Source of the DNA: Chara braunii
Lineage: Eukaryota; Plantae; Charophyceae
Direction: 5' to 3'
DNA: 52,142 bases
Assembly (NCBI GenBank): GCA_003427395.1
Contig: BFEA01000001.1
Location: 6,902,890-6,955,031 of the forward strand
Shown: piece by piece, positions 1-52,142 of the stretch
Layout: every line of letters begins with the position of its first letter
Position numbering within the stretch: position 1 is the stretch's first letter
The notes under the pieces: model-generated
The model's database searches: none
The model's input: the letters and a program-made list of their open reading frames with translations, nothing else
What the model was told of the DNA's origin: nothing
Translations under genes and position numbers: made by a program

Positions 1-1087
1 TTTGGTATGTTGTAGGCTTATGTTTCCATTGCACAAAGCATCTCATCAACCACTGCGGCAGAGTTCGCCTCCGAAAAAATTGGAAACAAAACAGATCCCA
101 CCCCCCAAAAGAGCTTTTTTTTTTTTTTTCTTGGAGGGGGGGGGGGGGGGGGGGGTATGTAGGAGGCTCTTCTATTTCCATTGCACCAAACATCCCATCA
201 ACCACTGAACAGTCGGAACTGTTCCAGCTGTTCAGTGTCACATGCTATCACTTCTCTAAGCTCTCTTCTCTCGCATTCCATCTGTTGTTTGTTTACTCAA
301 CGTTTTGGCCATTTTTTAAAATCATTTTTTAAAGACAGAACTTTGAAAAAATCATTCGATGTGTTTTTGCCGACGTGTATTGTTTTGTGAAATACCTCCA
401 GATCATGACTATGTGTCATAATAAACTTTAATTGCGATGATTCGTCGCAGGAAAAAAAAGAAAAAGAAAAAAAAAGACCGACCCCATAAACGATTGAGTC
501 GTTGACAGAAAAGGAGAAGAGGACCCAAGGGGCCTCGCTCCACAACACAACAGTACACATGTATCTGGACAATAAGCGGACGCATTTGGACAGACCCAAC
601 GTCTTTTAAGTTTTAAATGTATTGGGGGCCTTTGTGGCAGTATCGAGCTCCATATACACTAATATTGTTGTGCAGAGAAGCGAGGCCCCAAAAGGGAGGA
701 TGCTGGAGATTGATGTTTTGTCACACCATTTTCCTGTTTTCCTTTTTCGGTAAGTTTTTCCCTTTTTCGGTAAGTTTTCCCCTTATTCTTAGGGCATATA
801 CTCACATGGGGACCTGAAGTTACAAATATTGGGGGCATTTGGGTAGCATGTATTTGTGCTTTTGGGTGGATGGCCGGCGCGGTTTACACACACGAGTCCT
901 GTGTCCACAAAGGACAGAGTCGCGGCCCGGGCATTTGCACCTCACAGAACTGGACGTAGTCACACCCAAAAGTATATATTATAGAGTTTTTTTTTTTTTT
1001 GAATGCTGAAATAACACGCACTGGTGTTTTGCTCGTGCACGAATTTCTTAAAAAAACTCACGGAGAAAGAATTTTTTTTTAGATTAT

Positions 1088-1222
1088 CTTTTTTTTTTTT
1101 TTTTTTTTGCTCCGGTCTATATCGGTGGGGAGCAGCACCTGCTGGGAAAACGGGTCCAGCGTCCCCCACCGAACATCAGAAGGCCTGACAGCATTGATTG
1201 CCCTGTTTCCAGTAGGGATTCA
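1088..1222 (-). mobile_element. 3' fragment of poly(A)-tailed SINE-like retroposon (same family as 22370-22657)
   Basis: Reverse complement reads cagggcaatcaatgctg...gggacgctggacccgttttcccagcaggtgctgctccccacc...ggagc followed by an A-tail. This matches about 22455-22570. Confidence 0.7.
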
Positions 1223-2579
1223 ATTTTTTTTTACGTCAGAGTTTAATCAGCAATTTTTTTTACGTCAGAGTTTAATCAGCAAGCATCATTGTGGGTGTTA
1301 CGAAATCGAAGATTGAAACATTGTTTGTAAATCGCCTTCAGGGCATGCTCACACTAACACAATCTTAAATCAAGTTAAATGTACCTGATCGTCATTACGG
1401 CCCTATTCGGATGTGTATGTGACTGCAATTCCTCCCAGAAATGAGTGAAAATGTCCTAGTGTGAGTAAAAATGGCCTCAGGCTGCCTGATTGTTCTTTTT
1501 GCTCTCTCCGAGTCTCCCGAACATTTTTGAATTTTCCCACTGCAATTTTGCAAATCACCTTCAGTCTTTTTGCTGTCTGTTCTGATTTGTTACAGTTGTT
1601 TCCTTGTTCTGTTCCATTTTGCTTTTTTTTCTTTTCTTTTCTTTTCTTTTCTTTTTTCCCCGCATTTTTGCAGAGTGCGAAACCTTGCGTTTGAATCTAC
1701 CCATGAGTTCCGTGCGTGTCATCGCCATTGGTGTGTTCTGCATTATGGCGCTGGCGACTGCCGTCCTTGCTATGCCGCAGCATTGGCTGCCGCCGTTTCT
1801 GCACCTAAGGCAAGGGTCCAGCAAAACGACGCCAGCTTCTGCGGACAGGAAGGGAAAGCCGTATGGCCGGGAAGCTCGAGCTGCCCTTGAAAGGAGATCC
1901 CGCAACCCCTAAGCAAAGTTCCTTCCTAAGCCTGTTGAGGATGATGTTGCTGGCGAGGACCCGAACCCGGCGAGGACTCGAACGTTCGATCGTGGCATCT
2001 CAGAGACCATCTCCACAAATGCTGCTGGCATGCAATTGAACCCTGGCCATCGGCAAGAATGTCCGAGGGCGATCGGCAGAAGCTTGTTGCAGTTTCGATG
2101 TGCTCCCTTAACTTCTACACAGGGACAGGATGGTTAAGCCGGCTGGTGATTTGAGGGGTATGACGGTGGATAAATAGAATTGGTGGGGCAGGGTGGCGTA
2201 TGGGGGTGGGGAAGGGGGAGGAAAGGGGCCAGAAGGGTTGGACTACAGTGTTGGGGGTTGGACTACAGTGTTGCTTGCATGCGGATATGGATATATGATA
2301 TATATGCCTGTATTGCATTCAGAGCATTTGATGGAGGAGCAGAGGGCGAGAGGGGGAGAGGGAGGGAGGGAGGGAGGGAGGGAGGGATTGAGAGAGGGAG
2401 AAAGGAGGCGGGGAGGTAGCAACAGTGGGAGGTTGGGGGTTAGACTACAGTGTTGCTTGTAATTGGAAGGAAGGGTGGGGAGGTTGGGGGTTAGTCTCTA
2501 CAGTGTTGCTTTTTTTGTAGATACTAGATAGTAGATATGGAATTGTCACTCATGCATTCAGAGCATGGGTTTTTTTCTT

Positions 2580-2682
2580 GGAGCAGCAGCCAGTTTCCAC
2601 TAATGTTCTAGCGTTTTTTTCTTTTTTGTTCTGGGAGCAGCAGCCAGTTTCCACTAATGTTCTAGCGTTTTTTTTCTTTTTG
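2580..2682. repeat. ~54-bp direct tandem duplication
   Basis: ggagcagcagccagtttccactaatgttctagcgttttttt occurs twice. Confidence 0.85.
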
Positions 2683-2747
2683 TGTTGGCATTACCATCTG
2701 GAGGAAGAAAGAAAGTGTTCATGAAGGTATGCAACCTGCGGCCATGC

Positions 2748-3190
2748 CCTGAATGCACTTGACCACGTTTACGGTCTTGTTCATTCAGGTGATAGTTGTC
2801 GTGTGCCAGAGTACACACTACACAGGCTCCAGTGCTGGCAGTGTCTACTGACTAGATTCATTCATTCATTCCTGTGGGTGCATCTATAAAAGCCCCACTA
2901 TGGTCCAGAAACAGAGTACCCTGAATGCACGCGACCAGGTTTACGGTCTCATTCATTCAGGTGATACTTGTAGTGTGCTAGAGTACACTACATAGGCTCT
3001 ACGGCTGGCAGTGTCTTCTGACTAGATTCATTCATTCATTCATTCATTCATTCATCTGGCTGCATCTATGGTCCAGAAACAGACTACTACTACTCTACAC
3101 AGCTGTGCGCTACTGGAGCCCGTGTCTACTGACCCAATTCATTCATTCGTGTGATTGCATCTTAGCCCCACTATTGTCTATATACAGAGA
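2748..3190. repeat. Degenerate ~170-bp tandem repeat with (ATTC)n cores
   Basis: ccctgaatgcac...tttacggtct...cattcaggtgata...ctgactagattcattcattc occurs twice, plus a partial third unit. Confidence 0.75.
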
Positions 3191-3479
3191 GTCCTCTTCG
3201 CAGGAAAATGCCTACTGCCCCAGTTCATGGGTTAGCTAACCCATGACAGAAGCCCTGCTGCTATCTATCGTCTCTTACACAGACCCCTTCCCCTATCATC
3301 GCCGACATAGTACATACCTTCTTTTCTTTTTCTTTTTTTTTTCTTTTTTTTTTTTCTTTTTTTCTTTTTTCAAGTCCAGTCCAGGTCCTAGCCTTCATAA
3401 TTCCCAAGTTCCGGCATCATCACTCTTTGTTCGTCTATTCTTTTCTTGGGCATTCTTTTCTTTCCACTCGGTGATTTTT

Positions 3480-3900
3480 TTTTAATCCGATCCTCTTCTA
3501 TGATCACTATTAATCCGTGATTTTAATCGTAGATTTTTTTTTAATCCGATCCTTCTACGATGACCTTTTTTTAATCCGATCCTTCTACGATGACCTTTTT
3601 TTAATCCGATCCTTCTACGATGACCTTTTTTTTTTCCTTCTGTTTTTTAGTATGAGGCTTTGAGTGCTTTAATCGGCAAAGATTCTTTTTTTCTTGGCCA
3701 TTCTTTTCTTGGTCATTCTTTTCTTGGGCATTCTTTTCTTTCCACTTGGTGATTCTACGATGACCTTTTTTATCCGATCCTTCTACGTTTTTTTTTTAAT
3801 CCGATCCTCTTCTATGATCACTATGAATCCGTGATTCTCACGATGACCTTTTTTTTTTCCTTCTTTTTTTGAGTATGAGCGCTTTAATCGGCAAAGATTA
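3480..3900. repeat. T-rich ~30-bp minisatellite
   Basis: Repeated ttttaatccgatccttctacgatgacc units. Confidence 0.8.
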
Positions 3901-5045
3901 TTCCTTTTCTCCTCCTCTCTCTTCTTCATCTACCCTTTCGTGATCACTGCCTTTGCATTATCTTTTTTGGCTGAGAGGACGGCCGTGTTTGTACAGACGT
4001 CAGACACAGATCGCCGTTCCTGGTCTGTATCTGACAATAGGCATCAACTTTTGATGCAACTATAGTCAACGACGTACAGTACTACATAGTACAGACAGAT
4101 ACGTTGGAGGGGTTTTTTTTTTTTTTTTTTGGTTTTTGACGATTCCCTATTTTTTTTAACACAGGGAAAGGAAAAACTCTCCGCATCAGTTGCGTGGCTG
4201 CAATAGAGTGCGCGCGAGGTGCACATTGATGCAGCTCGCGCATGCAGCCACGCAATTGATGCATTGCATGCAGTCCAGCTAGTGTGCAGACGGGGAAATC
4301 CCTGTGCAGTTGCCATGAGCTGAATTTCTTTTTTTTTAATATTTTGTTTTTTCCCCATTTTTGTCGCGCTTTGAGTTTCCGTTGTTCCACTTTCTGCCCT
4401 TGTGTTTTGTTGTTGTTGTTGGTGGTGGTGGTGGTGGTGGACCTGGTGGTGGTGCTTGGAGAAACTTTTTCTCTCTAATTTTGTAGTGGAAGTTTCTTTC
4501 TTTTGCCCAGGTCACCGGGTTTTGTCTTCCCCGCTCTGCAGACAATCTGATCACCAACAGTCCAATCAGTCCCAGTTGTCCCAGTTGTCCCAATAGTCCC
4601 AATAGTCCCATCAATAACAGATGACTTGGAACAGTTAGGGAGTGAGGCCTACCTGATTGGGATCCCTGCCCTCTGCCCCCTCCCCCCCTTGACAGCAGGC
4701 TAGAAGTGGGGGGAGGTCGGGTCAGGTCAGGCTTGCTGTTGATGAGTTTTCCTTCTTGACTCGCACAGGATGCCCGGTTATAAGAAACTGTATTTGATAA
4801 TTTGAGGAAACAACTTTCAGTCCAGATGCAGCAATGATGACAGGGCATTCGGCTCCGGTGAAGACGCGGTAGTTTAGAGGCAAGGCCCACAGAATAGCTG
4901 ATTGGGACACAGAATGAAACGTTTAGGAACTGGGACCTGCCTGTTGCGGATCCCTGTCCGTACACAGCAGGCTGAAGTGGGGGGAGGTCAGGTCAGCTGC
5001 TCTGCTGACATGGCAGAAGCCCAAACGTCCGCTGATTTCGCTTAA

Positions 5046-5049
<4 letters not shown>

Positions 5050-5123
<74 letters not shown>
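5050..5123. repeat. (GA)n microsatellite
   Basis: Direct observation. Confidence 0.95.
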
Positions 5124-5126
<3 letters not shown>

Positions 5127-5499
5127 GGAGAGAGAATGGATTTACGGAGAGCGAAGTTTAGGAAACACACACAATATGATTTTTTTTCCTTTGCCGCATG
5201 TGGCTGTGTCCAGGCTTCAGTGCTGAACGTTTGTGTGCATATCGCGTGCTTACGTGATGCTTTGTCTGCAAGTTTTCTTCCCTCCGTCTCTCTGCGTATG
5301 TGGGGAAGAAGTCGTTGAGGAAGAGTCTGTTAAATCCTAGAGAGTGGCACTTGGCTGTGATCTCTGACAGGAGAGGAGTCAGAGAGAGAGGATAGGTGAA
5401 GGAGGGGGGGATTTAATGCACCGGATTTGTTTTGCTGGTAGCGTGCAGAAGTCCACCACCCATCCGCGGCGAGCGGCATTGTTTGGTGATCTAAGAGTC

Positions 5500-6325
5500 T
5501 AGACCCATGGGACTCGTCATCTCGTATGCGCTGAGATTCAGCATAATCAACCAACCAATCAGTGGAAGAGCTGTGGTGGGACTCATCATATCTGTGGGAC
5601 TCAGCATAATCAACCAATTAGTGTAAGAGCTGTGGGACTCTTACGTTTCTTCAAGGCTCATCCTGTCGGTGAGACTCAGCATAATCAATCAATGGAAGAG
5701 CTGCGGGACTCAGCGTGTCTGTGGCACCGACCCCGTGTGTGGGACTCGGCATAATCAGTGTACCCAGAGCTGCGGCATGCAACAGGTCTGCGGGAGCAGC
5801 ACCCATCCTGTCCGCAGAACTCAGCGTCGTCCGAGTGAGAGAGCCCTGTGGGGCTTTACTACTGGACTGCCGGACTATACATCGTTAGCGTAAGAGCTCA
5901 GGGATTCCACCCCCGCCCATCGCAGGACTCGTCCCTTTTTTTTCGGAATGAGAGAGACAAGCCATCTGTGGGGCTCAGCAAAATCAGTGTAAGAGCTGTG
6001 GGACTGAACGCGGTCCACAGGACTCGTCCCCGACTGCAGGACTCGTCCCGACTGTGGTGTATAGAACTCAGCATAATCAGTAGAAGACCTGCAGGACTCG
6101 TCCCGACGGCGGGACTCGGTCTAATCATTGGTGAGAACTGAAGGGCAACCAGTCCTACCATGGCGCTATGAATTATCGGTGTACGAGCTGCAGGACGCAT
6201 TCCGACTGTGGTAGTCAACTCCCATCTGTGAGACTCGGCATGGTCAGTGTACCAACAGCTGTGGGACTCAACCCGTCTTGTGTGTGGGACGCAGCATAAT
6301 CAATGTGTACTCAGGACTCGGCATC
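5500..6325. repeat. Degenerate minisatellite
   Basis: Many variants of gagctgtgggactcagcataatca and ggactcgtcc. Confidence 0.75.
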
Positions 6326-7571
6326 ATCCGTCTGAGAGAGAGCGAGATTCGTCGCTCGCGTGGTTGTGGTGCCCTATCTGACGACATTGAAAAGAAGATT
6401 TCGGTAAGATTGACGACTTGTAAAAAAAAAAAAAAAAAAAAAGATTGACGACTTGTTGATTGGGTTGGGCATGGGCAGGCGGGCAGGCATAGCCAGATTT
6501 ATTAGGCTGATGTGGCTGCCAGGTCAGCAAGCTCATCTGGTGTGTCATGCATCATTTTTAATCCCCCCACCACCACCAACAACAACAACAACAACAACTC
6601 TATGCAGGTTTAACCGAAAGGCAGAGGAAGAAGGAGATGTGTAATGTGTATGTGGCATAATTTTTCGCTGCGAGATCAGACGCTCGCCCGCATCCAAATT
6701 TCAGCGATGTGGCACTTTTTTCTTTTGGCTGAGAGATCAGACACTCACCCGCATTCAAATTTCAGCCCATCCGATAAAGAGATATTATAAGAAATTCCCA
6801 CAGTGTCACCGGCGTCACGTTGAAGGTCACAGGTTCAAATCCTGAGTTTTTTTTTTTTTAGTCCCAGACTATTTGAGGTCAGTTCAGAAACTTCGGATTG
6901 GCTATCTGGCTTTTTGCAAAATTTTGCCAGCCAGATCGCTGACAATGGTTTTTCTTTGGGGGGGGGGCAACGAGTTTTTTGTTTTTTTGTTCTTTTTTTG
7001 GGACAAATGCTCCAGTCTATTCGTGGGGAGCAGCATGTGCTTTGGGATTACGTGTTGGGAAAAAAAAAAAAAAAAAAAAAAAAATGGGTTGATATGACGG
7101 AGAACTCTTTTACAGCCGCTTTCGTTGAAATCAACCCCCCCCCCCTCCGCTCCTCCTCCTCCTCTCTCTTTCAAAAAGAGACGGGAAAGAAGTTCGAATT
7201 TCGAACACAGGTGTCTTTTATTTATCTCTTTAATGACAAAATTAACGTTGCATTTTCACTACCTTGCTGCTTTGTACTCTTTTAAGTTTTAAGTCCTTTT
7301 AGCTTGATGGGCGTGAAACGCAAGTGTTCATGTGATGTATAAGCGGGGGATGACATGGCTGTCATGAGATGGGTGTTTCAATTTTTTTTAATTTTTTTCC
7401 CTTTTTTTTTCTTTTATGGAATTTGAAAATCATCGTAAGCGATGGAAACTGTTGCTCCGTTCCCTTTTTCTTTTTTTCTTTTTTTTTTTTTTCTTTTTTT
7501 TTTTGCACCCTATGTTCTTGCAATTGACGGCAGCCATGCTTCGTTAAGTCCAGGCACTGCACGTTATTCCA

Positions 7572-7664
7572 AGGGTGATGAATTAACCCAGCGAGGGTGA
7601 CGAGTTAACCCTAGCCAGGGTGATGAGTTAACCCTAGCCAGAGTGAAAGAGTTAACCCGGCCAG
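7572..7664. repeat. 23-bp tandem repeat x4
   Basis: agggtgatgagttaaccctagcc and variants. Confidence 0.8.
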
Positions 7665-7706
7665 CGTACCCATCCTGCTATATGACGGGACAAAACAGAA
7701 GGTAGG

Positions 7707-8040
7707 TGTGTGATTGATCGATACCGTTATACATATTGAGTGTCCTGATGAGTCGGTGAAAGTCTGACGAACAAGTCTGTCACAGCGCCTCTTTCTCCCT
7801 CTCGGCCTACAGTTTTCCGGGCAGTTCTGTTTGACCATATATAGTGTGTACCCCCTCGTTCGTTATCCTCTTTTTTAGGCGTGATTTATCGATACCGTTA
7901 TACATATTCAGCGCACTGTCGAGTCGGTGAAAGTCCGACGAACAAGTCGGTCACAGCCCCTCTTTCTCCCTCTCGGCCTACAGTTTTCCGGGCAGTTCTG
8001 TTTGACGATATATAGTGTGTACCGCCTCATTTGATCTCCT
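7707..8040 (+). mobile_element. Tandem (~171-bp unit) repeat carrying two degenerate hammerhead ribozyme motifs
   Basis: CTGATGA-GTCGG-tgaaagt-CTGAC-GAAC at 7745-7772. The second unit has GA-GTCGG-tgaaagt-CCGAC-GAAC at 7921-7943. The downstream sequence is shared with the 38145 copy. Confidence 0.65.
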
Positions 8041-8834
8041 CTTCTCGCTCTCTGCCTACGGTTTACCAGACAGTTCTATCTTTAGCTCCATGACCATTTA
8101 TATGTATCTATAGTGAAATAGCAAGTGTACAGTACTACACATCTGTAGTGAAATATGTACATATGGATCTATAGTCATGAGAGGTGATTGTGTGGAGGGC
8201 GGTGGGCTCACGTCAAGTTGTAAACAGACAACGTTGCGGTTATCAGATAGGTGATGCTTTTTTTATCTGTTCATTCTTTTTCTCTTTTGGTTAAGGGATT
8301 TGAAAATCATTGTAAATGACAAACTGTGTGTGCGGTTTTGTCTTTTTAGTATCCTTTTGCAACTGAATGCAGGCATGCTTTATCTGAAAAATAATAATAA
8401 TAATAATGCAGGTAATAGGTATGCTTTATCTGTGCGCTATAGTGTAATATTATTAATATAGATATAGGTCAGGGGAGGCGGCGGGGTGGTGCGGTTTGGG
8501 GGGGGGGGGGGGGGGTGCATACCCATACAACTCGCTCTACCCAGGTGAAATGTGCACTGGATCTGCTACCTCTCTCCCCCCACCCACCCCCCCTCCCACT
8601 CCCCCTCTGGCCCCTCCACCCCGGGTTCCAAATTACGATCACCCATTTTTTCGGCAGGAAAGGGTGGTACGGCCATAGCATGGCCGGATGTGGGGTTGGG
8701 TAGGGGGGATACGTAGGATGGGCCCAGATAATGGCCTCATGCCCATGCTACTGCCATACCACTCACTGGCTACTCTTTTTTTGTGGGTCGAAATTTACCT
8801 ATAAAAAGGCTGTAATATGTTTTTGCTGCTGCTT

Positions 8835-9056
8835 GGGCTGTTCCTACTGTTCCTGTTTGTGTTGTCGTTCCTCATCCGGTTCCTGGTCCTGGTTCTGTTT
8901 CTGGTCCTGCTCCTCGTTTCTGTTCCCATTCCTGTTCCTGCTCGTTGTTCTGTTCCCATTCCTGTTCCTGCTTCAGGTCCTGTAGTTGCTATTGATCCTG
9001 CTCCTGGTCCTGTCGTTGGTCCTGTTTCTGCTCTTGGGCCTGTTATTGGTCCTGTT

Positions 9057-9104
<48 letters not shown>

Positions 9105-9235
9105 TATTGACCCTGTTCCTGCACCTGTTACTGTTCCTGGTCCTGGTCCCCCATTCGTGGTCCTGTTCCTGGTACGGCTTGTGGTCCTCTTCCTGGTCCC
9201 TGGTCCACATCCTGTTCTTGTCCTGTTCCTGGTCC
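8835..9235. repeat. Hexamer (CCTGNT)n low-complexity repeat
   Basis: cctgct/cctgtt/cctggt units. Confidence 0.85.
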
Positions 9236-9347
9236 GGAAATGAGTCCAGGCTGTGAAGAATACTAGACCACTAGCCGTCCTGTGGGTCAATTTGTACGTC
9301 TGGGAATATTCAAGTAGATGCTGTTTTTTTTTTTTTTTTTTTTTTTT

Positions 9348-9730
9348 NNNNNNNNNNNNNNNNNNNNNNNNNNNNNNNNNNNNNNNNNNNNNNNNNNNNN
9401 NNNNNNNNNNNNNNNNNNNNNNNNNNNNNNNNNNNNNNNNNNNNNNNNNNNNNNNNNNNNNNNNNNNNNNNNNNNNNNNNNNNNNNNNNNNNNNNNNNNN
9501 NNNNNNNNNNNNNNNNNNNNNNNNNNNNNNNNNNNNNNNNNNNNNNNNNNNNNNNNNNNNNNNNNNNNNNNNNNNNNNNNNNNNNNNNNNNNNNNNNNNN
9601 NNNNNNNNNNNNNNNNNNNNNNNNNNNNNNNNNNNNNNNNNNNNNNNNNNNNNNNNNNNNNNNNNNNNNNNNNNNNNNNNNNNNNNNNNNNNNNNNNNNN
9701 NNNNNNNNNNNNNNNNNNNNNNNNNNNNNN
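9348..9730. other. Assembly gap
   Basis: Run of N. Confidence 1.
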
Positions 9731-10544
9731 CGTCTCTAGTGAAAAAAAAAAAAAAAAAAAAAAAAAGTGCATTCCACGCACCTGCTAAGGGAGCTGCTGA
9801 CAGGGACGGATAGGGTAGCAGCCGCTTTATATGCACTACCTACCTCTGGGGACACGGGAAACGATGTGCATTTCTCATCTTTTTTTTTTGTTTTTGTTTT
9901 TGTGTTTTTTGTTTGAAGGGTTGTGACCTTGAGATATCATTGATAGGACTGGTCCCCCGGTCCCATGTAATTGAAGAAGCATTTGATGTCATTTATCTTA
10001 GTCCCATCTTCTGGATTCGACAGTTAATGGGTAGTACCAACTGCACCAGGCTAGTTGGTCTACTCCATTTCTGTTTTTTGAGCCGTCATTGATTTTATTT
10101 ATTTTATTTTATTTTATTTTTGTCAGCGATTTCCAATTTGTAAGGAGGCGCGCGGCGGTCACACTGCGTTGTGCGTCAGAGTAATACAATAAACTACAGC
10201 ATTGGCGATATGACCACTTGCTTGAATATTAGAAGACCATAGCAGGAGTGAAAAAAAAAAGAAAAGAAAAAAAAGCAGGCAAATCCAGCAGTGTGATAGG
10301 TTTTGCGGGGTCTTGTGAGAAAATCTTCAGTCTCGGGGCCGCGCTTGTGGAGGCTGGATGATAAGACCATCCTCCACCAGTGGACCCCCAGTGTGAACTC
10401 TCCGATCGTTTGGTTGGGAGCTTTGCCTGCCGGAAACCAGGTCCAGCGTCGCATCTATTTTTGGAAATTTTGGTTGTGTTATATACTGACTACCTATGTT
10501 ACCAGAGTGGTGGGGGACCACTTGCTCGGCCGGGCCAAAAATGG

Positions 10545-10595
<51 letters not shown>

Positions 10596-11358
10596 TATTT
10601 GTATTATTTGCTCAATTAAACAATTTCTATTTTTATTTTTTATTTCGCAAAGAATTTTGGTCCGACCCTGAGGCAAAAGTTGTTCAGTTTATTGTTCTGC
10701 TGCTTCTGCAGAACGTATTTTTTTCCCCGGAATATTTGTATTTTTTTTATTTTTTTTTACTGGGACCTTCCGTGGTCCCTGCTGGACTGGGCGGCCGGGG
10801 CAAACAAGGTGACCCAGGCGGCCCGGTTTATAACACAGCTGACTACCATACTCTTTGTATTGTCACGTACTCGACGCAAATCCGCAAGTGAAGTGCTGAC
10901 AATGACGACACAGACCATGTGCTTTCTAATCGCGAATGCGCAGACAGACCGATTTCAAAACAACACCACACCAGTTTGCGGTCGAGGGCAACAGATTCAG
11001 TTGGTTGGTGTTGTTTCTAATGAATCACTCGTGATATATAAATGAACTGCTTGTCTTCCTTTGGTGGTTTATTTCTCCTTCTTCTTCATCTTTTTTCTTT
11101 CTACAAATGCACACTGTGATCCGAAACCCCTCTCTTCCCCTCTCTTTTTTCTTTCTATGAATGCACGCTGTCATCATCCTAAACCCCTCTTGTTCGTCCT
11201 TTTTGAAATGAACGAGTAGTGATTGTATGCTTGACATATCGGTTCTGCGTTTGATCTTTTCGTTTGGCCTCTTTTGAGACGAATGAGCAGTGATTGTATG
11301 GTTTGACATATCGATTCTGTGTTTGATGATCATCGCGTTATCGTAGCCGAGTAACGTC

Positions 11359-11516
11359 AGTGACAGTGTCGCAGAGGTGTGTGACAGTGTCGCAGTGGTG
11401 TGACAGTGTCGCAGTGGTGTGACAGTGTCGCAGTGGTGTGTGACAGTGTCGCAGTGGTGTGTGACAGTGTCGCAGTGGTGTGTGACAGTGTCGCAGTGGT
11501 GTGACAGTGTCACGGT
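11359..11516. repeat. 20-22-bp minisatellite
   Basis: gtgacagtgtcgcagtggt(gt) repeated about 7 times. Confidence 0.95.
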
Positions 11517-12400
11517 GGTCTGATTACGCAATAACTTGCAGAATGAATGGCTATTTGCAATCATTCTGGTTTTGTAGGACCTTATCGGAATCTACCCTTT
11601 CCTTCGCCCGTCACTCGTTTTGGAAATGAGCATATGCATGCACTGCCAATCAGCTTCTGACGCGGGGGGGGGAAAAAAAGGAAAAAAAAAAAAGAAAAGA
11701 TGTGTGCACTGTGCACTGCCAAGTGGGAGGTAAGGGAAGTGGCTGATCAGATTGGTCACATAGTGTCAGCCTTTCATCGCACCGAGTGATTCGCGGAGTG
11801 AATATTGTAGTGCAAGGCGTACATGTGCTATTGTTTTGCGATCATTTTTTTTCAAACAACCATAAACGACCGCTCCCTCCCCGCGGCATTGGAAATGCGG
11901 GGGGAGTGGGAGCACTGGTTCATGGGGGGCATCTGGTAGCATAGTGTGGAGAACCACCAGAGTGGCAAAAATGGAAAAGGCGTTGAATTGTCGCCGCAAT
12001 TTATTTTGTGGTTGGCCCGAGTCTTCGGGCCCTCCTCTATTTTCATTACAGAAAAAATGCGCATCGTTCTGAGCACAAAACATCACTGAAGTTGGGAGTA
12101 CTTTTTCCGTAGCGAGAATTGTGTTGGCCCACATTGTGGCAGCGGAAAGATGAAAAATGATGAGACGGATCGTGATGACAATTTATTTCATGGTTAACTC
12201 CCCCCTGCCCCCACCCCCCATTTTGCTGATTTTGTTTTGTAAGAAGATATTTTCAGGACCTAACCTACAGGATCTCAAATTTTCAGATTTTTTCTGCGGG
12301 TTTTTCTGGGTATGAAAAGCTACCAAAGTTTGTCGGGCCTGCCAGCTTTCAAGAGTCCCGGAAAGCCTTTTTTTTTTCGACAGTCGTGGGGAGTGGTTGC

Positions 12401-12790
12401 TTAAACCACCAGTACCTTTCCACGCTTGAAAATCAATTCTGCGCCGAGTAACGTGGAGGCCAAGTGGGATCGGGACGCTGTTGATAAAATGTAATTGAAG
12501 CGGCAGCCTGTTTTCCATCCCGGGCCTTTTTTTTTCTGCCTGCGGCCAGTATATGGGAAGGATACTGGTGGTTTAAGCCACCAGTACCTCCAAGGTACTT
12601 TTCTCCGTGGCTGGAAACGCCCCTGCACGCCAAACGCAGGCCTCCTTTTGGCTCCAGAGCCGCCAGCCATTATGCTCTAGAGCCCGAACCCCAAAAGTTG
12701 CAGCTGCGTGCGAGCCGCATATTTTATTCTTTGGCTGGGTAACGTAATAATTGTGGAGACGCATATTTAAAACCACCAGTACATATTTAA
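12401..12790. mobile_element. Cluster of TTAA-flanked MITEs with TIR ACCACCAGTA
   Basis: TTAA-accaccagta...tactggtggt-TTAA at 12401-12576 is followed immediately by gccaccagtacc..., which is similar to 49819-49995. Another TIR lies at about 12768. Confidence 0.7.
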
Positions 12791-15160
12791 ATCCAGGCAT
12801 CGGAGCTACCGGACCCTACATCACGCAGGCAAACTTGTGGATTGAAATCGAGCCAACCCAAAACAGTTCGGAGGCTCGGAGCTACAGGACCAAAATGCCT
12901 GGTGGTACCAGCCAAAAGAAAATGAAAAAGTGTTGTGCTGGCGTTTCGGCAAAGCATGTAACCAAGAGCAGAACTGCAGCTTTCCTTCTAGAATCTAACT
13001 TAAAACTACACCCGAGTCCCGTCCCCGCGCCTCCAAGAACGTTTCTTCGCTTCTTCGCTTTGCTCCCCGTTCTCTGCGTAGACCTTCTTCGCCAATAGGA
13101 AATCCAAGGAGATGGCCATGTGTATTTTGCTCAAAGACTTAATTTGAAACAGACTGCTATGACGAACGCTTGGCGCTTGAAAAAAATATGAGTTCTGCTG
13201 GTGAATAATGCCCGTACTTGGGCTGTCGGATCGTGGTAGGTGAGAACCCGGCGCAGGTGTACTCCGTACTGTCAAGCGATGCGTGCGGATCGGGATTGTT
13301 TAATCAAAGGCGACGGGTTTGTTTTTTGAACTTTTTCAAAATTTGCAGGATTGCAATTCCTACTGCAGTAACATGAAGTCTGCAGTGATTTCCTCCTTTC
13401 TTCATCGGACGCATCCTATGGGCACTCTACCTGCGGCACAGGCTTCTTTTATATTCACCCTTAAGATTGAATCGAGGTTTCGGGGGGTTGCCGACCAGGT
13501 TTTTTTAATAAGGCCCTGAAGAATTTTAATAACAAGGTTGGTAGGTGCCTGGTCCAGTTCCGTCGACTATATCAGTGGGTGGAACCTTTTTGGGCCCGGT
13601 AATAATAGGTAGTTTCTTTTTCCGTTTGTTGGGTCTCGAACTCTCGGTACATTCTCGTAGGGTTTTAGGCTTTTTTTTTTGTCTCACTCATTTCTTTAGC
13701 CCGTTTTAGCAGAGCTACTTTCTGCTGTCGATTCTTTCAGTGAGACCATATGCTGGCGGACCGGTCGAAACATGTGTGGGCGAATTTGCCAGTTGAGGAG
13801 CTTCACGGTTATGGCGCTTCACAACCATCTTTCTGTTTCAGCTTTCGTTCAATATCTTATGAGCTGATTGCACTCGGGGTTTATGACTACTATTCTTTTG
13901 TGTATGTCTCTTCGTCTTCTCTCTTGCTTCCTCTTTCTCTCTTATCGTATGTATGACACTCGTGACCAGTTACGAGGAGTCGTCTCTCCATTTTTGTGCA
14001 GCATTATAGTTTAACCACGGTAGAGAGTAATCTTGATGCAACTGGCGAGCCAAGTGTATGACAGTCAAAGTCGGATGAGTAGAACCGTGAGGAGGCCAAT
14101 TACAAGGGTTGATAGCAGTAATCTCTTGCGTGACTGACGCCCTCATCTTCGAGTTCATCATTAGACTTTTGATTGGCGATGATGTTCCTTGCTCCCCTTC
14201 AGCACACATTCAAACTAGCTGCCTGGCCCCCAACGCAGGAGCCGCACACCAGCTACACTCGCTCCAATGGTTCACCAACAGGAGTTGGTCCCTCCCTCCC
14301 CCCCGACACTCAGAAGAGACTCCTCAACAGCCAACCAGGATAAAAGAGACCTACACACAGATCCCCTCTGAACATCCCTCCCCTAGATGTGGAGACAAGC
14401 AGGACCCTCACCAAAAAAAAACACCCCTGCGGTGGCACGAGATACTGAGACAGTCTCTCTTCGGCACATTGGCAATGCCGAAACATGTTTCATCTCCGCA
14501 CCCCGTCTCCATGGCTAACATGGGTAAAAAAGGGGATATACACCATTGGGGACTTGTGGGACGCCAGAACAGAGAATTGGAAGTTGCTCCAAGACTTGAA
14601 ATCCCGCCTCGAACATGTCAATGATCTGGACCAGAAAAGAAACCAACTTATCAAAATGATCCATTTGGTATGGCCGATTCAGCTGAAGAGAGGTCCCAAA
14701 CCCAGACCCACAGCGGTTTACCAGATACAAACACCTCACAGACCCGATAGCCTCACTTGCTGCGTACATCCTGGCTATGCGGGGAGCGAGGTATACCCCC
14801 CTTCACCGGCTAGAAGGGGGGGACAGAGTACTGCCAGCCAGCCGGCTGTTCAGAGTTAGGATGCTTGAATCCCCGACCCAGGACCGATGGGTTTTTGAAG
14901 CGGTCTCCCCCATTAGTGTGTTATCCTTTGACCCTATGGGAATGGAACAGGGAGGGGTTGGGAATGGGACAGGGAGGGGTTCCACTCGATGCAACTTTGG
15001 GGATACACAGTCAAACTTGAAATTATACCTTTCCCGACCGTCGAAGAACATCGTCGGAGCTACGACTGCGCTTTAAACCGGGTCAGTGTTAGTCCGGTAC
15101 CAAACTGGCGCGCTACCACTCACACACGAGTCTCCTTCTGCCTAACCCCAACAAGAGCAA

Positions 15161-15208
15161 TGAGTGTTTCNCCGGAATTTCACCGGCTCATCAGAGGCNT
15201 GACACTCG
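15161..15208 (-). ncRNA. Type III hammerhead ribozyme (copy 1)
   Basis: Minus strand: GAGUG-UC/ANGCCU-CUGAUGA-GCCGG-ugaaauu-CCGGN-GAAA-CACUC. Predicted cleavage between 15201 and 15200. Two bases are N. Confidence 0.85.
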
Positions 15209-15478
15209 CGGGTAATCTCCTTACACCGCAAATCCTCCGCAAGTCGTGTCAACACTCGCGACGCAAATGCGACGCGGCGCCATCCACTACCACACAACTT
15301 CGCGGCGCAAAGTCCAGCAGCAGTACGGAGGAACTTGAAATTATACCTTTCCCGACCGTCGAATAACATCGTCGGAGCTACGATTGCGCTTTAAACCGGG
15401 TCAGTGTTAGTCCGGTACCAAACTGGCGCGCCACCACTCACACGTAAGTCTCCTTCTGCCTAACCCCAACAAGAGCAA

Positions 15479-15526
15479 TGAGTGTTTCGTCGGAATTTCA
15501 CCGGCTCATCAGAGGCCTGACACTCA
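15479..15526 (-). ncRNA. Type III hammerhead ribozyme (copy 2)
   Basis: Minus strand: UGAGUG-UC/AGGCCU-CUGAUGA-GCCGG-ugaaauu-CCGAC-GAAA-CACUCA. Stem III is 7 bp with a GUC triplet. Predicted cleavage between 15519 and 15518. Confidence 0.88.
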
Positions 15527-18500
15527 CGGGTAATCTAGGAGGTTATAGAGAAGCCCGACCAACAGCACGGACCACTCAAACTATTGTTGCACGTCGGGCT
15601 AGGGATTCGATCTTGAAGGCGAAGGACCTACAGGGTCTTGATTGGGCTGCCTATGCGAAAATTATGCTCACAGCCCACTACGCCCTCCAGTGGCAGATCG
15701 TACAGCGCTGCTTGCCGACCCCGGACTTGCTCATCTCCAAATCAGACCTAGAATAGAAAAGTTATTTCTCCACTATCTGCACTTACTGTGGCTGAGCCTT
15801 ACAACCAGCACGAACAACGTTGGAACATTGTCTGCTATCTTGCCCGATAGTTGTTGAACTCTAGAAATGACGGAATGCGGTGTGACATCACCTCACAGGG
15901 CAGCACATTGTCGCACTTTTTCCAATCAAGCCACTTCTGGCGACCGGAAAGACAACAGGTTGTCAAATATTATTTTGCTTAATTTTGCAATAAATAAATA
16001 ATAAATCATGCAAATCCCTTTCTGTTGCGTGCGCCCGGCTTAAAGCAAGACCCTTCCGGCCTACGTTGGTCCCCGATCTTAGAAATCTTTGATTACGATT
16101 GGGAACAACAAATGCAGTTATGCAAACAATAAATTAAAATAAAATGTAAAACACATTATGATTGTTAAATTTAAGGAGTTCAGAAAAAAGAGCATAACAT
16201 CAAGCAATGTCAATAAAATAAGATTATAATGGCTTCTAGGTTACTTGCTCGACCGGACAAAAAAAATAAAATAATAATAATAATAATATATATATATATA
16301 TATATATATTAATTTGGTAAAGAGTTTCAATGTGACCTTGAGGCAATCGTTGTTCAGTCTATTTTTCTGCATAACATAGTTGTTTTTTGGATTTTTTGGA
16401 TTTTTTTTATTTTTTTCGGTTGGGATTTTTCCTAGTCCTTGCAACGCCGGGCTGTCCGGGAAATAGGGTAACGTGAGCGGACCAGCTGGTAGCCTAGACT
16501 GACTGATGATAAAGACGAGATAAATGAGGGAAGGTGATAACTTATAATAATCTCAGAAAGGACAGATGAAAAGACATGGCCAGCACTCGTCAAGAGACCT
16601 CACTCATCCCTTTCAGATCTCGTCCTCGATATCTCTTTTGATTGTGCGTCCTGAACGCCTCAAGCCACGTCTATGAACCTTTTCGAGATTGTAGTTTAGC
16701 GATATTAAAGTTACCTAAAGCCCATGAGTTTCGAGTAGGACCATCCAAGGCCAAAGATTCAGAAATCGAGCATAGCATAAAACTCATCTCATAAAGTAGG
16801 AAGATATGACCCAGAAAAAATCCCTCGTCGGAGATTGATGAACCCAGAGGGTTCGGTCACTACCTTATAATCAATCCCTGATGGAGAGACATACCTCTTG
16901 GCCAGGTCAACCAAATCCCCCGAATATGAGTCATCGGTGAGATAGAAAGGGACCAGAGGCCTATAATAATCATTGCACAGTTTGGAACCAAAGCAGTGAA
17001 TCATCTTCGTATCTCATGAAACTTTTTCCCCTTCCTCATATAGATTTTTTGGTCCTGAATAGTTCCCTCGGCAAACTATGTGAGAACCACATAAATCGAG
17101 AAATCTCCTTTATTGAATCTAATAACACAAACATATTAATAACGAAAAGCATCATTGCAAACTATCTTGTTCATATTGGTGAAGACTGATTGATCGACAA
17201 GAAATGAAGTAATAGTACTTATGAGTTGAGATGACTACCAGAACTAACTGAACTGATGGAGAACTGAAAAGTGATCAATGAGATGTCAATAATGATTTCC
17301 GAGGCGTGTATGTCTTGACGAAAATACAAATCAACTAATATTGATTTGAGAAGTGACATAAAACCACCGAATGATGATGGACCCTGACGATGGATCATTG
17401 ATGATACCTTAACTAACCACTGATTCATGATAACGGTCAACTGAATGGGAAGGAAATTTTTGATTTACTTGATGATATTTGCTGATTAATACACTAATAA
17501 GATCATTAAGAGAAATAATCAGAGTGCTTTCACATTCACTCGAGCTTCACATTAGCCTGCTCAATGGTCTCTAGAGATGAGTCAGTGTTGTGCAACTTAT
17601 CATTGCGATCATGAAAATAAAAAACATATTCAATATATTTTTCCCCTAAATTATGCGGACAGCGCGCTCTCTTAGGGTTAATTTATGAAACATCATGTCA
17701 TGATCGTCTTCCATCTCTCATCCATCATATTTGTGTTTGTTAATTTTATATCTTATCACTAGAATCTCTTCATCCCTCGTGATCTTTTCTTTATTCCAAG
17801 ATTTTCATTCCCACAAGAGTCGGAAAGAAAAAAGGATGACCAATAATCTGATAAATTTTGTAATTATCCTTGAGTTATTCGCCCAGTGAAGAAGGGTTGA
17901 TTTGAGTCGAAGCAAAGCTTGCTGAAAAAATCATTTTTTGTTAAAAAAATATGCGAACTTTTGCGATTCAATTTTCTCAGCAAAGTGTTTGAACACTTTT
18001 ACACTCTGTCTGGAGCCTTGTGGATTAAATGGGTATGTATTATCAATGTTCATACACACCAGTGTTGCTCCCTGCCAAGTTGCGAATAATCAAATATGAG
18101 TAAATCGTTGCGCGGAAATTATGAGAAACTCGTTATAAGACACTTGTTGCTAGCAGACTTTTGCAGGAGGTTCGTTATAACAACTCTTGACCGAAAATTC
18201 ACTCTCATGATAGTCCATTGCAGAATGTTGGCCTTAATTTATTGTATAATTGCTTCATTCCGCTCTGCCCAAAGATAAATAGCTTGCTTGTAGGATAGAA
18301 TCCGGGTGCTACCTATGGTAACCTCGTTTTCGCTTTTTGCACTGAGACCAATAGATAACAAGTTTCTCTCACGTCTAGCTTACCATTGAGTGCTCGTTTT
18401 AACGACAAGCAAAATATGATGTTATGGGTTACTGTTTTCAATCTTACACAGCATTAAGTACAATTGAACATTGAGCTTGCTAGTACAATGTACAGTGCAG

Positions 18501-19740
18501 TCTGCCGCTGATCGCAGTTCCTGTTCATATAATGAGCAGGGTACTGTTAAAAGCACCTTTGCTCGGATCATGCACTGAGTTAGGCTAGCGTCTGGCCCCG
18601 TCTAAGTAACACATAAGGCGTCTGAGATAATAATTTCTTACCAAGTAAATCACAGGGTGATATTGACAGTATTCTTATACCAATTACTACTTAAGGTAGT
18701 GCTTGAGGTATTTTCACTTAAAATACTGCACCACAAAGTGTTTGTAGCTATTTTCGTTCGAATACTATAGAGGATAGTATCTGCGGTAATATGAACTGCA
18801 ATCTCTAACTGAAGGGAAAGCCACTGAGCACAGTAAGGGAAAAACTGGGAACCAAAATCTTGTTTCAATAACTAACCCATCTAACAAGGAAGACTTATTG
18901 TAAGAAAATTATGTATTGGTTCAATGGATATTGTAGATATGACTATGGGCTAGTCTTGAATAACTTACCTAAGACTTTGGGGTCACAAGAGTGTATTCAG
19001 TCCCTCGGCAAAGACTCTTCCTACAGACTGGTTTGACATTTTAGCTTAGGGATCATCCAAGAGTCACCTCAAAATATAGCTCAAGTCTACTAAGTAAAAC
19101 TTATCAACTTCAAGAATAGGCAGAAAAACGAAATCATAAAATAACTGTTTTAAAAAAAGTATGTTTGGGAAAGAGGCCGCATATATTTATGTAAACTCTT
19201 TCACTCCACTCTTATTCTCCATAGATTATAGTAAAGGAATGATAGAGTAATAATTAATCCTTATCCAAAATAAGCTTTACGAGCAAGTAGGCGACTCTCC
19301 TTCAAATTCGTTATTTATTTTCGATATACCAATATACCTTTGTTTTTGGCTCTAAGTTCTACTCTCCCCCTAACCAAAACGAAACTATCAATGCTCGATT
19401 AATGGTCGGACTTCTAGTAGTAAACGCATGAAGGTCAACGATTATCTTTTAACCTGGCAAATTTGATCATCAACGTCCCCTTAAGTGGTTAGGTTCAATA
19501 ATAACTATTTGAAAGAAACAAATAATATTATCTAGCATTACTTCCCACAAGAGCAAAACCAAAGAGATTCAAAGAGGTATTAATAACGAGGTGAAACAAA
19601 TAAATGGCCGAGGGTGATCGCATGGGTCATAAGTAGGGGGATGAATTCCCTATCTGATTAACTCATTCTCAAGCTTCTCAACGAAACTGTCGTACCCTCT
19701 CAGCCAAATTTTAAAATTTTTACCACGCATCCGAACAAGC

Positions 19741-21712
19741 TTAATGAAGGAAAGTCAAATAATTTCATATGATAATCATTGATCGATACATCACACGATG
19801 AACGTACTCCCTGCTAACTCGCACTTGAGTCCTTTATTTAATATCCGAACCATCATTTCAAAGACCTCCTTTATCAAAATTCAGAACTAGTATCAGATGT
19901 CATTATAGCCAATACTTTTATTAGCTCATACGAACTCACACTTAGCTTACTGTTAACTTGACTGCAACTGTTTCTCGAAAATGACCGTTTATCCGTATGG
20001 AAACAAAAGTTTATCAAACACTCACGCATACGTTTGGCATCAGTGACATTTTCAGTTACTTCATAACGTGTGGAGGTTGATCACAATGAGATGGCTCAAA
20101 TCGGGTAAACGAACAAGTTAGAATGGAATGACGATAGCAGCAACATCAGTGAGTTCACGCGGGCGTCGTCAATGGAGTCCAACGACACCCACTAAACCTC
20201 CTTTTCTCTTACATGCTTAATAAGCATCCACTTTCGTTTTACTCCTTTAACTTGTTACCAATTAAGAATATTTTCACTTCGACTGGATGAAGTTCAAGCG
20301 GTATCAACAAGAGTGTTCGCTCGAGTAATCTAATGACACTAACAATTTGCTTCTTATGCGCGTTTGACCAAGGGGTTTAATCTGTGCTTCAAACATATAA
20401 CCTATCAACAAACTCTACAAGTCCGAGGGGTAACTTCCACATAGGATCATACAAAGGCAAGGATGACGTCAACAATTAATGAAGGAAAGTCAAATAATTT
20501 CATATGATAATCATTGATCGATCACACTATGGATGTAATCCCCATTATCTCGCGCTTGAGTTCTTTAGTTAATATTGGAACCATCGCCTCAAGGACCTCC
20601 GTGAAAATTCAGCACTACCTTCTTAACCTGAAAAAAACGTACGTACGTTCTATTCCAATTACCTCTGGAAATCGGTTTTCTAGAAATTGCTTGTTTTTCC
20701 CCGAATATAACGTACGTTTGAATATTACGTACGTACGTTGTATTGGAATACAATGTACGTATGTTGTATTCAAATTTTTAAAACTTTGATTTAAAAAAAA
20801 AAAACAATCCGAAAAAAATAAATTGTTATACAAGAGTGCAATACAAACAACATTTGCCTTAGGGTCTTATCAAAATTCACAAGAAAATTTGAGAGAAAAA
20901 AAAAACGAGGATGAAAATGTTTTTTATTGATTTTTTCATAATTTCGATTTAAGAAACAAAATAGTAAAAAATCGAAAAAAAAAGTATGTTGTATAACATT
21001 GCAATGCAAACAACTTTTGTATAAGGGTCTTCGCGAAATTCCCAACCAAATCTGAGATTAAAAAAAAAAAAAGTGGCGGTACTGTAAACTTCTGAAAAGT
21101 TGTACCCTAAAACTCGTTCTATAACGTACGTACGTTGTATTGTATTCGAATAGAATGTACCCCGTACATTGTATTCGTATACAAGGTACGTGCGTTTTTT
21201 TCGGGTTAAGAAGGTAGTATAGGATGTCATTATAGCCAATAGTTGATCAAGCACTCACGCATACGCTCTGCCTAAGTGAGATTTTCATTTACTTCGTAAT
21301 GCGTAGAGGCTAATCACAATGGGACGGCTCAAATTGGGTAAACGAACAAGTTAAAATGAAATGATGGTAGCAACATTATCAGTGAGTTCACCCTCGCGTC
21401 TTCAATGGAGTTCAATGACACCCATTGGACCTCCTTTTCTCTTACATCTCGAATAAACATCCAATTTCGTTTTACTCCTTCAACTTGTTACCAATTCAGA
21501 ATCTTTTCAACTCGACTGGTTAAATTTCGATCGGTATCAGCAAAAGTGTTCGTTCGAGGAATCTCATGACACGAACAACTTGCTTCTTGTGCGCCCTTAA
21601 CCAGCGGACCTAATCTGTACTTCAAACATATAGTTTGTCAACAAACTCTGCAAGTCTGAGGGGAAACTTTCATAGACGATCACACAGAGGCAAGGATGAC
21701 GTCAACAATTAA
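19741..21712. repeat. Diverged tandem duplication (~735-bp unit) of the RT/RNaseH segment
   Basis: ttaatgaaggaaagtcaaataatttcatatg occurs at 19741 and 20476. caaggatgacgtcaacaattaa ends at 20479 and at 21712. Confidence 0.85.
20618..21214. mobile_element. MITE with ~30-bp TIRs and TA target duplication (Tc1/mariner-type)
   Basis: TA-ccttcttaacctgaaaaaaacgtacgtac ... gtacgtgcgtttttttcgggttaagaagg-TA. The empty site (aacTAgtat) is visible in the other duplicate at about 19887. Confidence 0.88.
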
Positions 21713-22369
21713 CTGCACTTTAATTCTCTCAAGGATCGGACCACCCATGCATAGCTCACGTCAATACTCAAATTTTACGTCTGATCTCACAGGTACATGT
21801 AACCGCATCGGGTTTGACCTTTCTCGCGATGATGGAATAAATCTCTCTGCTATGGAACATACGCTTAGTCGGTAGCATTACGCCCTGCACGTTATCTCAC
21901 GAGATATCATACTTAGTGAGCTCTCGTACTTTCTTAGTATCCTGCCCATTCGAGGACGAGATTTGCCTAGATCAATGGCATTGACTCGGTACAGACCACT
22001 GCGCAATTGCTACCCAGTAAACGACGAATGTGCAGTTTGGTTAACCCACTCTCAACTAATTCTCCCCAAAAGAAGCGTACGAGATAAAACAATGTCGTTA
22101 TCATCTTTTGCCTGTTCCCGCACAAAGCTTGCACATGCGTCTAGCCCCTGATGATCGTGCCTATCTTCTATACCTTCGGACCTTCTCTCGTTTACTCACC
22201 ATCTGACTGCTCATGACACTCACTCGCTGTCTGCAAGCGCCTCACAACACTAAACACTTAACACACCACCAACTCTTTTGGATGGTAACACACCACTAAC
22301 TCTCTCGGATGATAACTGGCAGTTTTGAAGAACTTGATACGGAAATCAACACGCAATTCAGCACACGCG

Positions 22370-22657
22370 GGAGAAACTAATGTGAAGTTGAGTATCTGGC
22401 GTTGAACGCAGGGTGAAGAGGTTCCCCCTTTCTACTAAAATCCTGCTCAGTTAATCCTTTGGTTCCCAGGGCAATCAATGCTGGCAGGAGCACACAACAT
22501 TTTTTAATCTGTATAAGGGACGTTGGACCCGCTTTCTAGCAGGTGACGCTCCCCACCAATAGATGGAGCCTCTCCCCAGGTGCTAGTGGTGTCTGCTCTT
22601 ATCAGCACCACTAGCACTGGTGGGGGTGTTATAAAAAAAATAAAAATAAATAAAAAA
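22370..22657 (+). mobile_element. SINE-like/5'-truncated non-LTR retroposon with A-rich tail and 12-bp TSD
   Basis: TSD tcagcacacgcg at 22358-22369 and 22658-22669. A-rich tail. Internal hairpin gtgctagtggtg...caccactagcac. Confidence 0.88.
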
Positions 22658-25243
22658 TCAGCACACGCGACCTCCACCTATAGCTTCGGTGCCACAATCT
22701 CGTTGTCAGTTGCAGTCGTACTGGTACTAACCTCCCAATGGACGTAAGGGATAAACGGCAATGGACCGCGAACAAACATTAATGGAGAATGGATTTCTCT
22801 CTTATGCGAGTGTCACCAGCACTCGACCTTGTACTAAATAAAAAATTGTATCCCTCTCCGCGCATTGAAACTAAACTACTCCACACGAGGGATGGAGGGC
22901 GGTATGGATCGCGCATAATGGCAAGTGATCCAACTGGACGAGGAAGTAGTTGACATCAATAGTGAGTCGGCGCACTGATACAGAAAACGCACGCAAGTCT
23001 GATTTCTCTCTCTCACACGTACCTGTCATGACTTGCTGTACCAAAACATCTTTTGACGGTCATGTCACTGTCTCGCTCTTTACTTGTGACTCCCTCACGA
23101 CCTTAGGTCTATGAATTCCACCTCGGGGCCGTCTTCCACATATGATATTGGTGCGTGGTCCCACAGCCACTGGTCTAGTCCATTCCAAAACTGGGTCTCC
23201 ACGTCACTGGCCTCAGACTCTGCCTTGGAGGCCCTGTCCAGTTGTTGTTGCTCACGTTCAGTCGTCCCCGTATAAGTTCTTGTTTCGTGGTATTCGATGG
23301 TTACCTCAAGTTGAGAGGTAACACGGTCCTGCCAAAACTTTTTTTCTGCTCTGTTCCTCGCCTCTCTGATAGCAGCCTGCAACTTCTGATATTTTCTTAT
23401 CTCTTATTCTCTACCTTGTTTAACGTTAATTTTTAGTTTCGCTTCATCACCATCGAAATTTAGGATCGTCGTGATCCAAGGCCTTTCTCCCGACACTAAA
23501 GCCCAAAGTACCAAGACCCTTCAGGCCTCTGGCCTATAGTTCTCTAACCCCTTTCGGCACGACATAGCCACTCTTCCGCAATAGTCAAGGTCAAATGTCA
23601 CTAGCGACTCGTTGTTCTCCCACTCACACGGCGCACATAAGACATTGGACAACTAAACTCAGATAGTTGAGGCACGAGAGCCTCGCACCTCCACACTGTT
23701 GTCTAGATTTACGGAACAGTGTGGTGGCAACACAAGCCCACTCGCACACCCATCGACCGATATGTCAGTGTATTAGCGACCACCTTCTTATAAAACTTGG
23801 AGGTGTCACTGCGCCCAGTATCTAATTGAGAGACTTTGTTGTTTTCAAATCAATAAGGTAAGAATGATAAGAAAATTCAAATTAAAATCTAAGAGTATAA
23901 TAAAACAAATTATCCACCAATAGTCAGTTAAGTAATGCGATTGAAAATAAAATTTCAACGGTCACTTGATAGGTGTGCTCCTATGCTCTGCGTCTACTGT
24001 CTTTCAACCTAACTTGACAAGATATCAGCGTCAGCACGTAATCCGGTCCCATAACAGGGCATCAACTAGTGAACCCCCTTCCTTAAAAAGAACTATCAGA
24101 CTATTACTAGTAGGGATCTGTGTTTGATGGTAAGGAGGGGCTTATGACCTTCCATGGAGGGTGATAAGCCTCCTTTCCCCTCCTCTTTTTTCTTTTTATT
24201 TTATTTATTTATTTGATTTATTTTATTACTTTTTTAAAAAATCCCATTTTTTTGCTAGTCCTGCTTTCGGTTCCGAGACCGGCGATAGCACCAATTGGCC
24301 TAGCCGAGTTGATACACCCTGAATTGTTGAAATACAGATCTGAGTCTGAAGTTCGTTGAGAGTAGATGAGTACAACACTATGGTTCTGAGTCTCCTAGAC
24401 CCGACCTGGTCTGCAGTCCCACATATGGAACCCATAACTATTCAACTTGAACGGGACATTCACTTACGTTGAAATAAGGCAAAAAAAAATAGTGTGGCCT
24501 TGCGCCTGTTAGGATACCGGTCGGAGAGTAGGTAATAGCATCCTTCCTCCCCTCTACTTAAGTCGGCCCGATCAGACCACCCAGGTTTTCGTTCTCATTC
24601 ACTTTCGAATACGACTGGGAGGTCGAGCTAGTGACCGTACAAATGGAGGAGTCAAGCGTTAAGCTTCAGTGCTATTCGAAACGACTAAGGAGGATGGAGT
24701 GGACGTGAGGTTGTGGAAGACAGAGGAAGAGGAAGAAGGAGAGGAAAGGTGGGAGTGAAGCTGGCACGTACCTAGCGCATCATTAAGGATGCATTTTCCC
24801 ATAAGTTGGCGGGAGGTTCGTTGGCAACTAAGCGGGATAACAGGTAACCGTGCGAGAGCACGTAGGTAAGAGGGAGAGATGGAAAGAGACCCACTTGTTG
24901 GTAGCAAGTCGAGCAGTGCTCGACGTTGTTATATTGTTGGTGGTGGTCGCATTGCGGTTTGTATCCGTCGTCTCAATCCTGACTTACTCATCAGGGTCCT
25001 TATCGTGGTTTTGTTCATCATAGTTATCGTAATCCTACGTTGCTCATCGTAGTAATCGGGCCCATCGAGGTGGTGCATCCGTTCATGGTCTCGTGGAAGA
25101 TTCGCTCTCAAACTCAGGTACGTGGGTGATCTCATATGGCATGCGTCGGGCTGTGATCTAGCCAGAGGTGCGTTCTCACCTTGCACAAGCAGAGCGAGGG
25201 ACGTTATTACATACGATCATGGGTTGGGCTACATCATGATGTG

Positions 25244-25247
<4 letters not shown>

Positions 25248-25304
<57 letters not shown>

Positions 25305-25320
25305 AAAAAAAAAAAAAAAA
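25248..25320. repeat. (GA)n followed by poly(A)
   Basis: Direct observation. Confidence 0.95.
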
Positions 25321-28300
25321 TAGGAAAAAAAAGTGATCAGAGGCAGCTTGAACGAGGAATTGACGAAGGCAGAGATAAGGAAGCAAAAGAGGGAGCAAGG
25401 AAGACATTGACAACGATGAGGAAAAAGAAAGAGAAAGGGGGTGAAAAAAAAGCATGCACATGGATGGCTTTCAAGGCAAAAATGGGCTAATGTGCCTTCC
25501 CAAATTCTAGGGGGAAGTTCATTCTCAATTTGCCTTATTTAGTAAGTGGTAGGCATGACGACACTACTCCTCGTGACCGTATTCGTGACCGTGGATGATG
25601 GTCTCCTCAATGGTGTTCGTCTTCATTTAGGCGACCTTCGTCGTCGCAAGCGTTCGCCGGGCTCGTATCCATCATAATTGACGTACTCGTCATTACGTTG
25701 ATCATCACGGTGTAATTCGAAGTGCGCATCCTCATTTTAAATGTCGTCACGGTGTTCGTTGTCGTCCTGCTACCTTGCTCGTCAGGATGACCAAGATGAC
25801 CAATAGAGATGTATTTGGCGATGATATAATGGAAGATTCATCTCATTTGCACTTTTGGTGAGTAGTGGAGCAAGCCTCATCTGCGCGACACCCCTTTCGT
25901 TCCGTTCATCGGGCCCCCGATCGAAATCGGCTGCAAAACCGAGAGGGATAGCCTCGCGGGACCCTCAACCCCTCGGTTTCCTTCAATCATGCTCTGCAAC
26001 TCCTTTCATTGCCTGGAGTTGGCCTCAGTCCCTCAACCTGTTGCATAGAAGTTCAATGTCGTGACCAAAACGGCTAGACCCAAGTCCGAATGTACTAGGC
26101 ACAAACTTTAATATAAATGGGTCTACCATGTACCCGAGCCTATAAAAACTCACCAAGGTCGCACCTTGGCCTATCAAACCACCCCAAAGCCATAACTTGG
26201 CCTACCGACCAAACCCGCGGCTGCCACGCTTCCTCACTCCCCACGGGACGACTCGCGTTTACACCCGCCTTGCACACCCTTATCGTTGTCGATCTTAGAC
26301 CCTTACAAATAGTGATTCTTCCTAGGTCGTACTCCCATCGTGTATGTCGGCGAACAAAAAACTCCAATTTTTCTCGGTGTCGGCCTTCGCTTACGTATGC
26401 CACGTTGGGGTCCCTGGTTTCCCGCGCTATGTAAATCAAACATTATAATCACTCTCCTTACGAATTTTATACTATGTGGGCTCAATCGTCACCTAAAATA
26501 AAGTCAACGATAAACATCTTTAAGTCGTGGCGCCAATAGTCGGATCTGATGATAGCCGTGGCGAAGCCCTCCACGCACACCTGCCACAAACAGACGTATC
26601 TACCAAAGAAAAAGATCGTTCAATCCTAATTTAATCAAAGTAAAATTGTCTCCAATAAAATACCGGTTCACGATATGCTAAGATCACGGGCGACTTAAAC
26701 TACGGCGCCAACACACTCTCTACTACGCTTGCATAGTTTACTGCACCGCCGACCGTCGGAAAACCGACCGCACTCATTCAAAGTTTCCAAACTTCAATCC
26801 AAATTTTATCTTTGTCTCTTGTAAAAACAAGGACGAATACCCTTATAAGGGTATTTGCGCTGACAACGTTATACTACTATTTGAATTGATTTAGTCGGAC
26901 GTTGGTCCTAAACCTGGAAATTGAGGTCCTTGTTCAGGGCATTCCAGGTTCTTGTTTAGCACAAAAGGGTTCCCCCTAGTTGCCATGAGTGTCGAACGAC
27001 ACATCCTTCAGTCGTTCTATATCGTGAAGGAGACTCTCTTCACAATATTTTGTTTTCGACACTTGAGTGTCATGTGGAACCTTCAAACCTGCGAAGGGTC
27101 GCGTGATTGTAGGTAACACATAAAGCATCCACGTGACAGTCAATCGAGTGAATATGCATAATTGAACGTTGTGGTTCCCCTCACCCGTGCGTCCCTCTTA
27201 TACATTTTCATGCGGGTCACATCTTATATTCACACACAACACGACTTATGGGTCAAAACGTTTGCAAACAATATTAGTCGCGAATTGTAAGCGATTTCAA
27301 GATTCTTGAGTGAGAAGTGTAGTGTGGTTATACTGATCGTCCTAATGTACTGACATAAGATCGCGTTTGAGAGATCAACGCCCCAAGTGTCGGTTCTCAT
27401 ACAGGTTCGATTCAGGTGTTAACCGCTCGTACCTCATATGCTACAACAAACTAAAAATGCAATCGGCTTGGTCACCCCTTCGATTGTATACAAAAAACTT
27501 TCATACGTGGTTTTGTAGCTCGTTGGGGATATGCCTACCTAAGGATGGTGGCAACTCCTTCAAGTTGGGCAAAAAAGTTCTACCTCGCATGACCCTATCA
27601 TGTCGTAAGGGTTCACGAGAGGTATGACTGGCGCACTCAGCCGGAGCAACACCGCTCCTCAAATGCTTTGCGTCCCAAACTGCCAAAATCCGGCGTAACG
27701 TGGTCGGGACGGTCCCATTGCGGGACCAATGCTCTCGACACCGTAGTGTTATCTTGGCTCCCTGCTCCCAATTTCGTTGTTTCTACCTTTCTCTCTTGCC
27801 CTTTCCTCTTCTTTCCGGAAAACAAAAAAAATGCGTCGTTCGTGTTGTCTTCCTACTTCCCCTCTAACCCCCCCTCCACACCAATGTCATGACCATCATC
27901 CCTTCGTTCCCCCTCATGTTCAACAAGCGATCATCGTTATTGTCAGCAAAATCGTTACCTCATCATGATTTTTTTTTTTTAATTTTTTTTTTTTTAAGGC
28001 TAATTCTTGAAACCCAACCAATTCAAGTACATGTCGAATCTGGACAGGATGGTCTTTCAGAAATTTTTTATTGTCATTATAGTATTACAGGAACCCCGTA
28101 GCAACCACATTTGTGCTTAAGTCTCCAATGAGGGAACATGCGGGAGCTTCACCCACTAGTAGGTGCGATCCCTGCTACAACAGGTGGGCGATACCAGCCA
28201 GGGGTCAACCGGTAGCATCAGAACGGAGCTTCTTTAATGGGTCTGTCACTATGCCTCCCCTCCGGCCCCCTCCCCCCATGATCATCAGCAGTCTCTGCTC

Positions 28301-28955
28301 AATGCCACTCGGGGGGACCAACGACATATCTCTAGGTAGCGGGGGCCAAGTTTGCCCAGGAAGGTACTCGGGGGGGCCAACGACATGAGGCCCCCCCCCT
28401 CCGCCCCCCCTCACTTCCATTTTTCGTTATTTTTTGTGTGTTTTCACTTCCTGTCGCTTTGTCATCCCTTTACCGTCGTCATTCGACAACACGGAGGAGT
28501 TGTTGCTCTCGATTTGGATCATAAAAACTAATCCCTGTTCCGCTTCATAGCCTGAGTGGCAAATTGGCATGATTTGTTGCCCCTTCCGCCAGCCAGGTGC
28601 TAAAATGATGATGGAGAGCAAAGACACCGTCGAGAGGAGACACAACCCTAATTCGCATAGTAGTGCAGTGCTGCATTGGTACGGTGGCTGCACTCGACTA
28701 GGGGACTGGGATGACCTGCATGAACTTGTTGAGAGAGGATTCAAGCAGCGATCGGGGTGAAAAGAAGGGACGGGAACCTTGCAGGAGAGGTATGTTTTAT
28801 CAATCCGTGTCCGCCTCTACTTCCTCTCTATCACACATACCCTTTTCTATTCACTTATTATTTCTACTTTTGTCGTGTAGTTCCTCTCTTTCTGTCTTTC
28901 TCTCCTTCTCTCTTTATCCATTTGCCCTCATTTTTCCCTCTCCCTCTCTCTTTGC

Positions 28956-28956
<1 letters not shown>

Positions 28957-29038
<82 letters not shown>

Positions 29039-29226
29039 NNNNNNNNNNNNNNNNNNNNNNNNNNNNNNNNNNNNNNNNNNNNNNNNNNNNNNNNNNNNNN
29101 NNNNNNNNNNNNNNNNNNNNNNNNNNNNNNNNNNNNNNNNNNNNNNNNNNNNNNNNNNNNNNNNNTGTCTATCTAGGTAGTCTATGTTTGCTTCTTTATT
29201 CATCTAGCTCCCTCTGTTCTGTGTGT

Positions 29227-29304
<78 letters not shown>
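28957..29304. repeat. (CT)n, assembly gap (29039-29165) and (GT)n/(GA)n microsatellites
   Basis: Direct observation. Confidence 0.95.
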
Positions 29305-30879
29305 TGTCGTGGGAGGGGCAGTCAATTTTTGTGGTTAGTTGGGAGGGGTTGATGGAGCTTGGGTTTTGGCGTTTGTCTTTTTCTTCTGCCTTATATCAAG
29401 TGTTTCTTGCACTCGTCATCTCTCCTCTCCCCCTTGTCCATACTTCACCCTACCCCCTGCGGCCCCTACCCGCTCCCCCACTGAACCTACCGAAGCTGTA
29501 AACAGAAAGGGCGAAGCGATCCTTCTACACGAACAACGTTAGGCCTCTAGAAGGCTTGAGGAGGTTCACAGACCTCCTCGGCGATGATACTACCGGTAGT
29601 AAGTCCAAAAAAAAAAATCGGAAAGGAAAAGCAAACCTTTTGTCCTTCCTCCCTACCGCCATTGTCTTCTTCTCCTCTCTTTCCTTCTTCTCATCGCTCC
29701 TTCTTTGACCCGGCTCCACAAACATGCGTTATTGACCTCTTTGTCCCCTCTTACTACTCTCTCTCTCTCTCGCCTGTGTGGCGAGTTGGCAGGAGAAGGA
29801 AAGTGGCTTTATCTCCCTCCTTCTTCTTCTTCTTGTTTTTTCACCTTTTCTCCCTCTTCATCTTCTTCTTTTTCTCTCTCCTCTTCTCCGTCTTCCTCTT
29901 TTTTTATCCCTCTCTTGTTTTCCTTTTTCCTCTCCTTTTTCCTCTCTCTCTCCCTGACCCCCATCTTCTCCTTCTTTTTATATAGTCTCTTCTTCCCCCT
30001 CTTCTTCTCCTGCCCGCTACCAACGTGAGCATAGGTTAAGAGTAAAAATGAAAAACTCCTTGCCATCCTTGTTTCCGGTGCAAAGGATTCTGACTACACA
30101 ACACACCCTCATTTTAGCGCCACCTGACCGAAAATGTAGCGTGTATACATTCAAAATCACGGTGTGTTATATTCGGGGTAGGACAGTAGTTGTTGCTTGC
30201 GGGAACCACTCTTTAACCCCAGTGACACAATGACATTTATTCTCTATAAGAGAAGGAAGGGATAACGACGAGGAGGGAGGAGGGAGGAGGAGGGAGGAGG
30301 AGGAGGAGGGAGGAAGGGAGGGGGGGAGAGAGAAATGTTGGAAAAGGGAAAGAGGGGGGTATGGTGGAGGATGAGGAGGTGGAATGATAAAGCAGAGAGA
30401 CAGTATGCAACAAACATCGTAACAAAAGATTAAAAAAAAAAAAAAACTCCGCAATTTTTTTTTTTTTTCAATATTTTGACAAGTTGCAATTTTTAGAACT
30501 GAATCGAAGTTATTCACATTTAAGTGTTTAACTTTATTCCGAGCGATACTTTTTTTCAAGGAAAAAATTGAGGTGTGGATGAGGAGAAGAAAAATGAGGA
30601 GAGAGGAAGATAAATGTGAAGTCGAAAATAACAAATTTCGACATAGAGGGAGATCAATACACAAGAAAGGAAAATGACCAAGATGAGGATGGGAAGGAGG
30701 AAAAAGATGAAAAATAACATATTTTGATATAGAGAGGGATCAATACACAAGAAATAAAAATAACCTTACCACAAACTTTTTTTTTTTTCATTTTATATAT
30801 ATATTTTTTTCTATCTATTTTTTTTTTTTTTTTTTTTTTTTAGTNAATATCCTTATCATCACTCTCTCCCACTTTGGAT

Positions 30880-31270
30880 CATCATCGCTATCCTCACTCC
30901 ATTCATCCCCCTCCTCCCCCTCCTTCCACGCCACCTCTTCCTGCGTTGCCTCCGTCTCCTCGTCCTCTTCCTCTTCGCCATCATCACCATCATCATCATT
31001 ATAATTATCATCAATAAAAAAATCATGATCTTTATCATTATCATCGTAGTCGTGCTCATATTGATCATCATCATCATCATCATGATGATAATCATTATTA
31101 TAATCATCATCGTCATCACAATAATGATAATCATCAATCATTGTTACATTACTATATCAATTGCCATCAATCATTATCAATGCATATCAATCGTTATCAA
31201 TCATTATAAAATCGTATCAATCCCTGTCGATCATTATTAATCATAATTACTAGTTATATCCATCATGATC
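30880..31270. repeat. (CAT/TAT)n low-complexity region
   Basis: Degenerate trinucleotide repeats. Confidence 0.8.
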
Positions 31271-33190
31271 AATCATTGTCTACTATGGTCGATTATCGTG
31301 AAGGATTATCACCAATCACAGTCTATGATAGTCAATCATAGTCGTATTCTCATCAATTAATCAATCATTGATCCTCAATTATCAACAACGGTCATGAGAG
31401 ACCGATGTACCGCAAATCATAATTAATCATATAATTTATTGTAATTAATCATCATGATGAATCATCACATTATTATGATTTTACCATGTCCTTCTTGTGT
31501 GTATCATCCTTCTGAGCGTCGTTGTCATCTACAATCGAATTGGGATCAAGCTGATAAAAAAAAAGTTGAAAAATAAAAATATTATGCCTCATTCTACATT
31601 TGTCTTTGACCATTTTTTTTTAATGAAAGTTTTTTTTCCCCCACCGAAATTGGGACAAATGGGGCACATATTCATCAGTAGGTATTACAACTGATCTCGG
31701 CAAAGTATTGCTATGTTTGCTATATCAGGAAAAATAAGTTCAAACAGACTCTCACTAAGTCATGAAAACGCGTCACATTAATTTGCAAATGCACGAAAAA
31801 TAAGGTTACTCCTCCTCCTCCTTCTCCTCCTCCCTTTCCCCCTCCCCCATTCACTTCCCCTCCTTCCCCTCCTTCCCCTCATTCGAGAGACGGTTAACGA
31901 AGACCTAAATTTTCAGAGAACTTTTCATGCCATTTATAATAAAACTAAAAAGTCATTTTATCAAAATTTGTCAGCAATTCATAAAGTGGAAACCATACTG
32001 ACCAACAACAAAAAATAATTGAAAAAAATTAAAAAAATATAAAACAACGAAGCAAAAATGCAGTTCCATGTAAATTTTGTCAACATTCAATTTCAAAAAT
32101 CTTGAAAATTTTCAGAAATTTTAGCAAAGGAAATTCTAATGCTCAAAATAAGACCAAATTTGGAACACCCAAACCTTGGCCCAAAACAAAAACAGGAAAA
32201 AAAAAAACCATAAAATTTGTCCCCCAAACCCTAATTTTAGTTTTAGGTCTGTTGGTCAGAACCTAAAAACGAGGGTCCCCGTTAACCATTAATGTCTCCT
32301 TTCCCTCTTTCGCCTTCTTCTCCTCCTCCTCCTCCTCCTCCTCGCCCTCCTCTTCCTCCTCCTTCTCCTTGCTCTCCTCCTCGTCCTCCTTCTCCTCTAC
32401 CCCCTCCTCCTCCTCCTCCCCTTTCCCCTCCTCCTCCCCTCCCCCCCCCGCTTGCTCTCGGTGAGTTGTGTGCATGTTTTCCTCACCCACTGCATCCATC
32501 ACCCCTAGTGTCGGCCATTGCATGCCTTTAGTTAGGCATATCCCCCCTCTATTTCAAACTCCCTTTTCATGGTCGACCCTGCATAGTGTCACCCCTTTGT
32601 TGAGCATTACCCGCCTTGATGGTTTATCTGTTAAGGTCATTGGTTTTGTTCTGTTACCACTCCCCCCTCCTGAACCTGATGACCTATCCCACCTTTGTGG
32701 GTAATTGCCACTAGGAGTTTCAATTCTTAGGCTGCATTTACCCCCTCGAGACCAACACACTCCCTATGGTTCAGCGACACGACATTATCTTGCGCTATGT
32801 TGTTATCTTTTTCTTTTAACACGGAAACAATTACCTCCATGACCTTAGGATTGTATTATTCATGTTGTTGCTAGTTACGATGTGTATATCATACATTTGT
32901 TTTTCTTTATGACATTAGGTAGCTTAGGCTGCATTACATGGACTCACATGGAGTTTGCTCTGCATCTTAGATTTCTCAACTTTATTGTTGCAGAGTTTCA
33001 CTGCTTTTGCGGATAGCGTGTTTATGGCTCTTGCAATCCACTACAGGTATGAGGATCGTGCAGGGGGCCTGTAGCTACCCTGGCCTAGAGCCAGGGCTAT
33101 TTGGCTATTTGTCTGTTCGACCTGTGGGACCAGGCCGGCCTGACCCCACAAGCCGTGTGAGCATTCGGTCCAGTTCTGTCTGATACCACT

Positions 33191-33349
33191 GTCGGTACCA
33201 GTCCAGTCCACTGGGGCTATATCCCAGCTGCGGTCTGTATCTTGATTCATTCTTCATTTGCACAGCTTGGTCGGTACCAGTCCAGTCCGCTGGGGGTATA
33301 CCCCAGCTGCGATCTGTATCTTGATTCATTCTTCATTTACACAGCTTGG
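33191..33349. repeat. 79-bp tandem duplication
   Basis: gtcggtaccagtccagtcc...acagcttgg occurs twice. Confidence 0.9.
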
Positions 33350-33620
33350 AGTAGGAGCGTGTTGAGTCTGCGTCGGAGCTGCACTCTCCCCTCCAGCTCC
33401 ATCTCCATCTCCTTCTTCCTCACCCCTTCGTCTTGAGACTGACGGGACCCCCGTCCCGGCGGGTCCGCCACACTAAGGGTGATGACTAGAGCATTGCGTT
33501 GGCTTGGACTAGAGTGACCACTCCTGATGCAAACTGGCCACAATTTTTAGCTTTTCTACGTGTGGTGAGTGTTGGAGTGAGGCGTCAGTAGAGGCCGCTG
33601 CTCCAGCTTCTGCGGTGGTC

Positions 33621-34343
33621 CTATAAAGTGAAAAGCCGTTTGGCCTCCGCCACTGCCCTATTCACCCTGTACCGGCCTCCCCCGCCTGCCTGAAGTTGTT
33701 GAAGTGAACTCGAACATGACGCCATGCGCGGAACACAACGTAACCCATGCGTTGTACACACAGTAGCCGCCGCCCAGGGGTAGCGTGCAGATTGCGTCCT
33801 GTCGCCCGGGGATACCAGTAGCCGCCGCCCAGGGGTAGCGGGCAGATTGCGTCCTGTCGCCCGGGGATACCATGCAAAATCGTCCCTGTTGCGCAGAGGC
33901 CAGAAGTTGCGGTGCAACTGGCGCCAATCGTGAACTCCATATACTGTGCCCCGCCCGTTGCTGGCAGAAGCTCCTGCCGCTGTTGCTGGCGCTTCGACAT
34001 TGGGGACTGTGAGGTATTCCGCCATCGGACCTCGTCGAATGCGAGGTCGGCATTGTACCCGAGTTGGAAATGCGCAGGCCAGGGCCGTTAGGAGCAGGTA
34101 GGAAAGATTCCTCCTGCCATTTCGACGCCATAAGCGTGCCCAGGCAGCCCGGCCGCCTGGGCGGGGAACAGACGGGGAGGCCGGCGGGACCGCAGGGAAG
34201 GAGGGCGGGATCGCCAGGGGAGGAGGGCGGGGTCGGCAGGGGGGAAGGAGGGTGGACGACGTGGCGGGAGAAGACGCAGAGGAAGGTGGAAGGAGCGAGG
34301 CAAACAGGAGGAGGAAGAAGCGGAGCCACGGTGGTGGCGCCAT
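33621..34343 (-). CDS. Putative secreted/membrane protein exon or pseudogene, unknown function
   Basis: GC-rich open frame starting MAPPPWLRFFLLLFASLLPPSSASS (signal-peptide-like), then a Pro-rich linker. A 55-bp duplication at 33761-33872 shifts the frame. The true frame is ambiguous. Confidence 0.35.
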   Translation of the reverse strand: MAPPPWLRFFLLLFASLLPPSSASSPATSSTLLPPCRPRPPPLAIPPSFPAVPPASPSVPRPGGRAAWARLWRRNGRRNLSYLLLTALACAFPTRVQCRPRIRRGPMAEYLTVPNVEAPATAAGASASNGRGTVYGVHDWRQLHRNFWPLRNRDDFAWYPRATGRNLPATPGRRLLVSPGDRTQSARYPWAAATVCTTHGLRCVPRMASCSSSLQQLQAGGGGRYRVNRAVAEAKRLFTL

Positions 34344-35039
34344 AATCTCCGCTTGCGCCACGTCCGTCGGTCGATCGATCTGGTTGATCGAACGGCTGAT
34401 CCTGAAAGAAGAACTCGGCGGAAGACGTGATATCGACGTCAATTGAAGGACGTGGCGGTTTGGCGCGCCGGATTCCATGGCAGCCGTCAGGCAGGCGGAA
34501 GTACACGCGGGGTTTCCCCCCCTGCCACATGCGACACGCGGGAAGGTGTTCGAGGAAGTTGACGGTGAGGGACAGTTTTCGTGGAAGGCTACGAAGACCG
34601 AGGACGGGTGCGCAATTGTGGCGGGGAAGGGAAAGAGGGAGGGGATAGACGCGCGGGGGGCGGGCCCGAAGATTGGCCTGGGTTTCATCGACAAACTCGA
34701 TGTGAAGTTGGAAATCGGTAGACTTCCTCTCGCCCCCATCGGGCTCTCCTCCATTGTCGCTGCAGGGGTGCAAGTCGGATTGGCACTACAGCTAGCCCTG
34801 TTGACTCCCCTCATTCAGGTCGTCCCTCTCTCTCTCTTTCCCCCCCCCTCTCTCCCTCTCCCTTTCTTCCTCTATCCTTCTTCTCCCTCCCTTCCTCCGT
34901 CCGTCCGTCCATCCCTCCCTCGCCGCCTTCCTCCCTCTCGGCCGCCCTTCTTCCCTTCTCTCCCTCCCTCCCTCCATCCATCCTCCCTCCCTTTATCTGT
35001 CTCTCCCTTCCTCTCAACCCTTCGCTCACACTTTTCTTT

Positions 35040-35141
35040 CGGGGCGAGGTCCCACTTGCACGAATTAAGAGATACTGACCGTAGATAGCAAAGATCAACG
35101 GCCGAAATCTCCTAATTTGCGCAAGTGGGATCTTGTCCCCG
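35040..35141. repeat. ~100-nt imperfect fold-back (MITE- or pre-miRNA-like)
   Basis: ggggcgaggtcccacttgc...gcaagtgggatcttgtcccc, with pairing nearly to the loop. Confidence 0.75.
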
Positions 35142-35694
35142 GTGTCTATCTCGTCCTTCCTCTCGGTTTCTCTCGCCGCCTTGCTCCCTCTCGGCCGCCC
35201 TTCTTCCCTTCTCTCCCTCCCTCCTCCCGCCCTTTTTCTGTCTCTCCCTTCCTTTCAACCCTTCGCTCACATTTCTCACTTCTGGTCTGCCTCTCTTCCT
35301 CCGCCTCCTGTCATTCTCCGACCTCGTGGGTTCTCCATCGCCCCACCCCGCCCAATAGACAAATGACGATCTGATTCATGCTATCAAACGTCCTCTCGCG
35401 GTTTTAATCTGAACCTCCGGTAGTCTTCGGCCTGCCGCTACTCTTTCTCTCTCTCCTTCAAGTCCGTGCTGCTCCGCCATCTGCTTGCCAGCCTTTCCTC
35501 CGCTTCCACTTTTCCGTTCTGACGTTTCCACTTTTCTTTTCCGAATGCGCGCTCGTCTTCCGATCACCGGTTCCCACCTTTCCCCCCTCTCTCTCTCTCT
35601 GTGCGCCCCCCTCTCTCGTTGCCACGTGTCTCTTTTTATTGTTTTGATGATATGCCTTGTTCCCCCCCTCTCTCTCTCTATCTTTCACACACTT

Positions 35695-36025
35695 NNNNNN
35701 NNNNNNNNNNNNNNNNNNNNNNNNNNNNNNNNNNNNNNNNNNNNNNNNNNNNNNNNNNNNNNNNNNNNNNNNNNNNNNNNNNNNNNNNNNNNNNNNNNNN
35801 NNNNNNNNNNNNNNNNNNNNNNNNNNNNNNNNNNNNNNNNNNNNNNNNNNNNNNNNNNNNNNNNNNNNNNNNNNNNNNNNNNNNNNNNNNNNNNNNNNNN
35901 NNNNNNNNNNNNNNNNNNNNNNNNNNNNNNNNNNNNNNNNNNNNNNNNNNNNNNNNNNNNNNNNNNNNNNNNNNNNNNNNNNNNNNNNNNNNNNNNNNNN
36001 NNNNNNNNNNNNNNNNNNNNNNNNN
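35695..36025. other. Assembly gap
   Basis: Run of N. Confidence 1.
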
Positions 36026-36230
36026 GGGGAGCTGTTGAAGATGTATCTACAGAGATATAATAAGTAATTTGTCCACTCTTGCCTCTCCTCTCTCACTTGT
36101 GCGCACTTAAAGTGAGAGAAAAGGGGAAGAGGGGGGGCCCGCAGGGAGGGCGGGGGGAGAAAGCGGGGTGCAAGGTGTCAAAATAACCCCTGCCTCTGCA
36201 GGATGTGTAGGTGTATTACTATCGTCTTTA

Positions 36231-36320
36231 CCTGAAAAGAACTCCCGGTCATTACAGCTGTATTTGGGGCAACTTTCAGTCTAGATACGGCCGTAATGAC
36301 CGTACGTACGTTCCATTCAG
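36231..36320 (-). mobile_element. ~85-bp hairpin micro-MITE (family also at 37541-37737 and 51080-51164)
   Basis: Reverse-orientation match to gaatagaacg..ggtcgtta...tatctagactgaaa...taatgac..gggcgttctattc. Confidence 0.65.
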
Positions 36321-36460
36321 TGGAGCACGGTAGTCTCTCACTTTCACGCTGCGCTATTAAACTACTGCTACCTTTCGATGAACCTATTGCTGTATTACCA
36401 GGGGGGGTGCGTCGTTTTACAGTTGATCCGTTGGATTGACGATGGCGATCCTACGGCCAC

Positions 36461-36494
<34 letters not shown>

Positions 36495-36831
36495 CTATTG
36501 TTTTTTTTTTGCGCAGAGTTTGCCCCATCCCGTTTTTCAGGAGATGGGTTTATTTTATTGGCAGAAAAAAATGTCTACGTACATTTGAGAAAAAAATGTA
36601 CCTAGAGGAAGGTACGCATAGATAGGCTCAGCGAAAATTTAGACTTGTATTTTGATAGTATGGAAATGGGATATAAGCTTCAGATAAATGTATGCATGTA
36701 TATATATACAATATACATGTGCATGCACATACATGAAGACAGTATGGATGTAATCTCACAGAGAAGCGCGCGGTGGACAGTAAGTAGGCAGGGAGGGGGT
36801 AAGAGGGTGAAAAAGGACAAGAAGCGGGGGA

Positions 36832-36908
36832 GGGCTGTGATGAGAACTGTTTCTTTAGTCGGAGCTTCATCGACAACCCATCAGGAGGTTGAGCCCTCTT
36901 CAGTCTGT
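36832..36908 (-). ncRNA. Degenerate type III hammerhead ribozyme motif
   Basis: Minus strand: CAGACUG-AA-GAGG-gcucaa-CCUC-CUGAUGG-..GUCGA-ugaagcu-CCGAC-..GAAA-CAGU...acagccc. The core is mutated. Confidence 0.55.
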
Positions 36909-36971
36909 TGTTGTCCCTTAACCGGTGATACTGTTAAGAGGCAATGATCCCACCGGTTAAGGGACAACAAC
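36907..36971. repeat. Perfect 21-bp inverted repeat with 23-nt spacer
   Basis: gttgttgtcccttaaccggtg / caccggttaagggacaacaac. Confidence 0.92.
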
Positions 36972-37170
36972 CGGTCCCAGTTTGCGGTGGTTGTGCACCC
37001 ACCAGTTCCAGATTCGCGACACGCTGAGCTGGACACTTAACCGCTTTTCCGTGGATTTTTTTTTTTTTTTTTTGGATGCGGGTAGGAGATGTGAATGGAG
37101 ATTATAAAATTGATAGATATCGAAATAGATGTGTAGATGGATTGATGCTCAGGGAGATGTGAGGAAATGT

Positions 37171-37372
37171 GCGTTAGACCAACCAAGCCCGTGTGGCTGA
37201 ATGGTACACCGGTGGTCTGTGTGATAAACAGTCCTGCGTTCAAATCCCGATGCCATCCATCAGACGAGGAAAACGGCCCTGAACTACCCGGAGCCGGCCA
37301 GTTCGTTCGACGATGGTACTTGGCGTCTGTGGCCGTTCTCCTTTCTCGAAAAAAAAAAAAGAAAAAAAAAAA
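37171..37372 (+). mobile_element. tRNA-derived SINE
   Basis: Pol III box A tggctgaatgg (37194-37204), box B gttcaaatcc (37238-37247), poly(A) at 37349-37372, candidate TSD gaaatgt. A related head lies at about 50733-50760. Confidence 0.7.
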
Positions 37373-37540
37373 GAAATGTTTCTGGATATATTGATGGATA
37401 AATGGGTGATGGATGAACGGAATGGATAAATGAATGGATCATGTTCTGTGGTAGCTCGCACCCCCCCCCCCCCCCCCCCCCCCCCTTCCCCCTCCGAATC
37501 CTCTTTCGCTGAAGGGTGGTTTATTTTCCTTGCCTATCGT

Positions 37541-37737
37541 CTTAACTTGAATAGAATGCCCGGTCGTTATCACTGGTATCTCGTCTGAAATTTGCCCCCA
37601 GAAATGCAGCTGTAATGAGTGGGCGTTGATTTGCCTTGCCTCCCGTCTGGACCCGAATAGAACGCGCGGTCGTTATCGCTGGTATCTAGACTGAAATTTG
37701 CACCGAATACAGCTATTATGACTGGGCGTTCTATTCG
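37541..37737 (+). mobile_element. Two tandem ~85-bp hairpin micro-MITEs
   Basis: gaatagaa(c/t)gc.cggtcgttatc...tgggcgttctattcg occurs twice; the first copy is decayed. Confidence 0.7.
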
Positions 37738-38140
37738 CGGGACTAGACTGCAATCGGATCGTGTTAATGTTTTTTTTCTTCTCCTTGTATCTTGTATTTC
37801 TTTCCTGTTGTCATATTCTTTTTTGTCGGCACTTGGCCAACGGCATGAGTGGAGTCGATCCTCTACTCCTCACGTCGGCAATTGGAAATCCGCCCATGCG
37901 TCCGCGGGACAGATCGGCTCTCCAATTCTCTCTGCTTCCACGTGGCGGAAATCCAGCCAGATGCGGCGATGTCTCTTATACTCGACACAGCTTTGCACGT
38001 GGCAGAAAGCCGGCCGTTCTTCTGCGCGACACATCGGCGTTTCCGTTTCTCTACTTGATGTCCACTCGGTGGAAATAAAGTCAACTGCGATCTCTTTTAT
38101 ATTTGACACAGTTTTTTATTTGAGTTGTGCGATAGTATAT

Positions 38141-38255
38141 CCTCCTGATGAGTCGGTGAAACTCCGTCGAAACAATTTGTCACAGCCTCTCGTTTGTTGT
38201 CCTCTTTTCCCTCTCTCTCTGCCTACCGGGCAGCTCTGTTTGACGATATATATGC
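38141..38255 (+). ncRNA. Degenerate hammerhead motif plus conserved downstream repeat sequence
   Basis: CTGATGA-GTCGG-tgaaact-CCGTC-GAAA-caatttgtc-acagcc at 38145-38187. The tail gggcagctctgtttgacgatatata is shared with the 7745-family copies. Confidence 0.65.
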
Positions 38256-38540
38256 ATATAGGACATGTGGAGATTGATCTAGTGATAGATGGATGGATGG
38301 ATGGATGGATGGAAGGTTCTCGATTAGTGCATCATGTAATTCTTCTGAAAGGTTGGTGGATTTGTAGGTGGGAAAAAAGAATAGTGCGAATGATTCTGAT
38401 ATACAGGAGTAAATTAAGGGCCCCCTCGTCGCGGCACCTCCTGAAATCCTCCATGTAGGCAGATTAAGGGCCTCCTCGCTGCAGTACCTCCTGAAATCCT
38501 GTATAGGTGGATGGATAGGATGTGTATTTAGATTCCCCTA

Positions 38541-38645
38541 CCGTCTTCCCCCGAACACATCGCACCCTCATTTTGACCCTATCGGGCCGGAAACATACCT
38601 TGTGTACGTTCATTTTCAGGGTGCGTTATGTTCGGGGGAAGACGG
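38541..38645. mobile_element. 105-bp MITE, TA TSD (Tc1/mariner/pogo-type)
   Basis: TA-ccgtcttcccccgaaca ... tgttcgggggaagacgg-TA. A decayed relative lies at about 30090-30189. Confidence 0.88.
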
Positions 38646-39633
38646 TAGTGATGGATGCGAGGATGGATGGCTAGGCGGACTGTTGTCGGTGAGTGCATGT
38701 GATTCTGCTGAGAGGTTGGTGGATGTAGATGTGGAAAGAAAGGAATCGTGGCCGTCGGATCGTCGGTCGAACGGTGGCCGTCGGATCATCAATCGAACGG
38801 ACCAACTGAAGAAAGGGCGGGTCTCCTTAGTAATCAGGCTGCTGTAATAAAAGCAAGTGTTTTTTTTTTTTATAGCATGCACACTCACAGTAAGAGCCTC
38901 GTTCTTCGACGCCACTTGAAAATACTCGAGTTTCAAGTGCACACTAGAAGAGAAATGTGATTAATTTACACTAAGTTCCATGTACACTTGAGAAAACCCT
39001 TGAACAGCCCCTGCACTTGAAACCGAACTCCACGGCTTGCTGACCAATCAATCCTGGACCAGAATCGCCTGCTGATTGAACTCAAGGTAGGTACCTCGGG
39101 GAGGTACCTTGAGTTCAAGTGCGATTTAGGCCCAGCGGCACTTCCGCTGGCACTTGAACTCAAGGTAGGTACCTCGGGGAGGTACCTTGCGATTTGGGCC
39201 CAGCGGCACTTGAGAGTTTCAAGTATGCACACTAGAGAGCAGGAATTCAAAGTGAAAACATTACGGCGGGGGGGTCATCATGCCCTTGAAGGTGCGGTGA
39301 TGGTAGAGACTGTAACCTATGGAGGAGGTGCGGTGGAACACATGCAATCGGATCTTTTTTGGCATTCGGTTAATAATAGAGATGAGCAATGGATCGTTGT
39401 GTTGTTGGAGTGATTGACATGGAGTGAGCGTTTCGGGATAAATGAAAAGAAGGTCGCACCTCGCACATTTTGATCTTTCTTGCATGCAAGTATGATTCGA
39501 TTTTTGTTCGACTTGCATAAGACTCGTGTGGAGGGGCTATTCCTCCCACCACGCAGGAATTGCCATCCCCCCCCCCCCACCTTTCTGAACCTGCGGTGCT
39601 ATTTTTTTTTCACTCGCGTTTCCTTCCTTGCAG

Positions 39634-40178
39634 CAGAGTTCTTTGATCGGAGTTCCTGCGTCTGATAAGACCTCCATCGAGGCAGAAGACGGAGTGGTGG
39701 TGAATGACGTTGTGGAAGATCCGAGGTGCTTGGACGGGCTGATACCACGTAATACTGGCAAAGGAATTTTGGAGGCGGAGGCAGATGAAGAGGAAGGGTG
39801 TACGGCCCTCCCGTTCGATGCACCTGCTAATAATAACGGCACTGCTTTCGCAGTGACTCTGCAGCCAGATTTGACAAGTGGCCAGGCGCCGGAGATTAAA
39901 GAACAGCTCTCTTACTCGAAACAGGGAGGGGATATGGATGGATCAGCGGGTGCTGCTGTGTGGGATGGGCCGTCTGCGGCGGGAACAACAGGAACTGTTG
40001 TCTCTGGTGGTACAGCCCACTCGCCTCTCAGTAGAAAGGAGGAGCAGAGAAATGAGGAGAGCGGCGTTATGCCGTGGGGATTTGCGAATGGGGATGATCC
40101 GTCTGTCTGCAGCATTTGCCTCGAAGAGATTCGTTTGGAGGAAGTCGCACAGATCAAGGGCTGTGAGCATGTCTACTG
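39634..40178 (+). CDS. C3HC4 RING-finger protein (putative E3 ubiquitin ligase), exon with N-terminal half of RING
   Basis: Polypyrimidine tract + ttgcag/cag acceptor. Open frame to CSICLEEIRLEEVAQIKGCEHVY(C). Donor TG|gtgagt. The start codon or upstream exon was not identified; the first in-frame ATG is at 39934. Confidence 0.85.
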
Positions 40179-40421
40179 GTGAGTGAGCTCATCTTCCATC
40201 TTTCCCCGCTCCTTTGTTAATTAATTATCGTTGTTATATTTCTTTTCTTTTTTTTTTCTATTCAAGGTGCGGGGCGAGGAGGGGGGAGAGGGAGGGGGTC
40301 CGGGGGGTATTTATATAAAGATCTGTCCTCAGCGTCTGAATGCGAGCACGCGGTTTTTACGAGTACTTGGAGAAGGAAAGGCATGTGCAGGGAGATCCGG
40401 GGAGTGCATGTGAACTAACTA

Positions 40422-40457
<36 letters not shown>

Positions 40458-40648
40458 AAATGGCCAGGGGTTGGTCGGGGAAAGAGAGAATGTATGGGCG
40501 ATTGCTAACTCACGAGTTCAAACGCCGGGGTATTTATTTGATCGACGTTATTATTATCGACCTGAGGGAAATGGTGGTTGGTGGTGGGAGAGGGGTGTGG
40601 TTGTTTTTTCTTCTTTTGCCGTTACGGCCGTTCACATCTTCAGCCTCC

Positions 40649-40813
40649 TTAAACCACCAGTACTTGGCCCAGCTATCGGCCGCCGAAAAAAAATAGAGTA
40701 GAAACGTTTCTAGTTGGATGAATTTGGGCGCTCCTGTAGTGGCCCGTACGTTTCTTAAAATCGTTGTGGCTTGTTAACGGACACGACTTTAGGAAGTACT
40801 GCTGGTGGTTTAA
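40649..40813. mobile_element. TTAA-flanked MITE in RING gene intron
   Basis: TTAA-accaccag...ctggtggt-TTAA. It is an inverted copy of 47748-47909. Confidence 0.88.
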
Positions 40814-41925
40814 CCGCTGGTTCGGACGAGGCAGTAGTGGATTCATCTTCAGGCACTTGGGACCACCAGATCGGAGGAGGCTACATGCACGTATTAGTGA
40901 AAATGAGAGCCTCCTGAGCGGTAGCAGTTTCTTGAAAAACTGCTGTGGTACTGGTATGCGACCGTTTCAGGAGGCTCGAAAGGCAGGCAGGTGTGAACCT
41001 GGTTCAGACTGCAGCCTGTGCCCTGATAGGTTTTTTTTTTTTTTTTTCCTGTGGTTCTGTAAACGTTTTTGTCTTTGGTATCATCCGTTTGCGTGTTTCG
41101 ACATGGGGGCTCCTGCAAGGCTGAGACAACACACCATTGGCAGTATGTGCAGGCGTGGGCGCAATTGCAGTCGACAGTTAGGAGAGTGCTTGTGTGAGTG
41201 TGACCTCAGTGCTGTCGGCGATGTGTGCAAGGGCAACGCACATCATCGCTGGTATGGGACTTGCCACACCACTGATCAATTGTGTGCAAAGTGAGGATGA
41301 ATCTTCCGCAATTACATGGAAAGCTACACTGTCATATATTTTCTCTGTTTTGCATTTGGTGAGTGGTGTGGCACTACGAGCACCCCACGTGAAGTGGCAA
41401 GACACATTTGTCAGCACTGTTGGTCGGGAATGTATCTTACCACCTTCGTTGATATATTCATCACGGACACCAAAGGGCCGCCACCTTCGTCGATATGTTC
41501 ATCAGGAAATCGGATCTTTTTTTTGCTGTCCACCACCAGCCTTATCTGTTTGGTAGGCCAACCCCCGAAGCACATGGGCCGGTTAATGGCCGTGTGGGAA
41601 AGCTAGCTGGGAAACGTAGTGGGGGGTTGATAAATTAAACATATAGGGGATGGGATTGGAGCTCGTAGTCCATGGATGAAAAAAAAAAAGGTAGCGGATG
41701 TTTGGTATTGTTTACCGTTCAATCGCTCAGCCATGTGAAAGCGTAGCAGCCTTGTTTTCACATGCTCAATCACTGGTGTTAATGAAACTTGGTCTTAATT
41801 GGTACTGATTGCCGTGTGTTCACTTTTGTGCGCTTGATCTGTGTTGTTGTGTCTATCCCTTGGCTGGGGTGGGGTGGGGTGGGGTGGTATGGGGGTGCGC
41901 ATTCACCTGGATTGCGATACTGAAG

Positions 41926-42030
41926 TGCTCAGTGCATCCTTCGCTGGGCCACATACAAGGATGATCCCTGGTGTCCACAGTGCAGAAATCATTTTCATTC
42001 GCTTTACACTTTTCGTGATCTTCGAGGAAG
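41926..42030 (+). CDS. RING-finger protein, internal 105-nt exon
   Basis: Reads (C)AQCILRWATYKDDPWCPQCRNHFHSLYTFRDLRG(S), completing the C3HC4 ligands. Boundaries aag| and |gtaggc. Phase 2-2 matches both neighbouring exons. Confidence 0.92.
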
Positions 42031-43224
42031 GTAGGCCATCCACATGTTGTTGACCATGCAGTGAGTGATGTGGTGGAATGACTACGGTAGGTGGTGTGAA
42101 ATCTGTGTACGCTCATCGGTTTTGCCGAACTTCACGTCCTGTTGGAACAGAAAATCACTGACTGTTCTAGATAGTGTCTCCTGCTTTGGGGACCATCTGG
42201 CCATTGTTGGCGAGTCATTGCTGGCTTCCACCATTGTTGGCGATTCATTGCTGGCTTGATTATTGTATTGCTTACGGTCAGGTTGTTGGTGCTGTGTACT
42301 TTGTTTGTATTTGCTGGCTGGACTATTGTATTGCGTCCTGTCAGGTTGTAAGTGCTGTGTGTACTTGGTTCTCTTCTTTGAAATCAAAGTCTGGGTTATA
42401 TGTGCCTGTATCCTGCTGGAAATTCGACCAAATCCTCCCCCCCCCCCCCCACTACAGAAATTGGTTATGGTCAGGATCTGGGCTGCATACTGTGGCTGAA
42501 GGCCTCAGATAAGATCAGCCCAACATACTGTTACGACCCCAAGCTCCTCCCTGACTCCCTCTTCCCCTCCTTCTGTGGCAAGGCTCGACGTCCACATTCC
42601 TTGGCCCCACCTTCTGCATCTCCGTCTCCCCAATGTCATCTCCCCTCATCCCCGTTTAGGATGCACTACTGCTCACTGTGCAAGCAAAGCACCATTTAGT
42701 TGTGATCTGTTCATGTTTGATTGTTGCGAATCTGATGGATGACATGCATCACGGAGAAGAGGCCCTGCTCCGAGGCTGAGCGCAATGGAGTTCAAGTGTC
42801 AGCCTCTGCAAGGGAAGGCAGGTGTCATGTTCTGGTCTGCACTTCTCTTATCGGTTAACACTTTCAGAAGTTTTGCGGTGTTATTTCAGCACAGCAAATA
42901 CCATATCTTGGAAGGCAATCAATGCCTGTGTGATACACCATCCGATCGTGTTTGCATCGGTGCATGCGATCTACTGTTATTTTTTGCTGCAGCTCACTAT
43001 ACATATTGCAATGTAGAGCAATCCGTGTGTGTGACGATTCTGTGACTGATCCTTCTCTTGCATGTGCGTGCTGTCTTTGTGTCCGGCCTTTCTGAAATGT
43101 CCTCTTTCTGTGCTGTGCTACTAACCATAGCCCTTGCACATCCCTTGTGGGAGGTGTCTCTGATAAGGACGAGACTTGACTCCGTGACGTGATTGCTTGT
43201 GTGTGTGTGGCAATGTGGCTACAG

Positions 43225-43717
43225 TCTTCGTGATTCTATGGTGGAGGAGAGTGTCTGCCTTTTGTTGAGGGCGAAGTGGTTCAAGCATGAGGTGGTTCGG
43301 CAGGAAGCAGAGGAGACAGATTTGAGAGAGTTTCAGTACTCGTATCAGGATGAGGTACTGGAAGATGATGGATATGGATACGATGACTACTATGTCCCGG
43401 CGGTGCGGCTTGGGAATCGGCGGTGGGGAGGGACCGGGTATGTCCGGAGCGGACGAAAAGAGGCCCGTGTCGTCAACAGCACATCCTCACCAGGTGCAGA
43501 TGGGGCTGCCTCCTCCTCAGGAGGTACAGGTAAGGGGAAAGGTAAGGGAGGTGAACCTCTTGGCAGACGTGCGAAACGACAGCAGAAACGAGAAGCCATG
43601 GACAAAGCTGCTGCGGAGAAACTCCTGCAGCAGCCACAGCAGCGGCAAGCTCAGAAAAGGTCGGCAATCCACCGTAGCAGCTGCTTAACAGATACAGCAA
43701 GTGGGGCTCTTAAGTAA
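43225..43717 (+). CDS. RING-finger protein, terminal exon
   Basis: Acceptor tacag|, then LRDSMVEESVCLLLRAKWF...RLGNRRWGGTGYVRSGRKEAR...GRRAKR...stop. I recall these motifs as conserved in a green-plant RING family. Confidence 0.9.
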
Positions 43718-44749
43718 GCGATTGCAATTATTGCTTGTTGGGATCAAGCTTCTGCCGTTTGGTCTGTAGACTAGCAGGTATTCGAAATGGGGCACAGCTT
43801 AAAACATTGTTAGCGATGGATGGAATAAGTGCCGAAACTGCATGGCCCGGCAGTTGTCGCAGGTTATCCACCTGCGTGGAAGTGAACAATTGAGAATGTC
43901 AATTTTTTACCCAGAAGGCCAAACATACCTTGGTGTAAGTAGGCTTGTTGACCCTTTGGGCTGCATGTACGTGCGCAGCGTGCAGCCACCTTGCATGCAT
44001 GTCTTGAGAGAGACCTGGTCAAGTCGACGTGCCACACGGAAAGAAGATGGCCACTTTGGCAATTTATAATTATCTTTCCGATCGTCTGTCTGTGATTCTG
44101 GTCTCTCATTTCTGTGCTTCCTCTGTGAATTACTGCAGCAGCAGACAGGGCAGTTGTCAATGGCTGCCGCCAATCGACGTACTCACTCAGTGCTGCTCCT
44201 TTGATCCACTGGGGAAAGAGAATGCGAGCTTTAATCCCTTGGAAAAAGGGTGCTGTGGGACTAGTCTAGGGTGCTGTGGGACTAGTCTTCTGCCCTCCCC
44301 CCCCTCCTTTCCCCCCACCCTTTTCTTTGGGTGCTGTTCAAGTAGAAAGCAAAGAAATGGAAGACTGATTGGGATGCTGTACCGTCGTGATTGTTTGGAC
44401 GGGCAAAGGGCCGAGGAACCATGTCGAGCACTCAGTGCACAGTCTTCCAAAAGGTATGACTCTGCTCTGCTCTGAATTCCACGTTTCAGGCTGACGCGTG
44501 ACAATGAAGAAAGTGGCGTGTCCTTCTCTTAAACTGCCACTGACCTTTCATAGGCAATCTTTTGTGAGGAATTGGTTGACATCCGCATTCTTCGGGTGCT
44601 CAGCCGTTGGGCCCTCTTTGGCTGACGTTGCTGGCCAAAGAGAAAAAGAACGAGCGGCGACCTGGTTTGTCTTGAACGCAGCATAAATCCGCCATGGAAA
44701 AAAGAGCCGTGGAGGTAGAGGTGGTTTGTGGTGGGGGTGGGGATGGGTC

Positions 44750-45500
44750 ATAATAAAAAAAAATGCTGCTGCCGGCAACACTGTACGCAGGAGTCTTTGC
44801 AGTGTATGGTGGTGGCCAAAAGCTTCTGGGAAAGGTGCATGCATGTGACGGTAATTGGGTGAGTTGGACGTACGTGGAGGACATGAAAGTGTTCTCAGCT
44901 AAAGAAGTGAACTTTCTCCCACAATGCAGTGAAGTTTCTCCGGTGAGATGAAAGGTTTGCAGTGCTGGCATTATGGCTTGTAATGATCAGCCGCCGCGAT
45001 GCAAGTAGAGTGTTGTTGATCTCCTTAGGGGAAGCTGTCTGCAGTGGAATCTACCTCCTGTGCATGTGCTCGGAGGAGTATGTATATATATCTACAGTGA
45101 TGTGAGGTAATGACTTGAAAAAACCTCGGAGGAGTGTTTGCAGTGTTAGAGGGCGTATTTCCAACTTAGGAACACACCCTATTAATAGAAAGTTTCTCAT
45201 GAAGAGGATGTGTGGTGTGACGAGTGGCCTGCAGGGCTTTCTCACCACTGGTTCACATTCGTTGGTGTGACGACATCGGCGGAGTGTAAGGCGTTGTGAA
45301 GCGGTGTGGCGTTGGCTGCTGATTAGACACTCTTGTGGTAGTTTAGGGGAAAAAAGGTAATTTGGGAGGAGAAACCTGGCTCCCATCCAATTGGAGGAGG
45401 TGTGAATGGGGATGCTGTTGTCATATTCCTGGAGACGCAGACAGAGGGTGGCCGCTTGTTGTCCAAGCTTTGCTCTTTGGTTGATTGAACCCTCAACAGC
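44750..45500 (-). mobile_element. Possible decayed LINE ORF2 C-terminal remnant
   Basis: Fragments IGCVPKLEIRP, CQHC and GETSLHC across frames resemble the LINE 3' region. Weak. Confidence 0.3.
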
Positions 45501-45530
45501 TGTAGAAGCTTGTGCAGTCTGTGAATATCA

Positions 45531-45536
<6 letters not shown>

Positions 45537-45612
<76 letters not shown>
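45537..45612. repeat. (GT)n(GA)n compound microsatellite
   Basis: Direct observation. Confidence 0.95.
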
Positions 45613-45615
<3 letters not shown>

Positions 45616-46481
45616 ATTTTGGAACATGGAGATGGATTAGAGATGTGGTCTAGTGTGTTGCAGGTGTGACCAAGGAGATGAGTCTGGGCGGGAAGAAGTG
45701 AAAGTGGGAGGGAACTTTTATGAAATATTGTCCGGAGTAGGATATACCGTATGGGGCATTATGGGCATACGGTTCTCCTTCTCGTCTACGTCTGTCCTCA
45801 GCTCCATTCTCATAACTGAAGCGCGGCGCGATCTGGCAGCACGTGCGCTCAGCTGTAAAATATGACATTTGGTTTTCGAAAGTGAAACTGTAGTGACCAT
45901 TCAAATTCTTTTGTAAACAGCTCTTATCCTTTTTGCATTTTTATCCTTCATGTGCATTTTGATTGCTTGCACACGCAACAGGCTCCTCTTGATGCAGGGT
46001 GCCATTTGTGTGCTGCTTCTTCTTGTGTTAATGGCGATATCAATTTGTGACTGTACACCAAGGATGAACATACTATCAGGGCGCTCCCCAACTTTCCATG
46101 CGAAGGTGAAATGCCAAAAGTCTCTCGGTGTGCGGTGCGGTGTACTTTTCTTTGTTGATTTCTTGGTTTGGTTCATTATTTTAATATTTTCTAATATATT
46201 TTGGGAATTATGGCGTGTATCTCTGGGGGGCGGTGTACTCTCTTCTGTTGATCCTTTGGTTTCGTTCCTTATTTTGGATTCTTTTTGGCTATTCTGGCGG
46301 GCGTTTTTCCGTCTGGTCTGTTCTTTTGTCCCTCGGTTCCCTGATTCGTCGGTTTTTGCAAGCGCCTGATGCCTGTGGTTATGTCAGGGTCTCCAATTGG
46401 TTGTCCATACAAATGTGCCAAACATTGAAGCCATGCGGTTCCCTGATTCGTCGGTTCTTGCAGGCCAGTGCGCACTTGGCG

Positions 46482-46826
46482 AATGCGTCTGCCAGGTATA
46501 TGTTTACTGTTTACACAGTCTGGGCTTCAAATGGCAAGCTGATTGAAGCCCCATGCGGGCCGGTCTTGTCTGCCGGGCGCATCCACTGTTTGGATGTCTG
46601 CATGGTATGTTTACACAGTCTGGGCTTCAAATGGCAAGCTGATTGAAGCCCCATGCGGGCCCGCATGGCCTTGTCCACCGGACGTATCCACTTTTTGGAT
46701 CGCAAATGCGTCTGCCAGGTATATGTTTACACAGGCTGGGCTTCAAATGGCAAGCTGATTGAAGCCCCATGCGGGCCCGCATGGCCTTGTCCGCCGGATG
46801 TATCCACTGTTTGGATGTCTGCATGG
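46482..46826. repeat. 100-116-bp tandem repeat x3 composed of hairpins
   Basis: tttacacag(t/g)ctgggcttcaaatggcaagctgattgaagccccatgcgggcc at about 46510, 46610 and 46726. Confidence 0.92.
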
Positions 46827-47747
46827 CAGGCAACTGTGGTACTACCGACAGGTACTGGCGATTTGATTCATAGGTGTAATGTTTTTACCGGAAAAGGTAA
46901 GACGACCCTTAAAAGGAAAGTCCTCAAAACCAAGTTTTGTCCGCAGGAATGATTTTGGGCCTCGCCACACCGACGCTGGAAATGAGAAAAAGACAAAAAT
47001 GTGGCGGGTGCATCTCGTCAGGTTCTAGCAGGAAGTTCATTCTCACTTTTTGCACATTTCTAGAGTGGTGTGGCAATGCCGTTTGTTTACTGGCTCTTTG
47101 TCTTGCTATACTGATAGAGCATGCTTACACTAGGACTTTTTCACTTATTCTGGACGAAATTGCGGCCAGATGCATGCAGGCGTGGCCGAAATTGGGGTCT
47201 GATGCATTTTGGAAAGTGCTAGTGTGAGTATGCCCTGATAGAGCATGCCTACAGTCTTGAGGAGAGAATGGTATTGGATCTTGGAGCGCAGCGATCGCCA
47301 CGAGAAAAGAAAGGATTCCTGAATGTGACACTGGTGGGTATGCGGCGAGTTTCACACATTACCAAAAATGGAAAAGGATTTAAAGGAACGTTTACGGCAT
47401 ACAGGTATATTCTCGTCGCTGATGTCCTCTGCTGTGGGGCATTATATGCTCACTCTCACCTGCACCTGCCGATGCTTTTTCGGCAGCGATGGATCCATTT
47501 GTGCGCCATCGGGGCTGCTTACGGATGCACCGGGGAATGCACCGTTCCTCCGCGAGGGGACCGTATCTTCCGTCGTCCCTGCCAGCTGTGAAGAAACAGT
47601 CAGCCACAGACCCCCAATCATTCGCGCAGACAAGGACGCACTGACCCACGCACACACAAGGAGTTCTTTCAGCATTATTACGAAGTTTGGGTGTCTCGGA
47701 TGGAGAAAGCCGTCACAAAGAATTGGGGGAAACCTGGCAAAATTGTG

Positions 47748-47909
47748 TTAAACCACCAGTACTTCTTCCTAGAGTCGTGCCCGTTAACGCGCCATAATTT
47801 TAGGAAACGTACGGGCCACTACAGGAGCACCCAAATTCATCCGACTAGAAACGTTTCTACTCTACTTTGTTTTCGTGGCTGATAGCTGGGCCAAGTACTG
47901 GTGGTTTAA
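47748..47909. mobile_element. TTAA-flanked MITE
   Basis: TTAA-accaccagtactt ... aagtactggtggt-TTAA. It is the reverse complement of the 40649 copy. Confidence 0.9.
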
Positions 47910-49623
47910 CGCAGGTATATGCATTTTTGTTGTTGTTGAACCATCACAGGTGTGGGCGGGACCGTGAAGTCAAGTTAGTTACGTTGTGGGAGTCCCTTCT
48001 TTACGGTTTTGAGGGTTGGTTGGTTGGTTTTAGACTGGCTTCTGGGTTCTGGACTGCTGGGTGCGCCCTTTCACGGGCTGTAGTGGGCTCAACAGTTTTG
48101 CCCTTGCATGGCCTGGGGGGGGGGGGGGGGGGGGGGTGCGCTCAACAGGCGTTTGCTGCAACGTACCATGATTTGCTGTTTTTCTGTAGTCTGGGGAGGG
48201 GTTGACGTTTGGGGGATTGTCCAGTACACGCAGTGGTGCACCATCTCATTATTCCCATGTTGTGTAGAGGTGCCTTGTGGCTGCTGACTGATCTGATCTG
48301 ATCTGATCTGCCAGTGTCGAAAAGCGAAAGTGCCCTCTGCAGGGTTCTGATTGGATCATCAGCCTGTGATGAGGTGTGTATAATATAAGAAAGAGCCTAC
48401 CGCTTCAAGATGTGTGCAAGTTTGAAAGTGTTTGGCATACCTGTGAACCGTTGCGCTAGTAGTCTGGCTGGCTGCGAAGGGAATGGTTGGGTAGGCTGTA
48501 GTGTGTTCTCCAAAGCACTTCTTACGGCATACTTATAGTCTAGTACGCTCCTAAATGCATCTGATCGCGATCACGGCCTTTTTAGTATATGAATCTGACC
48601 TCAGTCACGGTCAGGGCTTAGTAGACAAAGCCGTAGTGTGAGCACGCCCTCTTATATTTGATGCCTTGACGAGTAGATTACGCTGAGGAAGTCATCGCCA
48701 TGGAACAGCACAGCTCGGTGTCAGGGCGGCAGAACCGAACTCCTGTAACACATTACATCACAAGCCACGTTGTTCAATTTATTTTATTCTGCTGGTGGTG
48801 CAAAAGGATGCAGTGCTTTTGATGACGTCCTTGCCTGGTGGGGACTAGATGGATAGACTCGTTCAGGTGCCAAAAATTTAGGGTGGGCAATTTAGGGCCC
48901 AGTGGCCCCACTGTACTGGTGCTGTGAACCGGCAGTACACCAGGTCCTGCACGCTCCTTGGTGCGCGCCAAGGCTTGACGAACCACCCGCGGCGCACTTT
49001 TTTTCTTTGTTGACTGGCGCCGCCAGCCATTGTGGTCCGGTAGGCCGAGCCTCCAAATTTTCGTGGGCTATGGGTTTCTTTTTCAGCAAGGCTGGGGCCG
49101 TGTACTGGCGGTTTAAACTATCAGTGCAGCGGAGCCAAAACAAGGCTCTTTCCAGCGGACGAGGAATAACCTGCTGCCACGTATCAAGGTGGGGCGATAC
49201 CATGAGGACTGACCGTGCTGCTTTAGTGGGAATGGGAAGAAGGGTGATACTACGTGGGTTGGGTGGTACCTTGTGGACTGGGCGGTCTGGCCGCAGAGTA
49301 TTGTGTGAGAGTAGGCCATTGTATATGGACTGGATGGTACTGTGCGGCTCATGTGGTAGAATTCATGATACGTGGGTGATGCTACTTGCACCGGATGGTG
49401 TAATGTGGGGTATATGTGTGGTGCTATGTGGGGGCTAGGCTGTGCCACCCCCACAACCTCCACCCAGAAAGGAGGACTTGGCCTCGTTAAATTTGGAACA
49501 TTGCACTATGTCGGCTGGGCGGTATCACGAGTAGTGAGTGGGTGATATTATGGGGGCTGGGCAGTAACATGGGGACTGGCAGTACCGCGTTGGGTGGGTC
49601 ATCACAGCCATGAAACACGCACG

Positions 49624-49674
49624 CAACCTCTTGATGAGCTGGTGAAAACTCCGATGAAACAGTCTGGCACAACC
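49624..49674 (+). ncRNA. Degenerate hammerhead motif
   Basis: caacctc-TTGATGA-gctgg-tgaaaact-ccgat-GAAA-cagtctggcacaacc. Confidence 0.5.
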
Positions 49675-49818
49675 ATGCTTTTTTTGTGTGTGTGGAATTC
49701 CACACAAAAAAACACACGCTTAAATGTGTATAACGAATGGGCCCACAATCATGCTCTTTTGTGTGGAATTTGTATATAACGACGTGACAACACAGCCCCC
49801 CCCGAAAAAAACACATGC

Positions 49819-49995
49819 TTAAACCACCAGTGCTTCCAGGGCACTTTTCTCCGGGGTGGAAAATGCCCTGCGGGCCAAAGAAAAACAAACAGCTGCGGGC
49901 CCCCTTCTGGCTGGCACCGCCCGCCATTTCGACCTCTGGAAGCTTTAGCTGCATGCAAGCTGCATATTTATTGTTTGGCTGGGAAACGTACTGGT
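49819..49995. mobile_element. MITE fragment of the ACCACCAG/TTAA family
   Basis: TTAA-accaccagtg..., similar to 12577-12745. Confidence 0.6.
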
Positions 49996-51079
49996 TCCGG
50001 CCTTGGCACGGCTATGTTATACGACCTGTGTATGTTATTTCATGGTGCGCTAATGGATGGGGGGGCACAATGTGGGGCGGGCCACACTATATGGATTGCC
50101 TGCTACTCGCACCGATATTTGGACAGGAAAAAGAAAAGAGAAAACAGAGATGGCTGCGAAAGGAAGCAAGAGGGGAGGGGAGGGGAGGGGGGGGGGAGAG
50201 CCATTGCCAACATCGGGCACAATTCGGTCCTTGCCACAACAAGTGGGTGCTGTGCGTGCTGAGAGGTATTATGTGACCTGGGTGGTACCACATGGAGTGC
50301 GTCATACTGCATGACCGGGGCAGTACTATGTGGGATGTTGGTTGGGTGATAGTATGTCAGATGTGGGTTGGCGGTAATATCTGGGGTGGGCCACACCATG
50401 TGGACTGGGCAGGGCAGTACCATGTGGGCAGGGGTGTATTCTGTTGTGTGGGTGATACTGAGAGGATGCAAGAGCACTACTTGGGGAGGGAGGAGGGGAG
50501 GGAGGGGGGGGGCCATCATACTATGTGGACTGGGTGTTACAATGTGGCCCAGCATTATGTGGGTTGGGTGGTACAACATTGGGTGGGTCATCGTAGTCGT
50601 AGTATGTGGAGTGTATGGCACTACCAAGGTGGACCAATACAGTGTGGGTTACAAACCAAATAAAAAGCCATGGGAAAAAAGGAGAACCACAAAGAAGGAA
50701 CAAAAACACACACACACACACAAAAGGAAAACCCAAGCCCACGTGGCTGAATGGTATAGCCACCAACTTTCTTTCTTTTTTCTTTTTACAAAAAAGACTC
50801 AGCTCATTTGATTATGCACATCAAAGAGAGACCGGTAATTCTCAACAGACCACCCGGGACAGAAATAGCAGCAGTTACTGGGACCATTGCAGGCGTCGGG
50901 GTAGTATTCAGGGACAGAAATGGCAGAAATGGCCAAAATGGAACAGTCGATTATCCAGCTATTTTTATATGTGACCAAGCTCGAATCCCACCACCAGAAG
51001 TTAGGAAACAAGTCTCTGAGTTTCTGTTGTCGCCGCTTGAGCTCCACCTGGATTTGAGCTCATGATCTACCATCTTCGG

Positions 51080-51164
51080 CCGAATAGAACGGCCGGTCGT
51101 TATCACGGTATCTGGACTGAAAGTTGCACCAAAAACAGTTATAATGACTGGGCGTTCTATTCGG
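51080..51164 (+). mobile_element. 85-bp hairpin micro-MITE
   Basis: ccgaatagaacg...cgttctattcgg terminal inverted repeats. Confidence 0.8.
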
Positions 51165-52041
51165 GTCGTGATCTATAGTTTGCCAAAAGGCCCGCGTCTT
51201 CTTTCCATTCGAACAGGCAACCAGCTGCAGAGGCGGCAAAAAACACCGTGAGCCTGCTAGAGTTAGCATTTGAATTGTGAACACTGCCAAATTGTACGAC
51301 CAGCTGCGAATAATGAACCGAAGAGCCTAGCGCAGTGGGTACACCTATGAACTGCTGAACTACACAACCGAGTTCGAATCCAGATGATGGAATTTGGATG
51401 ATGGGTGAAACCAAATATTTCTTAATTGCCTGGGGCTGGTCAGCTCAGGCCGCCGCCATTTTTTTTTTTTTGTGAACCAAAAAAGAATAAAAATACAGGC
51501 CTGCTATGTCGTCGACTCTGAACATCCACCAGAAAACTGCAGTTGCACGGCAGTCAGAAAGTGAAATAAAAAACATCGCGGGCCTGGTGTAGACTTGTAT
51601 ACGCCAGAAAACAACAAACCTCGCTGGAGGCAAAGCCAAACAACTGAAATACCGTGCGGTCCTCGCAAACGCGATGACCATCACCGCTGCTGCTAAAACG
51701 ATGGCAGCCGCAAAGTTAATGACGAAACACCATGCACCCCGTGACAACACGGTGCAGCACCCATTCTCACTGTGTGTGCACACACTGTCTTTTGGGAACC
51801 ACTACTGCCCTTTGATATTTTATGTGGATATGGATGTTAATGAATGATGCGCCAGTGGAGGTCTTTTTTGGGCCCTTTGTAGGATGAGATATGGCAGCAT
51901 AACCATCGATGATGTCAACAAATAAGTTCTGCACTCTGGGACATCTGTTTGGATTTTCAGCGCAGTAAAAGAGTTCGCTCCTTCCCAGCATTGTGTTCCA
52001 TGAATGAAGATGATGAGCACGATTCATGAGAACAGTAGGTC

Positions 52042-52043
52042 TG

Positions 52044-52142
<99 letters not shown>
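52042..52142. repeat. (GT)n(GA)n microsatellite
   Basis: Direct observation. Confidence 0.95.

Follow-up and report, generated by a model that had tools for sequence, protein, structure and literature searches.

One important question is whether the insert at positions 15014–15536 of the window (the whole stretch of 52,142 nucleotides of Chara braunii DNA that was analysed) was copied from a hammerhead RNA element that is both expressed and mobile. We regard this as probable. A fuller reading, held with moderate confidence, is that the locus is a retro-copied, non-coding 1.64-unit fragment of a 318-nt hammerhead RNA element, small, LTR-less and retrozyme-like, whose ribozyme would act through the dimer mechanism proposed below. 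The features concerned are the following (repeat search and alignment for the insert, Rfam for the hammerheads).

15014–15536, minus strand: whole insert, 523 nt, equal to 1.64 units of the 318-nt element
15201–15518, minus strand: predicted unit-length RNA, 318 nt, from A15518 to C15201, between the two cleavage sites
15318–15536, minus strand: diverged 5' part of the insert, with 10 differences from the expressed consensus
15479–15526, minus strand: hammerhead copy A, type III topology, core intact
15525–15520, minus strand: copy A, helix III 5' strand GAGUGU
15519, minus strand: copy A, C17
15513–15518, minus strand: copy A, helix I remnant AGGCCU, self-complementary, directly between C17 and CUGAUGA
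15512–15506, minus strand: copy A, CUGAUGA
15489–15505, minus strand: copy A, helix II with 7-nt loop, GCCGG-UGAAAUU-CCGAC
15488–15486, minus strand: copy A, GAA
15485–15480, minus strand: copy A, helix III 3' strand ACACUC
15161–15208, minus strand: hammerhead copy B, core as in copy A, with N at 15199 (helix I) and at 15171 (position 11.1)
7707–8040, plus strand: decayed tandem of a related family, separate from the element, ~172-nt unit, helix II GUCGG-UGAAAGU-CYGAC
38122–38178, plus strand: solo hammerhead copy from a related family, decayed and separate from the element; position 17 is G and helix I is shortened

The direct repeats of 205 nt (15014–15218 and 15332–15536) reported by the first-pass annotation were recovered by repeat search and alignment. 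They are spaced 318 nt apart and 95% identical, with eight real differences plus the two N (15171 and 15199). The borders of the insert against the unique flanks are sharp, and neither poly(A) nor TSD nor TG..CA ends were found in 15014–15536. The absence of obvious LTR ends, which had also been pointed out, therefore stands, and it extends to a tRNA-iMet primer site and an RT gene: the best PBS match in the unit reached only 8/12 (TGGTACCGGACT), the single purine tract is on its wrong side, and ten ORFs scanned with Pfam (eight of the ORFs of at least 150 aa in the window and two that flank the insert) gave no match, be it to RT, EN or any other domain. A PBS/PPT/LTR architecture was rejected on the weak PBS, the misplaced purine tract and the lack of TSD and TG..CA ends. 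ESM Atlas and protein searches gave no matches, and the flanks yielded nothing further. Pfam was also negative for the ORFs of the unit, which is unlikely to have coding capacity. Further copies were not found in the window by blastn of the unit and both flanks.

The insert had been interpreted as 1.6 turns of one reverse-transcribed circle, and this part of the annotation fits poorly. Two turns on a single circle would yield identical repeats, whereas the ~220 nt at the 5' end of the insert hold 10 differences from the expressed consensus and the remaining ~300 nt (15014–15317) none (Fisher p 1.6e-4); judged from the sequence, such unequal divergence does not fit rolling-circle copying of one circle. 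The insert traverses the cleavage/ligation junction twice, which indicates that its template was uncut or religated.

A ribozyme was detected on the minus strand only. Cleavage is predicted between C15519 and A15518 in copy A and between C15201 and A15200 in copy B. Both copies have CUGAUGA, GAA, A15.1-U16.1, GUC and G10.1-C11.1, and with them the conserved core by which type III hammerheads are recognized (CUGANGA, GAA, A15.1-U16.1 and an NUH triplet). Type III is the hammerhead type expected for a streptophyte alga such as C. braunii. Helix II (5 bp plus the 7-nt loop) and helix III are present, and the third helix, helix I, has no loop. In copy A, helix II has one C·A mismatch (15504/15490) and helix III is open, with 6–8 bp; in copy B, helix II has CCGGN, and there is a G at position 11.2. 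The open helix is helix III, and after GAA there is no hairpin of helix III with UH behind it. ACACUCA has a possible partner downstream in UGAGUGG, but a type I reading was rejected because this is followed by G in place of U-H. The "full hammerhead core" of the first-pass annotation is correct for the core, intact in both copies, but the helix I hairpin is lacking and the matches lie below the Rfam threshold. The loop-less helix I had gone unmentioned there.

The Hammerhead_3 search (RF00008) that had been recommended matched both copies (15526–15479 at 37.8 bits and 15208–15161 at 30.5 bits), although under the curated gathering score of 48.5 bits; the matches surface only with E-value reporting, and nothing was reported by the Rfam search at gathering thresholds. 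Calculated for all 4227 families on both strands of the entire window, the E-value was 1.2e-4 for copy A (1.8e-6 locally) and 0.013 for copy B. The Rfam match to the hammerhead exceeds chance. The scores stay below 48.5 bits because helix I is reduced to a loop-less 6-nt palindrome, AGGCCU.

These six nucleotides are all that separates the cleavage site from CUGAUGA, and GGCC occurs elsewhere in the unit only at the same site one period on (15195–15200). In folding, the AGGCCU helix I was unable to form in cis and could be formed only between two copies; if the ribozyme cuts at all, it would probably need two paired copies, and AGGCCU is the surface through which a double hammerhead is proposed to pair. 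For the expressed hammerhead domain, the predicted MFE dimer is a double hammerhead with paired helix I and swapped helix III, at -41.5 kcal/mol compared with 2 x -17.2. When two hammerheads stand in one transcript of 384 nt, the predicted double-hammerhead conformer (-135.6) lies within 1 kcal/mol of the MFE (-136.6) and is better than a pair of cis folds lacking helix I (-132.4). There is precedent in natural hammerheads whose helix III is weak and palindromic, which in tandem repeats are active only when dimerised (PMC4209133, PMC7229834). We put forward the helix-I-swapped dimer as the active form, tentatively. The element has lost the loop 1–loop 2 contact, without which hammerheads are not active at cellular Mg2+, and the palindrome could also be a plain deletion of loop 1: in related copies, and in a consensus of loose ends in the RNA, helix I has 3 bp and is closed by a loop of 6 nt (GGGYUCAACCUC), which if deleted leaves AGG/CCU, so that the palindrome may have a trivial origin.

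In the proposed mechanism, a multimeric transcript would bring two hammerhead copies together, and their AGGCCU hexamers would pair with each other to form a single helix I of 6 bp, common to both. With the strands of the open helix III exchanging partners, two complete three-way junctions would arise, which would cut both GUC|A sites. The 318-nt product would be ligated by a host RNA ligase, and the monomeric circle, unable to form helix I, would be protected against re-cleavage. The RT of a resident retroelement (Penelope-like or LINE) may finally copy the circular or multimeric RNA into DNA.

Public RNA data contain a self-closing 318-nt RNA, as had been anticipated by the annotation; circle and multimer both fit it. 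One soil metatranscriptome (X1) gave a single self-closing contig of 348 nt (318 plus 30, k-1) at a depth of 72, which maps to 15288–15517 and then to 15200–15317, the joint stepping back 318 nt; none of it maps to the flank above 15536. In poly(A) RNA-seq of the source organism (X22), raw-read depth was 12–25 within the element and 0 outside, and six reads from four start points span the 318-nt back-joint; reads were mapped onto 15200–15900, and copy B was thus not covered directly. A 196-nt piece, ~6% diverged and with three 1-nt indels, was present in a second soil study (X8). In total, 18 runs from nine studies contain part of the stretch, very small libraries among them, which shows the family to be abundant. 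The closed k-1 contig and the back-joint reads fit long tandem transcripts and circles equally well. The family is transcribed, and its RNA is at least unit-length-periodic, as circles or multimers, and free of flanks.

The locus 15014–15536 is not the source of the expressed RNA, which agrees with copy B. The plus-strand change T>C at 15490 was found at 72/72 in X1 and at 19/45 in X22; the resulting G turns the C·A of copy A into C-G and gives helix II five Watson-Crick pairs. In the sister families of the window the equivalent pair is U-A, which indicates that the change in helix II is compensatory. Helix III covaries with the copy at 38145 (G-C and G-C here, U-A and A-U there). Self-cleavage is unsupported by the reads: none of the read ends in X22 pile up at the GUC site (15518/15519), in a poly(A) library that would lose cleaved or circular RNA. 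The sole read-end pile-up flagged is at 15365, and coverage across the unit junction is at about normal depth. First mates in X22 are mainly minus strand (5–10:1); if the library was made by the usual dUTP method, the RNA selected by poly(A) would be mainly plus strand, without the ribozyme. Both RNA polarities are present.

The unit, first described as G/U-rich on the minus strand, has 54% GC and 58% G+U. The hairpin arms named with it exist; however, folding was no better than that of shuffled sequences (z-scores of +0.4 and -0.3 for circles and of -0.17 for the linear form), and a U-to-C change in the expressed RNA disrupts the CCUCCG/CGGAGG arm. The unit shows no excess of structure of the viroid kind, and a viroid-like compact fold was rejected on z-scores near 0.

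The same facts have to be weighed under other explanations. The ribozyme might be dead through deletion of loop 1 and lie in a transcribed tandem repeat, the RNA being read-through or lncRNA of longer arrays elsewhere and the locus a 5'-truncated retrocopy or DNA-level fragment of a multimer. Helix I is indeed absent and the match under the Rfam threshold, no read ends mark the cleavage site, depth across the junction is about normal, most of the RNA is probably of the polarity antisense to the ribozyme, clearly decayed copies have helix I deletions too, the fold has no excess structure, and a heterogeneous multimer as template suits the unequal divergence of the repeats. Nevertheless, we consider a dead ribozyme rather unlikely, given that the abundant expressed variant is intact save for loop 1, with its helix II pair restored, whereas decayed hammerhead copies of the same window carry core mutations. 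Assembly of the RNA as an isolated cycle (depth 72) from soil, in a metatranscriptome made by random priming, and the predicted MFE, which is the dimer fold, also argue for the retrozyme-like element.

An exogenous or autonomously replicating viroid-like or satellite RNA of the host or an associate, with the locus as endogenised cDNA, would account for the isolated high-depth 318-nt cycle in soil, the diverged variant in the second soil study, both polarities, the heterogeneous sequences of the element reads and an element level that differs ~20-fold between X21 and X22 (one study), where other hammerhead families track sequencing depth. It is nonetheless improbable: a DNA copy is present in the assembly, the ribozyme was found in one polarity only, the fold is neither rod-like nor unusually stable, and helix II and loop 2 are common to the element and the resident hammerhead families of the window. 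A 23-nt segment of the unit body was unmatched in IMG/VR, scans of viral collections with GTCAGGCCTCTGATGAG gave two chance matches, without GAAA or helix III, and a metagenome scan with GTC-N6-CTGATGAGCCGGTGAAA gave a single chance match in bacterial coding sequence. Known Avsunviroidae and viroid-like satellite RNAs share with the element a size of ~300 nt and a type III hammerhead, and their unit-length cyclic RNA resembles that of the element, which is circular or multimeric; they differ in having no DNA stage, ribozymes usually in both polarities and a highly structured RNA, none of which holds here, with a ribozyme on one strand, z ~0 and a DNA copy. Very improbable is a coding circular RNA, in which the plus-strand circle of the expressed variant, with one ATG and a stop-free frame of 106 codons (318 = 3 x 106), could be translated endlessly. 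Plus-strand frame 1 has no stops in the expressed consensus and two in genomic copy A, and plus is the probable dominant polarity in the poly(A) RNA-seq, but with this composition an open frame arises by chance in ~2.5% per frame, or roughly 7–10% over all frames, the X8 variant has its three 1-nt indels, and Pfam gave no match.

Two groups of retrozymes are currently distinguished: those of plants are LTR elements and carry type III hammerheads, and those of animals are tandem elements free of LTRs, with type I. A charophyte unit that is expressed, has no LTR and carries type III would fall between these two groups, and it bears on the question whether Penelope-associated hammerhead repeats gave rise to plant retrozymes and viroid-like RNAs. 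Metazoan non-LTR retrozymes are 150–450 bp non-coding tandem units with one hammerhead each and no LTR, PBS or PPT (Cervera & de la Pena 2020, PMC7229834). Like them, the 318-nt unit (1.64 copies) is short, hammerhead-bearing, non-coding and free of LTR, PBS and PPT, and it is expressed as heterogeneous RNAs of unit-length period, circular or multimeric, where the metazoan elements have unit-length circular RNA in vivo; their ribozyme works only when two copies meet (PMC7229834), the design proposed here. They differ in their type I hammerhead, weak palindromic helix III, intact contacts between helix I and loop 2, GC below 50% and animal hosts (PMC7229834), whereas the Chara element is of type III, the open helix being III, with a weak palindromic helix I and 54% GC, in a streptophyte alga. 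Plant LTR retrozymes, for which a circular RNA intermediate has been proposed, likewise have a type III hammerhead in direct repeats, are non-coding and belong to the green lineage (Cervera et al. 2016, PMC4918200). Their 300–400-bp LTRs, tRNA-iMet PBS, PPT, 4-bp TSDs and 600–1000-nt circles (PMC4918200) have no equivalent in the Chara element, where the "repeats" are the mere overlap of a 1.64-mer, the PBS matches 8/12 and there is no TSD.

Double (dimeric) hammerheads reportedly go back to Forster 1988, and dimeric hammerheads are said to be treated by Lunse et al. 2017. Newt satellite 2, ASBVd and Penelope-like elements have double hammerheads in which, as proposed here, one helix is too weak for folding in cis and a palindrome pairs between copies, so that cleavage is confined to multimers (PMC4209133). 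Those described all share or extend helix III, whereas here helix I is predicted to be shared and helix III swapped, as a circularly permuted analogue; no description of such a dimer was found in the literature. That this is the first natural hammerhead acting as an obligate helix-I dimer, in which loss of loop 1 created the palindrome and two copies in a multimeric transcript share helix I and swap helix III, so that multimers are cut and the 318-nt circle is immune, and that it defines a third retrozyme architecture (LTR-less, type III) in a streptophyte alga, is a doubtful proposition. If the helix-I-swapped dimer were true, the strategy of cleaving as a multimer and surviving as a circle could be reached by weakening either closed helix, and the element, with one hexamer deciding activity, would offer a simple system from nature in which this control could be tested.

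No description of such an element in this lineage was found in the literature, in line with the suggestion of the first-pass annotation that the family may be undescribed. Chlamys Penelope-like elements of C. braunii are very abundant and carry hammerheads in their non-coding tails or pseudo-LTRs (Craig et al. 2021, PMC8557442). They are autonomous, RT-encoding and several kb long (PMC8557442), with an RT ORF, with or without GIY-YIG EN, and pseudo-LTRs, in contrast to the 318-nt unit, which has none of these and no RT ORF detected nearby. They are a likely source of RT for mobilisation of the 318-nt element. At the insertion site, the upstream flank shares a 5-nt CCTCC with the unit sequence just beyond the 3' end of the insert, possibly by chance.

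The element lies in an insert of 523 nt (15014-15536, minus strand), corresponding to 1.64 units. Two direct repeats of 205 nt each (15014-15218 and 15332-15536), detected by a repeat search of the window, form its ends with 95% identity and a spacing of 318 nt, and their pairwise alignment revealed 8 real differences plus two N (15171 and 15199). The latter are single N's inside copy B of the hammerhead (15161-15208, minus strand), at hammerhead positions 11.1 and 1.2. The cleavage sites predicted for the two hammerheads, between C15519 and A15518 and between C15201 and A15200 of the minus strand, bound exactly 318 nt, in agreement with the first-pass annotation. No TSD, poly(A), TG..CA ends or PBS were found at the insert, and its flanks are unique within the window. 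One 22-nt unit (TGGGAATGGRACAGGGAGGGGT) occurs in two copies at 14937-14980, 34 nt from the 3' border of the insert.

The hammerhead nearer the high-coordinate end (copy A, 15479-15526, minus strand) comprises the following parts:

15525-15520, minus strand: 5' strand of helix III, GAGUGU
15519, minus strand: C17
15518-15513, minus strand: hexamer AGGCCU, between C17 and CUGAUGA
15512-15506, minus strand: core CUGAUGA
15505-15489, minus strand: helix II, GCCGG-UGAAAUU-CCGAC
15488-15486, minus strand: GAA
15485-15480, minus strand: 3' strand of helix III, ACACUC

All the invariant hammerhead positions are present. The Rfam model Hammerhead_3 aligned end to end with both copies, with scores of 37.8 and 30.5 bits and E-values of 1.2e-4 and 0.013 (whole 52-kb window, both strands, all families); judged from these values, the match is not due to chance. 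Both scores are below the curated gathering score of this model (48.5), which is why a default Rfam search comes back empty, and the alignment attributes the low scores to helix I, which consists of AGG/CCU with a zero-length loop. Hence, the full hammerhead core that had been claimed for each repeat stands as regards the invariant positions, but a self-complementary hexamer takes the place of the helix I hairpin. This missing hairpin, overlooked in the first-pass annotation, is the most unusual feature of the element. No ribozyme was found by Rfam on the plus strand of the element.

A run search located part of the stretch in 18 runs from nine studies, including small libraries of the source organism and two soil metatranscriptome studies, and four runs were mapped onto 15200-15900. 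One 348-nt contig, with a word depth of 72, was obtained from run X1 (soil, random-primed RNA). It maps to 15288-15517 and then back to 15200-15317, and its length equals 318 nt plus a 30-nt overlap, as in the output of a k=31 assembler for a closed cycle; no sequence in this run mapped past 15536. Raw reads from poly(A) RNA-seq of the organism (run X22) covered the unit at a depth of 12-25 and gave no coverage of the flank, and the 318-nt back-joint was present in six reads with four start points. A 196-nt piece from run X8, of the second soil study, differed by nine substitutions and three indels. This indicates that flank-free RNA of exact 318-nt periodicity occurs in two or more independent data sets. 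The unit-length RNA that had been expected is matched in its periodicity, which fits circles and long multimers equally. The 318-nt family was ~20-fold commoner in X22 than in X21, a run from the same study, and the other hammerhead families scaled with the amount of data; this difference could reflect tissue- or state-specific expression, or the presence or absence of the RNA.

Read ends did not pile up at the GUC site in the mapped runs, the sole flagged pile-up being at 15365. First mates of X22 were 5-10 times as frequent on the minus strand as on the plus strand, and this library is stranded, since two other hammerhead families, caught on their core, sorted to opposite mate directions (11/12 and 15/16). 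If the common dUTP chemistry was used, the poly(A)-selected RNA in X22 is mostly plus strand, that is, antisense to the ribozyme. Cleaved or circular ribozyme-sense RNA would be lost from an oligo-dT library, and therefore the read ends and strand bias of X22 neither support nor refute cleavage.

At every site of difference between the two copies the expressed RNA carries the base of copy B. A T-to-C change at 15490 (plus strand) in the expressed RNA converts the helix II C.A mismatch of copy A into C-G, so that helix II of the expressed ribozyme is a perfect 5 bp. Differences from the expressed consensus numbered 10 in the 5' ~220 nt of the insert (15318-15536) and none in its remaining ~300 nt (15014-15317; Fisher p 1.6e-4). 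Given this divergence, the expressed RNA does not originate from the locus, or at any rate not from its copy A half, and further copies of the element must exist. It also rules against two turns on a single circle, and with them the proposal that the locus is 1.6 turns of one reverse-transcribed circle. The mosaic insert might derive from a heterogeneous multimer template, from RT template switching or from two superimposed events. The change-over maps near unit position ~196-200, not far from where the insert ends (187), and falls within sequence that is likewise hypervariable in the reads.

Three related loci were identified in the window:

7707-8040, plus strand: decayed hammerhead tandem of another family, with two ~172-nt units; helix I GAUAC/GUGUC with a 15-nt loop
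36832-36908, minus strand: solo decayed hammerhead of a dispersed family, with CUGAUGG and a lost GUC
38122-38178, plus strand: solo decayed hammerhead of the same dispersed family, with G at position 17

The core of the second tandem unit is mutated (CUGUCGA), and both units have GAAC for GAAAC. Relatives of the two solo copies are expressed, with opposite mate directions in the reads. Helix II and loop 2 read GUCGG-UGAAA[G/C]U-CCGAC in the 7707-8040 and 38122-38178 hammerheads and are common with the 318-nt element. Covariation in stems II and III, a point raised in the first-pass annotation, was found to a modest extent: one helix II pair is C-G in the expressed 318-nt RNA and U-A in these decayed hammerheads, and helix III of the element differs from that of the 38145 copy by two double changes. 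Hammerhead-like motifs were also observed in two IMG/VR contigs, L004 (6305-6333, minus strand) and L005 (558-586, minus strand). From CUGAUGA through GAAAC (29 nt) neither contig differs from the expressed element, and this span takes in the hairpin GCCGG-UGAAAUU-CCGGC. The FMN riboswitch model is matched by this hairpin as well (CCGGUGAAAUUCCGG), which points to reuse of a modular hairpin, perhaps a T-loop, and not to common ancestry.

Because only six nt lie between C17 and C3, helix I is out of reach of a monomer, which can form only helices II and III. Two copies of the expressed 61-nt domain were folded together with RNAcofold. In the MFE structure, the two AGGCCU hexamers formed one shared helix I, both helix II hairpins were intact and each helix III 5' strand was paired to the 3' strand of the other molecule, with an energy of -41.5 kcal/mol versus 2 x -17.2 for two monomers. 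For a 384-nt transcript in which one unit is flanked by two hammerheads, the fully nested dimer conformer had -135.6 kcal/mol (MFE, -136.6), compared with -132.4 kcal/mol for a pair of cis folds lacking helix I. Two hammerhead copies are thereby predicted to pair by AGGCCU into a shared helix I, with exchange of the helix III partners. Such a dimer would correspond, by circular permutation, to the double hammerheads known from newt satellite 2, ASBVd and Penelope-like elements, which are active only as dimers owing to a weak palindromic helix III (PMC4209133, PMC7229834). A literature search returned no paper on hammerhead dimerisation through helix I.

The AGGCCU palindrome may, however, have a trivial origin as the scar of a loop-1 deletion. 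In related copies of the genome the sequence between GUC and CUGAUGA is GGGYUCAACCUC (decayed copy 36832-36908 and a loose-end consensus of reads), a 3-bp stem with a 6-nt loop, and deletion of the loop from such a form gives the palindrome automatically; helix I deletions are also seen in dead hammerhead copies of the window. For this reason, the helix-I-paired dimer is put forward only tentatively as the mechanism of the expressed element. The broader reading, in which the locus is one copy of a mobile hammerhead RNA element that is expressed, is probably correct.

The fold of the unit showed no excess structure, either circular (MFE of -104.4 and -79.3 kcal/mol for the minus and plus strands; z-scores of +0.4 and -0.3) or linear (z-score of -0.17), and in the expressed RNA a U-to-C change disrupts the previously listed hairpin arm CCUCCG/CGGAGG. 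Since 318 = 3 x 106, a frame can run around the circle, and the expressed variant has one plus-strand frame (15201-15518) with ATG and no stop, for which the chance level is ~2.5% per frame. This frame has two stops in genomic copy A and three 1-nt indels in the X8 variant, and no Pfam match was found for it.

Type III hammerheads are those of plant LTR retrozymes and type I those of animal LTR-less retrozymes (PMC4918200, PMC7229834, PMC7761336, 10.64898/2026.07.22.740005). The element described here is real and expressed, and is LTR-less, of type III and with a helix I palindrome; its ribozyme activity and the circular form of its RNA are putative. High-copy Chlamys Penelope-like elements with canonical hammerheads are present in C. 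braunii (Craig et al. 2021, PMC8557442), and the literature also mentions hammerhead repeats in tandem for Selaginella and Chlamydomonas (PMC5680766). The literature search found no paper that connects retrozymes with Chara. Hammerhead retroelements being already known in this genome, what is specific to this element is the loop-less helix I together with the unit-length RNA.

Elsewhere in the window, N runs (844 in all; 9348-9750, ~29040-29160 and ~35530-36000) represent masked sequence or gaps in the assembly and are bordered by poly(A)/poly(T) or (CT)n microsatellites. Probable host-gene exons were observed at 39628-40182 and 43193-43717, both on the plus strand; the former terminates with a RING-like zinc finger, matched below cut-off by Pfam zf-RING_11 (E 2e-4), and the latter encodes acidic, then basic, low-complexity sequence.
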